DNA of 63,624 nt, counting the filler. It is 5 parts of 5 records of this genome, joined end to end, with 100 filler letters (N's around TTAATTAATTAA, not from the genome) between each part and the next. Parts side by side here need not be neighbours in the genome. Positions count along the whole stretch, not along the records: positions 25,767 to 54,417 come from SRR22947725_532; 4 more parts are not named here. The stretch is one strand, 5' to 3'. The translations under genes and the position numbers were made by a program. Shown here piece after piece: positions 1-63,624 of this stretch. A model generated the notes under the pieces. It was not told the origin of the DNA and did not search any database. It was given only the letters and a program-made list of their open reading frames with translations. Position 1 is the first letter of the stretch, and each line of letters opens with the position of its first letter.

Positions 1-1
1 G

Positions 2-739
2 CCATCAGCATTAGCATCTCGTGAAAAAGGACTGGATCTTGTAAATATTGCGCAACCATTCAAATCATCAGGTATGTGGTTAACATGCAGAAAAGATGCA
101 GGTATTTCATCACCTGCGGACTTTGCGAATAAAACTTTAGGAGTTTGGTTCTATGGTAACGAATTTCCATTCTTAAGCTGGATGAGTAAATTAGGATTAA
201 AAACTGATGGTTCTGATGGTGGTGTCACTGTTCTTAAGCAAGGTTTTAATGTGGATCCAATTTTGCAAGGACAAGCAGCATGTGTATCTACAATGTCTTA
301 TAATGAATATTGGCAGGTAATCGATGCGGGTCTTTCTGCTGATGACTTGGTTGTTTTCAAATATGAAGATGAGGGTGTATCAACATTGGAAGATGGGATG
401 TATGTTCTTGGAGAAAACTTAAAAGATGCTGCCTTTAAAGATAAAATGGTGCGATTTGTTAGAGCATCCATGAAAGGCTGGAAGTATGCTGAAAATAATG
501 TAAATGAAGCTGCTGACATAGTTCTAGATAATGATGCATCTGGTGCTCAAACTGAAAAGCATCAGAGACGAATGATGTCTGAAGTAAGTAAATTAACTGC
601 TGGCTCAAATGGTGCTTTGGATTCTATGGATTATGAGCGAACAGTAGAATCTTTATTAAATGGTGGATCAGATCCAGTAATCACAAAAGCTCCTGAAGGT
701 GCTTGGACGTCTGAAATCACTGACATAGCATTAAATTAA
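2..739 (+). CDS. ABC transporter substrate-binding protein, NMT1/THI5-like (probable pyrimidine/nucleobase uptake), 5'-truncated
   Basis: Frame is open from position 2 (PSALASREKGLDLVNIAQPFKSSG) into the listed ORF. GVWFYGNEFPF, QGFNVDP and YNEYWQVIDAG are typical of alphaproteobacterial NMT1-family binding proteins. Confidence 0.75.
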   Translation, partial: PSALASREKGLDLVNIAQPFKSSGMWLTCRKDAGISSPADFANKTLGVWFYGNEFPFLSWMSKLGLKTDGSDGGVTVLKQGFNVDPILQGQAACVSTMSYNEYWQVIDAGLSADDLVVFKYEDEGVSTLEDGMYVLGENLKDAAFKDKMVRFVRASMKGWKYAENNVNEAADIVLDNDASGAQTEKHQRRMMSEVSKLTAGSNGALDSMDYERTVESLLNGGSDPVITKAPEGAWTSEITDIALN

Positions 740-749
740 AATAAAAAAA

Positions 750-777
750 ATGGAAAGTAGGGAAACTTACTTTCCAT
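750..777. terminator. Intrinsic terminator-like hairpin
   Basis: ATGGAAAGTAGG-GAAA-CTTACTTTCCAT: 12-bp stem (one G-U pair) with a GAAA tetraloop, 10 nt after the stop codon and preceded by an A-tract. Confidence 0.75.
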
Positions 778-954
778 ATAATATTGATAAAATTTCAAAA
801 CCCATAGATTTATTATTTTTCAAAAACGTCTTTAAGTTAAACTTAATAGATTGTTGTGTTAGCATTATCTATATAAGATTTATTTATTATAGTGGTTAGA
901 AGCAAATTAATTACTTTTAATTTAATCTATATTTTAGGTAAGAAAGTTTAATAA

Positions 955-2352
955 ATGTCTATTTTCCTAGAAAACTTTTACATTATTGGATTTGTCTTTT
1001 TGGGAGCATTGATTTTATTTTCTAACAGAAAAAAAACTGTACCATTAAATTCTGATTTAAATGTTTATGACGAAAAAATTAAACACTTAGAGGTTGAAAT
1101 TAGAACTTCTGTAACTGATGCATCAAAATTTAAAGCTTTAGCTGAAGAGCGAAAAGCAGAAGTAGATAGATTAAATCAAGATCTTTCAAAGTTACGCAAT
1201 AAGTTAGATTTTGAAAATGAAGAAAAAACTAACTTATCTAATAAAGTTTCAGAATTAATTGCGCAAAGTCATGCTGAGCGAAAATCATCTGAAGAAAAAA
1301 TTCAAATTCTTACTCAATTTCGAAAAGACATGGAAACCAAATTTAAAGAATTGGCTTCTGAAGCTCTTCAAATACAAGGCGAGAATTTTTCTAAGTCTAA
1401 TATTGAAAAATTAGAAGCTACATTACTTCCTCTAAAAGAACATGTAGGACATTTTGAAAAAGAATTACGTCAAGTTCATGAAGAGACTGTAAAAGATAGA
1501 GAGCGATTAAAAGCAGAAATAAATCAATTATCAAAGAAATCTGATCAAATATCACAAAATGCATCGGAATTATCAAAGGCACTAAAGGGTGATAGTCAAA
1601 TGCAAGGTGCTTGGGGTGAGATGATATTAGAAAGCATTCTTGAAAAATCTGGATTAAGAGTTGGTGAAGAATACGAAGTTCAAGCGCATAGGAAAAATCA
1701 AGATGGAGAGCGATTGAGGCCAGATGTTGTGGTTAACCTGCCTGGTGGTAAAACTTTAGTAATTGATAGCAAAGTTTCTTTAGCTGCATATACTGATGCA
1801 GTAAATTCTGAAAATGAAATTGATACGATTGAAGCTCAAAAAAGACATATTGTTTCAATTAGAAGTCATATCAATGGCCTTTCTGCTAAAGGTTATCAAT
1901 TTGCGGAAAATTCATCTGTAGATTATGTAATCCTTTTTATTCCAATTGAGGGTGCTCTTTCAGAGGCATTGCGAATGGATGGTAGAATAACTGAATATGC
2001 CATGGAAAAAAATATCACTATAGCAACTCCCACAACTTTAATGATGGCATTAAAAACAATTTCTAATGTTTGGGATGTCGAACGTAGAAATAAAAATGCA
2101 GAATTAATAGCTGATAGGGCGGGGAAACTTTATGATAAAGTCAGTGGATTTATTCTTAACATGGAAAAAGTTGGGGAGAGGTTAACTCAAGCTCAGGATT
2201 CTTATGAAGTAGCATTTAATCAATTTTCAAAAGGGCGTGGTAATGTACTTGCGCAAGTTGAAAGTCTGAAAACACTTGGAGCAAAAACTACAAAATCTAT
2301 AAACACAGAATTTGATAAGTCTGAAGAAATAGAGAAGCCTGAAGAACTTTAA
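955..2352 (+). CDS. rmuC: DNA recombination protein RmuC
   Basis: N-terminal TM helix, long coiled coil, QGAWGEMILESILEKSGL, RPDVVVNLPGGK.LVIDSKVSL (PD-D/ExK), VDYVILFIPIE, ATPTTLM. Confidence 0.93.
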   Translation: MSIFLENFYIIGFVFLGALILFSNRKKTVPLNSDLNVYDEKIKHLEVEIRTSVTDASKFKALAEERKAEVDRLNQDLSKLRNKLDFENEEKTNLSNKVSELIAQSHAERKSSEEKIQILTQFRKDMETKFKELASEALQIQGENFSKSNIEKLEATLLPLKEHVGHFEKELRQVHEETVKDRERLKAEINQLSKKSDQISQNASELSKALKGDSQMQGAWGEMILESILEKSGLRVGEEYEVQAHRKNQDGERLRPDVVVNLPGGKTLVIDSKVSLAAYTDAVNSENEIDTIEAQKRHIVSIRSHINGLSAKGYQFAENSSVDYVILFIPIEGALSEALRMDGRITEYAMEKNITIATPTTLMMALKTISNVWDVERRNKNAELIADRAGKLYDKVSGFILNMEKVGERLTQAQDSYEVAFNQFSKGRGNVLAQVESLKTLGAKTTKSINTEFDKSEEIEKPEEL

Positions 2353-2391
2353 ATAAAAAATTAAATAATACTTAATAAACTTGGAAATATA

Positions 2392-3030
2392 ATGATAGAT
2401 TTATATACATGGACAACCCCAAATGGGCGTAAAATATCAATTCTACTTGAAGAACTTGGAGTGCCATATGAAATCCATTCTATAGATTTGTCAAAAGATG
2501 AACAGTTTACTCCTGAATTTACTAAAATTTCACCAAATAATAAAATACCTGCCATAGTAGATAGAGAAACAGGAGTACAAATGATGGAAACAGGCGCCAT
2601 CATGATTTATCTGTCAAATAAATATGGCCAATTTCAATGTGAAGGAAAAGAATATTGGCGGATGATAGAATGGCTTATGTGGCAAATGGGTGGCTTTGGT
2701 CCAATGTTAGGACAAGTTCACCATTTTGTTAAATATAATAAAGGTAAATCTAAGTATAGTGAACAACGGTATTATGACGAAGCGCATCGACTTTATACTG
2801 TTCTAAATAAACAGTTAGAAGGTCGCGATTATATTGCTGGAAATAACAAAGGATCTTACTCTATTGCTGACATGGCCTGTTGGCCATGGGTATCAAGGTT
2901 TGAATGGCAAGAAATTAATCTTAATTTATATCCAAATGTTAAAAAATGGTATATTAAGATTTCAAAAAGGCCTGCTGTAATAAAGGGCTATTCAATTCCT
3001 AAGTTTGTAACCGAAATACCAACAGCATAG
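2392..3030 (+). CDS. Glutathione S-transferase, YfcG/Ure2p-like
   Basis: MIDLYTWTTPNGRK, ISPNNKIPAIVD, WLMWQMGGFGPMLGQ, SIADMACWPW. Confidence 0.9.
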   Translation: MIDLYTWTTPNGRKISILLEELGVPYEIHSIDLSKDEQFTPEFTKISPNNKIPAIVDRETGVQMMETGAIMIYLSNKYGQFQCEGKEYWRMIEWLMWQMGGFGPMLGQVHHFVKYNKGKSKYSEQRYYDEAHRLYTVLNKQLEGRDYIAGNNKGSYSIADMACWPWVSRFEWQEINLNLYPNVKKWYIKISKRPAVIKGYSIPKFVTEIPTA

Positions 3031-3058
3031 ATATGGTACTACAAAACCGAAAGTTAAT

Positions 3059-3382
3059 ATGATTATTTATGGCCTTGAGACATGTACGCTCTGCCAACGA
3101 GCGAAGAAAACATTAGAGGATAATGGAATTAGTGTTTTTTTACGTGATATTAGGGCAGAGCCTCTTCTTGAAACAGAATTAATTGAACTTATTAATGAGT
3201 TTGGTGATAGATTGGTTGACCGAAAATCTAATGACTATCGTTCTTTAAGTTTATGGCTGAGAAATTCTGAAGTAGATGTGCAAATATCTTCACAACCTAA
3301 AGTTATGCATAGACCAGTTATCAAGAATAAAAATAAATTTTATCTTGGATGGGATGATGCTATTAAAAATAAATTAATATAA
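3059..3382 (+). CDS. ArsC/Spx/YffB-family thioredoxin-fold protein
   Basis: IYGLETCTLCQRAKK (CxxC), PKVMHRPVI, LGW. Confidence 0.8.
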   Translation: MIIYGLETCTLCQRAKKTLEDNGISVFLRDIRAEPLLETELIELINEFGDRLVDRKSNDYRSLSLWLRNSEVDVQISSQPKVMHRPVIKNKNKFYLGWDDAIKNKLI

Positions 3383-3395
3383 TTAAAATTGCAAT

Positions 3396-4394
3396 CTATT
3401 GGATAATAGCTCTTTCCCATTCTTTTATAAAAGTTTGTCTTTTTAGCTTATCTAAATAGGTCATTAATGCAGGTTCAAGTATTATAGTTTGCTGACCTGG
3501 CTTTAAGATCAAAGGTGGAAGAGAATGTGTTTGATCTGTTTTTTGTGAAGTCTGATTATTTAAAAGGTGTTGCATAAATTTTTCAGAAACTTTTAAATTA
3601 GTGGTAGAGTTAGATACCATCGCGGTTCGCATCATATTTGTTGGGAAGTCTGCTGGGAGTATTATTTCAATTTCATTGGATTGCTTTTTTCGTGCTTCTG
3701 CATAACTTCCTAGTACATTGTACGCTACTACTATTTTCCCGCTAACTAGATCATCAATCATATCTCCTGAACAACAATATAATTTTGTTCCTAGCCCACC
3801 CATTACTTCCATTAATCTCCAAAAAGTTTCTGATGTGCGTGCATCTTGGGTGGCGAATAAATATCCAAGGCCAGACTTTCTTACATCATAAGTACCAATT
3901 CTATCTTTAAAAAAAGTTGGTCTAGATCGAAGCTCTTTTATCAAATCTTGACGTGTTGTAGGTATTTCACGGTTTTCAAAAGCTTTTTTATTTAATACAA
4001 TCGCCGCAGGTTCAATCGTAAACGCAAATAAACTTTGTCTCCATTTGGCCCAGCTTGGGTGAGTTAACTGATTGATTTTTTTTGCAAATCCATCGTTTAC
4101 TAATTTAAGCTGTAGATCCATGGCGCTAGAAATTATTAAGTCATACTTTTTTGGAGATTTCCTAAAAATTTTATCTAGTGAGGCTGTACCAGTAACAAAA
4201 TATTCAATTTTGATATCTTTATTATTTTTTATGAAGCTTTTTATTATAGACTCAAAAAATATGGTATCAGTACTAGATAAAATACGTAATGTTTTAGTTT
4301 CAGTGCCTATTGAAAAAACTTTTTCATCTTCCCATTCCGCTGCAGTCAAAGCCTTTGTAAAAAGCATAAATATTAGAACGATAAAATTGCGCAT
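3396..4394 (-). CDS. Extracellular solute-binding protein coupled to the sensor kinase
   Basis: Signal peptide; LRILSSTD, DLIISSAMDLQLKLVNDG, SGLGYLFATQD, AYNVLGSYA. Overlaps the kinase 3' end. Confidence 0.75.
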   Translation of the reverse strand: MRNFIVLIFMLFTKALTAAEWEDEKVFSIGTETKTLRILSSTDTIFFESIIKSFIKNNKDIKIEYFVTGTASLDKIFRKSPKKYDLIISSAMDLQLKLVNDGFAKKINQLTHPSWAKWRQSLFAFTIEPAAIVLNKKAFENREIPTTRQDLIKELRSRPTFFKDRIGTYDVRKSGLGYLFATQDARTSETFWRLMEVMGGLGTKLYCCSGDMIDDLVSGKIVVAYNVLGSYAEARKKQSNEIEIILPADFPTNMMRTAMVSNSTTNLKVSEKFMQHLLNNQTSQKTDQTHSLPPLILKPGQQTIILEPALMTYLDKLKRQTFIKEWERAIIQ

Positions 4395-5746
4395 GCACCA
4401 CCTATTTCGTGATTTGAAAGTTTTAGTTTGCCATTATGAGCATTAACTACATCTTGAACTATTGTTAGTCCAAGGCCAGAACCTACAATTCCGTTTGAAT
4501 TTTTACCTCTTGTAAAGCGTAATGTAAGCTTATCCAATTCCTCAGGAGGGAACCCTGGGCCTTGATCTTGAATTTCTAGACAAGATCCAGAGTTCGCACC
4601 CAAAGTAATAGTAATCATGCCATCATGAGGTGAGTACTTTAATGCATTATCAATTAAATTACGTATGGCATTTTGTATCAAAACAAAATCACCATTAATT
4701 TCAACAGAACTAATCTGGATAAACTTTAATTCAATATCTTTCATATTTGCTATTGGTTCAAAATTTATAATTAAGTTTTGTACTAAAGTGTTTAAATTAA
4801 TTAATTCTTTTTGAAGTTTATCAGACCTAAAGGTTATCATAGCATGGTCTAGAAGTTGACTTGCTGCTCTCGATGCCTCGTCAATTGCTCTTACCATAGA
4901 TCTTAACGCATCGCGATTTTCTTTTTTGCTCACACGTTGAAGAGTGGCGTCTGCATACGAACGAACTGTTGCTAAAGGGGTTCTAACTCTATGCGCTGCT
5001 TCTGCTATAAAGTCTTCTGACTGTTTAAGTGATAAATCAAGCCTATTCATAAGTTTATTAAGTGAAGTAACTAATGGAAACATCTCTGAAGGAACTTCTT
5101 TTTCAAATGGTCTAAGGTCTTGGGGACCACGTTTTGTGACTGACGATGCTAATCTCATAAGAGGACTAATTGTTGTTGCTGTAGCCCAATAAGATAAGAA
5201 TGTTACTAATATAAAAAAACCAGAGCCAAATAGTGCAACATTTTTTGATATGGTATTTAATGTTCTAGATAAGGCATCTTGTGTTTGTGCAATAGAAACA
5301 GATATTATAATTCGCTCTTTTTCACCAATTAATATTCTATTTGCGCTGGCTACTCTTGCGGTCGTATTTTTATATTTAATTGTTCGAAAAGTGCTTATTT
5401 CTGAATTAATTTTAGATGATATGGGTAGATCTTCATATCCTGAAATAAGAATGCCATCGCTATGTATTGAATAGAAAACACGATCATCGAGCTTTGTATC
5501 TAACATTGATAACGATGCATATGGAAAATCCACCTCAACTGTCCCGTCGTGAATAACTGCAGCATCTAATATTGAAGAAAGTGATGCTTCTAATATATCA
5601 TCTTGTCCATTTTGTGCTATTTGAGCTGCATAACCGCGAACAATAAAAAACAATATAATACCAAGAATGGCTGCGCCAGTTATTAAAGTTACCATAAGTC
5701 TATTCTGAAGTGATCCAGATACTTGTATTTTATCAGTCATCATCAA
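4373..5746 (-). CDS. tctE: Sensor histidine kinase, TctE-like
   Basis: Two TM helices, periplasmic DRVFYSI...GYEDLP (2CSK_N-type), HAMP domain, H-box FIAEAAHRVRTPL, NLIDNALKY, DQGPG, GSGLGL. Confidence 0.78.
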   Translation of the reverse strand: MMMTDKIQVSGSLQNRLMVTLITGAAILGIILFFIVRGYAAQIAQNGQDDILEASLSSILDAAVIHDGTVEVDFPYASLSMLDTKLDDRVFYSIHSDGILISGYEDLPISSKINSEISTFRTIKYKNTTARVASANRILIGEKERIIISVSIAQTQDALSRTLNTISKNVALFGSGFFILVTFLSYWATATTISPLMRLASSVTKRGPQDLRPFEKEVPSEMFPLVTSLNKLMNRLDLSLKQSEDFIAEAAHRVRTPLATVRSYADATLQRVSKKENRDALRSMVRAIDEASRAASQLLDHAMITFRSDKLQKELINLNTLVQNLIINFEPIANMKDIELKFIQISSVEINGDFVLIQNAIRNLIDNALKYSPHDGMITITLGANSGSCLEIQDQGPGFPPEELDKLTLRFTRGKNSNGIVGSGLGLTIVQDVVNAHNGKLKLSNHEIGGACAILSF

Positions 5747-6398
5747 GCCTATACCCTAGTCCTCTATGGGTACTTATTTTTAATGATGTTTTTTCCAGAT
5801 GTTTTCGAAGCCTTCCTATGTATACCTCGATAGCGTTATCTGAAACATCTTCATCAAAAGCGAAAAGGCGATCTACAAGTTTCTGTTTTGAAAAAATTTG
5901 ACCACGGGCATTTAATAGCAATTCAAATAATCTTAATTCTCTATTTCTCAGATTAATCATTTTTCCTTTGATGGAAAGTTGCCCTGCTAAAGGATTAAAT
6001 GACACGTCCCCAAATTTGAGTATTGGTTGAGTTGTTCCAGATTTTCGCCTCAAAACTGCTCTACATCTTGCGTCTAATTCAGCATGATCAAATGGTTTCG
6101 TCACATAATCATCAGCACCTAAATCTAGAATATTGATTCTATCAGAGACTTGAGAACGAGCAGTCAAAACTATAACAGGAGTGTCTTTTTTTCTGTTCCT
6201 ATGATGCTTAAGAAAGCTTCGACCATCACCATCTGGAAGCATTATATCAAGTAAAATTAAATCGTATTCGCCAGTATCAGAGTAGGCTATCGCATCTTCT
6301 AATTTATCTGCATGATCAATAACATGCCCATCTAACTTAATGCGAGAACATATCGCATTTGCTAGCTCATGATTATCTTCAACCAATAGATATTTCAT
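5733..6398 (-). CDS. tctD: OmpR/PhoB-family response regulator, TctD-like
   Basis: LLVEDN, LDIMLPDGDG, GADDYVTKPF, C-terminal NAIEVYIGRLRKHL...HRGLGY. Confidence 0.8.
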   Translation of the reverse strand: MKYLLVEDNHELANAICSRIKLDGHVIDHADKLEDAIAYSDTGEYDLILLDIMLPDGDGRSFLKHHRNRKKDTPVIVLTARSQVSDRINILDLGADDYVTKPFDHAELDARCRAVLRRKSGTTQPILKFGDVSFNPLAGQLSIKGKMINLRNRELRLFELLLNARGQIFSKQKLVDRLFAFDEDVSDNAIEVYIGRLRKHLEKTSLKISTHRGLGYRLDDD

Positions 6399-6421
6399 TT
6401 TTGAACAGACGTTTATTTTAT

Positions 6422-6443
6422 ATGACAGGTTAATGACAGGTTA
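6422..6443. promoter_or_regulatory. Perfect 11-bp tandem direct repeat (ATGACAGGTTA x2), putative TctD binding site
   Basis: Lies between tctD and a divergent gene. An 11-bp period is typical of OmpR/PhoB-family operators. Confidence 0.65.
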
Positions 6444-6491
6444 AAATGTTTAGTTCTACAAGTTGGCCTGTTTATAGGTCACTTGTCAAAT

Positions 6492-6511
6492 GGGAGGATA
6501 ACATAATGACA
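6492..6511 (+). promoter_or_regulatory. Shine-Dalgarno GGGAGGA and ATG (6506) of a divergent gene cut by the contig end (by context possibly tctC)
   Basis: GGGAGGA-N7-ATG ACA, then the N spacer. Confidence 0.55.
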
Positions 6512-6611
6512 NNNNNNNNNNNNNNNNNNNNNNNNNNNNNNNNNNNNNNNNNNNNTTAATTAATTAANNNNNNNNNNNNNNNNNNNNNNNNNNNNNNNNN
6601 NNNNNNNNNNN
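6512..6611. other. Artificial contig spacer
   Basis: 44 N + TTAATTAATTAA (stops in all six frames) + 44 N. Confidence 0.98.
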
Positions 6612-7762
6612 ATGAAATCTGAAAGTCTTTGTGAAAATTCACCGTAGTTATAAATTAATAAATCAAAATTTTTTTCATCTAAATTTTGATTAAGGTTAAT
6701 TAGTTTTTTACCATTAAAATTTATTTCATGCTTTGAAATTTTATCATCCATGAAATAGAAAGTATTGACAGTTAATTGATCTATCAACTCTAAAATTGGA
6801 CTGCCACGTAAGTCATCTGTACCCTCTTTAAATGTTATGCCTGCAATTAAAATATTATTTAAAGATGATTGATTTATTTGATTTGCAATTCTGGAAATCA
6901 GTAATTTATTAGATTCAATAATCGAAGGTAAAAGCCTTACATTAATTGATGAATCTTTAGCAAGATTTATTAATCCATTTGTATCTTTTGGTAAACAAGA
7001 TCCACCGAATGAAAAACCTGGATTGAAATATTTATCAGAAATATTTAACTGGGTATCAGATTTAAATATTGACATTAATTCTTTGGAAGATATTTCATTA
7101 GCATTACAAATTTGACCAATTTCATTTGCAAAGACAATTTTTAATGCATGAAATGAATTATTAACAAATTTTATCATTTCCGCATTTTCAGGTTTTGTAA
7201 TTATTTTTTCTGATTCGAATTCATTGTATAATTCTAAACATTTATCAATAGCATTTTGATCTTCTGAGCCAATAACAGTTATATGTGCATTAAAAAAATC
7301 ACTAACCGCATTACCCTCTCTTAAAAATTCGGGATTAGATGTAAAAGAAATATTTTGTTCTGCATATTTTTTTGATAGCTTTTTGATAGTATGCGGTGGT
7401 ATTGTAGATCGTATTACAACATTTAATCTCTTACTATCTCTCTTTTTATTTGCGATATCTTCTACTGCAGCAAAAAGATTGGAAAGATTTAAAATATTAC
7501 AATCATCATATGGAGTATCTACGCATACAAACACGAGATCTGAATTATATAGATTATTATCAATTCCTGTTGAAAAATTAAGATTTTTACTTGATTGAAA
7601 TAAACTATCAAGTTGATTTTCATCAATATATAATTCTTTATCTTTTAAAGAGTCAATTTTTTTTGCATCTTTATCATAGCCATAAATAGTATGATTTCTT
7701 GAGCCTAAACATATTGAAGAAACTAACCCAACATAACCCAAACCTATAAAAGACAATTTCAT
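6612..7762 (-). CDS. UDP-glucose/GDP-mannose dehydrogenase family (AlgD-like), 3'-truncated
   Basis: GLGYVG, VCVDTP, NPEFLREG, KFVNNSFHALKIVFANE, catalytic PGFSFGGSCLPKD, GITFKEGTDDLRGSP. Confidence 0.88.
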
Positions 7763-7765
7763 ATT

Positions 7766-8743
7766 TTATTTTTCCTTATAAAAATTATACGTTAAAAGTT
7801 TATTTTTAATCATTAATGATATTAAAAATAATAAAGTTTTTTTAGAATTATTTAGTGTAATTAATAAAAATAAATATCTAATTAAAAATCCAGTAAAGTA
7901 AGTAACATATGCAAAATAAAAAATTGTCATTGATTTGTAAAACTTAAAAAAAATTAAATTACTCTGAAATTTAATACCAAATCTTTTAATATTAATTTCA
8001 GTAGTTGCTCCCCCTAAGCTTTGTCCGCCAATATGAACAACATTTATATTTTTTTCGTAAAATGTTTTAAAGCCATTTTTTTTTGCTCTAAATGAAAAAA
8101 CTTGTTCTTCTCCAATGAATTTTATTCTATTATCAAAACCTCCAGACTGTTTAAAAACATTTTTCTTAAAAATCATAAAAGCACCTTTCACAGATTGCAC
8201 TGATTTTGATTCGTGGTGTGTATCAAATCTTCCAACTGAAATAATACCAGAGAAAAAGCTAAAAATATCTTGTACAACTTTATTTTGACTATTTAATAAT
8301 TTGGGAAAAATAATTTGTAAGAAATCTTTTAGAATTGAAGGATAATTAGTTATTGATTGCTGTAATGTGAAATCTGGGTTAAGTAACTTTGGACCAACGA
8401 TTCCAATCTCTTGATTGGTTTCAAATGTATCAAAAATCTTGCTTAAGCTTTTATCAATAAAATAAATATCATCATTTGATGCTATCATATATTCATTTTT
8501 ACATATTTTTAATCCTTCATTTAAAGCTGCACCGTATCCAATATTGTCTAGTTTTAAAATTTTTGCTATTGGAAATTTATTTTTAATGATATTCAACGTC
8601 TTGTCTTGAGAATTATTATCTGCTATAATAATATCATCAATTATATCTTTGTTATATTTTAAAATTGACGATAAACACTTTTCGATATATTTCTCAGAAT
8701 TATAAGTAATAATTACAATTGAGATTTTTCTATTTGAATGCAC
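7766..8743 (-). CDS. Glycosyltransferase family 2
   Basis: ISIVIITYNS, ADNNSQD, NIGYGAALNEG, GAFMIF, HIGGQS. Likely GTG start at 8743; the ORF-track start at 8815 lies deep inside rmlC. Confidence 0.85.
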   Translation of the reverse strand: MHSNRKISIVIITYNSEKYIEKCLSSILKYNKDIIDDIIIADNNSQDKTLNIIKNKFPIAKILKLDNIGYGAALNEGLKICKNEYMIASNDDIYFIDKSLSKIFDTFETNQEIGIVGPKLLNPDFTLQQSITNYPSILKDFLQIIFPKLLNSQNKVVQDIFSFFSGIISVGRFDTHHESKSVQSVKGAFMIFKKNVFKQSGGFDNRIKFIGEEQVFSFRAKKNGFKTFYEKNINVVHIGGQSLGGATTEINIKRFGIKFQSNLIFFKFYKSMTIFYFAYVTYFTGFLIRYLFLLITLNNSKKTLLFLISLMIKNKLLTYNFYKEK

Positions 8744-9293
8744 TCGACTCTTCTTTCTTGTTCCAATCTTTAAAAGAAATTGCATTAAGATCTTTGGCAG
8801 AAAGAATTGCTTCATCTTGGCTTATTGGCCAATCTATATTTAAATGCCTATCAAAAGGATTAATACCTGATTCTGCATTGGGATTATATGTTGCAGTGCA
8901 TTTATACTGAACTTCTGCAATATCTGAGCAAGTACAAAAACCGGTGGCAAACCCAAATGGTGCCCATAGTTGTTTTTTAGAATCTTCAGATAATAATAAG
9001 CTATAAGCTTGACCAAAAGTTTTTGATTTTTTTCTTATGTCTGCCGCCACTACAAATGCTTCTCCTCTAGTAACTCTAATTAGTTTGCTCAAAGGTTTGT
9101 CCCACTGAAAGTGTAGCCCTCTAATAACATTTTTTGAAGATTGTGAATGATTATCTTGAACAAAGATTTCATCTATCCCTAGCTTTTTGAAATGTTCTAG
9201 TCTAAAGCTTTCCATAAAAAAACCTCTACTATCCATAAAAACATTAGGAGATATTACTAACAGATCATCTATACTTGTATTGACTGCTTTCAT
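8730..9293 (-). CDS. rmlC: dTDP-4-dehydrorhamnose 3,5-epimerase
   Basis: DSRGFFMESF, FVQDNHSQS, IRGLHFQ, DIRKKSKTFG, LSAKD. Confidence 0.9.
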   Translation of the reverse strand: MKAVNTSIDDLLVISPNVFMDSRGFFMESFRLEHFKKLGIDEIFVQDNHSQSSKNVIRGLHFQWDKPLSKLIRVTRGEAFVVAADIRKKSKTFGQAYSLLLSEDSKKQLWAPFGFATGFCTCSDIAEVQYKCTATYNPNAESGINPFDRHLNIDWPISQDEAILSAKDLNAISFKDWNKKEESSAFK

Positions 9294-10267
9294 TTAATTG
9301 TTCTTAGGAGCGTTATTGGAGTAGGAGAAAACTTCCCCATTGTTACAACTTCAAAATTCTTAATATCACTCTTCGTTGCTATTTCTTTAATTTGTCTTGC
9401 GCTTGTTGGAGAATCATATTTTGGACTTAATGCGTCAAAAGTATCATGAATTGCATATTCAATTATAAATTGATTATCTTTATTATCAAATTTGTCAATG
9501 AAACGATAATTTCGAATAGGTATAGTGAACTGAGATATTTTAAATAATATTTTTCCAAGAAAGTTGGGAGGTATCTTTCTTAAAAAACATGTAAAATAAA
9601 ATAGTGGTGGTGTAAACAGTTCTACTAATTTATATAAAAATTTATCATTCATATTCTTAGTTAATGGTCTTAAGAAATATTTCCAACTGCACATTTGGGG
9701 CAAAGTTTTTGCATAAGAATGTACAAAAATCATTCCATTATTTTTTTTAAAAGAAAGGATGTGTTGAAGAACTTTTTTAGGGGATGGTGTATGTTGAAGC
9801 ACTCTATGGCACCATACAATATCAAACATTTTTTTTGAAAAAGGTAGGTCACTAATATCAGCTTGAATGATTAATAAATTATCATTGTATCCTAAATTTT
9901 TCTGCGCAATATCCAAACCTGCTATATCAACAGCTATCACTTTTGCTCCTAGCTTTAAAAGTATCTCTGTATCTGGTCCTGCCCCGCAACCACACTCCAA
10001 AATTATTTTATCTTTGAAATCGGCTTCCTTCCATTGGGTTCTTTCTAAAATCGTATTTAATCTATCGGAGGTATTATTCTTTGAATCAAATTGTAATTCT
10101 GAAAATTTCTCTCTCAATCTTGAAAAATTTCCTGTAGAATATGATATATTTGGACTAAATCTTGGTATAGAATTTTGAATCGGTATTTTTTTATTATTGA
10201 TAGTAATTTCGTTATCAGTCACATCGGCATTTGGAAATATTTCCTTTAGTAATTTAATATTAATCAT
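9290..10267 (-). CDS. Class I SAM-dependent methyltransferase
   Basis: ILECGCGAGP, IQADISDLPF, VLQHTPSP, DTFDALSPKY. SD AAGGA upstream. Confidence 0.82.
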   Translation of the reverse strand: MINIKLLKEIFPNADVTDNEITINNKKIPIQNSIPRFSPNISYSTGNFSRLREKFSELQFDSKNNTSDRLNTILERTQWKEADFKDKIILECGCGAGPDTEILLKLGAKVIAVDIAGLDIAQKNLGYNDNLLIIQADISDLPFSKKMFDIVWCHRVLQHTPSPKKVLQHILSFKKNNGMIFVHSYAKTLPQMCSWKYFLRPLTKNMNDKFLYKLVELFTPPLFYFTCFLRKIPPNFLGKILFKISQFTIPIRNYRFIDKFDNKDNQFIIEYAIHDTFDALSPKYDSPTSARQIKEIATKSDIKNFEVVTMGKFSPTPITLLRTIK

Positions 10268-10280
10268 GGTTAATCCTTTT

Positions 10281-11438
10281 TTATAATATCATTTTGTAAA
10301 CACTTAAAACATTTTGAGCATGACTATCTAACGAAAAATCTTTCTGCAATTTAGTGAATGTTTTATTAACATCAACAACGGATTTGTTGTGAATTAATTT
10401 TTTAATTTTTTCACTAAAGATTTGAACATTATCAACTTCTGAAATAAGTCCATATTTTCCATCTTCTAACATATTCATTACCCCGCCAGTATCATTAGCT
10501 ATAATAGGTATCTTCGACGCCATAGCCTCTAATATAACCCTTGGATTAGAATCATTTATAGCTGGAAAAATAAAACCATTGAATATTTTATAAAATTTAG
10601 CTGTAATAGCCTGGTGACCAGTAAAAATTACATTATTTTGAAGGTCATTTTTTTTACTGAACTGTTGCAACTCATTATAATAATTATTTTCTTTACCAGA
10701 GATAATATCTCTTGTAACTGAATCATCTCCAACAAACATTACTTTTAAGTTTATCCCATTTTTTATAAGCGGTAATATAGATTTTAAAATTATCATCTGT
10801 CTTTTTTGATCTTTTATTCTAGATACATAACCAAGTAAAAAAGTGTCTTTATGAACTTTAAAATCTTTTCGGATTTGATCATAATCATACTTATCTAATT
10901 CTTTTTGGAAATGTTTAATATTAATACCGTTATATATTACTGAAACATTTTTATTATTTCGATTTTCAAGTGAGAAATCTTTGACTGCATCCGAAACAAA
11001 AATTATTTGCGATACCCTTTTAATTTTATATAATACCTTTGGCCATGTCATTATTCTAATATGCCACACTACTTTTATACCAAAAACATGGCATAAAAAC
11101 CACGAGGTAATATGGCCATCCAAGTCATTTGAATGGACAATTTCAATTTTATTTTTTTTTATATAAAAGAAAAATTTGACAGATTCTTTAAATCTCAAAA
11201 AAATATGATAAAAATTAGGAACAGACATTCCAAAAAACTTAATTTGATCATACCTAGTTTTGTTTGTTATGGTAACTTTTGAGGCATATTTTCTAGCACT
11301 TTCAGCAAAAGGTCCGTCAGGAGCAAACAAATGTATTTCCACATGATTGCCTATCTTAGAAAAAAGCTGTAGAAGACTATTTGGTCCACCAGCAATCTCT
11401 CCAATATCTTCAATATATAGTACTTTAATTTTTTTCAT
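10281..11438 (-). CDS. Glycosyltransferase family 4 (GT-B)
   Basis: IAGGPNSL, IYNGI, VILEAMASKIPIIANDTGG. Confidence 0.85.
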   Translation of the reverse strand: MKKIKVLYIEDIGEIAGGPNSLLQLFSKIGNHVEIHLFAPDGPFAESARKYASKVTITNKTRYDQIKFFGMSVPNFYHIFLRFKESVKFFFYIKKNKIEIVHSNDLDGHITSWFLCHVFGIKVVWHIRIMTWPKVLYKIKRVSQIIFVSDAVKDFSLENRNNKNVSVIYNGINIKHFQKELDKYDYDQIRKDFKVHKDTFLLGYVSRIKDQKRQMIILKSILPLIKNGINLKVMFVGDDSVTRDIISGKENNYYNELQQFSKKNDLQNNVIFTGHQAITAKFYKIFNGFIFPAINDSNPRVILEAMASKIPIIANDTGGVMNMLEDGKYGLISEVDNVQIFSEKIKKLIHNKSVVDVNKTFTKLQKDFSLDSHAQNVLSVYKMIL

Positions 11439-12558
11439 AAATAATTTCTAAAATATTTTTTGCTCTAGCGTCCCAGCTATATTTTATGACTGAATTAACA
11501 GCATTATTAGATATATAATTATATAATTCATTTTTATGGAACAAGGAATTAATTTTATTTGAAAAATCTTTTGCAGAATTATATTTAGCTAATAAAGCAT
11601 TTTCCTTATCCTGCAACACTTCTTTAAATACAGGAAAGTCGCTTGCAACTATAGGCTTACCCATTGCTAGGTATTCAAACATCTTTAAAGGCGATGTAAA
11701 TTTAATAATATCGCAATGCTTTTGATGTGGCATTAAAAAAATGTCGGCTGCACTCATAAAATCAATCAAACTAAACTCACTTACATAGCCTTGAAAGGTG
11801 ATATTTGTTATTTTTTTACTTTTTTCTTTTAAAAAGTTTAATCTTTCTGAATCTCTGCCGCCAAAAATGAAAAACTTTTTATCCTTTGTTAACTTAGCTA
11901 TCTCAATTAATCTCATGACTCCTCTTCCTGACCTGAGTGCACCTGAATAAAGAATAATTTTATCTTCTAAATCTATCCCAAGTTTTTTTCTTATTTCATT
12001 TTTATCTTTCATAACAAATTTTTTTAAATCGACTCCATCATGAACAACATGAATTGAGTTTTGAAAATTATGTTTTATAAATTCCACTTTAAGCGCTTCG
12101 CTGATTGCAATAATAGATAGATTAGTTTTTTTAGTAATTAATTTTTTCATAATTCTTAAACACAGTCTCTTTGAATCAAAATCATGAGCTTCAAAATATA
12201 CCTTTTTACCTAATATTGTCAAAAAAAGGCCTATCCAATCTTGTCTCGTATAAAAAATATCTTTTTTGAAAATATATCTTAATGAGACATATAGCGCATA
12301 TGCAAGATCGTTTCGGAAAAATTTATAATTATATGTTGATGAAACTTGAAAATTAATATCATTATATTTTTCTTTTATCTTTAATTGAAAATCATCGTGA
12401 GATATAACATTGTATCTATTAAAAAAAACTTCAAAGTCATTATGCAATCTACCTATTTCGTTACAAGTATTATAAATCTGCTTACTATTAGCATAATCAG
12501 ATAAAATATTAGTTTTGCGAGGAGTAATATAAACTAATTTTTCATTTATTTTTTTCAA
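11425..12558 (-). CDS. Glycosyltransferase family 4 (GT-B)
   Basis: FEAHD, VHDGVD, SPLKMFEYLAMGKPIVASD, YSWDARA. Confidence 0.87.
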   Translation of the reverse strand: MKKINEKLVYITPRKTNILSDYANSKQIYNTCNEIGRLHNDFEVFFNRYNVISHDDFQLKIKEKYNDINFQVSSTYNYKFFRNDLAYALYVSLRYIFKKDIFYTRQDWIGLFLTILGKKVYFEAHDFDSKRLCLRIMKKLITKKTNLSIIAISEALKVEFIKHNFQNSIHVVHDGVDLKKFVMKDKNEIRKKLGIDLEDKIILYSGALRSGRGVMRLIEIAKLTKDKKFFIFGGRDSERLNFLKEKSKKITNITFQGYVSEFSLIDFMSAADIFLMPHQKHCDIIKFTSPLKMFEYLAMGKPIVASDFPVFKEVLQDKENALLAKYNSAKDFSNKINSLFHKNELYNYISNNAVNSVIKYSWDARAKNILEIIYEKN

Positions 12559-12589
12559 TTTTTTACTTAACTGGTATTTTTAATTTCTA

Positions 12590-13351
12590 TTATTTTTTTT
12601 CGTGATGAAAAACCAAATTTGAGTTTTCTAAAGATTGATTGGTAGCATAAAATGGCTTGTAAATAATTTCATATTTTTTATAACCATACTTTAATAATAA
12701 ATTTTTAACCTTATCGAATGATTGATCGTGAACTTCTATAATAATTACGGGCTTATCCTTCAAGATTAGTTTTTTTAACCCTAGCAATACATCAAGCTCT
12801 GGCCCATCTACATCAATTTTAATACCATGAATCTTCTTTATTTTTTTTCCCTCAAAAAGAGAATCAAAAGAAATAAGTGAAACTTCTAAATCTGATGACA
12901 AGCTCTCGCTGGTTAACATTCCTCTGGTTTGATTAAAATTTTTTTTAGTTAATTGATTATCATTCGACAAGCCTAAGCAATATGATTTAACATTATTCAT
13001 TGAATTTTTTGATATGGTTTCATTTAGAGCATCAAATGTTGATTTTACCGGCTCAAAAGCATAAATAGTACCATTAGCTCCTATGTTATTATTAATTCCA
13101 ATAACTGTGTAACCATAATTAGCACCAATATCCAACCAATTCTCATTTTTAGAAATATTATTTGAAAACCATAATAATAAATCACTCTCGGTTGTACCTA
13201 AGATTGCTGAGGGATAATCATGCAAGTTAGTAAAAATTCTTTTCCCCTTATTCATACCAGATAAAATAAAAAATGAAAAATTCTTCTTAGGCAAAAAGCG
13301 CCTAAAACTTCTTAAATATTTTCTTTTAATATATTTTAAATTTTTAAGCAT
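12590..13351 (-). CDS. FkbM-family methyltransferase
   Basis: DIGANYGY, YAFEP, IKIDVDGPELDVLLG, IIIEVH. Confidence 0.87.
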   Translation of the reverse strand: MLKNLKYIKRKYLRSFRRFLPKKNFSFFILSGMNKGKRIFTNLHDYPSAILGTTESDLLLWFSNNISKNENWLDIGANYGYTVIGINNNIGANGTIYAFEPVKSTFDALNETISKNSMNNVKSYCLGLSNDNQLTKKNFNQTRGMLTSESLSSDLEVSLISFDSLFEGKKIKKIHGIKIDVDGPELDVLLGLKKLILKDKPVIIIEVHDQSFDKVKNLLLKYGYKKYEIIYKPFYATNQSLENSNLVFHHEKK

Positions 13352-13397
13352 TTTAATTCTATTTTATCAATTTAATTCGATAATAATAATAAGATTT

Positions 13398-14825
13398 TTA
13401 TTTAATTTTATGATAATCTATTGTGTAAAAACAACAGGAAGAAAGTATCCAGAATATTCCATTCTTAGTTGAATTAAAAAACCATCCTCCGTCGTAAAGT
13501 AATCCATATGTAAAATATAGAAACAAAAATGCTAAGTATATTGTCATTTCTTCGTTCAATCTTTCACTTTTAGCTAAAAGTTTAAAGGAAAGAATGTAAA
13601 AAAGATTAAAAAATGCCAATACTCCTATTAATCCAAATTCTAAAGCAACTATATCAATTCCAAAAAAATTAGTCTGAGGAACAGGTCTAAATGCAGTGCT
13701 AGCTGAAAAACCTGTTACAGAATCTTCGGCTCTTGTACTTCCAGCTCCATAACCAAATATCATTTTACTAAAATCAGATTGTATAACTGTATAAAGAGAA
13801 TATGATATTCCCAAACTTCTTCCAAACCTTAAACCGCCATCTTCTCCAAACCAAATCATATTTGAGTATTCATTAGCATCAGAAAAATTAAATCTATTTA
13901 AATTAAATGATGTCACATTCTGGTTTTCTAACAAGCTTGTGATGCTTGAAATTCTTGGTACTATAAAAGCTGTAAAAACTATAAGAAATAAAAATAAAAT
14001 CTGAATAATTCTTTTTTGACTTATTTGAATCTTGAGATAGCTTCTTAATAAAAGAAAGAATAAAGGACTTAAAAAGCAAACATATATTGTAAATGATATG
14101 TCAGCATAAATAGAAAAAAATATCATTAAACAAAAAATAAAAAAGAGGGGAGTTTTTGAACGACCATTTATTGCTTTAATGCAGTAACTATAAAAAACCG
14201 TTGCAGATAAAAAAGAAAGGAATGCGGTACCACCATTTCCAAAAGTACCTGTATAAAAGTCAGCATTGGGCCCCCAATTAAGAAATGAGCCAGGGATACT
14301 TTGCAAAAAAACAAATGGAATTTGAATAATTAAAAACAAGGATAAAATATTAATTATTATATTGAATATTTCTTTGTGATCTATATCAGAAAAATAAACA
14401 TAAAATGCTAATAATAAAGGAGATGCAATCCACAAAAACCATCTTAAAATTTCAAATAGTGGAGAACCGCTTATAAAAGATCCAAATAATAAGGTAACTA
14501 GAATATATGAGATAGCGATTAGTACTTTTCTAAAAATACTTTTACCGTTCATTGTTATATCTTCTTTTGTTAAAAAAATAACAAATAGTAAAAAACAATT
14601 AACGCCAACAGGTAATAATTCATAAAAATCGTTAATATTAAAAAGCGGGATAAAAAATTTATAAGTCAACAAGAATGGTATGTATGTCAAAATAAAAATC
14701 TTACTATTATATATTGCTAATATAGACAAAAAAGCAAATTGAATTGGAATTAAAACAAAAGGAAGCTGATTCAAAATTATAGTTAAAAATAATAAAGTAA
14801 ATAAAGAAAATGCTGCGATCATCAT
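13398..14825 (-). CDS. Polytopic membrane protein, probable Wzy polymerase / O-antigen ligase-like
   Basis: About 11-12 hydrophobic segments, YTGTFG, a late periplasmic loop with FGYGAG...EFGLIG; sits in a glycan cluster. Confidence 0.6.
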   Translation of the reverse strand: MMIAAFSLFTLLFLTIILNQLPFVLIPIQFAFLSILAIYNSKIFILTYIPFLLTYKFFIPLFNINDFYELLPVGVNCFLLFVIFLTKEDITMNGKSIFRKVLIAISYILVTLLFGSFISGSPLFEILRWFLWIASPLLLAFYVYFSDIDHKEIFNIIINILSLFLIIQIPFVFLQSIPGSFLNWGPNADFYTGTFGNGGTAFLSFLSATVFYSYCIKAINGRSKTPLFFIFCLMIFFSIYADISFTIYVCFLSPLFFLLLRSYLKIQISQKRIIQILFLFLIVFTAFIVPRISSITSLLENQNVTSFNLNRFNFSDANEYSNMIWFGEDGGLRFGRSLGISYSLYTVIQSDFSKMIFGYGAGSTRAEDSVTGFSASTAFRPVPQTNFFGIDIVALEFGLIGVLAFFNLFYILSFKLLAKSERLNEEMTIYLAFLFLYFTYGLLYDGGWFFNSTKNGIFWILSSCCFYTIDYHKIK

Positions 14826-16558
14826 AAATAATTCTCAACTAAATATTTCATATTATTGAGCTTATAATCATCATTTCCAGTATTATTAAAAATTTGCAGA
14901 GGATTTTGTTTCAAAAAATCTAGGTTTTTCATTCCAAAACCAATTTTCTTTTTTTCTAATAAATTTTTGGGAAATTTCTGTTGAAATATTTTTTTTAATA
15001 AAAACTTATTTTCTTTATTATTAATCAAAGTCTCATCTAATGAGTGGGTTAATTCAACAATCCTATGGTCCAAAAAAGGTACACGCACTTCTAAGGAGTG
15101 TAACATGCTCATCATATCGACTTTCAATAAAATATCATTAACCATAAAATTTTTCAAATCAATATATTGAAGTCTAGATTTATGATTAATATTTTTTATG
15201 TTCCAGTACTTTCTATAAAGCCAGTACTGGTCGTAATCTTTTGGAATTTTCTCTTTTATGGATTCAGGTAAAATTTGATTCAAATAGGATTTAGTATATC
15301 CTCCTCTTAAATAAACATATCTTTCCAAATCATTTGAAATGCAATATTTTTTAAATTTAAAACCTCTTTGGAATTGTTTATTTATTAGGTGCTGCTTTGG
15401 ATCTATAAAACTATATATTGATTTAATAAAATTATATTTTGAGGATGCAGCATAAGAATTATACCAATTATAGCCATAGAATAATTCATCTCCCCCATCT
15501 CCTGACAGACATACGGTTACTTCTTTACTAGCAACATCTGCAATATGGTAGAATGGAAGCGTAGAGGTATCATAATGTAGATCGCCATACGTCTTCATTA
15601 AATCGAAAGTATTTAACTTGCTGTCCTTTACTGATTTTCTTATATGATTTGTTTTAAGGTGTCTTGCTATCTGAATATCATTGGTATATTGATCTCCAAA
15701 GTCTGCATAAAAAGTTTTGATATTTTTATGATTTTTTGATGCATAGTATGAAACTAAAGATGAATCTATTCCTCCGCTAAGAAAAGACCCAACGGGAACA
15801 TCTGATACTAATCTCATTTTTACACTATCATTAATTAAAAAATCAAGTTTATCCATGCTATCATCAACACTTAATTTGCTATTATTATTATGTTTTACAT
15901 CCCAATATTCCCTAATTGTAAATTTATTATTATAAAAATTTGCACAATTTCCTGGAAGTAACTTCTTAATATTACTATAAATTGTTTTTGTTTCCGGTAC
16001 ATATAAATAAGTAAAAAAATCTACTATAGAGGTATAATCAATTGATAACTTCTTATCTATTAGACTGACTATTGAATTAATTTCTGACGCAAAAATAAAA
16101 GTGTCATTATTCATATAATAGTAAAGAGGTTTTATTCCTAATCTATCCCTAGCAATAAAAATTTTTCCAGTTTTATTATTTAAAATTGCAAATGCAAACA
16201 TACCATTAATTTTGTCCAATAAATTTTCACCCCAAGCATCAAAACCGTTTAATAGTACTTCTGTATCCCCGTTGGTTTTAAATTTATAGCCTAACTTTTT
16301 AAGTTCTTGAGCAATTTTTTGATAATTATATATTTCACCATTAAAAACTATTGTATATAAATTATCTCTTGAACTCATTGGTTGATTAGCTGATTCTGAT
16401 AAATCAATAATTTTTAATCTTCTATGTCCTAACATTGAATTAGAATGTTCATAAACATCTCCAGAGTCAGGTCCTCTGTGGGTCATCAAATCTAATGATT
16501 TGTTGAATAGTTTTCTATCGAGTAAACGATTAGATTGAATGCCTAAGATACCACACAT
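14822..16558 (-). CDS. asnB: Asparagine synthase (glutamine-hydrolysing)-family amidotransferase, likely sugar amidation
   Basis: MCGILG, HRGPD, FNGEIYN, RDRLGIKPLY, FLSGGIDSS, LSGDGGDELFYGY, EVRVPFLDH. Confidence 0.88.
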   Translation of the reverse strand: MCGILGIQSNRLLDRKLFNKSLDLMTHRGPDSGDVYEHSNSMLGHRRLKIIDLSESANQPMSSRDNLYTIVFNGEIYNYQKIAQELKKLGYKFKTNGDTEVLLNGFDAWGENLLDKINGMFAFAILNNKTGKIFIARDRLGIKPLYYYMNNDTFIFASEINSIVSLIDKKLSIDYTSIVDFFTYLYVPETKTIYSNIKKLLPGNCANFYNNKFTIREYWDVKHNNNSKLSVDDSMDKLDFLINDSVKMRLVSDVPVGSFLSGGIDSSLVSYYASKNHKNIKTFYADFGDQYTNDIQIARHLKTNHIRKSVKDSKLNTFDLMKTYGDLHYDTSTLPFYHIADVASKEVTVCLSGDGGDELFYGYNWYNSYAASSKYNFIKSIYSFIDPKQHLINKQFQRGFKFKKYCISNDLERYVYLRGGYTKSYLNQILPESIKEKIPKDYDQYWLYRKYWNIKNINHKSRLQYIDLKNFMVNDILLKVDMMSMLHSLEVRVPFLDHRIVELTHSLDETLINNKENKFLLKKIFQQKFPKNLLEKKKIGFGMKNLDFLKQNPLQIFNNTGNDDYKLNNMKYLVENYL

Positions 16559-17625
16559 TAGATAAATATCCCTTTTTTCCTAATTGTATTTAATGTCAAA
16601 GTAATCCAAACAATATAAAACACTACAAAAGATGCTGAAGCCCCCAACCCGTTAAATTTATAAATCAAAATAATCATTATTGGAAGACAAAAGATGTTAG
16701 AAACCAACATATTTAAAAAAGACTCTTTAAAAAATCCTTTTGCAAAAAGTATGGGGGCTAAGGGAAGTGTAGCTATTTGTAGTAAAACACCTATTAGATA
16801 TATCAAGATCATTGGATATGAATTAAGATAGTTAGCTCCAAATAAAATCTCGATAAAAAAACTTCCAAAAAAGAAAAATATTATATAGCCTAAGATACCT
16901 AGCAAAGACAAGAGTGCAGATATTTTCATAGTAAATAATTTAGCTAAAGCGGTCTCACTGATTGAAAAAAGTCTCGATATTTCTGGATACATTGCCTGAT
17001 ATATTGAATCTAAAATCTTTAAAATAATATTAGAAATATCTTTTGCAATTTTAAAAAAAGCGACTATCTCAGGAGTCGAAAATTTACCTAGTATAACTAT
17101 GTCTAAATTTCTAGGAATTTGCTTTATAGATACATTTAATGAATGATATATAATCGTTTTTATTAAATTGAGTTTTTTAAATAAGGATCTATCAATCTTA
17201 CAAAGAAAAACGGTAAAAAGACTACGAAGGTTTTTAGTTAAAATATGATTAACTAAGAAAACAGAAAAAAGAGCTGAAATTGCTTGTGCAACTACTAACG
17301 CAATCGCAAAATTTTCCAAAGAAACAAAATTATAAGATACTACTAAAAAAAAACAAAATTTTAAAAATGCGTTTAACAGAGTATTCAATGCTTGGAATCG
17401 GAAATAATTATAAAATCTAAAAATGGCCATTGATATATTATTAAAAATTAGTGCAATTATGCTAAAACATAATATTCTTATTGTTGCAACATAATCTACA
17501 GGTATTTCAAGCTGAAAAATAAAAAATTTAGATAAACTAAGAGCTGCAATAAAACCAAATGTTAATGTAATGAGGTCTATAATAAAAAAATATTTTATGA
17601 GCATTGAAATGTTTTTAAACTTCTT
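16558..17625 (-). CDS. Wzx-type polysaccharide flippase (MOP family), 5'-truncated
   Basis: Multi-TM; LDIVILGKF...VAFFKIA, MYPEISRL, FNGLGASAS. Frame stays open to the contig edge. Confidence 0.75.
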   Translation of the reverse strand, partial: KKFKNISMLIKYFFIIDLITLTFGFIAALSLSKFFIFQLEIPVDYVATIRILCFSIIALIFNNISMAIFRFYNYFRFQALNTLLNAFLKFCFFLVVSYNFVSLENFAIALVVAQAISALFSVFLVNHILTKNLRSLFTVFLCKIDRSLFKKLNLIKTIIYHSLNVSIKQIPRNLDIVILGKFSTPEIVAFFKIAKDISNIILKILDSIYQAMYPEISRLFSISETALAKLFTMKISALLSLLGILGYIIFFFFGSFFIEILFGANYLNSYPMILIYLIGVLLQIATLPLAPILFAKGFFKESFLNMLVSNIFCLPIMIILIYKFNGLGASASFVVFYIVWITLTLNTIRKKGIFI

Positions 17626-17725
17626 NNNNNNNNNNNNNNNNNNNNNNNNNNNNNNNNNNNNNNNNNNNNTTAATTAATTAANNNNNNNNNNNNNNNNNNN
17701 NNNNNNNNNNNNNNNNNNNNNNNNN
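17626..17725. other. Artificial contig spacer
   Basis: 44 N + TTAATTAATTAA + 44 N. Confidence 0.98.
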
Positions 17726-17758
17726 GATTATCATAATGATACATTTGTAAAATAAATT

Positions 17759-18730
17759 ATGAAAGCTGTAGAAATTAAAAAAACTGGTGGACCTGAAGTT
17801 TTAGAACTTAAAGATATTACTTTAGATAAACCAGGACCTGATCAAGTAACAATAGAACAAAAAGCTATCGGGCTAAATTATATTGATACTTATCATAGAT
17901 CAGGTTTGTACCCATTAAACTTACCAATTGGCCTAGGTTTAGAAGGTGCGGGTATTATTACTGATATTGGAGAAAACGTTAAAGACTTTAAAGTTGGTGA
18001 TAAAATTTCTTATGCAGGTATTCCATTAGGTTCTTATTCAACACACAGAAATTACCCAACAAAAAATCTAGTGAAAGTGCCAGACGGTATTGATTTAGAA
18101 GTTGCTGCAACTTTAATGACAAAAGGTTTAACTACATTTTATCTACTGCATAAAACATTTCCTGTAAAATCAGGACAAACAATTCTATTCCACGCAGCTG
18201 CTGGAGGAGTTGGTCAAATATTTGGTCAGTGGGCCAAAAGTTTAGGCTGTACTGTTATAGGAACTGTTGGGTCAGATGAAAAAATAAATATAGCAAAAGA
18301 AAATGGTTATGATCATGTGATTAATTACAACAAAGAAGATTTTGCCAAAAAAGTTTTAGAGATTACAGATGGTAAAGGTGTTCCAGTTGTGTACGATGGT
18401 GTTGGTAAAGATACTTTAGATGGCTCTATTGAATGCTTGGCTGTAAGAGGAATGATGGTTTCATTTGGAAATGCATCAGGCCCTTTATCTGATATTAATG
18501 TGCCTAAAATGCTTCAGCCAAAAGGTTTGTATCTTGTAAGACCTGCAATGCAACAATATCTATCGACTAAAGAGGAGCTTGATGAAGCTTCAAAAATAAT
18601 GTTTGAAAAAATCAGTTCTGGAAAAGTAAAAATTAATATATTTAAAAAATATAAATTAGATCATGTTATTGAGGCTCATAAAGATTTAGAGGGCAGAAAA
18701 ATTTTGGGCCCAGCAGTTATACTTCCCTAA
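17759..18730 (+). CDS. qor: NADPH:quinone oxidoreductase (zeta-crystallin family)
   Basis: GGPEVL, IGLNYIDTYHRSGLY, HAAAGGVG, VYDGVGKDT, SFGNASG. Confidence 0.92.
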   Translation: MKAVEIKKTGGPEVLELKDITLDKPGPDQVTIEQKAIGLNYIDTYHRSGLYPLNLPIGLGLEGAGIITDIGENVKDFKVGDKISYAGIPLGSYSTHRNYPTKNLVKVPDGIDLEVAATLMTKGLTTFYLLHKTFPVKSGQTILFHAAAGGVGQIFGQWAKSLGCTVIGTVGSDEKINIAKENGYDHVINYNKEDFAKKVLEITDGKGVPVVYDGVGKDTLDGSIECLAVRGMMVSFGNASGPLSDINVPKMLQPKGLYLVRPAMQQYLSTKEELDEASKIMFEKISSGKVKINIFKKYKLDHVIEAHKDLEGRKILGPAVILP

Positions 18731-19131
18731 TCAAGCTTTACATCCATATCAGACATATGCAACTTAAGTGCATTAGTTGAAATATGAATCTCTCTAATAA
18801 AAAAAAGTATAGATATAATCATTGATAAACAACAAGTACCAAAAATTAATCTAGCAATAAAAACTTCATTTAAATATAGGCCTAACACAGTTAACATATT
18901 GAACAAAAATCCAAAAGCAGCAAACATGATTGTCCAACGTAATAAAGTGATCCGTCCACTTAAATTGATGAATTGTTTTTTCCATTCATGGGGAATATGA
19001 TTTTCATAAACATGTTCATCATGAAGTTCTCTAATCAACATACTTAAGGAATGAAATCTGTTACTATAAACACTCATTAATAGAGGAATAGCTGGAAACA
19101 TAAGGGCTGTAACTGTGTAATCTATATTCAT
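18727..19131 (-). CDS. DUF2721-like membrane protein
   Basis: ALMFPAIPLLM..YSNRF..L..LIRELH; EIHISTNALKLH; three TM segments. Confidence 0.7.
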   Translation of the reverse strand: MNIDYTVTALMFPAIPLLMSVYSNRFHSLSMLIRELHDEHVYENHIPHEWKKQFINLSGRITLLRWTIMFAAFGFLFNMLTVLGLYLNEVFIARLIFGTCCLSMIISILFFIREIHISTNALKLHMSDMDVKLD

Positions 19132-19180
19132 GCGAATCAGTTTGATTATGAATCTAGCCTTTGTTATTTACAAGTAAATT

Positions 19181-20047
19181 ATGAACCAAATAAAGTTATT
19201 TATTGAGCTTACAAGATTAAAAAGGCCAATTGGCTTTATGCTATTATTTTGGCCATGCTTATGGGGGCTTACAATTGTTTATGATTTTAATTCAGATTTA
19301 AAAATATATTTTTTTTATTCTGCACTTTTTCTTGCTGGCTCAATCCTTATGCGATCAGCAGGGTGTATAGTGAACGATATTGCAGATAAAAATTTTGATA
19401 AAAAAGTTGAGAGAACAAAAAATAGACCCATTGCATCAGAAAAAGTATCTGTAAAACTTGCATCTACTTATGCATTATTTTTATGTGCTATTGCTTTTTT
19501 AGTATTAATTAACTTTAATAATTTTACAATTTTAATGGCTCTAGCATCAATGCCTTTAGCTTTCACTTATCCCTTAATGAAAAGAATTACCTATTGGCCC
19601 CAGTTATTTCTAGGTATTACATTTAATTATGGATTAATTTTGGCTTGGATTTCAATTGCGAATGAAGTTTCAATAATTCCAATGATATTTTATCTAGGAG
19701 CCATATTTTGGACACTAGGCTACGACACAATTTATGGATTTCAAGATATTAAGGATGATGAAATAATAGGAGTAAAGTCAACTTCAATAAAGTTTAAAAA
19801 TGATCCAAAAAAATTTTTATTTATTTCATATTCATTGTTCATCATATCTTTGTTTTTAGTTGGAATATTAATGAAATTTAAAATCTATTATTTTTTATTT
19901 ATGGTTATACCCATTTTACAGTTGCTAGTATTTCAGGTTAAAAAATTAAATACCAGCCGATCGATTGATTGTTTTTCTAAATTTAAAAGTAATAATTTTT
20001 TAGGTGCAATAATCTTAGTCAACATTCTTATTGGAAAATTAATTTAA
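19181..20047 (+). CDS. ubiA: 4-hydroxybenzoate polyprenyltransferase
   Basis: RLKRPIGFMLLFWPC, RSAGCIVNDIADKNFD..VERTKNRP, YDTIYGFQDIKDD. Confidence 0.95.
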   Translation: MNQIKLFIELTRLKRPIGFMLLFWPCLWGLTIVYDFNSDLKIYFFYSALFLAGSILMRSAGCIVNDIADKNFDKKVERTKNRPIASEKVSVKLASTYALFLCAIAFLVLINFNNFTILMALASMPLAFTYPLMKRITYWPQLFLGITFNYGLILAWISIANEVSIIPMIFYLGAIFWTLGYDTIYGFQDIKDDEIIGVKSTSIKFKNDPKKFLFISYSLFIISLFLVGILMKFKIYYFLFMVIPILQLLVFQVKKLNTSRSIDCFSKFKSNNFLGAIILVNILIGKLI

Positions 20048-20052
20048 ACAAA

Positions 20053-21795
20053 ATGATAAAATCCAAAACATTTAAAAGACTTTATAAAGATTATACAAGC
20101 AAATTTCTTGGTAAAATTTTATTAGCTGCTGTTTTCTCAGTATTAGTAGCACTAAGTACTTCTGCAACAGCATGGCTTTTAGATCCTGCAATTGAAAAAA
20201 TATTCATCAATAAAGATCAAACTTTGATTATTCTTATCCCTGTAGCAATTATTATTGCTTTTAGTGCAAAAGGTATCTCACTTTATTTTGCAAAACTAAT
20301 AATGATTAATGTATCTGAGGAAGTTAAAAAAATTTTACAAACTGATATGCTTAAATCTTTTATTAAAGCAGATACTGAAACTATAGATAGTAAGCACTCT
20401 GGTAAATATATTTCAAATTTAAATTTTGATGTAAATCAAATCACAAGAATGTTATCTGAGGCATATCTAAGTATTTTTAAAGATGGTCTTACATTAATAG
20501 GTTTGCTTTTTGTGATGTTTTTTCAAAACTGGAAACTATCTTTAATAGCAATTATTATGATTCCGCTTGCATCTATCACTGCAAAAATTTTAGGAAAAAG
20601 AATGAGTAAAATTTCAACTCAAGCACAAGAAAAATCAGGTGATTTAAATAGATACTTAATTGATCTTTTTAAAAATCATAAAATAATTAAAATTTTCCAA
20701 AGAGAAAATTTCGAAGAAAATAGATCTGAAAAGTTTGTAAATGATTTAAAAGAAAAATCTGCAAAAATCTCAGCTGTTTATATTAGGTCGGCACCAGTAA
20801 TGGAAATATTAACAGGTATAATGATTGCTATTTTGATATTTTATTCTGGAAAATTAATTATCAGTGGTGAATTAGCAATTAATAACTTTTTTTCATTTCT
20901 TGCTGCTATGATGTTGGCCTATCAGCCAGTAAAAACTCTTACAAAAGTTAATGTTGCAATATTCCAAGGATTTGCTGCTGCGGAGAGAATTCTTCCAATT
21001 ATAGATATTAAAAATGAAATTGATTTAAACATAGATAAAGATGAATTAGCAATTTCAAAAGGAGATATAATTTTTGAAAATGTTAATTTTACTTACAAGT
21101 CTAATCCACAAAATAGAGTGCTCCAAAACGTTAGTGCGAATTTTGCTGGAGGTAAAATGACTGCATTGGTTGGTCATAGTGGATCGGGTAAATCAACATT
21201 ACTTAATATGATTCCAAGAATATATGCCCCTACAGATGGAGGAATTTACCTAGATGGTCAAGATATATCAAAGTTTGATTTAGCATCTTTAAGAGAACAA
21301 ATTTCAATAGTAGATCAAAACACTACACTATTTGATGATACAGTTTTGAATAATATTAAATACGCTAGACCAGAAGCAAGTAATGAAGAGGTTTTTAAAG
21401 CTGCTGAACATTCAATGTGTGCTGAGTTCATTAACAATTTAGAGAATGGTTATGAAACAATGATTGGTGAGAATGGAGTAAAATTATCTGGTGGAGAAAA
21501 ACAAAGATTGTCAATAGCAAGAGCTTTTCTAAAAAAAAGTAAAATAATATTACTAGATGAGGCCACTTCATCATTAGACTCTAAAACTGAAGAAAAAATT
21601 CAAAAAGCACTGGATCAATTAATTTTAAATAAAACAACAATTGTAATTGCTCATAGATTATCAACAATCCTTAACTCAGATAAAATATATGTTGTTGATA
21701 GTGGTAAAATCATTGACTCAGGAAAACATGATGAACTTTTAATGCAATCAAAAGTCTACAAAAATTTCTATGAAAGACAAATTAAAGAACGTTGA
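20053..21795 (+). CDS. msbA: Lipid A export ABC transporter, MsbA-like
   Basis: TMD+NBD fusion; GHSGSGKST, LSGGEKQR, LLDEATSSLD; adjacent to waaA and lpxK. Confidence 0.85.
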   Translation: MIKSKTFKRLYKDYTSKFLGKILLAAVFSVLVALSTSATAWLLDPAIEKIFINKDQTLIILIPVAIIIAFSAKGISLYFAKLIMINVSEEVKKILQTDMLKSFIKADTETIDSKHSGKYISNLNFDVNQITRMLSEAYLSIFKDGLTLIGLLFVMFFQNWKLSLIAIIMIPLASITAKILGKRMSKISTQAQEKSGDLNRYLIDLFKNHKIIKIFQRENFEENRSEKFVNDLKEKSAKISAVYIRSAPVMEILTGIMIAILIFYSGKLIISGELAINNFFSFLAAMMLAYQPVKTLTKVNVAIFQGFAAAERILPIIDIKNEIDLNIDKDELAISKGDIIFENVNFTYKSNPQNRVLQNVSANFAGGKMTALVGHSGSGKSTLLNMIPRIYAPTDGGIYLDGQDISKFDLASLREQISIVDQNTTLFDDTVLNNIKYARPEASNEEVFKAAEHSMCAEFINNLENGYETMIGENGVKLSGGEKQRLSIARAFLKKSKIILLDEATSSLDSKTEEKIQKALDQLILNKTTIVIAHRLSTILNSDKIYVVDSGKIIDSGKHDELLMQSKVYKNFYERQIKER

Positions 21796-23033
21796 TGTAT
21801 TTTATTTACAATATACTCACAAATTTAGCTATCATCATATCACCTGCAATCATTCTATATCGAATATTAAAAGGTAAAGAAGATATAAAAAGAGTTGGGG
21901 AAAAATTTTGTATTTATTCTCAAAAAAAAAATAAAAAAAAAATTTGGATACATGCAGCAAGTGTTGGTGAACTAATGAGTATAGTTCCAATTATACAAAA
22001 GCTAGAAAAAAATAAAAAAATAAAAAATATTTTACTGTCAACGACAACTACTAGTTCAGCAAAAATTTTTAAAAAACAAAGATTAAAAAAAACAACACAT
22101 GTATATTTTCCATTAGATAATAACTGTATAGTGAACAAATTTATTAAATGTTGGAATCCAGAACTAGCAATTTTTATAGATTCAGAAATATGGCCCAATA
22201 TGTTTCGCAATTTAAAATTAAATAATATTCCAATTATAATTATGAATGCAAGAATTACAGAACGTAGTTTTAATAAATGGCAGATTTTTCCAAGTTTTGC
22301 AAAACAAGTTTTTGGAAACATTTCTTTAGCATTGCCTCAAAACCTTGAAACTTTAAAATATTTAAAGTTTTTAAAAGTTAAAGATATAAAATCAGCAGGT
22401 AATTTGAAATATTATGGTCAAAAAAATAATCAAAAAAATGAGTCAAAATTATTAAAACATAAATTTAAAAATCATAAAGTATGGTGTGCTGCTAGTACTC
22501 ATAAAGATGAGGAGATATTAATTGGAAAATTACATAAGAAGCTTAAAAAGAGAGAAAAAAAATTAATCACAATTATAATTCCAAGACATGTAAATAGAAC
22601 TAATGAAATTATAGATAGTTTAAATAATCTTGATCTTAATTGTATTATACATTCTTCAAATCAAAAACTTAAAGAAGATACAGATGTATATTTGGTTGAT
22701 AGCTATGGTGAGTCATCTAAGTTTTATAATTTAACAAATGTATGTTTTGTAGGAGGATCAATAATAAATCATGGAGGTCAAAATCCATTGGAACCTACAA
22801 GGTTAGGAAATTACATAATTAATGGACCCAATGTAAAAAACTTCAAAGAAATATATGCTTTTTTAAATGATCTTAAAATATCATCATCTACATCTAATAT
22901 TTTAAAAATGGAAAATATAATATTAAAAAAATTAAAAACTAAAATCCCTGATAAAAATATAAAAAAAATTATTTCGATTGGAAATGATGTTCTTGAGAAA
23001 AATTTATTTTATATAAATAAATACTTAATATGA
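21792..23033 (+). CDS. waaA: Kdo transferase
   Basis: IWIHAASVGE, DSEIWPN, AASTH, IPRH, GGQNPLEP. Confidence 0.92.
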   Translation: MMYFIYNILTNLAIIISPAIILYRILKGKEDIKRVGEKFCIYSQKKNKKKIWIHAASVGELMSIVPIIQKLEKNKKIKNILLSTTTTSSAKIFKKQRLKKTTHVYFPLDNNCIVNKFIKCWNPELAIFIDSEIWPNMFRNLKLNNIPIIIMNARITERSFNKWQIFPSFAKQVFGNISLALPQNLETLKYLKFLKVKDIKSAGNLKYYGQKNNQKNESKLLKHKFKNHKVWCAASTHKDEEILIGKLHKKLKKREKKLITIIIPRHVNRTNEIIDSLNNLDLNCIIHSSNQKLKEDTDVYLVDSYGESSKFYNLTNVCFVGGSIINHGGQNPLEPTRLGNYIINGPNVKNFKEIYAFLNDLKISSSTSNILKMENIILKKLKTKIPDKNIKKIISIGNDVLEKNLFYINKYLI

Positions 23034-23953
23034 AGCTAATCAAACCTAAATTTTGGGACACAAAAAATTTTTTATCATTTATACTCTACCCTTTATCAGC
23101 TATTACTTATTTAATTAATATTATAAAAAAATTATCTAATAAAAAAAAATTTGAAATTAAAACTATTTGTATTGGTAATATATTTGTGGGTGGCACAGGC
23201 AAAACCTCTTTGGCAATAGAAATAAATCAATTACTCAAAAAAAAATTTAAGACTGTATTTATAAAAAAAAATTATGAAAATCAGTTAGATGAAATTACTT
23301 TATTAAGCAATACAGGTAATATTATTTCTGCAACAAGTAGAGAAAGTGCACTTTTATCTGCTGTAAATAAAAAATATCAACTAGCAATTTTAGATGATGG
23401 CTTACAACAAAAAAATATAAATTATGATTTGAAGATAGCATGTTTTAACTCAAAATATGCAATTGGAAATGAATATATGCTTCCTGCAGGACCGCTGAGA
23501 GAGAATTTAAAAGAAATTAAAAATTATGATTTAATTTTCTTAAATGGAGAGAAAAAAAATAGCAAACTTTTATCTAAGTTAAGATCTATAGATAAAAATT
23601 TAAAAATATTTCAAGGAATTTATAAACCGTTAAATTTAAAAAATTTTGACCTAAAAAATAAATACCTTATGTTCTGCGGCATTGGAAACCCACATGAGTT
23701 TGAACAAACGCTAATTAAATATAAGTTTAACATAAGTAAAAAAATAATTTATCCTGATCACTACAAACTTACAAATACTGATCTAAAACAATTAATTGAT
23801 AAAGCTAAAAAAGAAAATTTAGTTTTAGTAACAACAGAAAAAGATTTCTTTCGGTTAAATAAATCTCAAAGAAAAAATATAAAATTTTTGAAAATTAAGT
23901 TAGAAATTAAAGATAAAAAAAATCTAGAAAAAATTCTAATATCAAAATTATGA
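23030..23953 (+). CDS. lpxK: Tetraacyldisaccharide 4'-kinase
   Basis: IGNIFVGGTGKT, LDDGLQ, LPAGPLRE, GIGNP, PDHY, TTEKD. Confidence 0.95.
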   Translation: MKLIKPKFWDTKNFLSFILYPLSAITYLINIIKKLSNKKKFEIKTICIGNIFVGGTGKTSLAIEINQLLKKKFKTVFIKKNYENQLDEITLLSNTGNIISATSRESALLSAVNKKYQLAILDDGLQQKNINYDLKIACFNSKYAIGNEYMLPAGPLRENLKEIKNYDLIFLNGEKKNSKLLSKLRSIDKNLKIFQGIYKPLNLKNFDLKNKYLMFCGIGNPHEFEQTLIKYKFNISKKIIYPDHYKLTNTDLKQLIDKAKKENLVLVTTEKDFFRLNKSQRKNIKFLKIKLEIKDKKNLEKILISKL

Positions 23954-24810
23954 AAAAAATATTTTACTTTTTAGAATTCATTATAATCAAAATTTTATTC
24001 ATTTTTTTTCAGATAATAGGATATCGGCTTTCATCAAATTTAGGTTTTTTTATTGGAAGAACGATTGGTCCAATATTTAGATCAAAAAAAACAATCATTC
24101 AAAATTTAGATAAAGCAAATATTAAAGAAAGTAAAAATCCATCAAAAATAGCTTCTAATGTACTTGGTAATTACGGAAGAATTTTTGCCGAATACGTCTA
24201 TTTAAAAAAATTTAGAAACAATGAACTAAAAAAATATGTCTCAATAGATGGTCTAGAGCATTTAGAAAATTTAAAAAAAAATAATAAAAAAGCTGTATTT
24301 ATTTCCGGTCATTTTAACAATTTTGAACTTATGGCAATGGAGATAGAAAAAGCAGGAATTGAGCTGGCTGCAATCTATAGACCTTTAAATAATATTTTTT
24401 TGAACAAAACAATGGAGAAAATTAGAAAAGAAAATATTTGCAAAAATCAAATTAAAAAAGGAAGAGCTGGTAGTCGTGAAATAATTAAAAATGTAATTAA
24501 AGGTAAATCAATAGCTTTGATGATAGATCAGCGGGTTAGAGAGGGAGAAAAAGTAAAATTTTTTAACAATTTAGCAACTACCACAACAATACCTGCCCAA
24601 TTAGTAAAAAAATACAATTGTGAGTTAGTACCTATTTATATTGAAAGAAAGAATTCAAATTATTTTAAAATTTATATCTCAGAACCAATCAAAATAAGTA
24701 AAACAAAGTCAATCTTAGAAATTACTGAATTTCTCAACCAAGTCCTTGAAAAAATGATTTTAAAAAATGTTGATCAGTGGATCTGGACACATGATCGATG
24801 GAAAAGTTAA
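23950..24810 (+). CDS. lpxL: Lipid A late acyltransferase (LpxL/HtrB family)
   Basis: SGHFNNFE (HxxxxE), IYRPLNN, MIDQ, QWIWTHDRWK. Confidence 0.88.
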   Translation: MKKIFYFLEFIIIKILFIFFQIIGYRLSSNLGFFIGRTIGPIFRSKKTIIQNLDKANIKESKNPSKIASNVLGNYGRIFAEYVYLKKFRNNELKKYVSIDGLEHLENLKKNNKKAVFISGHFNNFELMAMEIEKAGIELAAIYRPLNNIFLNKTMEKIRKENICKNQIKKGRAGSREIIKNVIKGKSIALMIDQRVREGEKVKFFNNLATTTTIPAQLVKKYNCELVPIYIERKNSNYFKIYISEPIKISKTKSILEITEFLNQVLEKMILKNVDQWIWTHDRWKS

Positions 24811-25001
24811 TTGTCTTCTTTTTCTCTTTTAATTGAAGACTCAACATAAGAAAAATAGGCTTCTTGCTTTTCGACATTCCAATAATTCAAACTTTCCAAA
24901 GGGATTTTTTTTTTGGAAATTGCACAAATTACATGGTCACCTTCTTCAATGATTTGAAAATTATTTGGCATATATTTTAATTTAGCTAATTTATTTTTCA
25001 T
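24807..25001 (-). CDS. DUF2093-like small protein
   Basis: A.LKY....FQII..GDHVICAIS.KKIPL..L.YWNVEKQEAY, a pattern typical of this alphaproteobacterial family. Confidence 0.8.
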   Translation of the reverse strand: MKNKLAKLKYMPNNFQIIEEGDHVICAISKKKIPLESLNYWNVEKQEAYFSYVESSIKREKEDN

Positions 25002-25024
25002 TTATAAGATATATAAATATTAAT

Positions 25025-25666
25025 ATGAAAATTGCAATTATAGGTAGCGGTGGTAGAGAACACGCATTAGCTTCAACAATATCTAAATCTTCTTCTGTAA
25101 AAGAAATTTTTTGTATTCCAGGAAATGCTGGAACTTCAAAAATTGCAACTAATGTAATACTAGATATTGATGAGTTTGATAAAGTGCATAAATTTATTAA
25201 TGACAATTCTATAGATTTAGTTGTCGTAGGTCCTGAACAACCTTTAGTAAATGGAATTGTAGACTATTTAGAAAAGTTCAACATAAAAGTGTTTGGACCT
25301 AACAAAATCGCTTCTCAACTAGAGGGATCTAAAATTTTTACTAAAAAACTCTGTAAAAAATATGATATTCCTACTGCTAACTTTGGTATTTTTGAAAATA
25401 AAATTGATGCCAAAAAATTTTTAGAAAATGCTAAATATCCAAATGTAATTAAAGCAGATAACTTGGCTGCAGGCAAAGGAGTGTATATTTGCAATAATGA
25501 ACAAGAAAGTTTCATGGCAGTTGAAGAAATATTTAATGGAAAATTTGGAGAAGCTAAAAATGTTCTTATAGAGGAATTTCTTAAAGGTGAAGAGATGAGC
25601 TATTTTATAATTAGCGATGGAAACACCATTAAAAGTTTTGAAACTGCACAAGATCATAAAAGAGTT
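25025..25666 (+). CDS. purD: Phosphoribosylamine--glycine ligase, 3'-truncated
   Basis: IGSGGREHALA, PGNAG, VVGPEQPL, LEGSKIF, LAAGKGV, AQDHKR. Confidence 0.96.
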
Positions 25667-25766
25667 NNNNNNNNNNNNNNNNNNNNNNNNNNNNNNNNNN
25701 NNNNNNNNNNTTAATTAATTAANNNNNNNNNNNNNNNNNNNNNNNNNNNNNNNNNNNNNNNNNNNN
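25667..25766. other. Artificial contig spacer
   Basis: 44 N + TTAATTAATTAA + 44 N. Confidence 0.98.
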
Positions 25767-25910
25767 AGAGGAAAAGCCATAAATGCAGCATCAACTATGG
25801 AAATTGATGAAGTTATTGATCCATCACATACCAGAGATAGAATTTTAGATGCTTTAAATAGTTATAGTCCTAAAGAAATTAATAGTAAAAAAACTATAGA
25901 TTCATGGTAA
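25767..25910 (+). CDS. C-terminal fragment of an acyl-CoA carboxylase carboxyltransferase domain (not in the ORF track)
   Basis: Manual translation: RGKAINAASTMEIDEVIDPSHTRDRILDALNSYSPKEINSKKTIDSW*. EID.VIDP..TR and terminal ID.W are typical. Confidence 0.72.
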   Translation, partial: RGKAINAASTMEIDEVIDPSHTRDRILDALNSYSPKEINSKKTIDSW

Positions 25911-25942
25911 TAAAAAAGCCTCGATAATTCGAGGCTTTTTTA
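25911..25942. terminator. Bidirectional intrinsic terminator
   Basis: TAAAAAAGCCTCGA-TAAT-TCGAGGCTTTTTTA, a perfect stem with A and T tracts between convergent genes. Confidence 0.9.
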
Positions 25943-25957
25943 TTAATAATTATTTTT

Positions 25958-26881
25958 TTATTTCAATAAAGATGCATTCCAATATGCATTTCTTTGAGTA
26001 ATTTTACCATCTTCATCAAAATCATCTAAATAAAAAACAGGAACTATAACTTTTTTATTATCTGATTGTCTAACCATTGTGAAATTCCACCAAGACTGAA
26101 CTACTTTTGAATCTCTCCAATCATACTCAAGGTAATCAGGATATCCAGTTTCGTCAAGTGAAGTAATTGTCCATCCAGAAAGTAATTTTGCATCTCTTGC
26201 TCTAATTTCATCTTCATTCATTCCTTTTGTTTCATTAATATCAACATAATTTGCATTTTCGTGAAAGAAACTAAAAGCTTTATCTACATCTCCGTTTGCA
26301 AATGCATACATAAGCTTCCTAACAGAATTAATATGCTCATGATTCATATATATAGTACCGTTCTTTCTTTCATAAAAACTGTCAGTAACCATTGAAAAGT
26401 TAGAGCTGTTATTATACTCATGTATTCTAGTAATTTTAGTATTATCTTCATTAAGAACATATCCTCTTAATATTGGAGAATCAAACTTAACACCAGTTGT
26501 TTTATTTACAGCGTATAAGTGATTCCATGAAAAAACCCAATTTCCAGATTTATCATATTCTAAAGCATCAGGGTAAGAACCTTCACTTCTTTCAAAACTT
26601 AGATACTCCCAATTATTTATCCATGAGTTCATATTAGCAATGATAGCCGATTTACCCCAACCCTTACTTTCTTTATTCATCGTCAAAGAATTATAGATTC
26701 TGAAATCTTCAGACAAGAAAGAAGAAGCTTTTTGAATATCACCATCTACGAATGCCTTATGAAAAGATTCTACCAAATCAATACCTGGATGTTCAATGTA
26801 AAGATTTCCATTCTTCTTTTTTTTCTGAGCACTAACAGAAAATGTTATCAGTGCTATTAAAATTAATGTAATTTTTTTCAT
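25958..26881 (-). CDS. Secreted protein with two tandem NTF2/SnoaL-like domains
   Basis: Signal peptide ending VSA|Q. Internal repeat: NGNLYIEHP...YPDALEYD versus NGTIYMNHE...YPDYLEYD. Confidence 0.65.
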   Translation of the reverse strand: MKKITLILIALITFSVSAQKKKKNGNLYIEHPGIDLVESFHKAFVDGDIQKASSFLSEDFRIYNSLTMNKESKGWGKSAIIANMNSWINNWEYLSFERSEGSYPDALEYDKSGNWVFSWNHLYAVNKTTGVKFDSPILRGYVLNEDNTKITRIHEYNNSSNFSMVTDSFYERKNGTIYMNHEHINSVRKLMYAFANGDVDKAFSFFHENANYVDINETKGMNEDEIRARDAKLLSGWTITSLDETGYPDYLEYDWRDSKVVQSWWNFTMVRQSDNKKVIVPVFYLDDFDEDGKITQRNAYWNASLLK

Positions 26882-26951
26882 AATATTATATTTGATTAAT
26901 AATACTAAAATATAAAATATTTTAAAAAAAACATTCTTTTAAGAACGTTAA

Positions 26952-27596
26952 TTATTTTTTAACAACAATAAATGTGGCTTTAGCTCCTGTAGAAAGATTC
27001 CACTGGTTAGAAGATATTAAAGAATTCGAATCATCAAAGACTCTTAATTCAGCTGTATTTGGTCCAGAACTACCTTGATTTAAAGCAGTAAAATCAATTT
27101 TATTAAAGCCTTTAGAAAGTGGTAGTTTAAATCCAGAAAAAGTAGATTCTAAATACAAATTATAAATAACTATAGAATCATTTACAGAAATTCTTACTCT
27201 GTCTCCGTCGACATATTCGAAGTCTCTACATAATATATTTACGTAGCTTGAGCCAGTAGAAACATCTCCTAAATATGCACCCTTATTATAATCATTTGGT
27301 TTCTTGTCTTTTTCTCTATTTAATTTTTTCAAATAAATATCACCAGGATTTAAAAAATTTTCTTTTTTGTCTAATCTCTTTACTGTCGAAGATTTTTCTT
27401 TTTTCTTTAAGGAAAAATAATTAGGATTTGTGGGAGTTATATCTAATTTTTTTATAGCTGCTGAAGCTGGTGGTAAAAGTTCAATTTTTCTTTTTGAATT
27501 TTCAATTTGAGAATAGCTAACAAGGGAAATAGTTAGAAAAAAAATAAGATTAATTCTAATTGATTTTATGCTATTTAAAAAAAAATTAAATTTCAT
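26952..27596 (-). CDS. Conserved flavobacterial secreted hypothetical protein
   Basis: Signal peptide (SYS|Q); C-terminal beta-rich domain with RDFEYVDGDRV and DFTALNQGSSGPNTAE. Confidence 0.55.
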   Translation of the reverse strand: MKFNFFLNSIKSIRINLIFFLTISLVSYSQIENSKRKIELLPPASAAIKKLDITPTNPNYFSLKKKEKSSTVKRLDKKENFLNPGDIYLKKLNREKDKKPNDYNKGAYLGDVSTGSSYVNILCRDFEYVDGDRVRISVNDSIVIYNLYLESTFSGFKLPLSKGFNKIDFTALNQGSSGPNTAELRVFDDSNSLISSNQWNLSTGAKATFIVVKK

Positions 27597-27655
27597 AATT
27601 TATTACACGCAAATATGATGCCTTTTAAATAATATAATCTAAAAATAAAGTTAAA

Positions 27656-30600
27656 TTACTTAAAATATTTCTTGTGTTTGAAATAAGAAGCAAAACCAAG
27701 AACAAAAACAAATAAGCCTGAATAGTACACAAAATCAGGTGTAATTATTTTATCTCCACTTGCATAAGAATGTAATCCTGATAAGTAAAAGTTAACACCA
27801 AAATAAGTCATTAATATACTAGCATAAGCAATTATTGACATTAAATTGAAAATCCATTTCCCTCTCAAACCAGGTATTAAACGCATGTGTAAAATAAAAG
27901 CATAAATCATAATACTAATTAATGCCCATGTTTCTTTTGGATCCCATCCCCAATATCTTCCCCAACTTTCATTAGCCCATTGACCACCAAGAAAATTACC
28001 AATTGTAAGCATTATTAATCCTACGGTAATTGTTAACTCATTAATAATTGTTAACTCTTTTAAATTTAAATCAATTTTTTTCTTATTTTTTTCATTTGTA
28101 ATTAAAATAAGAAACAACGAAACTATTCCAAGTATCATTCCTAGTGTTAATGGACCATAACTACCAACTATAACTGAAACATGAATCATTAACCAATAAC
28201 TATCTAAAACAGGAACTAAATTTGCAATTTCAGGATCCATCCAACTCCAATGAGCAATCATCAATATCATAGCAGCAACAAACGAGGTTGAAGCTAAGGT
28301 TAAATCAGATTTTCTACCAAAAGCTAATCCAATTCCGACAGTTGCCCAGGCTAAATAAATCATTGATTCATAAGCATCACTCCAGGGAGCATGACCAGAA
28401 ATATACCATCGTGCAATTAATCCTAAAGTGTGTATAACAAATAGTAAAACAATAGAATACTTTGAAATAACAATAAGATAATTTAAAAACTTTTTATCGT
28501 TAAAAATTTGAAATATTAGAAAAATAAACATGAAAGCTCCAACATACATGTACCAACTAAATAAACTTCTAAATATATCATACTTATTATACAAGATTTC
28601 TGCGTTTATTTTATCTTCAGAGGGTAATACTGAGGAACCATACTTGTTTTGAAAGCCTTTTATACTTTCTAAGATTTTAGTTGAATTTGCATAATCATTA
28701 ATTTCTACGTCATTCTTTAACGACCCAATATAAAGTGGTAAAATATTTTTAACATATAATGAATCTATTCCCTTAAAATCGTTAGTATTTAAATCTTTAA
28801 AAGAAACCCACTTATTATTTACATCATTTGGAATTGGAAAAATTGTTAAAATTTTTCCATCTAAAGCTGAAAACAATAAATTAACTTTTCTGTCAGTTTC
28901 TATAAAGTCTTTTTCAAACGCGTTAGGCAACGCAGATTTATAAGATCTTTCAAGCTGCTTAGCAATTTTATAATTTCCTTTCTCATCAAAGAAATCAACA
29001 AAAGCAGCGTATTTATCTTTATTATTTCTTCCAATAATTTTACGCAAACTATCGTTCCCTCTTTTTAAATATATAATTGGAACATTATACCAAAGTAAAG
29101 GATCTTTAGTAATAGATAACAAAAATTGATCAGCATTTAAATTTTTATAAGAATCCGATTTACTAACTTTTCTTAAAACCTCTGAAGCAAAAGTATTTAA
29201 AGGCTTCATTCTTCCACCAGAGTCTTGTATAACTATACTACCAAATTTAGATGCATGCGATTCATCAACTGGATTGTTGATAATAATAGAATCGATCTGA
29301 CTTAAATTAATTTTTTGTTGATGATCATGTGAATCCTGAGAATAAATTAATCCCGAAAATAAAATTAATATCAGTGTTAAATTTTGTTTTTTTATTTTAA
29401 CTTTTTCCAATTGCTTAGCTAAATCTTTAAATCGTGTTTTTCCAAAAAACATAATTCCTAATAATCCTATGTAAAGTAAAAAATAACCTATATAAGTAAT
29501 TAATGTTCCAAAATAATCATGATTTACAGAAAGTACTGTACCTTTTTCATCTGGATCAAAACTAGCTTGAAAAAATCTATAACCTGAGTGATTCAAAATA
29601 TGATTCATATAAATATCGTAGTCAAATGACTCTCCATCAATTACTGTAACTTTACTCATAAAACTACTGTAACTTTTTTCGGTCCCAGGATACTTTTCAG
29701 CTATAAAATCATTTAACTTTATTTCGAAAGGCAACTTGTTTTCAAGTGAACCATATTTTAATAAAAATTCTAAACCACCTACTTCAATTTTTTCTGGATC
29801 ATTAACTATTCCTTTGGCTCCTAATAACCCTATTTCTTTATAATCTCCGTTTGATGAAACTTTTAGAAACAGACCATCTTGTTGTGTTTCTTCATCAGAT
29901 TTAATAATTTCAAATCTTCCATTTATTACAGGATTTGGGAAAACGAATTGTAATCCAGCAACGTTATACAATGATCTTAATAATAATACTTGATCAGTAT
30001 TTTGTTTGAGATTTCCTTGCATTTGGTCTGCCATACGCATATAATCTCCAGAAAAAGGACTATTAATAATTAATTCATTGCCGGAATCACTAATATTTAT
30101 TGCTCCTTCTGTTGGTTTGTTTAACGCAAATAATATGTTGTGAACGCTAGTTACTTCTCCAAATTTTAAAAAATGTTCATGACGATTTCCTTTACTAGCC
30201 TCAACAATTTTTAAATATTTTTCTCCATTTTCATTTTCAATTAATTCTTTTTTTGCATTTTCAATAAAATCTATGTATTCAATGGTAAAATCCTGACCTT
30301 TAAAATCATAATTCCAACTAAAGTCATTATTTGTATGTTCAGAAAATAAAAAATCATCTTTTAACATTTTTCTACTAACCTCTCCATTTACTTCTCCATC
30401 TACAACAGCTGTTAAATAAGTTTTTTCAGAAAGAAAACTATTTGAAGTTGAGTTTTCTCTTATTGGCATAACACCTTCATAACCTATATATCTGGTCACA
30501 CCTGCTCCTACAATTATTAGAATCCATGAAATATGAAGCATTAAAACTGGCCATTTATTAAACTTTAAAAGGTTATATCTTTTAATGTTAAATAAAAAAT

Positions 30601-30781
30601 TTATAACAAAAACTACTAAAATAAGCTCAAACCAAGTAGCATTATAAATTAAAATTTTTGCAGTTACTGTTCCGTAGTCATTTTCAATGAATGTTCCTAT
30701 TGCCATTGCAAATGCATAAAAAATAAATAAAAAAGCAGTAAGTCGGGTTGATACTAGAAAAGATATTAATTTTTTACCCAT
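27656..30781 (-). CDS. ccsA: System II cytochrome c synthase, CcsB-CcsA fusion
   Basis: N-terminal ResB-like region (LHISW...GAGVTRY, YRFFQASFDPDEKGT) and WWD motif GQWANESWGRYWGWDPKETW, GLHSYA. Confidence 0.92.
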   Translation of the reverse strand: MGKKLISFLVSTRLTAFLFIFYAFAMAIGTFIENDYGTVTAKILIYNATWFELILVVFVINFLFNIKRYNLLKFNKWPVLMLHISWILIIVGAGVTRYIGYEGVMPIRENSTSNSFLSEKTYLTAVVDGEVNGEVSRKMLKDDFLFSEHTNNDFSWNYDFKGQDFTIEYIDFIENAKKELIENENGEKYLKIVEASKGNRHEHFLKFGEVTSVHNILFALNKPTEGAINISDSGNELIINSPFSGDYMRMADQMQGNLKQNTDQVLLLRSLYNVAGLQFVFPNPVINGRFEIIKSDEETQQDGLFLKVSSNGDYKEIGLLGAKGIVNDPEKIEVGGLEFLLKYGSLENKLPFEIKLNDFIAEKYPGTEKSYSSFMSKVTVIDGESFDYDIYMNHILNHSGYRFFQASFDPDEKGTVLSVNHDYFGTLITYIGYFLLYIGLLGIMFFGKTRFKDLAKQLEKVKIKKQNLTLILILFSGLIYSQDSHDHQQKINLSQIDSIIINNPVDESHASKFGSIVIQDSGGRMKPLNTFASEVLRKVSKSDSYKNLNADQFLLSITKDPLLWYNVPIIYLKRGNDSLRKIIGRNNKDKYAAFVDFFDEKGNYKIAKQLERSYKSALPNAFEKDFIETDRKVNLLFSALDGKILTIFPIPNDVNNKWVSFKDLNTNDFKGIDSLYVKNILPLYIGSLKNDVEINDYANSTKILESIKGFQNKYGSSVLPSEDKINAEILYNKYDIFRSLFSWYMYVGAFMFIFLIFQIFNDKKFLNYLIVISKYSIVLLFVIHTLGLIARWYISGHAPWSDAYESMIYLAWATVGIGLAFGRKSDLTLASTSFVAAMILMIAHWSWMDPEIANLVPVLDSYWLMIHVSVIVGSYGPLTLGMILGIVSLFLILITNEKNKKKIDLNLKELTIINELTITVGLIMLTIGNFLGGQWANESWGRYWGWDPKETWALISIMIYAFILHMRLIPGLRGKWIFNLMSIIAYASILMTYFGVNFYLSGLHSYASGDKIITPDFVYYSGLFVFVLGFASYFKHKKYFK

Positions 30782-32142
30782 TTATTTGTAAAATTACAGT
30801 CTTGATTGTCTTTATTAATATTAATATATGTATCCTCAATTTTTTCGATCATCCAACTTTGAATTCTTTTAAGTTGTTTTTCTTTGAGGGCTAATTCTTT
30901 AATTTTAATAAAATCCTGAGAATAATCCGCAATATGCTCATCAAATCTATTACTAACTTTAAGTATTTTATATTTTTTTACTCCTCTTTGATCTTCATCT
31001 AATAAAGGCATTGAAATTTCATTATCTTTTAGCCTTTGTGCTTGACTGTAAAGAACTGGATCCATTTTAGTTAATTCAAAACGAGTATCTCCAGTTGTGG
31101 GATTAATTAATACACCACCATTACTTCTTGTTTCGACTTCATCAGAAAGTTCTTTTGCAGCTTCAGTAAATGTTAATTCACCATCTATAATTCTTTTTCT
31201 AATTAAATCAATAGTTCTTTTAGCTTCAACTATGGCCTCATTTGTAACATCTGGAATTAAAAGTATATGTCTTGCATCTACTTCTTGACCTCTAATTTTT
31301 TCAACTTTTACAATATGCCAACCACTTTCAGTTTCAAAAGGATCAGAAACTTCGCCTTCTCTTAATCTGTAAACAGCGTCTCTAAATTCTTTGTGCATTG
31401 TAGGTCTATTTCTGTTTAATGTATACATACCTCCAGTTGCTCTAGATCCCGGGTCTTGCGAATACAAAATTGCTTTTGTTGCAAATGAAGAACCATTAAC
31501 TACAATATCATTCTTAATAGTTTCTAATCTTCTAATGACTTTATCTTGTTCTTCTTTGGATACTTCGGGGTTAATTATGATTTGAGCGAGTTCAAGTTCA
31601 GCTCCAAAAACTGGTCTTTCATATTTAGGGATAGAATAAAAGAATTGTCGAACTTCATCCGGTGTGATTTCAATTTCTTCAACTATTTTATTTTGCATTA
31701 GTTCTGAAAGCTGCCTCACTTTATTAATTTCAAACAATTCAGATCTAAACACCTGTTCATCATTTTTTTTGTAAAACTCAAGTACTTTTTCTATGCTTCC
31801 AATTTGATCAACAAAATAATCGATAGTTCTATCTACATATGAATAAATAGAGTTATTATCAACTTGTAAACTATCTTGCTCGGCATGATGAGCATAAAGT
31901 TTATCTTCCATCAGCTTTCCTAAAAGACTACATCTGGTAATATTTTGTGTTGACACACCTTGAGATTGAAGGTCAATAAGAGTTTTATCGACATCTGATT
32001 CTAAAATGACATAATCGCCAACTACGGCTGAAACTCCATCAATCTTTATTTTAGTTTGGTAATTAGTACTTTCTGTATTCTGACTAAATACGAAAGAGGT
32101 AAAAAATAAAATTATTAAAAAGTAATTATTAATTGGTTTCAT
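30766..32142 (-). CDS. surA: SurA-like periplasmic chaperone / PpiC-type PPIase
   Basis: KIDGVSAVVGDYVILESD, two parvulin domains (YSQDPGS...GWHIVK; ARHILL). Likely start MKPINN at 32142, followed by a signal peptide. Confidence 0.82.
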   Translation of the reverse strand: MKPINNYFLIILFFTSFVFSQNTESTNYQTKIKIDGVSAVVGDYVILESDVDKTLIDLQSQGVSTQNITRCSLLGKLMEDKLYAHHAEQDSLQVDNNSIYSYVDRTIDYFVDQIGSIEKVLEFYKKNDEQVFRSELFEINKVRQLSELMQNKIVEEIEITPDEVRQFFYSIPKYERPVFGAELELAQIIINPEVSKEEQDKVIRRLETIKNDIVVNGSSFATKAILYSQDPGSRATGGMYTLNRNRPTMHKEFRDAVYRLREGEVSDPFETESGWHIVKVEKIRGQEVDARHILLIPDVTNEAIVEAKRTIDLIRKRIIDGELTFTEAAKELSDEVETRSNGGVLINPTTGDTRFELTKMDPVLYSQAQRLKDNEISMPLLDEDQRGVKKYKILKVSNRFDEHIADYSQDFIKIKELALKEKQLKRIQSWMIEKIEDTYININKDNQDCNFTNKWVKN

Positions 32143-32971
32143 AAAATTCAAATTCATTTTGTTGGAGGGCATCTTCAATTATTTCGTTTTCAAATTTACT
32201 AATAAACTCCAATTTTTTCTTATTTAAAAGTACTTGTTTTAAAGTCGATTTGATAAAATCAAATGGAGCAATATCGTTTTTAAGCTTATAATTTTTAATA
32301 TTAATCAAATATAGTTCCAAAGAATCTTCTAATCTATAAAATAACTTATTTTTAACAATATTTTGTTTTAATCTATCATTTATATCAGGTAATTTATTAA
32401 AAAAAACATCTTTATTAATCCATAAAGAGTCATTAAAATAATAAGAGGAAAATTGTAACGATATTGAGTCTAAAAATATTTTATCACTTTGTTTAAATCT
32501 TTTGAATCTTTTAACTACATCTTTTAAATTATAATTTTCACTGTTTATTTTTAAATACCTTGCATTAATTATTTCCTGATTAAGTTTAAAATTTAATTTA
32601 TTTATGTTATAATATTCTCTTACAGATTGTTCTGAAATAAAAGTATCCATTGCAGATTTGACTATCTTCTCTTGATAAGCATAAGAAAACAATTCATTTT
32701 TATAAGACTCGATCAATTGATTTAAATCTCCTTGCTTTTTATCTCCTAAGTTTACAAGAGCTTTTTTAAACAGTAATTTTTCTTTGGCCCAATTATTTAT
32801 ACGATTTTTAACAAAAATCACACTGTCTTCTTCAGAAATTCCAGTAGGAAAAATCTCTATTAAATCGGATTTATAATAAAACTCATCTCCCAACCTAGCT
32901 AAAACTTGATCTGGTTTGTTTTCTATAAAATCACAACCAATAAATAGTAAAAAAAATATATATACTTTCAA
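32129..32971 (-). CDS. Lipoprotein, PPIase/SurA-associated (Bacteroidota conserved)
   Basis: Lipobox-like FIGC, VLARLGDEFYY, APFDFIK; typical position upstream of surA. Confidence 0.6.
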   Translation of the reverse strand: MKVYIFFLLFIGCDFIENKPDQVLARLGDEFYYKSDLIEIFPTGISEEDSVIFVKNRINNWAKEKLLFKKALVNLGDKKQGDLNQLIESYKNELFSYAYQEKIVKSAMDTFISEQSVREYYNINKLNFKLNQEIINARYLKINSENYNLKDVVKRFKRFKQSDKIFLDSISLQFSSYYFNDSLWINKDVFFNKLPDINDRLKQNIVKNKLFYRLEDSLELYLINIKNYKLKNDIAPFDFIKSTLKQVLLNKKKLEFISKFENEIIEDALQQNEFEFYETN

Positions 32972-32978
32972 AATAAAA

Positions 32979-34487
<1,509 letters not shown>

Positions 34488-34495
34488 CTAAATTA

Positions 34496-34990
34496 TTAAT
34501 CCTTAAATAACTTGAGATCTTTTAATATTAAAAAAGCTGATAATAAAAATGACAAAGTCATTAATACGCCAGAAAATATTACCACATACTTGAACCAAAG
34601 AATTTCAAGCCAAAGCAAGTAAATACCTCCAAAAGTTAAAAGTATTGAAACAAATGGTTCTATTGCTAAAAAAAGCTTTAATCTAAAATTAATATTGGTC
34701 ATACAAACTAAAAAACCCATCAAAAAGAAAATAACAGACATTGAAAGAATATGAGAATGAATAATAGTTAAAATTTCTCTTTCACTCTTTTTGAACTTCA
34801 TAACGTCAATATCATCTTCGGAAAACTCATTGCCATTATACTGCTCAACTAAACCATTTGGGGTTGTACTATTTGAATAATCAACGAAAACTACACTTGA
34901 AACAAAGCCAATACTTGTTACTAATACAAAAGTTGCTATTAGATATTTAAATTCTTTTGAAAGTTCTGAAAGACTGTTTATTTTGAGCAC
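34496..34990 (-). CDS. Hypothetical 4-TM membrane protein with an HxH motif
   Basis: Four hydrophobic segments, LTIIHSHILSMS, GTG start. Confidence 0.6.
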   Translation of the reverse strand: MLKINSLSELSKEFKYLIATFVLVTSIGFVSSVVFVDYSNSTTPNGLVEQYNGNEFSEDDIDVMKFKKSEREILTIIHSHILSMSVIFFLMGFLVCMTNINFRLKLFLAIEPFVSILLTFGGIYLLWLEILWFKYVVIFSGVLMTLSFLLSAFLILKDLKLFKD

Positions 34991-35002
34991 CGCGCAAAAA
35001 TA

Positions 35003-35557
35003 CTATATTATTTTGTTTTGAATTAAAAAATTCAAAGAACTTAATAATTCATTTACAGCATTGGTCATAGATTTAACTGAGATCGTTGCACCAGATATTG
35101 CTGAAATATTTTGTCTGTAGATAAATTTATGATTAGTTCCCTTTAAAAGAAACTGCTTCAACCATCTTTTACTGCCAATTTCACCTCCCCAGCTTTCTCT
35201 ATACAGCAAAACTTTTGCTTTTTTAATAACAAATTGATTATCAAAAAGAACTAAATACTCAAAAGTTTCAGTTTTACTTGGTGCAGTTCCGACATATGCA
35301 TAACCAAGCTTAATGTTGTTTGAGGAAATTTCTAGAAGTCTATTTCCAGAAAAATCTGAAGTTAGTTCTTTGTTAGGTTGAATTTGTACTGGATTCAATT
35401 CAAAATCCTCTAAAACAAAAACTTTAGAAATTTCTTTTTTTACTTTTTTTAAAATGTTTTTGTATAAAACATTTTCATAATTAGAAAAAGAACTGCATAG
35501 TATTACTACAAAATATAACAAAACAAAGCTCCAATTTATTTTTCTATGCAGTTCCAT
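35003..35557 (-). CDS. FMN-binding domain protein (putative flavinylation substrate)
   Basis: N-terminal anchor, YRESWGGEIGSKRWLKQF, flavinylation motif AISGATIS. Confidence 0.8.
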   Translation of the reverse strand: MELHRKINWSFVLLYFVVILCSSFSNYENVLYKNILKKVKKEISKVFVLEDFELNPVQIQPNKELTSDFSGNRLLEISSNNIKLGYAYVGTAPSKTETFEYLVLFDNQFVIKKAKVLLYRESWGGEIGSKRWLKQFLLKGTNHKFIYRQNISAISGATISVKSMTNAVNELLSSLNFLIQNKII

Positions 35558-35579
35558 CTACTAATTAATTTTTGAATTA

Positions 35580-36698
35580 TTAAAAGAATACACCTATACC
35601 CATATTAAACTGCCCTTTTGATTCGCTATCAGGAACGGCTGTACCTTTTGATTGCCAATCCATTTTAAAAACAGCTCCATCAGCAAGATGATAAGAAAAT
35701 CCAAAAGTAGTTTCTTTTCTATGAAAAGATTCGGTTTTAGTTAAATTTCCTGCGACTTCAGCATGAGTATCGAAATCTTCATATCTTACAAAAACATCAA
35801 GTTTTTGTCTAGCCGTTAATGAAAGTAAATTATATGCCCCCTCTATATAATATCCACTCATTTTTGAACCCAAATCCTTTCCCGATGCAAGATTGTACTT
35901 GTCTGTATCTGAAAGAGAAGCATTTATGTATTCAGATCTTGCAGAAAAACGATTTTTCACATATCTAGCGTCAAATCCAATCATAGATAATCCAACCTGA
36001 GAACCTACAACACTTTTATCAGTCGTTTGTGTTTTTCCGTTGTATAAACTTAAACCTAATTTAAGACCAGGCAGTCCATAATAGTCAACTCTAGCAGCAA
36101 AATTTGCATTGCTTCCTACAGATTCAGCACCCTTTTGTCTTCCAGATCTAAGTCCATTTGTTCCTTTTAATTTATAAGCTCCGTTATAAGAAATGAATCC
36201 ATTCATTACGTAAGCTTGGTATCTTAATGATGCACTATTAATTCTACCATAAACTCCTAATCCCATTTCTCTCCACGTAGTAGGAACTAATTTATTATTA
36301 AGACTAGGTCTTTCTACACCATTATATGTTGTTGGCTCATGATATTCGTTAACGATTCCCATAGGAACTAGCATTAACCCTCCTCTTAAATTAAAGTTAT
36401 CAGAAACTCCATAGTTTAAAAAAGCTTGTTCAACGTAAACTTCCTTAACATGCTCAAATTCAATTTCAGTGATAAAAGAAACTCTATCGTCAAATTTATA
36501 AGCAAAAAGCATTACAAGTCTTTGAACATCAATTTCAGAAACTCCAGAATCGGGATCATTGTAAGTAATTTCTCCATATCCACCGATTTTAAGGCCAGTA
36601 GCCATTGTTTGAAGACTTAACATTTGTTTTTCGGAACTGTTCTGAGAAAAAACAGAAAACGAAGTTAAAAGTATATATATAAATATTTGGTTTTTCAG
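35580..36698 (-). CDS. Outer-membrane beta-barrel / porin-like protein, extended 5' to a CTG start
   Basis: IGGYGEITYN, EIEFEH, YVEQAF, NEYHEPTTYNGVERP, PTTWRE; C-terminal Phe (GIGVFF). The in-frame 25-codon extension encodes a signal peptide. Confidence 0.72.
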   Translation of the reverse strand: MKNQIFIYILLTSFSVFSQNSSEKQMLSLQTMATGLKIGGYGEITYNDPDSGVSEIDVQRLVMLFAYKFDDRVSFITEIEFEHVKEVYVEQAFLNYGVSDNFNLRGGLMLVPMGIVNEYHEPTTYNGVERPSLNNKLVPTTWREMGLGVYGRINSASLRYQAYVMNGFISYNGAYKLKGTNGLRSGRQKGAESVGSNANFAARVDYYGLPGLKLGLSLYNGKTQTTDKSVVGSQVGLSMIGFDARYVKNRFSARSEYINASLSDTDKYNLASGKDLGSKMSGYYIEGAYNLLSLTARQKLDVFVRYEDFDTHAEVAGNLTKTESFHRKETTFGFSYHLADGAVFKMDWQSKGTAVPDSESKGQFNMGIGVFF

Positions 36699-36705
36699 GT
36701 TATTT

Positions 36706-36728
36706 TTATTTAGATTAATTATAAATAG
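36706..36728. promoter_or_regulatory. Putative Bacteroidota Fur box 1
   Basis: TTATTTAGATTAATTATAAATAG, a near-palindrome resembling the TTATTTAGA-N5-TCTAAATAA motif I associate with flavobacterial iron-uptake genes. Confidence 0.6.
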
Positions 36729-36732
36729 AGTG

Positions 36733-36763
36733 CAAACATAAGTGTTAAAAACTTATAAAGCAA
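36733..36763 (-). promoter_or_regulatory. Bacteroidota promoter of the porin operon
   Basis: Minus strand TTG (36763-36761)-N20-TATGTTTG (36740-36733). Confidence 0.68.
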
Positions 36764-36765
36764 GC

Positions 36766-36788
36766 TTATTTTTAATTAATCTAAATAA
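36766..36788. promoter_or_regulatory. Putative Bacteroidota Fur box 2
   Basis: TTATTTTTAATTAATCTAAATAA; its reverse complement matches box 1 at 21 of 23 positions. Confidence 0.6.
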
Positions 36789-36810
36789 GAATAGTGAAAG
36801 TTTACAGTAA

Positions 36811-37674
36811 TTATTTAAAATCATTAAATAACCTGAGAGCATGATTGTAACAGGATTCAAAATTAAGTGAATTAATGTTTGGTTTTTTATTGATTGAATT
36901 AAAATAAGAAATCAATTTCTCAGTTGGTAAGTTCCCTGTTAATTCATCTTTTGCCATAGGACAACCGCCAAAACCTTGAATTGCACCATCGAATCTTTTA
37001 CATCCAGCTCTAAAGGCTGAATCAATTTTTTTAAACCAATCATCAGGCCTAGTGTGAAAATGAGCTCCAAATTCAACTTGAATATATCTGGGAATTATAT
37101 TTGAAAAAATATTAAAAATATCGTCAGGAACTGCAGTTCCGATAGTATCGGAAAGAGATATTACTTGAATCTTTAAATCACTTAGTTTATCAATCCATTT
37201 TTCCACTATTTCATAATTCCAAGGCTCACCATATGGATTGCCAAAACCCATAGACAAATAAACAACCAACTTCTTATTATTTTTATCTGTTATTATTTTG
37301 ATTCTCTTAAGCTCTTCAAAAGATTCATTTATACTTTTATTAGTATTTCTCATTTGAAAAATTTCTGAAATTGAAAACGGAAATCCCAGATAACTTAATG
37401 ATGAATGACTGCAAGCCTCAAAAGCTCCTCTTTCGTTAGCTACAATAGCTAACAATTTAGATGTTGTATTGGATAAATCTAATTGATCAATTATATAAGC
37501 TGAATCACTCATTTGAGGAATTGCTCTTTTAGAAACAAAACTTCCAAAATCAACCACATCAAAACCGACCGACAAAACTGATTGTAAATAATCAAGTTTA
37601 ATTTCAGATGGAATCCATTGCTTTATACCTTGCATTGCATCTCTTGGGCATTCAACTATTTTAATTGAAGACAT
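36811..37674 (-). CDS. Hydroxymethylglutaryl-CoA lyase
   Basis: VECPRDAMQG, LSDTIG, GAHFHT, GFGGCPMA, TGNLPTE. Confidence 0.9.
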   Translation of the reverse strand: MSSIKIVECPRDAMQGIKQWIPSEIKLDYLQSVLSVGFDVVDFGSFVSKRAIPQMSDSAYIIDQLDLSNTTSKLLAIVANERGAFEACSHSSLSYLGFPFSISEIFQMRNTNKSINESFEELKRIKIITDKNNKKLVVYLSMGFGNPYGEPWNYEIVEKWIDKLSDLKIQVISLSDTIGTAVPDDIFNIFSNIIPRYIQVEFGAHFHTRPDDWFKKIDSAFRAGCKRFDGAIQGFGGCPMAKDELTGNLPTEKLISYFNSINKKPNINSLNFESCYNHALRLFNDFK

Positions 37675-37693
37675 ATTATAAAATTAGTTTTTA

Positions 37694-38302
37694 TTAACTA
37701 ACTATCCAGTATATAATAAATATATATACTCCAATCTCAAATAAATATATGTTGTTACTAATTAAACTCTGTCTTTTTGAGAATGAGTTCAATTTATACG
37801 ACAAAAGAGAAACCAACAGAAAAACCAAAGTAGCTTGTAACCAAAAAACACCTCCAAGTATCAAAAACTGAATTTCATTACTAAGATCAGTATGAAATAA
37901 AAAACCAGGGAAGAAAGCTATAAAAAACAAACTAACCTTGGGATTTAGCAAGTTCATTATTAAACCTTTAAAGAAATCATTACTTGATTTACTTTTAATA
38001 TCTAATTCCTTTTTTTTATTCCTACTAATAAAAACTAAAATAATTAAATATGAAAAGTAAAGAATGCCTAATAATCTAATAAAATTAAAAACATATTCAT
38101 TTTGAGAAATTATTAATGATAGACCTATTGTGACAAAAAAAGTATGAACTAATAAACCAGATGTCAAACCTAACGAAGTCATAATGGCCGATTTTTTTCC
38201 TTTAGATATGCTTTGAGAAATAACATAAATAATATCAGGACCAGGTGAAATAGTCAACAGTAACGATGTTAAAATAAAAGTTAATAAAACATTAATATCC
38301 AT
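37694..38302 (-). CDS. LysE/RhtB-family exporter
   Basis: ISPGPDIIYV, GLIMNLLNPKVSLFF. Confidence 0.9.
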   Translation of the reverse strand: MDINVLLTFILTSLLLTISPGPDIIYVISQSISKGKKSAIMTSLGLTSGLLVHTFFVTIGLSLIISQNEYVFNFIRLLGILYFSYLIILVFISRNKKKELDIKSKSSNDFFKGLIMNLLNPKVSLFFIAFFPGFLFHTDLSNEIQFLILGGVFWLQATLVFLLVSLLSYKLNSFSKRQSLISNNIYLFEIGVYIFIIYWIVS

Positions 38303-38370
38303 AAATAATTTATTGATTTTAGGATTGTAATTTAATGTTTATAAATTATTTTTGTGCAAAATTTATTAAA

Positions 38371-39135
38371 ATGTCATATATCCAAAATTTAGAGAAGAAC
38401 TTATCAATTACTAGAAAATCACTTGTAAGTCACAGTCTGTATTCAAAACTTGACTCTAAACAAAAACTTATTGATTTTATGGAAAATCATGTTTTTGCAG
38501 TTTGGGATTTTATGTCATTAATTAAAGCTCTGCAAAAAAATCTAACATGTGTGGATGTTCCTTGGGTTCCAAATGAAAATCGACTTGCTGGAAGACTTGT
38601 AAATGAAATAGTTTTAGCTGAAGAAAGTGATGTAGATTTAAATGGAGATCCTAAAAGTCATTTTGAATTGTATCTTGAATCTATGAACCAAATTGGAGCA
38701 AGTACAAAAATTATTAACGATTTTATATCCAAAATAAAAAATTCAAAATCTTACAGTAATTCAATTGATAAAATCAATATCAATCCTATTGTTAAAGAGT
38801 TTATGGATTTTACATTTAATATTATTAATACTAATAAAAATCATGTAATAGCAAGTGTATTTACGTTTGGAAGAGAAGATTTAATTCCAGACATGTTTAT
38901 TGAAATTGTAAAAAAACTCTCAAATAGTGATGAAATCGAAGCAGATAACTTAGTTTATTATCTAGAAAGACATATTGAGATTGACGCAGACGAACATGGT
39001 CCAATGGCACTTAAAATGATCGAAGAATTATGCGGAGACGATGAAACGAAATGGAAAGAAGCTGAGATTGCATCAAAAAAAGCTCTAGAAATGAGAATTA
39101 AACTTTGGAATTATATTGAAAATATGATTAGCTAA
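38371..39135 (+). CDS. DUF3050, heme-oxygenase-like fold protein
   Basis: FMENHVFAVWDFMSLIKALQ, NEIVLAEESD, SHFELY, FGREDLIP, YYLERHIEIDADEHGP. Start revised to 38371, downstream of TATTTTTG (38347-38354). Confidence 0.8.
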   Translation: MSYIQNLEKNLSITRKSLVSHSLYSKLDSKQKLIDFMENHVFAVWDFMSLIKALQKNLTCVDVPWVPNENRLAGRLVNEIVLAEESDVDLNGDPKSHFELYLESMNQIGASTKIINDFISKIKNSKSYSNSIDKININPIVKEFMDFTFNIINTNKNHVIASVFTFGREDLIPDMFIEIVKKLSNSDEIEADNLVYYLERHIEIDADEHGPMALKMIEELCGDDETKWKEAEIASKKALEMRIKLWNYIENMIS

Positions 39136-40514
39136 AACCTGTTTTTTAACTGATCTTTTCCTTTTACGAGTTTTGAATTATGATAATCAATTAGATTAAG
39201 AATTTCTTGAACTTTTTCAGGATTCTCTTTAGCAATATTAAATTTTTCAGAGGGATCATTATTTAAATTGAATAACAAAGGTTGATGATGTGTTTGTGGT
39301 TCTTTAAACCAATCTTTAGTTTTTAAATGTAATTTAAAATTTCCTAGCCTTGCCGCATACAACTCATCACCATTATAAAAAAACATATCTTTTCTTGGAC
39401 TTTCCTTACTTTCAAATAAAGTTTTAGATAAATCAAGACCATCTACAAGCATATTTTTTTGTTGTTCAATTCCTGAAACACTAAGAAAAGTAGAATAAAT
39501 GTCTAGTGTTGAACCTATATCATTAATAACACCTGATTTAATATTAGAACCCCAAAAAATAGCCGGTACCCTCACTCCTCCTTCCCAAGTTGTTCCTTTT
39601 CCATTTCTTAATAGACCAGCTGATCCAGAATGATTTTTGTACACCAGCCAAGGACCGTTATCAGATGTAAAAACAACTAAAGTATTTTTTTCAAGATTAA
39701 GCTTCTTTAATTCTTCAATTATTAAACCTACTCCGTGGTCAATTTCTTCGATAACATCACCATACAATCCTCTTTTACTTTTTCCAAAGAATTTTTTAGA
39801 AGCATAAAGCGGAATATGGGGAAGATTGTGTGATAAATAAATAAAAAATCTATCGTCTTTATACTTATTAATTAATTCAATAGTTTTTTTAGTGTATCTA
39901 TCAGTAATTGTAGTCTGATCCACGGGACGTTCAATTATATCAAAGTTCTCAATCAATGGTACATTATAACTTTTAGAATCAAGCTCATTTCTTTCATACT
40001 CTGACCAATAATTATTATTATTAATCTTATCCATGTCATTGGAATATGGAATACCGTAATAATAATCAAAACCATGATTTAAAGGCAAATATTTCTTTTT
40101 ATGACCAAGATGCCACTTACCCACAATAGCAGTCTTATATTTATTTTCTTTTAGTTTCTCAGCTATTGTAAATTCACTTGATGGAAGACCATTTAAAGAG
40201 TTAGGAAAGAGAACTTTATTTTTAGAACTAGTCATACCACTTCTAACTGGAAGCCTTCCTGTTAAAAGAGCAGCTCTACTAGGCGTACAAACTGGTGCAG
40301 CAGAATAAAACTGAGTCCATTTTTGACCTTCATAGGCCATTTTATCAAGATTAGGTGTTGAGATAGTCGGATTTCCGAAAACTCCTAAATCACCATAACC
40401 CATGTCATCTACAAAAACAATTATAAAATTTAGATTTTGATTTTTCTGAATTCCAAATGAAAATAAACTAAATAAAAAAAAAACAAAAAAACATGTGTAA
40501 CGATTAAACATCAT
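39132..40514 (-). CDS. Formylglycine-dependent sulfatase (S1 family, arylsulfatase A/GALNS-like), secreted
   Basis: FVDDMGYGD, CTPSRAALLTGR, GKWHLG, FTSDNGP, GKGTTWEGGVRVP. Confidence 0.92.
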   Translation of the reverse strand: MMFNRYTCFFVFFLFSLFSFGIQKNQNLNFIIVFVDDMGYGDLGVFGNPTISTPNLDKMAYEGQKWTQFYSAAPVCTPSRAALLTGRLPVRSGMTSSKNKVLFPNSLNGLPSSEFTIAEKLKENKYKTAIVGKWHLGHKKKYLPLNHGFDYYYGIPYSNDMDKINNNNYWSEYERNELDSKSYNVPLIENFDIIERPVDQTTITDRYTKKTIELINKYKDDRFFIYLSHNLPHIPLYASKKFFGKSKRGLYGDVIEEIDHGVGLIIEELKKLNLEKNTLVVFTSDNGPWLVYKNHSGSAGLLRNGKGTTWEGGVRVPAIFWGSNIKSGVINDIGSTLDIYSTFLSVSGIEQQKNMLVDGLDLSKTLFESKESPRKDMFFYNGDELYAARLGNFKLHLKTKDWFKEPQTHHQPLLFNLNNDPSEKFNIAKENPEKVQEILNLIDYHNSKLVKGKDQLKNRF

Positions 40515-40600
40515 AAATCTTAGATTTATTCTAATTTAGAAAATAATAAGTTAATAATAACTTATTTTTTTTACCTTGGGGATTCCTAAATTTTTAAATT

Positions 40601-41920
40601 ATGAATAAAACATTTTTATCATTAGTTATTATTTCATTAATAACTATCAATTTTTCATTTGCTTTTCAAACTTCAAAAGCTAAAAAATTTGCTAAATCAA
40701 TTACAGAAAAAGAATTAAGCGAACATCTTTATACTTATGCTTCTGATGAATTTGAAGGTAGAGATACTGGTGCACCAGGTCAAAAAAAGGCTGTAGAATA
40801 TATTAGAAATTATTACAAATCAATTGGAATTGAACCAGGAGATTTAGAAGGGGATTACTTTCAAGAAATGACTCTGACAATGAGAGGAAGAAGAGGTCAG
40901 AAACCCAAAACTGTAGAAACTGAAAACGTAATAGCAATTATTAGAGGATCTGAAAAACCAGATGAATATGTTGTTATAACAGCACATTTAGATCATGTTG
41001 GTATTACTGACGGCGAAATCTATAATGGTGCTGACGATGACGGTTCAGGAACTGTTGCTTTATTAGAAATTGCTGAAGCTTTCAAAAAAGCTGCTGATAA
41101 GGGTAAAGGACCTAAAAGATCAATTGTATTTTTACACGTAACAGGTGAAGAAAAGGGATTACTTGGATCTGCTTATTATGCAGATAATCCTGTTTATCCA
41201 TTAGCAAACACAGTTGTAAATTTAAATGTAGATATGATCGGAAGAATAGATCCCACAAGAAGAGAAAAAAACAGAGATTATATTTATTTAATTGGATCCG
41301 ACCATGACAGTGTTGATTTACACAATTTATCAGAACAAACTAATGCTGAATCTGTGAATATGACACTCGATTATAGATTTAATGATAAAAATGATCCTAA
41401 TAGATTTTACTACAGAAGTGATCACTATAATTTTGCAAAAAATGGTATTCCAATTATATTTTACTTTACCGGAACACACGCAGATTATCACCAGCCAAGT
41501 GATACACCAGACAAAATTGAATACGATTTACTGGAAATGAGATCAAGACTAATTTTCTACACTGCTTGGAATATAGCAAACAGAGATAAAAGAATTGTAG
41601 TTGACCCTAAGCCCGAAAAAACATCTTTTTCTATTTCTGAGGATGATCTTAAAAAGTTTCACGGCTTATATGCTTCCGATTTGATGCCTCTTAAGTTTGA
41701 AGTTTACACCAAAGATGGAAACTTAGCTATGAATCCTGTTGGAATGGATCAAGAATTAGTACTTGAAGCTACATCAAAAAACACTTTCAAACAAGAAATT
41801 GCAGGAATGGAAGTTACTTTTGACAAAGGATCTATGAAGTTAAAAATGCAGGGTAGAGAAATTAGCTTTAAAGCTGTCCCCCCTACTCCAAAAGATTCTA
41901 AAGCAACTGATATTGAATAA
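40601..41920 (+). CDS. M28-family metallopeptidase with a C-terminal extension
   Basis: TAHLDH, NGADDDGSG, GEEKGLLGS, DMIGR, RSDHYNF, DYHQPSD. Confidence 0.9.
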   Translation: MNKTFLSLVIISLITINFSFAFQTSKAKKFAKSITEKELSEHLYTYASDEFEGRDTGAPGQKKAVEYIRNYYKSIGIEPGDLEGDYFQEMTLTMRGRRGQKPKTVETENVIAIIRGSEKPDEYVVITAHLDHVGITDGEIYNGADDDGSGTVALLEIAEAFKKAADKGKGPKRSIVFLHVTGEEKGLLGSAYYADNPVYPLANTVVNLNVDMIGRIDPTRREKNRDYIYLIGSDHDSVDLHNLSEQTNAESVNMTLDYRFNDKNDPNRFYYRSDHYNFAKNGIPIIFYFTGTHADYHQPSDTPDKIEYDLLEMRSRLIFYTAWNIANRDKRIVVDPKPEKTSFSISEDDLKKFHGLYASDLMPLKFEVYTKDGNLAMNPVGMDQELVLEATSKNTFKQEIAGMEVTFDKGSMKLKMQGREISFKAVPPTPKDSKATDIE

Positions 41921-41945
41921 AATTCGAATTATATTTATAACAATA

Positions 41946-41971
41946 AAAACGTCCTTCATGGGCGTTTTTTT
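41946..41971. terminator. Bidirectional intrinsic terminator
   Basis: AAAACGTCC-TTCAT-GGGCGTTTTTTT between convergent genes. Confidence 0.72.
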
Positions 41972-42749
41972 ATGAAAAAATATCATTTAGAACTCCGGCT
42001 AAAGTTGATCCAGCTTTAAATAATTTATGTTTTATAAAAGGAATTTTATGATTTATATAATCTTTTTCAATATTAATAACATTCTTTATTTCAGGGTATA
42101 ATATTTTAACATCTTGATGCGTTTCATAAACCCATTCATCAGGGCTTAATGAAAAATCAACTTCATTCATTAACATTAACTCATCTGATATCTGAAGATA
42201 ATCCATATTTAAATATTCAATAATATGGATATCCCAAACAATATGAAAATTTGTAGGCTTTCCTAAAAAGGAAAGTTTTATGTCATTACCTCCCCTGTCC
42301 TCAAACATACCAGTATGTAATGGCTGGTGAATGTCACCAACTAAATGGATTAAAAATTTTAAATAAAAAGATTTAGACTCTTTACTTGATTCAGGATTTT
42401 TTAAAACTCTAATACACTCTTTTAAAGTCGTTACTATATCACCTTTTGGATTTTTTTGAATATCCGAATATTCTTTATCTAAAGGCATATTGACATAATG
42501 CCATGGACTGTATTTCTTATATAAAGGATCTGATTTTATTTCATCAGCCCAAGTACTAGCACTAGCCAAAGATTCACCATCTAACAAATCATTTACTATA
42601 AGCTTAACATTAGAGTTAAGTTTTCTTTCAGCAATTTCTCCAACAACCTTATGTCCAATACTTCCCCAAACAATAGAATTATCAAATGAATTGAAAGAAG
42701 AAAAAATAAAAAATATTAGAAAAAGAAAATAGATATTAAAATTTTTCAT
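41970..42749 (-). CDS. S1/P1 nuclease, secreted
   Basis: WGSIGH, WADEIK, WHYVN, HLVGDIHQPLH, DRGGN, HIVWD. Confidence 0.93.
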   Translation of the reverse strand: MKNFNIYFLFLIFFIFSSFNSFDNSIVWGSIGHKVVGEIAERKLNSNVKLIVNDLLDGESLASASTWADEIKSDPLYKKYSPWHYVNMPLDKEYSDIQKNPKGDIVTTLKECIRVLKNPESSKESKSFYLKFLIHLVGDIHQPLHTGMFEDRGGNDIKLSFLGKPTNFHIVWDIHIIEYLNMDYLQISDELMLMNEVDFSLSPDEWVYETHQDVKILYPEIKNVINIEKDYINHKIPFIKHKLFKAGSTLAGVLNDIFS

Positions 42750-43321
42750 AAAGAATTAAATTTATTTCTGTTTTTAAAAAAATCAAATCCAAATTTTAAA
42801 AAAACAATAATTAAAATTATAAAGGCAATTACATGAAATTTTTCCTGATCTGCACCTTCAAAATCTCCTCTGATCCTTGCCAAATAAGTCACTAAAAAAA
42901 CTATGCCAACATAATAGAAATATACTAAATGGTAATTAATTCTATTAATTTTGTTAATTATAAAAGGATAAATAATAATCATCATATAAGCTATTGCACC
43001 ACCTGTAATTTTTACAGGGATAATTGGCAACTCATTTAAATAAACTGACATAGCTAAATAACCAAAATGAATCACGTGTAAAATTCCAAAAATCAACACT
43101 ATTTCCTTTAGTTTATTAAAATTTTTATTCCTAATTAATGAAATATAAAAAACATAAAAACAATACAAATAAATAATTAATGATAATCTGCCAGAATATC
43201 TTGCAGAATATCTAAAAACGTCACCAAAATTTTCTTTGTATAAGTAGGAAAATAAAAAAATCAATAATTCAGTGAATATTCCTAGAAAAAGTAAAGTATT
43301 GAATGTTATTTTTTTTTGCAT
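42746..43321 (-). CDS. Hypothetical membrane protein (about 6 TM), weakly ferric-reductase/MsrQ-like
   Basis: ARYSGRLSL and FGILHVIHF in TM segments. The family call is tentative. Confidence 0.45.
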   Translation of the reverse strand: MQKKITFNTLLFLGIFTELLIFLFSYLYKENFGDVFRYSARYSGRLSLIIYLYCFYVFYISLIRNKNFNKLKEIVLIFGILHVIHFGYLAMSVYLNELPIIPVKITGGAIAYMMIIIYPFIINKINRINYHLVYFYYVGIVFLVTYLARIRGDFEGADQEKFHVIAFIILIIVFLKFGFDFFKNRNKFNSL

Positions 43322-43332
43322 TTCGATTAAAA

Positions 43333-44874
43333 TTAATGAAAAATAATATGAATTAATATCAAACTAATTAAAAGACACCATCCCAAAATTTTATTTTTTT
43401 CCGATGAAACATGAATCAGTTTAAATACATTTTTAATTCGATTGAGATTAAAAATAATGGCAACAAAGAGTCCAGAAAAAATAACCCAAAAAGCTCTAAG
43501 GAAATAATTCATATCAGGGAACAAAAATTGAAGAACTATATTTAAAGGCAGAGTTAAAAGAAATGCAATTAAAATTGATTTTTTAGAGGGTTTTAAAAGC
43601 ATAACAGCACTACATATTAAAACTACAACACCACAATTAATATAATATCTAAGATTATTTAGAGTATGTGTAAAAGCAGAATCAGGATCATCAAATTTTA
43701 AATAAAGTAATATCATTGCCATCAGAAGAGCTGTAAATAAACTAAAAACAATCGCTCTTCTGCCAGATCTTATCTTTTGAAAATCATTAGCCTTTTTATT
43801 AATATATTTTGAATATATGTCAACTGACCACAAAGTAGCTAATGAATTAAATGTCGAATCAACAGTACTCATAAGTGAAGCAAACAAACCACATAAAACT
43901 ACCCCTTTTAAACCTATTGGCAAATAAGTTTTAACTAAATATGGAAATGCTAAGTCTGGTTCAGCTAAACTGTCTCCCAAAATTCCATACAAAGCAATTC
44001 CAGGAATTACTATTATTACAGCCATTAAATATTTAATTAATCCTCCTATCATTAATCCAGATTGAGCATGAGAAACACTTTTTGCCGCAAGGGCTCTTTG
44101 CATTACAGTCTGATTAGCACACCAATAATTAATATTTAAAAAAAATAATCCAAGCAAATGAGTCCATGGTAGAGTAGAATGACTAGCTGGTAGATGAAGA
44201 TGCATTTTTTCAGGTGTTTTAACATATAATTGTTCCCACCCACCTAATTGATTAACAGCAATAAAACACACTACAATCCCGCCAATAAGTAATATAGAAA
44301 ATTGAATTATATCAGTTTTAACAACAGCATTCAGTCCTCCTAAATATGTATAAATCGCTGAGAATATCCCTAAAATACAAATAAGTATTGCTATTCTTAA
44401 AATTCTATTTTCATGTAGAAAAGAAAGCTGTTCTCCAAAGACCATTTCCGCAGCATATGCTCCCCAAAAAAGAGCAGCTCCAAGTGTAATAGTAGAAAAT
44501 AACGCAATATTGCTTAATGAATAGAAAAGGGCAATTTTATCTCCTAACTTTATTTTTATAAATTGTGTTATTGTTGTAATTCTTTCTTTTAAAAAAAGGG
44601 GAACAAAAATAAATGTGGCAATTAAAATACCCTGAACAGCATTAATTTCAAGATTCGCCTGAGCTAGTCCATATAAATATGCAGATCCCATCATACCAAG
44701 AAATTGATAACCTTGAATGTTTGTAGCAATTGTGGACAACGCAACTGAATACCATTTAAGGTTTCTATTGCTAAGAAAATACTCGTCAGCTGTACTTTTT
44801 TTATTAACCTTTCCTTTAATTGCCACCAAAAAAATTAAAATAAAATAGAATATAACTATAGTAAAATCTATCAT
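43333..44874 (-). CDS. Sodium:solute symporter (SLC5, vSGLT-like sugar transporter)
   Basis: EYFLSNR, TNIQGYQFLGMMG, YTYLGGLNAVVKTD, YWCANQTVMQRALAAKS, ASLMSTVDSTFNS..TLWSVDIY. Confidence 0.9.
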   Translation of the reverse strand: MIDFTIVIFYFILIFLVAIKGKVNKKSTADEYFLSNRNLKWYSVALSTIATNIQGYQFLGMMGSAYLYGLAQANLEINAVQGILIATFIFVPLFLKERITTITQFIKIKLGDKIALFYSLSNIALFSTITLGAALFWGAYAAEMVFGEQLSFLHENRILRIAILICILGIFSAIYTYLGGLNAVVKTDIIQFSILLIGGIVVCFIAVNQLGGWEQLYVKTPEKMHLHLPASHSTLPWTHLLGLFFLNINYWCANQTVMQRALAAKSVSHAQSGLMIGGLIKYLMAVIIVIPGIALYGILGDSLAEPDLAFPYLVKTYLPIGLKGVVLCGLFASLMSTVDSTFNSLATLWSVDIYSKYINKKANDFQKIRSGRRAIVFSLFTALLMAMILLYLKFDDPDSAFTHTLNNLRYYINCGVVVLICSAVMLLKPSKKSILIAFLLTLPLNIVLQFLFPDMNYFLRAFWVIFSGLFVAIIFNLNRIKNVFKLIHVSSEKNKILGWCLLISLILIHIIFH

Positions 44875-44880
44875 AAATAT

Positions 44881-46008
44881 TTATTTTCTTAATCCGTTTC
44901 CTAAAGGACTATCTGGATTCGATTTAGGTACTCTGTTAAATTTTTTTGAAAAATGAATATTATTGAATTTTGGTAAAACATATTTAGCAAATAATTCACA
45001 TTCATCTTGATGGGGATATCCAGACAGAATAAATGATTTTATACCCATATCTACATATCTCTTTAATTTATTGTAAACCTGATCTGGATCTCCAACAATT
45101 GCAGCTCCACATCCAGATCTAGCTAATCCTATTCCAGTCCAAAGGTTAGATTCTACATAATAATCTTTATCAGACCTTGTTCTTAGTGAAGATTGTATTG
45201 AAACTCCTAGTGATTTTGCATCCTGAGCTCTGTTTTTAATATCCTCACCTTTTTCAAAATCTAAATTTGAGATTAATTTATTAGCATATTCTTTAGCTTC
45301 TTTCTCTGTCTCTCTTACAATTACGTGAACTCTAAGTCCAAACTCAACTGTTCTATTATAAACAAGTGCCTTAGTTTTCATATTGGATATCAGAATTTTT
45401 AATTTATCCTCGGTATCTGGCCACATTAAATATACATCACAATGCTCAGCACACAAATCAACTCCATCTGGTGAATAACCACCAAAATATAGTAAAGGAC
45501 CACCATTTTCTTGAAAAGGCTTAACTGGTGCCGATGGTAAATTAATATTATAAAAATCTCCCGTAAAGTTAATTTCGTCCTTTGTCCAAGCTTGTTTTAA
45601 TATTTCTATAACTTCTCTTGATCTTGCGTATCGCTTTGAAGATTCAAGATTACTTCCTGGTAAATTAGAGGATATTATATTTATTGTAAGTCTTCCTTTT
45701 AAAATATGGTCTAACGTTGCTATAGCTCTGGCTAACATTGGAGGGTGAACCTCACCACACCTTATTGCTGCAAGAAAATTTATTTGTTTAGTTAAGGTGG
45801 CCATTGCAGAAACATATGTCAGAGTATCTTGACCTACTTGATAAGATGAAGGACATAATACATTAGTATAACCTAACTTATCTGCTGTTTTAATAATTCT
45901 TGATGTATTTTCCCATGTGCTTTTATACTTTGGATTTCTTGATCCTAAAACGTCATCATCTCCATCACATATGGGAGCAAACCAAGAAATTTCCACATCA
46001 TTTATCAT
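44881..46008 (-). CDS. LLM-class flavin-dependent monooxygenase, sulfoquinovose monooxygenase (SmoC/SquD)-like
   Basis: Motifs I recall from SmoC-type enzymes: EISWF, LCPSSYQVGQDTL, LAAIRCGE, ATLDHILKGRLTINIISS, RSREVIEILKQAWT, GGPLLYFGGYSP, HCDVYLMWP, GLRVH.IVR, LWTGIG.ARSGCGAA, SGYPH, C-terminal RVP..P..PLG.G.R. Confidence 0.78.
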   Translation of the reverse strand: MINDVEISWFAPICDGDDDVLGSRNPKYKSTWENTSRIIKTADKLGYTNVLCPSSYQVGQDTLTYVSAMATLTKQINFLAAIRCGEVHPPMLARAIATLDHILKGRLTINIISSNLPGSNLESSKRYARSREVIEILKQAWTKDEINFTGDFYNINLPSAPVKPFQENGGPLLYFGGYSPDGVDLCAEHCDVYLMWPDTEDKLKILISNMKTKALVYNRTVEFGLRVHVIVRETEKEAKEYANKLISNLDFEKGEDIKNRAQDAKSLGVSIQSSLRTRSDKDYYVESNLWTGIGLARSGCGAAIVGDPDQVYNKLKRYVDMGIKSFILSGYPHQDECELFAKYVLPKFNNIHFSKKFNRVPKSNPDSPLGNGLRK

Positions 46009-47665
46009 AATATTTTATTTTTTTAAACATTAAAGCATCCCAAGCAAGTAATTCAATTTGATTAGATGAAATTCTTGGTTTCGTATTTAGATTAGAAAAC
46101 TCTAAACTGTATTCTGTTAAATTATTAAAATTATAATTTATTAAACTATCAGACATGTTTAAAATAATTAAATATGTTGTTTTAAGTCCAACTCTTTGAT
46201 AAATAAATATGTTTTGATGATTAGGGTCTAAATCAAAATAATGTCCGTAAATAAGATCTTTTGACTGTTTTCTAATCTGTAAAAGTTTTCTGTAAAAATG
46301 AAAAATCGAATCCACATTATTCAAGTCATTTTCAACGTTGATTCTATCATGATTTGGATTAGATAAAAACCAATTATTATTTCCATTACTAAAACCTCCC
46401 TTCGTGCCGCTGCTCCACTGCATTGTTGTTCTGGAATGATCTCTTGATGTTTTATTTAAATGCAATATATATTCTTTTTTACTTATTCCTGAACTTATTG
46501 CTTTACTTAGATTTCCTAGAACTTCTAAATCATCAAACTGATTTAGCTCGGAAAAATTATAGTTTGTCATACCTATTTCTTCACCTTGGTATAGAATAGG
46601 TGTTCCTCTTTGAGTTAAAGTTAGCATAGCTAGCAATTTTGCAGATTTAATTCTATAGTCCTTATCATTTCCATATTTACTTACACTTCTTGGATTGTCA
46701 TGATTATTTAAAAAAACTGTAGGCCAGTGAAACTCATCTACACTAGACTGAGTGTTAAATAATTTTTTTAATTGAGCTAAATTCCATTTGTTTTGAATCC
46801 AATTTTCACGACCAATTCTAATAATATCAAATAAAAAAACTAAATCTAGTTCCTCTTCTCTTTCATCAGATAATTGGATCATTGTATCCTCACTAATACC
46901 AAATGCTTCACCAATTGAAAGAATATCATATTTAGAAAGAACCTTTGAATTCATTTCTTTCAAAAATTCATGTAGCCTTGGTCCTGAAGAATATACTTTC
47001 TCTGGATTTAAAAGTTCTTTTTTTGATAAGTTATTAAAATCTTGATCTTTGGAAATAAAAGGGATAACATCCATTCTAAAACCATCAATTCCTTTATCTA
47101 ACCAAAACTTCATAACATCATAAACCTCTTCTCTAACTTTATTATTTTCCCAATTTAAATCAGGTTGTTTTTTTGAAAAATAATGCAGATAATAATCATT
47201 AGAAATTGGATCTTTTTCCCAAGCAGAACCTCCAAAAAAAGAAGTCCAGTTATTTGGAGGAGAGTTTTTATCACCAGCTTTCCAAATGTAATAATCTCTA
47301 TACTTATTGTCTTTTGAAGATTTACTTTCAATAAACCAATTATGCTCATCACTGGAATGATTTACAACTAAATCTATGATTAATTTCATTTTTCTAATAT
47401 GTATTTCATTTAGTAACAGATCAAAATCCTCCATGGTTCCGAATTCTTCCATTACTTTCTTGTAATTTCTTATATCGTATCCATTATCTTCGTTAGGAGA
47501 ATCAAAATGAGGGCTAATCCATATTATATCAATCCCTAATAATTTTAAATAATCTAACTTTAAAATTATTCCTTTAATGTCCCCTATTCCGTCGTTATTA
47601 GAATCATAAAAAGATCTTGGATAAATCTGATACACAACTTGTTCCTTCCACCACTTTCTAATCAT
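45998..47665 (-). CDS. GH13 alpha-glucosidase (oligo-1,6-glucosidase subfamily)
   Basis: [22 protein letters not shown], catalytic DGFRMDV / IGEA / [14 protein letters not shown]. No signal peptide. Confidence 0.9.
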
Positions 47666-47802
47666 GTTTTTTTCTTACTTGACATTCTACATTTCTGACT
47701 ACAATAAATAACATTATCCCAGTTTTTTTCCCATTTTTTTCTCCATGAAAATGGAAAATTACAAATAGGACAAGTTTTTTGAGGAAGATTATATTTTTTC
47801 AT
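47662..47802 (-). CDS. DUF2256 small Cys4 protein, 46 aa (not in the ORF track)
   Basis: [51 protein letters not shown] overlap with the sulfatase and ATGA overlap with GH13. Confidence 0.85.
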
Positions 47803-49337
47803 TAATTAAACAAAGAATGTTCATCTGGCCATGGGACTATTGAATTAGTTATTTTGTTGTAAGGCATTTGTGCATTAACTGATTTTAAATATTTTGTTAA
47901 AACATTAGCTAGTAACTGAGATTTTGAAGTGTTTACAGAAATTAAATTATTATTTTCAGAAATATCCTTCTCCAAATTATACAGTTCAATGATTTGAGTA
48001 TCATGAAAATAAATAAATTTCCATTTACCCTGTCTGACCGCACTGTAACTACCTATTCCAGGTCCAATTGGTCCCCACCAATTAGGATAATGCCAAAACA
48101 ATGGCTTTTGTTCAACAGTTTCGTTGTTTAACAGAGGAACAAAACTTTGACCATCAATATTTTGCACAAAACTACTTTCTTCACATTTTGTAAATTCTAA
48201 AATTGATGGAAAGAAATCGTCAATTATAACTGGGTGGTTAATTTCTCTAATATTAGTTTTATGAAATGGTGAATAAACAATCATAGGAACTCTTATACCT
48301 CCCTCATATATTGATCCTTTTCCACTTTTTAAAGGATAATTATGATTATGCTTTTCTCCCTCTCTAGCAACAGCACTCAAGCCTCCGTTATCAGACATAA
48401 ATACAACAATTGTATTTTTTAGAACATCCTTATTTTCAAGCTCTTTTAAAACAACACCTAATGCATGGTCCATACTTTCTACCATTGAAGCATATTTAAT
48501 TTCTGAGTTTTTTAAACCAATATTTTTATATTTTTCAACAAAACGATTATCCTCCATTAATGGTGCATGAACATTATATAAAGAAAAATAAAGAAAAAAA
48601 GGAGATTTTGAATTAATGGGTTTTTGTAATTTTTCTAAAACTTCTTCACTTAAAGCTTGAGTTAGAAAAATGTCTTTTCCATGATATTTTTCAAGTCCTG
48701 GAACTGCCCATATTTTATTTTTCGAATTATTATTTCCAAAATTATCTACACCCAAATAACTTTGAGGAGCACCAGCAGCGTGACCTGCTATATTAATGTC
48801 AAAACCAATATTTAATGGATTTGAAGATGGATATCCAATTGCACCAAGATGAGCCTTTCCTGCATGAATAGTATAATATCCATTGTCTTTTAAAATTTGT
48901 GGAAGTGGAGTAGCATAAATTGTATTTGAAATCGAATCTAAAGTTGACAGTCCATTATAATTCCAATCAGGAAACTCAAAAATTTTGTGATTAATTTCTG
49001 CTGGTTTTTTTTTATTAGGATTGAGAGTCCAATTAGTAACTCTATGCTTTGCAGCATTCATTCCTGTCATCAAACTTATTCTTGATGGTGAACAAACTGG
49101 AGTTGCATAAGCATTAGTGAATTTCACGCCCATATTAGCTAATATTTCCATATTAGGTGTATTGTAAAGCCTATTGAATTTAGTTTCGTTCTTCCAAAAT
49201 GAAACGGAAGTATCCTGCCATCCTAAATCATCTACCATAAACAAAACTATGTTAGGCTTACTAATTTCATTTGAGGAATTACAAGAAAGAAATAAAAAGG
49301 TAGTTAAAACAAAAAATGATCTTAATAATGTCATCAT
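47802..49337 (-). CDS. Formylglycine-dependent sulfatase (S1 family), lipoprotein
   Basis: Lipobox [49 protein letters not shown]. Start likely 49337 or 49334. Confidence 0.9.
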
Positions 49338-49367
49338 AACAATATACAAAAATGAAAAAAAATATAC

Positions 49368-49387
49368 ATGTTAAGCTAGCTTAACAT
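49368..49387. promoter_or_regulatory. Perfect 20-bp palindrome, putative XRE operator 1
   Basis: ATGTTAAGCTAGCTTAACAT. Confidence 0.7.
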
Positions 49388-49395
49388 TATTTTTA

Positions 49396-49420
49396 TATAT
49401 TTGTAAAGTTAACTTAACAA
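49396..49420 (+). promoter_or_regulatory. -7 promoter element (TATATTTG, 49396-49403) overlapped by putative operator 2 (49401-49420)
   Basis: TTGTAAAGTTAACTTAACAA near-palindrome sharing TGTwAAG-N4-CTTAACA with operator 1. Confidence 0.68.
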
Positions 49421-49431
49421 ATAAATATAAA

Positions 49432-49845
49432 ATGAAACTTAAAATACTAAGAATTATGGCAATAATAACAGGATTAATTGGAACAACTTTATTTAATAGA
49501 TTTATGGAAGGAGGAGCACTTTTTATGTCTTTTGTTCTTATTTGTTTAATAATATCATTTTACTTCACTGTAAAATCTATTTTTAATATAAAATCAAATA
49601 TTGAAATTTCTAGAAAAATGCTTAAGCATATAAAGGATAGTGGCTCACTTGGACTAGCTTTAGGTGTTATGGGTTCATTTATAGGACTTATAACTGCTTT
49701 TGATGTTCTTGAAGCAACTGGAGAAGCGAATCCTTCAGTAATAGCTGGAGGCTTAAAAGTTGCCTTGCTATCAACTCTATTTGGACTATTTACTTATTCC
49801 GTTTCTAAATTTTCAATACTTATACTTCGAATTGTTCAAAAATAA
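49432..49845 (+). CDS. Stand-alone short MotA/TolQ/ExbB proton-channel-family protein
   Basis: EGG.LFM, GSLGLALGVMGSFIGLITAF, IAGGLKVALLSTLFGL. Confidence 0.75.
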   Translation: MKLKILRIMAIITGLIGTTLFNRFMEGGALFMSFVLICLIISFYFTVKSIFNIKSNIEISRKMLKHIKDSGSLGLALGVMGSFIGLITAFDVLEATGEANPSVIAGGLKVALLSTLFGLFTYSVSKFSILILRIVQK

Positions 49846-49849
49846 AATT

Positions 49850-50329
49850 ATGTTATTATCAAAAAAAGAAATATCAATTTTAATTGAGATTGTATATTCA
49901 ATTGTATTTGCATTAATATTTCTTCCATATTTTTATGAAAATCAAGAGAAAAATCTAATATTAATGGATGGTTTAGTTGAAAAAATAATTCAAATTATAA
50001 TATGTACAGTAATCTATTTTGCTATTGCCTATTCTGTATTAGAGGTTGCTTTTAAAAAAAAGGAAACTAGAGATGAAAGAGATGATATGATAAATTCAAA
50101 ATCGTATAAATTAGGTTATTTACTATATGAATTTTCCTTATTCATTTTTATTGGATATGTATGTTCTAAATTTCAAAATAAAGAATTATTAAATTTAACT
50201 GGAAACATTGAATTATATAGTAGTTTTCAATTAACAGATGCTGGAATTATCTTTATTGTTCTTGTTCTACTTGCATTTATATCAGTTATAAAATCAATAT
50301 ATCAATTTTACTTATATAGAACCGTTTAA
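49850..50329 (+). CDS. Membrane protein (DUF2178-like, DERD motif)
   Basis: Four TM segments with RDERDDMI between TM2 and TM3. True start is the ATG at 49850. Confidence 0.55.
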   Translation: MLLSKKEISILIEIVYSIVFALIFLPYFYENQEKNLILMDGLVEKIIQIIICTVIYFAIAYSVLEVAFKKKETRDERDDMINSKSYKLGYLLYEFSLFIFIGYVCSKFQNKELLNLTGNIELYSSFQLTDAGIIFIVLVLLAFISVIKSIYQFYLYRTV

Positions 50330-50330
50330 A

Positions 50331-50534
50331 ATGATATTAAAAAACAACTTGAAAGAAGTTAGACAAAACAAGGGTTTAACTCAAGAAGAACTAGGAGCAA
50401 ATGTTGGAGTCAGTAGACAAACAATTATTTCGATTGAAAGATACAGATATAAACCTACTCTAGAGCTGGCTATGAAATTAGCTGAAAAACTTAATATTAA
50501 AATTGAAAAATTATTCTATTTTGAACAAGAATAG
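50331..50534 (+). CDS. XRE-family HTH transcriptional regulator
   Basis: LKEVR...LTQEELG..VGVSRQTIISIE..RYKPTLELAMKLA...IEKLF. Confidence 0.92.
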   Translation: MILKNNLKEVRQNKGLTQEELGANVGVSRQTIISIERYRYKPTLELAMKLAEKLNIKIEKLFYFEQE

Positions 50535-50697
50535 TTTTAGAACTAAATATTGTGAAATCTGTAAAATAGATTATTCTACAATGTATAGAATTCAATTTCA
50601 ACCAACTAAAGAATGGGTTTTTTCTTGTAAAAATTGTCTTAGCATTGTAAAAAAAGATAATAAGTTTTACAGATATGGAGGCACTTGGAAAAAATAA
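50521..50697 (+). CDS. Small conserved Cys4 (zinc-ribbon-like) protein ending YRYGGTWK
   Basis: CEIC...MYRI...W.FSCKNC...YRYGGTWKK. Probable TTG start at 50521 (ORF track 50503). Confidence 0.62.
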   Translation: MNKNSFRTKYCEICKIDYSTMYRIQFQPTKEWVFSCKNCLSIVKKDNKFYRYGGTWKK

Positions 50698-50741
50698 GAT
50701 TTGGTTTTTCTCAAATGTTTTAATTGTCATATCTTTAAAAC

Positions 50742-51365
50742 ATGTTAAAAACCAAAGAGGTTGAGTTTAATTATGATAATCAAATGTTTTTCAAGTTTCA
50801 GAACATTGATTTAAATAGTAATGAAAACTTATTAATTATTGGTGAATCAGGTGTTGGAAAAACTACACTAATGCATCTTCTTGCAGGACTTTTAAAATCA
50901 AATTCAGGATCAATTAAATTGTTTGATAAAGAACTTAATCAGATGTCGTCTTATCAACTAGATAGTTTTAGAAAAAATAATATCGGAATAGTATTTCAAA
51001 GACCACATTTTGTTAACTCTCTTACTGTAAAAGAAAATCTTCAACTTGCCCAATATATAGCTAATAAAAATGATAATAATAGAATTGAAAGCATACTCAA
51101 AAACTTAAATATTTTTGAGAAGTCTAACAAAAAAACAAATCAATTAAGTCAAGGTGAAAAACAAAGAGTTTCAATTGCTTTGGCAATTGTCAATTCTCCT
51201 AAGTTAATTTTAGCAGACGAACCTACCTCTAGTTTAGATGATAATAATTGTTCTAAGGTTATTAAACTTCTAAAAAAACAAGCTACAGATTTTGGAGCAC
51301 AATTAATAGTTATAACTCATGACAGTAGATTGAAAAAACATTTTAAAAAATCGATTGAACTGTGA
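50742..51365 (+). CDS. ABC transporter ATP-binding protein (LolD/MacB-type; ZrgB-like)
   Basis: GESGVGKTT, LSQGEKQR, ILADEPTSSLD, ITHD. Confidence 0.9.
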   Translation: MLKTKEVEFNYDNQMFFKFQNIDLNSNENLLIIGESGVGKTTLMHLLAGLLKSNSGSIKLFDKELNQMSSYQLDSFRKNNIGIVFQRPHFVNSLTVKENLQLAQYIANKNDNNRIESILKNLNIFEKSNKKTNQLSQGEKQRVSIALAIVNSPKLILADEPTSSLDDNNCSKVIKLLKKQATDFGAQLIVITHDSRLKKHFKKSIEL

Positions 51366-52561
51366 ATATATTTAAATTAAGCATAAAAAATATTTTTAAT
51401 AAACCACTAAGCTCATCTATAAGTTTAGCGCTATTAGTTCTTGGTGTTGGAATAATATCTCTTTTACTTCAGCTAAATACATTGATAAAAGATCAAATGG
51501 ATAATAATTTGAGAGGAATTGATATGGTTGTCGGAGCAAAAGGAAGTCCTCTTCAACTAATTCTGTCATCTGTTTATCATATTGACTCTCCAACTGGAAA
51601 TATTTCTCTTGCTGAAGCTGAGACAATAAGTAATAACAGAATGGTAGGTTCAAGTATTAAAATTCTTTATGGAGACAATTATAAAGGTTTTAGAATTGTT
51701 GGTGCTGAAAAAAAATTTATTGAACTATACAAAGGCGTGATTAAAGAAGGAAAAGATTGGGATAACCCGTATGAAGTTTTAGTCGGTTCTAAAGTATATG
51801 AAAAATTAAAAATCAATTTAGGTGATGAGCTAATTAGCTCTCATGGACTAAGAGAAACAGGTCAATCCCACGATGAAGGAACTTTTAAGGTTGTAGGATT
51901 ATTAAAACCTTCAAATTCTGTAATTGATCAATTAATTATTACATCTCCTCAAAGTGTTTGGGATATCCACGAAACTCATGATCACGATGAACATGAAAAT
52001 GAACATGAACATGATAATAGAGAAATAACTGCAATGCTAATAAAATTCAAAAGCCCAATGAATATTATTCAATTTCCTAGGCAAATAAATGAAAATACTA
52101 ATCTTCAAGCAGCAGTTCCATCTTATGAAATTTCAAGATTATTTAAACTTTTTGGATTTGGAATTGAAACTTTAAGTTATTTAGCGTATTTAATTATAAT
52201 TGTTTCCGGGTTCAGTTTATTTATTAACTTATTTAATTCAATGCGTGAAAGAAAATATGAAATGGCACTTATTAGGACATTGGGAGCTTCAAGATTTCAA
52301 TTATCAACAATGATTATTTTTGAAAGCCTAGTTCTAACAATTTCAGGATTTATATTAGGATTACTGTTTAGCAGATTTGGAGTGATGTTCGTATCTTCAC
52401 TAATGGAAGAAAGTATAAATTACAACTTAAATTCATTGAAAATTTTGAATGAAGAATATTGGCTTTTAGGATTATCTGTTCTCATTGGTGTTGTATCGTC
52501 TTTAATTCCAGCTATTCAAGTTTATAAAATGAACATTTCAAAAATATTAGCAGATGCATAA
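51362..52561 (+). CDS. FtsX/MacB-type ABC permease with a His-rich loop (ZrgC-like)
   Basis: DMVVGAKGSPLQLILSSVYH, GDNYKGFRIVG, HETHDHDEHENEHEHD, ERKYEMALIRTLGA. Confidence 0.82.
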   Translation: MNIFKLSIKNIFNKPLSSSISLALLVLGVGIISLLLQLNTLIKDQMDNNLRGIDMVVGAKGSPLQLILSSVYHIDSPTGNISLAEAETISNNRMVGSSIKILYGDNYKGFRIVGAEKKFIELYKGVIKEGKDWDNPYEVLVGSKVYEKLKINLGDELISSHGLRETGQSHDEGTFKVVGLLKPSNSVIDQLIITSPQSVWDIHETHDHDEHENEHEHDNREITAMLIKFKSPMNIIQFPRQINENTNLQAAVPSYEISRLFKLFGFGIETLSYLAYLIIIVSGFSLFINLFNSMRERKYEMALIRTLGASRFQLSTMIIFESLVLTISGFILGLLFSRFGVMFVSSLMEESINYNLNSLKILNEEYWLLGLSVLIGVVSSLIPAIQVYKMNISKILADA

Positions 52562-52994
52562 ACTAACTTTCATAATTATTTTATTTATTTCAAGCAGTTT
52601 GTATTCTCAAGTAGAAATTGACTGGCTTAAACTAAGAGATGTTTATTATAAATCTGAATATGCTGAAGATGTTTATGGTTATGTTCAAATTCCATATTTT
52701 GGAGAAGCAGTTGAACCTTTAGACAATAAAGAGGTTGTAATTACTGGTTATATGCTTACTCTATCACCTGACGAAGGTGTGTTTGTTCTTTCTGAGAACC
52801 CTTATGCTGATTGTTTTTTCTGTGGTTTTGGAGGGCCTGAATCAGCTATAGAATTGAGATTGAAACCAGGCTATGATGATTTCTTAATGGACGAACTTGT
52901 TATTGTTACAGGAACTCTAAGATTAAAAAGAGAAGATGTAAGTAGTGGCGTTTATATTATGGACAATGCTACTGTTGTCAAAAAAGAAGATTAA
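52554..52994 (+). CDS. DUF3299 domain protein (ZrgD-like)
   Basis: LDNKEVVITGYM, PYADCFFCG.GGPES, VTGTLRL; signal peptide. Confidence 0.75.
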   Translation: MHKLTFIIILFISSSLYSQVEIDWLKLRDVYYKSEYAEDVYGYVQIPYFGEAVEPLDNKEVVITGYMLTLSPDEGVFVLSENPYADCFFCGFGGPESAIELRLKPGYDDFLMDELVIVTGTLRLKREDVSSGVYIMDNATVVKKED

Positions 52995-53009
52995 AAATAC
53001 CAATATTTA

Positions 53010-53474
53010 ATGAAAAAGTATATTATAACCTTGATAGGCTTTCTAATAATTAACTTTGGTGGTTTAGCCATTGGCCAAGTTTGGACAGGTGATGGTGTAA
53101 CATCAGAATGGTATACATCACTAAATCAGGCCCCTTGGACTCCACCAGGATGGGTATTTGGACTGGCTTGGACATCAATTGCAATCACTTTTTCTTTATT
53201 AATGACTTCGTCTTATTTAAATAATAATATAAAATCATTAAAACTATTCATCCCCTCGCTATTATTAAATATTATATGGAATCCTGTGTTCTTTGGATTA
53301 CAATGGGTTTGGACAGGTTCAGTTGTTTTGTTGTTATTATCTTATTACATATATAAAATAATTGATTTAAATCGTAAAATATATGGTTGGAAAATTGCAT
53401 GGTTAGGTCTACCCTATTTCATTTGGCTTATGGTTGCAATGTCTCTAGACATTTATATATCATTAATGAACTAA
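53010..53474 (+). CDS. tspO: TspO/MBR family tryptophan-rich sensory protein
   Basis: WYTSLNQAPWTPPGWVFGLAW, LNIIWNPVFF, PYFIWL. Confidence 0.9.
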   Translation: MKKYIITLIGFLIINFGGLAIGQVWTGDGVTSEWYTSLNQAPWTPPGWVFGLAWTSIAITFSLLMTSSYLNNNIKSLKLFIPSLLLNIIWNPVFFGLQWVWTGSVVLLLLSYYIYKIIDLNRKIYGWKIAWLGLPYFIWLMVAMSLDIYISLMN

Positions 53475-53515
53475 TTATCTCTTTTATTTAATATATTTAT
53501 CTGAAATATATACAT

Positions 53516-54049
53516 ATGAAAAATTCAATTTTATCCATAGCTATTTTAATAATAACATTAATTAGCTCAACAGAATTAACAGCGCAAAAATTCAAAAGCT
53601 TAGATAAAAGCCCAATGGATGCGACTGCTTTTCCAAATAGTTATAAAATCTCAGATAAAATTGTAAAGGTAATATATAGTCGTCCACAATTAAATGGAAG
53701 AGATTTAGTAAAATTAGCACCACCTGAAAAAGTTTGGAGAACAGGAGCAAATGAAGCTGCTGAAATTACTTTTTATAAAGATGTTATTTTCGGAGGAAAA
53801 GCATTAAAAGCAGGGACTTATTCTTTATTCACAATACCTTCTTTAGAGGGAGATTGGACAGTAATTATCAACAGAGCAAGAAATATTTGGGGATCATATT
53901 ATTATAAGCAGGATCAGGATGTTATTAGAGTTTCTGGTAAAACCTCTAAAGTAGAAGAAAATATTGAAGCTTTTTCTATAATGTTTGAAAATGACATGAC
54001 ACTAAAAATGGGCTGGGGAAACACTGTCATTTCAGTATCTATAAAATAA
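53516..54049 (+). CDS. DUF2911 domain protein, secreted
   Basis: LDKSPMD, YSRP, WRTGANEA, GTYSLFTIP. Confidence 0.85.
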   Translation: MKNSILSIAILIITLISSTELTAQKFKSLDKSPMDATAFPNSYKISDKIVKVIYSRPQLNGRDLVKLAPPEKVWRTGANEAAEITFYKDVIFGGKALKAGTYSLFTIPSLEGDWTVIINRARNIWGSYYYKQDQDVIRVSGKTSKVEENIEAFSIMFENDMTLKMGWGNTVISVSIK

Positions 54050-54052
54050 ACT

Positions 54053-54388
54053 ATGGAAAATAAGTTCTTTTACATAATTGTTGTTTTTGTTCTAATTTAT
54101 TTTTTTTACAATAATTATTCAAAGTCAAAAAAAGCAATTAAAATGATAGAAAATGGAGCCAAAGTAATTGACGTAAGAACATCTAAAGAATTTAACTTAG
54201 GACATTTTAATGGTTCAGTTAACATTCCTTTAAACATAATTGAAAATAATATTGAAAAAATTAAATCATTCAAAAAAGATATTATTGTAGTATGTGCAAG
54301 TGGTGCAAGAAGTGGAAAAGCAAATAGCATCTTAAAAAAAAATGGAATTAAGTCTGCTAACGGAGGTTCTTGGTCAAGTTTAAAGTAG
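54053..54388 (+). CDS. Membrane-anchored rhodanese-domain protein
   Basis: IDVRT..EF..GH, NIPL, active-site CASGARS, NGGSW. Confidence 0.88.
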   Translation: MENKFFYIIVVFVLIYFFYNNYSKSKKAIKMIENGAKVIDVRTSKEFNLGHFNGSVNIPLNIIENNIEKIKSFKKDIIVVCASGARSGKANSILKKNGIKSANGGSWSSLK

Positions 54389-54417
54389 AATAAACAGTAA
54401 TAGTAGAATTAGTTTTT

Positions 54418-54517
54418 NNNNNNNNNNNNNNNNNNNNNNNNNNNNNNNNNNNNNNNNNNNNTTAATTAATTAANNNNNNNNNNNNNNNNNNNNNNNNNNN
54501 NNNNNNNNNNNNNNNNN
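54418..54517. other. Artificial contig spacer
   Basis: 44 N + TTAATTAATTAA + 44 N. Confidence 0.98.
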
Positions 54518-54519
54518 TA

Positions 54520-55491
54520 CGTTATGTGCTAACCTCGAACGCCCCTGAAACAAAAGATAACGATTTTACTTGGAAAGATTTTCAAGCAAAAAATAATAAC
54601 GAACTAGTTGCTATTTATGGAAATTTCATTAATAGGGTAGTAGTTCTTACACATAAATATTATGATGGCACTGTTCCAAAAAGAAATAATTTTTTAGATG
54701 GTGATAAAAAGGTGTTAAAACTGATTGATTTATCTATTACAAAAATTGAAAAATCTATTCATAAGTTTAGATTTAGGGAGGCATGTAATGAATTAATTAA
54801 CATTTCTAGGATTGGAAATAAATACTTAGCTGATCAAGAGCCTTGGAAAATAATCAAAGAAGACAAAGCAAGAGTAGAAACAGTTATGTATGTGTCTTTA
54901 CAAATTTCAGCTATTTTATCTGTCATTAGCGAGCCATTTTTACCTAACACCTCAAAAAAGCTACAAAATATTTTAAACTCTAAAGATCACTTAACAGAAT
55001 GGACATGGGATAATTTAAATAAAAATATGACCCTCATAAAAACTGGTGTTAATATTAATAATGCCGAATTATTATTTACTAAAATTGAGGATAAAGAAAT
55101 TGATTTTCAAATCTCAAAACTCAATTCTTCTAAAAAATCTAAATCTATAGTTAGCAAAAAACAAGAGGTTAATATAAATGACTTTTCAAAACTAAATTTA
55201 AAAATAGGAACTATTTTAGAAGCTAAAAAAATTAAAAAATCTAAAAAACTCCTTTTATTAAAAGTAGATATTAAAGATGAAGTTCGAACTATAGTTAGTG
55301 GCATAGCAAAATCTTATAATCCTCATGATATAGTTGGCACTAAAGTTGTTGTTTTAACAAACCTAGAGACAAAAGTAATTGCTGGAGTTCAAAGTCAAGG
55401 AATGGTATTATTAACAAAAGACGAAAATGATATAGATGTTTTTATATCTCCTGATAATATTTCTACAAATGACGGATTAGATATTTCCTAG
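54520..55491 (+). CDS. metG: Methionine--tRNA ligase, C-terminal part with tRNA-binding domain, 5'-truncated
   Basis: RYVLTSNAPETKDNDFTWKDFQAKNNNELVAIYGNFINR, GNKYLADQEPWK, RTIVSGIA, SQGMVL. Confidence 0.93.
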   Translation, partial: RYVLTSNAPETKDNDFTWKDFQAKNNNELVAIYGNFINRVVVLTHKYYDGTVPKRNNFLDGDKKVLKLIDLSITKIEKSIHKFRFREACNELINISRIGNKYLADQEPWKIIKEDKARVETVMYVSLQISAILSVISEPFLPNTSKKLQNILNSKDHLTEWTWDNLNKNMTLIKTGVNINNAELLFTKIEDKEIDFQISKLNSSKKSKSIVSKKQEVNINDFSKLNLKIGTILEAKKIKKSKKLLLLKVDIKDEVRTIVSGIAKSYNPHDIVGTKVVVLTNLETKVIAGVQSQGMVLLTKDENDIDVFISPDNISTNDGLDIS

Positions 55492-55518
55492 TTAGTAACG
55501 ATCTATAAAATTTAACGT

Positions 55519-57177
55519 TTATTTCTCTATTATTAGTTTTGAAATATTGTCATGCAAATTTCTTTTACTATTAGAAATTTGAATCATTTTTGAACGTTGA
55601 AATGTTTTTTCCAATGGATGCTGGTCTAGACTATCACAGGATTCAAACATGTCAAAACATTCTGAAACTACTCTATCCATCAATTGCATTGAAGTTAACT
55701 TAGCCATAGATATTTGCTTTTCTAGATTTTTTGTGGTTTCAAATTTGTTATTGATTGAAAGAATAAACTGCTTAGAACATTCAATTTCAGAAGCCAACTG
55801 AGCAATTTGGTGTCTTATAACTTGAGAACTACTTTTTCTTTCTCCATTATTATCAGTTTGGTTAATGTGTTTGATTGTTATGTTTATTGTATTCTCAGCG
55901 ATAGTGATAGTTTTTGTTGCTAATGTTAAATCATGTTTGTCTAACTTTTCTAATGAAGAGAAATTATCCTGATTTGAAAAATTAGTATTTACTGAACTTA
56001 CTTTTGAGTTGATATTTGATTTTTCTTTTTCATATCTTACATCATCAATGACGACTTTAGCAATAATTTCTCTCATAATTTCTGATGTTCCTCCACCAAT
56101 TGTTCCAATTCTTGAATCTCTAAACATTCTAGCCATTGGATAATCCTCTGTGTATCCATTTCCACCAAAAAACTGTAGACATTGAGTTGAAATCTTCTCA
56201 TGTAACTCGGTAACAATTAGTTTACCCATAGAACACGATTTAACATCATAAATTCCTTTATCAAATAAATCACAACAGTAATAACTAAATGCTTTTAGTG
56301 CTTCTAGTTCAGATGACAATTGAGAAATACGATGTCTTAAAACTTGAAATTTGTCTATTGTTCTTCCAAATGCATTTCTTTGAGACATATAATTTAAAGA
56401 TTCAGACAACGCATATTCCATCGTTGCAACATTGCTTGGTAAAAAACAAAGTCTTTCAAGTTGTAGTCCGTTCATTAGATAGTAAAAACCTTTTCCTTCC
56501 TCTCCAATTAAATTTTCTTTAGGAACTCTTACATTGTCAAAACTTAGCTCAGCAGTGTCAGATGAGTGCCAGCCAAGTTTATTAATTTTATTTTTAGTAA
56601 TACCATTTTGATCAAGATCAACACAAATTAGACTTACTCCTTTTGATCCAGCTTTAGGATTTGTTTTTACTACAAGGATAATAAAATCACCATACAATCC
56701 ATTTGTAATGAATGTTTTAGATCCGTTAATCACATATTCATTGCCTATAAGTTCTGCTCTAGTTTGAATATTTTTTGTATCTGAGCCTGCATCAGGTTCT
56801 GTTATTCCTATGCAGCTTATTAAGTCTCCTGAAATTATTCCTGGCAGATATTTATCTTTTAATGTATCACTTCCATATTTATGGATATAAGGAGCAGACA
56901 TGTATTGAACCACTTGTTGAGTAACAACAAAACCACCACTATTTAGTCTTCCTAATTCTTCGTTAAATATTACTTCAAAAAAGAAATCTAAATCACCTCC
57001 ACCATATTTTTCTGGAAAGGATAAACCTAGAAAACCCATATCTCCCATTTTTTTCCATATAGATTTTGGTATTTTTCCATCTTTTTCCCAAACTTCAATA
57101 TTTGGACTTACCTCCCTGTTAAGAAATTCTCTTAAGCTTTCTCTAAAAAGATTATGTTCTTCGTTAAAATACTCCAT
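55519..57177 (-). CDS. Acyl-CoA dehydrogenase with a duplicated C-terminal helical domain
   Basis: ITEPDAGSD, NGSKTFITNG, KLGWHSSDTAEL, ERL, FGGNGY, IGGGTSEIM, then about 165 extra residues. Confidence 0.88.
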   Translation of the reverse strand: MEYFNEEHNLFRESLREFLNREVSPNIEVWEKDGKIPKSIWKKMGDMGFLGLSFPEKYGGGDLDFFFEVIFNEELGRLNSGGFVVTQQVVQYMSAPYIHKYGSDTLKDKYLPGIISGDLISCIGITEPDAGSDTKNIQTRAELIGNEYVINGSKTFITNGLYGDFIILVVKTNPKAGSKGVSLICVDLDQNGITKNKINKLGWHSSDTAELSFDNVRVPKENLIGEEGKGFYYLMNGLQLERLCFLPSNVATMEYALSESLNYMSQRNAFGRTIDKFQVLRHRISQLSSELEALKAFSYYCCDLFDKGIYDVKSCSMGKLIVTELHEKISTQCLQFFGGNGYTEDYPMARMFRDSRIGTIGGGTSEIMREIIAKVVIDDVRYEKEKSNINSKVSSVNTNFSNQDNFSSLEKLDKHDLTLATKTITIAENTINITIKHINQTDNNGERKSSSQVIRHQIAQLASEIECSKQFILSINNKFETTKNLEKQISMAKLTSMQLMDRVVSECFDMFESCDSLDQHPLEKTFQRSKMIQISNSKRNLHDNISKLIIEK

Positions 57178-57328
57178 CAATTTTTTTTGTAAAAATAAGT
57201 TAATAATGTGGTATAATTATACGTCTTAGTGGGATTTATTGTTTAATAAATCTCAATCATTTATTTTGTAGGAACAGGAAACAATTTTTGACTGATTGTA
57301 ATTAAATTTACAGATTTAATTTTGTTTA

Positions 57329-58084
57329 TTACCCAGCTTGAAAGCCTCCATCTAATAATAAACCTTCTCCATTAACAAAACTAGATTTTTCACTTAAAAG
57401 CCATAAAATACTTTCAGCTACTTCTTTAGTGTTTCCAATTCTTTTCATAGGAACTCTTAAGTTTTTTACAAATTCTAGAGATTTTTTTGGAATATCATCT
57501 AAAATTGCTGTTTGAATAAACCCTGGACATACTGAATTAACTCTAATATTGTGACCTCCGTACTCTATAGCTGCTGATTTAGTAAGTCCAATAACTCCAT
57601 GTTTTGCGGCCGAATAATGACTTCCATTTCTTACACCATTTAAACCAGCTAAGGATGAAACATTTACAATTTTACCACATTTATTGGATAGCATATGTTT
57701 TATTTCTTCTTGCATACAGTAAAAGACTCCAGATAAACAAACGGAGATCATTCTCTCCCAAGTTGGTTCTTCAATAGTATGTAGAGAACCTACTAATCCA
57801 CCAATACCAGCATTATTAACTGCTAAATCAATAGAGCCATGTTCTTTAAATATAATATCTAAAACATTAGCAACGTCTTTTTTAATAGATGTGTCTAGTT
57901 TGTAAAAACAAGCTATTCCACCAGAATCAGTAATAGTTTTAGTTGTTGCACGACCTTCTACTTCATTAATATCAGCAATCATTGTTTTAACCCCATTTTT
58001 GGCTAATAGCTGTGCTGTTTCTTTACCAATTCCAGTTGCAGCACCGGTAATAAAAGCAACTTTATTTTTTAAACTTTCATCCAT
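57329..58084 (-). CDS. Classical SDR oxidoreductase
   Basis: TGAATGIG, NNAGI, YSAAKHGV, VCPGFI. Confidence 0.92.
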   Translation of the reverse strand: MDESLKNKVAFITGAATGIGKETAQLLAKNGVKTMIADINEVEGRATTKTITDSGGIACFYKLDTSIKKDVANVLDIIFKEHGSIDLAVNNAGIGGLVGSLHTIEEPTWERMISVCLSGVFYCMQEEIKHMLSNKCGKIVNVSSLAGLNGVRNGSHYSAAKHGVIGLTKSAAIEYGGHNIRVNSVCPGFIQTAILDDIPKKSLEFVKNLRVPMKRIGNTKEVAESILWLLSEKSSFVNGEGLLLDGGFQAG

Positions 58085-59764
58085 TTATTCCCAAATTACT
58101 GTTTCTGTATTTTCATTCCAGGCTTGAAACTTTTCACAATATTTATCATTTATTTTATTCCTCTTAATTTTCATTGTCGGAGTTAATAATTCATTTTCAG
58201 GGTTCCAATCATCTTTTACAAAGATTATAGTTGAGATTCTTTTGTAACTAACAAGATCCTTATTAACAGAATTTAGTTTATTTTCTATCATCGACTTTAA
58301 CACATTCTTATCTGTTGATTTACCTGATTCTGACAAAACAACTAGCAACATTGGTTGGGGGTTGCCAAGACCTACTATGCATATTTGTTCAAATTCAACA
58401 GTATCTCCAAAAAATTTCTCAAGACCTAATGGTTCAATAAATTCTCCTTTGCTGGTTTTAAATGTATCTTTAACTCTTCCAGTAATATATAAATATCCAT
58501 CCTCATCTATTTTACCTTGATCACCAGTACAAAGCCAGCCATCTTTTATTGTTTCATCTGTTCGCTTTTTATCTTTATAATATCCTTTCATCACAAATGC
58601 GCCACTCATCATAATTTCATTGTTTTCGGGATTTATTTTAATTTTTACACCTGATTGAGGTAGTCCAACTGAGTTTATTTTATTAGTAACTGAAGGAGAA
58701 ATTTGAGTACAAATAGCACAATTTTCTGTCATTCCATATACGTTAGTAATATTTATACCTATTTTTTTATACCACTGCTTTAGAACTTCTAACATCGGAG
58801 CAGCTCCATTAATAATTACACTTGCATTACTTAAGCCTAAAGCTTTTTTAAGTTTACTCTTAATAATACTTGAAACAATAGGAATTTTTAAAAAAAGATC
58901 TAATTTCTTTTGAGAGAATTTTGAAAGTATACCCATTTGAAATTTAGTATATAATCTTGGAACTCCAATAAATATTGATGGCTGAACAGCTTTTAAGTTT
59001 TCCCCGAACCTTTCTAATGATTCTGTAAATGAAATTACACCACCATATTTAAAACAGGTATATTCAACTCCAACTCTTTCAGCAATATGATTTAATGGCA
59101 AATATGAAAACCAACTATTTTTCCCCGAAATACTAATGTTATATTTTTCTGCTAAACTTACTTCAAACAAATTCCATACTCCTTGTATAGTACCAAAATC
59201 CAATACCACTCCTTTTGGATCTCCAGTTGTTCCCGATGTAAATATAATGGTCCATGTATCATTAATATTTGGTGAGTAGTTTTCGATCTGAGGATCAAAC
59301 TTATTTATGAAATCAGACCATTGAAATCCTTCATTAATTTTAGAAAAACCTTGATAGTGAGGGAAAGCTATAACTGGCATATTTTCAGGAATTCCTTTTT
59401 TAATTTCATCCCAATCCTCGACCTTACCCATGAATAATGCTTTTACATCTCCTTGATTTAATAAGGCTTTAGTTTCAGATGAATTTAAATTTGGAAAAAA
59501 CGGTACAGAGACATAGCCTGCCATAACTATGGCTAAATCAGCAATTATCCATTCTCTACAGTTTTTTGACATTAAACCGATATGACTTTTTTCTGGAAGC
59601 CCAAGACTTTTAAGACCTGTAGCTAATTTTCTTGCAAGTTGACCAACTTCACCCCAAGTGTATTCTTCCCAATTTTCACCAAAAGGCTGCCTTAAAAAAG
59701 GTTTGTTTTTAAATGTTTTTTCCCAATGATAAAATTTAAAATCAAATTTAGTTTCGTTGCTCAT
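58085..59764 (-). CDS. Long-chain fatty-acid--CoA ligase (AMP-binding)
   Basis: IFTSGTTGDPKGV, SYLPLNHIAER, YGMTE, TGDQG, TGRVKD, LLTPTMKIKR. Confidence 0.88.
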   Translation of the reverse strand: MSNETKFDFKFYHWEKTFKNKPFLRQPFGENWEEYTWGEVGQLARKLATGLKSLGLPEKSHIGLMSKNCREWIIADLAIVMAGYVSVPFFPNLNSSETKALLNQGDVKALFMGKVEDWDEIKKGIPENMPVIAFPHYQGFSKINEGFQWSDFINKFDPQIENYSPNINDTWTIIFTSGTTGDPKGVVLDFGTIQGVWNLFEVSLAEKYNISISGKNSWFSYLPLNHIAERVGVEYTCFKYGGVISFTESLERFGENLKAVQPSIFIGVPRLYTKFQMGILSKFSQKKLDLFLKIPIVSSIIKSKLKKALGLSNASVIINGAAPMLEVLKQWYKKIGINITNVYGMTENCAICTQISPSVTNKINSVGLPQSGVKIKINPENNEIMMSGAFVMKGYYKDKKRTDETIKDGWLCTGDQGKIDEDGYLYITGRVKDTFKTSKGEFIEPLGLEKFFGDTVEFEQICIVGLGNPQPMLLVVLSESGKSTDKNVLKSMIENKLNSVNKDLVSYKRISTIIFVKDDWNPENELLTPTMKIKRNKINDKYCEKFQAWNENTETVIWE

Positions 59765-59855
59765 AATAAATTAGTTTTGTTGTTTGACAGAGGCTTGTAA
59801 ATAAATTGCTATGTTGTTAAAGTATGGAAAAGGTATCTTTTTTTATTGTTATCAG

Positions 59856-59863
59856 CAAAAATA
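59856..59863 (-). promoter_or_regulatory. Bacteroidota -7 element upstream of the CoA-ligase/SDR operon
   Basis: TATTTTTG on the minus strand about 90 nt upstream of the ATG at 59764. Confidence 0.5.
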
Positions 59864-59990
59864 TTAGTAATAAAAGCTGGTATTATTCTCATTCTCTCTA
59901 CTAAAATAAATTTATAAAATTAATTTGGTTTGTCTCAATCTCTTAACTAAAGTATTTATTATTTATTAACTTGCCTTAAAATGAATCCCT

Positions 59991-61619
59991 ATGGATATTA
60001 ACTTCAATAAAAACGAAGACTTTAATAAACTTTTAATTTCAGATCTACGTAAACGTTTTGCTAAAGTGAAATTAGGTGGAGGTCAAGAACGTATTGACAA
60101 GCACCGTAAAAAGGGAAAAATGACAGCACGTGATAGAGTAGACTTTCTGTTAGATAAAAAAACAAAGTCAATTGAAATTGGTGCTTTTGCTGGAGACAAT
60201 ATGTATGAGGAACATGGTGGGTGTCCGTCTGGAGGAGTTGTGGTAAAAATTGGATACATAAATGGAAAACAATGTATTGTAGTAGCTAATGATGCAACGG
60301 TAAAAGCAGGAGCTTGGTTTCCAATCACTGGAAAAAAGAATTTACGCGCACAAGAAATATCTATTGAAAATAAAATTCCAATAATTTATTTAGTTGACTC
60401 AGCTGGTGTGTATTTACCTATGCAAGATGAAATTTTTCCAGATAAAGAACATTTTGGTCGCATATTTAGAAATAATGCCATTATGAGTAGCTTGGGAATT
60501 ACACAAATTTCTGCAATAATGGGAAGTTGTGTAGCTGGTGGTGCTTACTTACCAATTATGAGTGACGAATCTATTATTGTTGACAAAACTTCTAGTATTT
60601 ATTTAGCAGGGAGTTATTTAGTTAAAGCAGCAATTGGTGAAAGTATCGATAATGAAACTTTAGGAGGAGCAACAACACATTGTGAAATTTCTGGTGTAAC
60701 TGATTACAAGGCAAAAGATGACAAAGATGCGTTAGATAAAATAAAGCGCATAGTTGATAAAATTGGTGATTTTGAAAAAGCTGGTTTTAATAAAGTTAAA
60801 AGTCAAGATCCAAAAGATAATGAAGAAGATATTTTTGGAATTTTACCCAAAGAAAGAAACGCTCAGTATGATATGCTTGAAATTATCAAACGTTTGGTAG
60901 ATAAATCTGAGTTTGATCAATATAAAAAAGGTTATGGAAAAACTATTTTAACAGGTTATGCAAGAATAGATGGATGGGCAGTTGGTATTGTTGCAAATCA
61001 AAGAAAATTAGTAAAAACAAAAAATGGAGAAATGCAATTTGGAGGCGTTATTTATAATGACTCAGCAGATAAAGCAACCCGCTTTATTGCTAATTGCAAC
61101 CAAAAAAAAATACCCCTAGTTTTCTTGCAAGATGTAACTGGATTTATGGTTGGAAGTAAATCTGAACATAGTGGTATTATTAAAGATGGTGCAAAAATGG
61201 TAAATGCTGTGAGTAACTCTGTTGTACCGAAATTTACAGTTATTATTGGTAATTCATATGGAGCAGGTAATTATGCCATGTGTGGTAAAGCATATGATCC
61301 GAGATTAATTGTTGCTTGGCCAAGTGCTGAATTGGCGGTAATGAGTGGAAATTCTGCTGCAAAGGTATTATTACAAATTGAAACAGCATCACTAAAAAAA
61401 CAAGGAGAAAAAATTACAGAAGAAAAAGAAGCCGAATTATACGAACAAATAAAATCGCGATATGATAAGCAAATTTCTCCTTATTATTCAGCAGCAAGAA
61501 TTTGGACAGACGCAGTTATTAATCCTCTAGATACTAGAACTTGGATTTCTATGGGAATTGAAGCAGCTAATCATTCTCCTATTGAGAAACAATTTAATAT
61601 GGGGGTTTTACAGGTTTAA
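59991..61619 (+). CDS. Acyl-CoA carboxylase beta subunit (methylcrotonyl-CoA carboxylase-like)
   Basis: ANDATVKAG, LVDSAGVYLPMQDEIFPD, GSCVAGGAY, LGGA, QDVTGFMVG, SYGAGNYAMCG. Confidence 0.88.
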   Translation: MDINFNKNEDFNKLLISDLRKRFAKVKLGGGQERIDKHRKKGKMTARDRVDFLLDKKTKSIEIGAFAGDNMYEEHGGCPSGGVVVKIGYINGKQCIVVANDATVKAGAWFPITGKKNLRAQEISIENKIPIIYLVDSAGVYLPMQDEIFPDKEHFGRIFRNNAIMSSLGITQISAIMGSCVAGGAYLPIMSDESIIVDKTSSIYLAGSYLVKAAIGESIDNETLGGATTHCEISGVTDYKAKDDKDALDKIKRIVDKIGDFEKAGFNKVKSQDPKDNEEDIFGILPKERNAQYDMLEIIKRLVDKSEFDQYKKGYGKTILTGYARIDGWAVGIVANQRKLVKTKNGEMQFGGVIYNDSADKATRFIANCNQKKIPLVFLQDVTGFMVGSKSEHSGIIKDGAKMVNAVSNSVVPKFTVIIGNSYGAGNYAMCGKAYDPRLIVAWPSAELAVMSGNSAAKVLLQIETASLKKQGEKITEEKEAELYEQIKSRYDKQISPYYSAARIWTDAVINPLDTRTWISMGIEAANHSPIEKQFNMGVLQV

Positions 61620-61665
61620 TATCATTGTTTAAATAGTATATTTTATTAAAAAAACATGAAACTAA

Positions 61666-62484
61666 ATGAATAATTATAATAAAAATCAAGTTGAAAATCT
61701 TTCTAATTTTCATTTCTCATTTCTAAACTTAGAAGAAAAAAATAATGTCTTTAAGATTATTTTAAATAGACCAAACAAAAAAAATGCTTTACATCCTCAA
61801 ATGGTAAATGAAATTGCTTTTGCAATGCATTATGCTCATTTTAAAAAGTCTATTTGGGTAGTACTATTTGAAGCTAGAGGGACTGTGTTTTGTGCAGGGG
61901 CAGATTTAAATGCAATGTCTGGAGATATTGAACCAAACGATTCAACAATCCCTTTTCCAAATAAAGAGATTCTAATTGGTGAACTTTTTAATAAAATTTA
62001 CAAGCCCACAATTGCAGTAGTAAGTAAAGATGTATATGCTGGTGGGTTTTTAATACTTGCTGGTTGTTTATTTGTGATTGGAAATAATAAATTAAATTTT
62101 TCACTACCAGAAGTTAAAAGAGGTTTATTTCCAATGCAGGTAATGGCCAGTTTAATTAATATTATGCCAAAAAGAAAGGTATTAGATTGGTGTGTTAGAG
62201 GTTATAGTATCTCAGCAGCAGAGGCTCATGGTTTAGGTTTGCTTACTCATATTTGTAGCGAGGATAAAATTGAGTCGGTTACCAATAAATTAGTTGAGGA
62301 AATTAAAGAAAATTCACCAATGGCAATTAGTTTGGGCTTAGAAGCATATGATAATTTATATAATACTAATAATGAGCATGAATATTTATCTGAAATGTTA
62401 AATAAAATGCAACAAAATGATGATGCTAAGGAAGGTTTAAACGCTTTTAAAGAGAAAAGAATACCTAAGTGGACAGGCAATTAG
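61666..62484 (+). CDS. Enoyl-CoA hydratase/isomerase family
   Basis: LNRPNKKNAL, FCAGADL, AGG, LPEVKRGLFP, AFKEKRIPKW. Confidence 0.88.
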   Translation: MNNYNKNQVENLSNFHFSFLNLEEKNNVFKIILNRPNKKNALHPQMVNEIAFAMHYAHFKKSIWVVLFEARGTVFCAGADLNAMSGDIEPNDSTIPFPNKEILIGELFNKIYKPTIAVVSKDVYAGGFLILAGCLFVIGNNKLNFSLPEVKRGLFPMQVMASLINIMPKRKVLDWCVRGYSISAAEAHGLGLLTHICSEDKIESVTNKLVEEIKENSPMAISLGLEAYDNLYNTNNEHEYLSEMLNKMQQNDDAKEGLNAFKEKRIPKWTGN

Positions 62485-62507
62485 TCTATTGATTTTTAAG
62501 ATGAGTT

Positions 62508-63506
62508 ATGATAAATAAAAAAATGATTTTGGTTAATAGGCCAGTTGGTATCCCAGAAAAAAACACTTGGGACTATGAAGAAGAATCAATACCAGAAATA
62601 TTAGACGGTCAAATATTAATAAAACACCAATACATATCACTTGACCCAGCCATGAGAGGTTGGATAACCAACTCAAAGTCATATATACCACCAGTTGAAA
62701 TTGGTACGGTAATGAGAGCTGGTACAGTTGGTGAGGTTATTAAAGTAAAAAATAATACAAATTTTAAAGTTGGTGATTTTGTTTCAGGCTGGGGTGGTGT
62801 ACAAGAATATTCAATTTCTGATGGAAAAAATTACAATATTATAAAAGACAGGAATAATCCTATTTACAGATACTTAGGTGCATTAGGAATGCCAGGTATG
62901 ACCGCTTATTTTGGTATAATTAAAGAAGGAAAAATTAAAACTAGAGATATTGTGTTGGTCTCCGCTGCAGCTGGAGCTGTTGGCAGTCTAGTTGGACAAA
63001 TTGCTAAAATTAAAGGTTGTAGAGTAATTGGTATAGCTGGCGGTAGCGAGAAATGTAAATTTGTAAAAGAGCAGCTAGGTTTTGATGAGGTAATAGATTA
63101 CAAGAATGATAATATTTATTCTGCTTTAAAGAAGTATTGCCCAGAGGGAATAGATGTTTATTTTGATAATGTAGGAGGTCAAATTTTAGAGGCTGCATTA
63201 GCAAAGTTGAGAATGAATGCCAGGGTAATAGTATGTGGTGCAATTTCACAATACAATAACAAGTCTAAAATCAAAGGCCCTTCCAACTACCTCTCACTAT
63301 TAGTTAATAGAGCAACGATGAAAGGTATGGTCGTATTTGATTATAAAAATGACTATCCAATAGCAATAAAACAAATATCTGAATGGTTTAGTCAAGGAAA
63401 GTTAAAAAGTAATGAGAGTATTTTTAATGGTATTGATAATTTTTATGAAATATTCCTTAAACTATTTAACGGAAATAAACGCGGTAAACTAATTCTTAAA
63501 ATTTAA
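62508..63506 (+). CDS. NADP-dependent oxidoreductase (PTGR/CurA-like alkenal reductase)
   Basis: SLDPAMRGW, LGMPGMTAYFG, SAAAGAVGS, YFDNVGG, CGAISQYN. Confidence 0.9.
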   Translation: MINKKMILVNRPVGIPEKNTWDYEEESIPEILDGQILIKHQYISLDPAMRGWITNSKSYIPPVEIGTVMRAGTVGEVIKVKNNTNFKVGDFVSGWGGVQEYSISDGKNYNIIKDRNNPIYRYLGALGMPGMTAYFGIIKEGKIKTRDIVLVSAAAGAVGSLVGQIAKIKGCRVIGIAGGSEKCKFVKEQLGFDEVIDYKNDNIYSALKKYCPEGIDVYFDNVGGQILEAALAKLRMNARVIVCGAISQYNNKSKIKGPSNYLSLLVNRATMKGMVVFDYKNDYPIAIKQISEWFSQGKLKSNESIFNGIDNFYEIFLKLFNGNKRGKLILKI

Positions 63507-63515
63507 ATATTTATT

Positions 63516-63624
63516 ATGAGTAAACCATCATTCATTTGTGAGTTATCAATTCCTGTTATTGCAGCTCCGCTATTTTTAATTTCAGGACCAAAACTTGTAA
63601 TAGAATGTTGTAAAAATGGAATTG
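63516..63624 (+). CDS. Nitronate monooxygenase / NPD-like family protein, 3'-truncated (not in the ORF track)
   Basis: MSKPSFICELSIPVIAAPLFLISGPKLVIECCKNGI, a typical N-terminus of this family. Confidence 0.7.
   Translation, partial: MSKPSFICELSIPVIAAPLFLISGPKLVIECCKNGI

Follow-up and report, generated by a model that had tools for sequence, protein, structure and literature searches.

A two-gene core consisting of a SmoC-type LLM monooxygenase and an SGLT-type symporter, to which a conventional GH13 alpha-glucosidase has been added, is what we consider the probable identity of a compact gene group in the window, by which we mean the whole 63,624-nucleotide stretch of DNA analysed, filler included. 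The SGLT-type Na+ symporter would carry a sulfosugar into the cytoplasm, where the FMNH2/O2-dependent LLM, judging from orthology, would cut the C6-S bond to give 6-oxo-glucose and sulfite. Supplying FMNH2 and reducing 6-oxo-glucose to glucose would fall to unlinked genes in this streamlined genus, the candidate partners in relatives being PF01613 flavin reductases and a YdhF/SmoB-type aldo-keto reductase (AKR). Larger Flavobacteriaceae have these functions clustered, and the cluster there also holds LacI, SusC/D, a PF03601 exporter and an enzyme of the sulfite-oxidase family. The GH13, joined to the cassette only in this genus, would be co-expressed with the core and is probably not a sulfoquinovosidase. 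The most likely transported substrate is free sulfoquinovose (SQ), a plant sulfosugar, because most clusters are devoid of a glycosidase. A preliminary description of this DNA had proposed flavobacterial use of SQ with a parts list of its own; the SmoC and symporter portion of that proposal is supported, but not the role of the GH13 as sulfoquinovosidase, given its motifs and its presence in only 8 of 80 loci.

All three genes are on the minus strand and tightly packed, as had been described. The GH13 ORF (45998-47665, 555 aa, Pfam PF00128 Alpha-amylase at 4e-148) shares the 11 nt 45998-46008 with the LLM ORF (44881-46008, 375 aa, PF00296 Bac_luciferase at 4e-52), which is spaced by 6 nt (44875-44880) from the symporter ORF (43333-44874, 513 aa, PF00474 SSF at 1e-42). 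The packing is longer than these three genes, with a DUF2256 ORF upstream and a 191-aa ORF downstream. The former, a small zinc ribbon on the minus strand (47662-47802, 46 aa, PF10013 at 9.4e-20), overlaps, as read from the sequence, the stop codon of the sulfatase upstream (TAATG) and the start codon of the GH13 (ATGA), and is a bridge between the two, hence context outside the module. The latter, a multi-pass membrane ORF of no assigned family (42746-43321, minus strand), begins 11 nt after the symporter and shares an insertion/deletion block with the three genes in most members of the genus. It has no match in Pfam or NCBIfam, counterparts at 61-84% identity in loci L011-L014 and no match in locus L043. 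Its look-alikes in a protein atlas are hypothetical Bacteroidota proteins, one cluster of which is auto-named ferric oxidoreductase domain protein, a lead only. Housekeeping genes (IMPDH, LpxK, KdtA and others) fit the Bacteroidota origin assigned earlier, and the nearest genomes are Flavobacteriaceae MAGs.

The GH13, LLM, symporter and 191-aa ORF behave as one presence/absence cassette between the sulfatase/DUF2256 pair and an S1/P1 nuclease gene. In a genus member with flanks 84-96% identical (G007), the nuclease gene adjoins the sulfatase and all four genes are missing. The block is covered by RNA-library contigs from 4/4 runs examined, and such contigs bridge the symporter/LLM/GH13 junctions (X16, 44638-46082; X14, 44863-46130), with DNA carry-over being possible and a two-gene contig being no proof of a single transcript. 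No flavin reductase or AKR equivalent to SmoA or SmoB was found within the window. An unlinked AKR of the genus, matched better by YdhF-type structures than by SmoB, occurs in 6/8 SmoC-positive genomes and also in 7/19 SmoC-negative ones.

The LLM is a predicted SQ monooxygenase converting SQ, FMNH2 and O2 to 6-oxo-glucose and sulfite. In PDB sequence searches it matched the SmoC structures 7olf (7.9e-137) and 7oh2 (1.1e-133), as compared to about 1e-55 to 1e-62 for alkanesulfonate monooxygenases (MsuD 1e-61, SsuD 4e-55). Sharma et al. 2022 (PMC8795539) describe both enzymes as SQ-specific, 7OH2 being RoSmoC and 7OLF being SmoC. The score of 265.9 bits lies below the NCBIfam SsuD equivalog cut-off of 518.2 bits, and in a tree that did not include AtSmoC or RoSmoC themselves, the protein falls inside a SmoC/SquD clade split from SsuD by a branch with 100% SH-aLRT. 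All six motifs quoted earlier as SmoC-type are present, at residues 52, 80, 169, 189, 289 and 296, and align to the same residues of the SmoC structures, except that H189 is Q in 7OLF and 7OH2. Structure matches, cut-off, motifs and tree thus agree with the earlier placement among SmoC/SquD and not ordinary SsuD. Within the clade, the branching among the SquD, Bacteroidota and alphaproteobacterial SmoC groups received 92 and 73% support in one tree and was a polytomy in another, so that bracketing by characterised enzymes in the strict phylogenetic sense is not proven. Identity amounts to 52-55% with the LLMs of Ruegeria, Marinovum and Rhizobium SL42, about 55% with 7olf by hand count, 45-49% with the Novosphingobium/Sphingobium type, and, among outgroups, 32-36% with two SsuD rows and 38% with an SsuD-like Methylobacterium LLM. 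The five 'sulfonate' residues W196/R226/H228/Y331/H333 are kept, and are found in SsuD as well, hence do not discriminate. At 34 clade-invariant positions absent from SsuD, the window LLM equals the clade consensus, which is shared with the enzymes of canonical clusters.

In an alternative reading, the resemblance to SmoC is one of family and not of substrate, the LLM and symporter acting on another sulfosugar or a small organosulfonate. Such a reading, which we regard as improbable, could draw on the modest identity to the alphaproteobacterial enzymes and to 7olf, on the polytomy at the base of the clade, on a GntP permease and glycerate kinase upstream in 10-13 loci, and on a Spirosoma plasmid, where a SmoC-clade LLM (48% identity) sits beside an amidohydrolase, an amino-acid permease and SoxC, a non-sugar context from which the clade may hold further substrate specificities. 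The consensus at the 34 positions argues against it, and the Spirosoma/Emticicia branch is long and stands apart from the marine clade, the Emticicia symporter lacking the residue signature described below. It is further opposed by the sugar-type partner transporter with its vSGLT hexose-binding residues, and by a SmoB-like AKR adjacent to the LLM in 19/92 loci scanned (best PDB match SmoB, 7bby/7bbz, at 2e-67).

The symporter, matched by PF00474 and TIGR00813 and best among PDB sequences by vSGLT (6.7e-53), is a predicted Na+-coupled importer of SQ or an SQ glycoside. It had been named alongside the LLM in the preliminary description, and proves to be its conserved partner in Bacteroidota, an orthologue standing beside the LLM in 70 of the 75 informative loci. 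It is immediately downstream in 65/80 loci and less than 1.4 kb away in 5 more, the remaining 10 comprising 5 cut off, 4 without the symporter and 1 with a distant one. Such pairing across several Bacteroidota families is far beyond chance. The vSGLT residues N64, Q69, E88, N260, Y263, W264 and K294 are kept in 65/65 symporter sequences. Three clade-specific residues, Y56/N406/R409, correspond to vSGLT E68 to Tyr, Q428 to Asn and T431 to Arg, with R409 placed by a pairwise HMMER alignment having gaps nearby; they occur in all 63 marine orthologues and 10/10 further loci and never in non-linked symporters. In the published work on vSGLT, Q69, E88, N260, K294 and Q428 are on galactose hydroxyls, and in a simulation T431 is contacted by the galactose C6-O. 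The three substitutions would be predicted to suit an anionic C6 group on the substrate.

Around this core, extended clusters with a PF03601 exporter, LacI, FMN_red (a PF03358-type flavin reductase), LLM and symporter were found in 5/10 further Flavobacteriaceae loci. An AKR is present in 4/5 of them, a molybdopterin sulfite-oxidase-family gene in 2/5, SusD and FG-GAP genes in 5/5 and SusC in 2/5. No glycosidase was found in these larger-genome clusters, the GH13 being absent from all five.

The GH13 looks like a cytoplasmic exo-alpha-glucosidase of the oligo-1,6-glucosidase/sucrose-isomerase-like type, added to the cassette in this genus. PF00128 spans residues 13-474, which leaves no space for a signal peptide, and the best PDB matches are 3gbd (1.5e-180) and 1uok (4.5e-167), as against only 4.5e-79 for the GH13_23 structure 3wy1. 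Present in 8/80 homologous LLM loci, all of the window's genus, and missing from the other 72, it does not form a conserved component of the module, as had been assumed. The preliminary model, quite unlikely in our view, has the symporter import SQ-glycerol, the GH13 act as a non-classical sulfoquinovosidase freeing SQ, and the LLM desulfonate it. The 11-nt overlap and co-occurrence of LLM and GH13 in the same 8/27 genus genomes suit this model, as does the lack of a known sulfoquinovosidase: no GH31 was seen in 5/5 SmoC-positive genus genomes (61-88% complete) and no GH188-like gene in 5 genus genomes (68-88% complete; best match 24% identity, E 3e-10). According to Sharma et al. 2022 (PMC8795539), SQ-glycerol is neither bound nor turned over by A. 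tumefaciens SmoC, and therefore a glycoside would need prior cleavage. However, beyond the 72 loci and five extended clusters without it, the catalytic and -1 subsite motifs (D60/Y63, H103, R197/D199, the acid/base Glu, region IV H/D and the SRD Arg) are identical to those of homologues in ordinary sugar operons, unlinked to SmoC, the only clade-specific substitutions being I251 and N431, with no basic residue gained. The nearest non-genus homologues (63% identity) reside in LacI-MFS-glyoxalase-GH13 operons, and MsGH13, a GH13_23 enzyme that shares this conserved residue set and is encoded in a sulfo-SMO cluster of Marinovum, showed no sulfoquinovosidase activity, being inactive on PNP-SQ. This published case provides a precedent for a GH13 beside SmoC; as it belongs to a different subfamily, its inactivity is a precedent rather than proof.

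The order of steps could also be reversed, with an SQ glycoside such as SQ-glycerol taken up by the symporter, desulfonated by the LLM and converted with a reductase to 1-O-alpha-glucosylglycerol, from which the GH13 would release glucose and glycerol; no sulfoquinovosidase would be required. Although unlikely, this route would account for a canonical alpha-glucosidase tightly linked to SmoC here and in the Marinovum cluster, and for the failure to find a known sulfoquinovosidase in the genus genomes searched for GH31 and GH188. This GH13 is in 0/19 SmoC-negative genus members, and a homologue at E<=1e-120 is in 59/299 other Flavobacteriaceae genera searched, so that a streamlined genome would be expected to carry a copy of its own. 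The MDVIPF motif has Val directly after the nucleophile, which we take to be typical of enzymes cleaving links to a primary alcohol, and the genus LLMs carry R48 to T beside the CPSSYQ motif. A GlpD-like gene (L047) and FGGY kinases (L086, L148, L152) neighbour some loci, and such glycerol- and glycerate-related genes hint at a glycoside rather than free SQ. Against this route stand the inertness of A. tumefaciens SmoC toward SQ-glycerol (PMC8795539), the fact that just 3 positions set the genus LLMs apart from other clade members, and the absence of a glycosidase near most loci.

The SmoC and symporter arrangement is supported as a variant of the sulfo-SMO pathway with a novel architecture: none like it, and no SSS-family SQ transporter, was found in the literature searched, in keeping with the preliminary description, which was not aware of an account of it. 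It is unlike the clusters of Agrobacterium, Roseobacter and Novosphingobium, where import is by ABC, TRAP or MFS systems and the sulfoquinovosidases are of the GH31 or GH188 family. The smoA-I cluster of A. tumefaciens (PMC8795539) has an SQ-specific LLM of the same clade and the chemistry predicted here, SQ to 6-oxo-glucose and sulfite and then glucose. However, the window lacks its ABC importer and SmoF binding protein, in whose place stands the SGLT-type Na+ symporter, as well as GH31 SmoI and SmoA/SmoB equivalents, and the larger flavobacteria have a PF03358 flavin reductase with SusC/D, a sulfite-oxidase-family enzyme and a PF03601 exporter. Roseobacter-type clusters (Ruegeria pTHAF33_a, Marinovum algicola pMaD9, a Rhizobium sp. 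SL42 plasmid) share the closest of these LLM identities, the marine setting and, in some (Marinovum sp. MsGH13), a GH13, but differ in carrying GntR, an AKR, a flavin reductase of the PF01613 type, an importer of the TRAP or ABC class and a Gfo/Idh/MocA (GH188-type) gene, for which the Marinovum annotation reads just 'putative dehydrogenase'; MsGH13 is GH13_23, unlike the window enzyme (3wy1 4.5e-79 vs 1.5e-180). The sulfo-ASMO pathway of Novosphingobium, whose SquD has reportedly been characterised in N. aromaticivorans, is represented by N. pentaromativorans pLA3, with an LLM of the same clade and an adjacent AKR; it differs in the lower LLM identity, the lack of an SSS, a GH31-sized alpha-glucosidase, TonB receptor, LacI, glycerol kinase and glycerol-3-phosphate dehydrogenase. 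With SsuD/SsuE and MsuD, the LLM fold and W/R/H/Y/H constellation are common, whereas identity is 32-36% to the two SsuD rows and 38% to the SsuD-like Methylobacterium LLM, across a long, fully supported branch, and SsuD pairs with the SsuABC transporter instead of a sugar-type symporter. Finally, vSGLT/SGLT1 resembles the symporter in its sugar-binding residues and K294, and differs from it in that E68, Q428 and T431 are replaced by Tyr, Asn and Arg throughout the SmoC-linked clade.

The luciferase-like monooxygenase gene of the window (44881-46008, minus strand), encoding a 375-aa protein that matches PF00296 Bac_luciferase at 3.8e-52 over residues 6-324, is preceded by a gene for a 555-aa GH13 glycosidase (45998-47665, minus strand; Pfam Alpha-amylase, 4e-148) and followed by a gene for a 513-aa sodium solute symporter (SSS; 43333-44874, minus strand; Pfam PF00474 SSF, 1e-42). 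The ORF listing agrees exactly with the preliminary description of three co-oriented, tightly packed genes, with an overlap of 11 nt between the GH13 and monooxygenase genes and a gap of 6 nt between the latter and the symporter gene. Upstream, a 46-aa DUF2256 ORF (47662-47802) is placed between a sulfatase gene (47802-49349) and the GH13 gene, sharing TAATG with the sulfatase stop and ATGA with the GH13 start, while 3' of the symporter gene a 191-aa multi-pass membrane ORF (42746-43321), for which no family match was obtained, is followed by an S1/P1 nuclease gene. The window has a G+C content of about 28% and contains ordinary housekeeping genes, and its closest relatives are MAGs and SAGs of small-genome Flavobacteriaceae; the nearest genome (G001) and further genomes of the same genus served as stand-in for the window's own assembly. 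Elsewhere in the window, the PurD ORF (25025-25714, 229 aa) is limited to the N-terminal domain and part of the ATP-grasp domain, and the MetRS ORF (54526-55491) to the anticodon- and tRNA-binding parts with the C-terminal end of the catalytic domain, and these two genes may be frameshifted or mis-assembled.

For the monooxygenase, among NCBIfam models SsuD was the nearest, with 265.9 bits against an equivalog cut-off of 518.2, and the two best matches among solved structures were 7olf (7.9e-137) and 7oh2 (1.1e-133), as compared to 1.2e-61 for MsuD (7jv3) and 4.4e-55 for SsuD (1m41). 7OLF and 7OH2 are the sulfoquinovose (SQ) monooxygenases SmoC of A. tumefaciens and R. oryzae, respectively (Sharma et al. 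2022, PMC8795539), and the identity to 7olf is about 55% by hand count on the structure-search alignment. Pairwise identities were 52-55% to the enzymes of Ruegeria, Marinovum algicola and Rhizobium sp. SL42, whose clusters contain a GntR or other regulator, a Gfo/Idh/MocA-type gene, an aldo-keto reductase (AKR), a flavin reductase and a TRAP or ABC importer. Lower values were obtained with the Novosphingobium, Sphingobium and Rhizobium WSM4643 type (45-49%) and with SsuD-like proteins (32-38%). All six motifs earlier quoted as SmoC-type were found in the protein and align to the SmoC structures. Residues W196, R226, H228, Y331 and H333 correspond to the Trp206-Arg236-His238-Tyr341-His343 constellation, in RoSmoC numbering (Sharma et al. 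2022, PMC8795539), which is also present in SsuD and hence necessary but not discriminating. More specific are 34 positions, in an alignment of 89 SmoC/SquD-clade sequences with three SsuD-like outgroups, at which a residue found in 97% or more of the clade is missing in the outgroup; the window protein matches the consensus there. The GH13-linked monooxygenases differ at residue 48, four residues ahead of the CPSSYQ motif, with Thr in 9/9 against Arg in 68 of the 80 other clade members, and have in addition H352 and S354.

In quick IQ-TREE phylogenies with SsuD as outgroup, constructed without the 7OLF and 7OH2 sequences, a branch with 100% SH-aLRT separated all SmoC-like rows, the window's included, from SsuD, both in the 92-row tree (89 rows) and in a 33-row subset (30 rows), which places the monooxygenase where it had been expected, inside the SmoC/SquD clade. 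In the 92-row tree the sphingomonad type was sister, with 92% support, to the alphaproteobacterial SmoC type together with all Bacteroidota, whose monophyly had 73% support, and in the 33-row subset the base of the clade was a polytomy. Clade membership is thus firm, while strict bracketing of the Bacteroidota enzymes by characterised ones is likely but not proven. Taken together, sequence comparison supports a predicted sulfoquinovose monooxygenase, which would release sulfite from SQ. Such a gene is a minority trait in the Bacteroidota samples, being found at E <= 1e-100 in 18 of 301 Flavobacteriaceae genomes (one per genus except for the window's genus) and in 5 of 401 genomes sampled phylum-wide. 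A divergent member on a Spirosoma oryzicola plasmid (48% identity, long branch; L134:6171-12381) is flanked by genes for an amidohydrolase and an amino-acid permease, after which come cytochrome c and a SoxC sulfite dehydrogenase, with SusC/D ahead; its substrate may be another sulfonate, one that contains nitrogen.

The conserved neighbour of the monooxygenase is the symporter. When prokaryotes were scanned with one genome for each species, 302 relatives were retrieved, and the best 80 of these (65-100% identity) derive nearly all from marine Bacteroidota, covering Flavobacteriaceae including Candidatus Arcticimaribacter, Saprospiraceae, Cyclobacteriaceae, Chitinophagales and Microscillaceae. 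In 65 of these 80 loci a symporter orthologue with at least 50% identity follows immediately downstream on the same strand, and in five more it is located within 1.4 kb of the monooxygenase; one locus has a symporter of only 28% identity, four lack it in at least 1.7 kb of downstream sequence, and five end less than 250 nt from the monooxygenase gene. Conservation of the symporter, as had been proposed, was hence borne out in 70 of the 75 informative loci among the best 80 of 302. One contig labelled as Euzebya sp. (Actinomycetota; L048) carries the same downstream symporter, and very short branches join its monooxygenase to those of the Flavobacteriaceae loci L041 and L050, so this contig is probably mis-binned. 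In Emticicia oligotrophica DSM 17448 the monooxygenase and symporter genes are on a plasmid, with the monooxygenase sharing the long branch of the Spirosoma enzyme.

The symporter itself scores above the cut-off of TIGR00813, and among solved structures it is closest to vSGLT (6.7e-53) and human SGLT1/2. When a pairwise alignment with vSGLT was transferred to the 65 aligned SmoC-linked symporters, the equivalents of N64, Q69, E88, N260, Y263, W264 and K294 (vSGLT numbering) were conserved in all 65, and E68, Q428 and T431 were replaced by Tyr, Asn and Arg (Y56, N406 and R409 in the window protein) in 63, the exceptions being the divergent L062 protein and that of Emticicia. The same Tyr/Asn/Arg signature was present in 10 of 10 further loci, and Arg at the T431 position occurred in 0 of 11 non-orthologous symporters from the same loci. 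In vSGLT, residues Q69, E88, N260, K294 and Q428 are described as hydrogen-bonding galactose hydroxyls (PMC8037263), and E68 is placed in the same network, with the C6-O of the sugar touching T431 in simulation (PMC4270436). As read from the alignment, loss of an acidic residue and gain of Arg on the C6 side of the hexose site would be as expected for a substrate with a 6-sulfonate.

The position of the GH13 enzyme is different. Among 27 species genomes of the window's genus the monooxygenase was found in eight, and in none of 34 genomes of other genera in the first sample, and GH13 was present in exactly the same eight. In the genus genome G007, whose flanks are 84-96% identical to the window, about 340 nt separate the sulfatase gene from that of the S1/P1 nuclease, and the GH13, monooxygenase, symporter and 191-aa genes are all missing, so these four constitute one insertion/deletion unit. 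The flanking sulfatases, considered as further members, were rejected because G007 retains both without the cassette and only one locus outside the genus (L064) has any nearby. The 191-aa ORF was likewise considered as sulfite exporter or electron-transfer protein, and this candidate was set aside, the sole signal being its protein-atlas look-alikes, which include a cluster auto-named ferric oxidoreductase domain protein; it is part of the cassette indel, yet unmatched in L043.

GH13 had been proposed as a conserved part of the module and as its sulfoquinovosidase, and neither proposal was supported. Among the best 80 of 302 loci GH13 was found in just eight, all from the genus. Its nearest homologues outside the genus (63%) reside in LacI-MFS-glyoxalase-GH13 operons, with more distant ones often 3' of unrelated symporters. 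The protein begins directly with the catalytic domain, hence without a signal peptide, and its best structural matches are sucrose isomerases (1.5e-180) and oligo-1,6-glucosidase (4.5e-167). Alignment, with motifs including SRDHSRT, revealed the nucleophile Asp, the acid/base Glu, the transition-state Asp and the -1 subsite set Asp/Tyr/His/Arg/His/Arg, in what we take to be B. cereus numbering. The same residue set is listed for MsGH13 and HaG (Li et al., bioRxiv 10.1101/2023.03.31.535182), and the catalytic and -1 subsite motifs are identical to those of 11 Flavobacteriaceae homologues not linked to SmoC. The SmoC-linked GH13 clade has only I251 and N431 as specific residues, with no basic or aromatic residue gained; in GH31 sulfoquinovosidase the pocket for the C6 sulfonate is an Arg/Trp/Tyr triad (Sharma et al. 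2022, PMC8795539). The idea of a GH13 sulfoquinovosidase was put to the test by Li et al. (bioRxiv 10.1101/2023.03.31.535182) with MsGH13, a GH13_23 enzyme of a Marinovum sulfo-SMO cluster, which proved to be a broad alpha-glucosidase inactive on PNP-SQ; according to these authors, no GH13 sulfoquinovosidase is known. Given the canonical motifs, the genus-only presence and this inactive precedent, the window's GH13 is read as a conventional alpha-glucosidase and probably not a sulfoquinovosidase. Other sulfoquinovosidase types were searched for in SmoC-positive genus genomes, five for each query (61-88% complete), in which GH31 (PF01055) was found in 0/5 and no GH188-like gene was recognised, since a GH188-type protein of Roseobacter matched at no more than 24% identity (E 3e-10) in its top hit. 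This Roseobacter query itself matched the Gfo/Idh/MocA oxidoreductase entries 8zn9, 8qc2 and 8qc3, which we take to be SqgA structures.

At a minimum, physical adjacency accounts for the strict linkage of GH13. A functional tie is possible: GH13 might serve a co-regulated consumption of alpha-glucosides from phototrophs, or it might complete a pathway in which desulfonation comes first. In its full form the latter, which we consider unlikely, holds that the pathway of the genus runs on an SQ glycoside, with sulfoquinovosidase needless and GH13 finishing it: SQ-glycerol would enter through the Arg-bearing symporter of SGLT type and lose its sulfonate, still as the glycoside, to the SmoC-like enzyme; after a reductase step to 1-O-alpha-glucosylglycerol, the canonical GH13 alpha-glucosidase, whose gene is translationally linked, would set free glucose and glycerol. 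If true, it would also explain the GH13 alpha-glucosidase in the Roseobacter sulfo-SMO cluster, and part of the oceanic smoC signal credited to Roseobacter would belong to Bacteroidota. The SmoC enzymes of A. tumefaciens and R. oryzae are SQ-specific, with no activity on SQ-glycerol (Sharma et al. 2022, PMC8795539). Six metatranscriptomic runs contain 39-57% of the sampled words of 42746-49349, and in 4/4 runs mapped, contigs of 95-100% identity cover most of this block, spanning the junctions of the symporter, monooxygenase and GH13 genes (X16, 44638-46082; X14, 44863-46130) and also the GH13/DUF2256/sulfatase junction. This suggests expression of the cassette in seawater, with DNA carry-over possible and a single transcript not proven.

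The remaining partners of a sulfo-SMO pathway are best seen in fuller clusters. Neither a flavin reductase (SmoA) nor a 6-oxo-glucose reductase (SmoB) is encoded within the window, and the symporter takes the place of an ABC (SmoE-H) or TRAP importer. Unlinked PF01613 flavin reductases are present in four of five SmoC-positive genus genomes searched (61-88% complete), and a 289-aa AKR of YdhF/SmoB type in 13 of 27 genus genomes, comprising 6/8 SmoC-positive and 7/19 SmoC-negative ones (one as a pseudogene), which makes it a candidate, not a correlated partner. Ten further loci were retrieved, of which five, from genomes of 3.9-5.5 Mb, represent an extended cluster. Common to all five are the monooxygenase with the symporter, SusD, an FG-GAP/ASPIC-UnbV protein, a PF03601 transporter, LacI and an NADPH-FMN reductase (FMN_red, PF03358), with a SmoB-like AKR in 4/5 and SusC and a molybdopterin enzyme of the sulfite-oxidase family in 2/5 each. 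The PF03601 family is annotated as 'putative sulfate exporter' beside alphaproteobacterial clusters, and the best solved relative of the SmoB-like AKR is SmoB (7bby/7bbz, 2e-67), narrowly above YdhF-type reductases. Among 92 scanned loci, an AKR adjoins the monooxygenase in 19 and FMN_red in five. No GH31, GH188 or GH13 glycosidase was found within 7 kb in the extended clusters. With a flavin reductase, a reductase of 6-oxo-sugar type, sulfite handling and a sugar regulator around the monooxygenase-symporter pair, these neighbours lend independent contextual support to a sulfosugar desulfonation pathway.

Several other neighbours were observed. FG-GAP/ASPIC-UnbV proteins of about 1100 aa flank the extended cluster by SusC/D in L148, L150, L151, L152 and L154 (e.g. 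L150:2796-6131, 14378-17887) and could be surface or periplasmic processors of sulfolipid or SQ glycosides. Directly upstream of the monooxygenase, 13 loci encode a GntP permease and 10 a glycerate kinase; most of them are of Candidatus Arcticimaribacter type (the L018-L040 group), and in Ca. A. forsetii a GlpD-like glycerol-3-phosphate dehydrogenase (L047:5163-6860) is encoded upstream. These genes may be a hint at the C3 aglycone of SQ glycosides. A protein cluster of six loci adjoins the AKR-monooxygenase pair (L052:6938-7975, L071:5999-6997, L086:6067-7056), with a clear Pfam alpha/beta-hydrolase match in L086, a weak one (8e-05) in L052 and none in L071, and could represent a lipase or esterase acting on sulfolipid; the Marinovum algicola cluster likewise has an acetyl esterase.

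Thus, of the module put forward in the preliminary description, the gene layout is real and the monooxygenase-symporter core is retained, and the role assigned to GH13 is not supported in that form. Comparative evidence makes this core a well-supported candidate for a Bacteroidota variant of the sulfo-SMO pathway, and apparently an undescribed one, since the literature searches, which covered main texts, gave no description of such a module, nor any report on sulfoquinovose with a sodium solute symporter; an earlier listing in survey tables is possible. SQ uptake by aquatic bacteria is called largely unknown in the consulted part of a 2026 review (PMC13436972), and the symporter provides a concrete candidate for a Na+-coupled SQ importer, with a candidate sulfonate-binding arginine. 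In a 2026 survey (PMC13372026), whose main text names Actinomycetota and Spirochaetota, SmoB and SmoC had to lie no more than ten ORFs apart, and surveys of this design would miss the minimal form of SmoC with a symporter. Tara smoC was counted in a 2025 study at 60% identity to a Roseobacter query, with Bacteroidota unmentioned in the portion consulted (PMC12780224), and at this cut-off the counts might include or exclude Bacteroidota genes by a few percent identity. The 2026 review, in the same part, assigns sulfo-SMO to Rhizobiales and Roseobacter and refers to Bacteroidota only as carriers of 'sulfoglycolytic gene homologs' (PMC13436972); with a SmoC-clade gene carried also by Saprospiraceae, Cyclobacteriaceae and Chitinophagales MAGs, the present finding points to Bacteroidota as a second phylum in SQ desulfonation.
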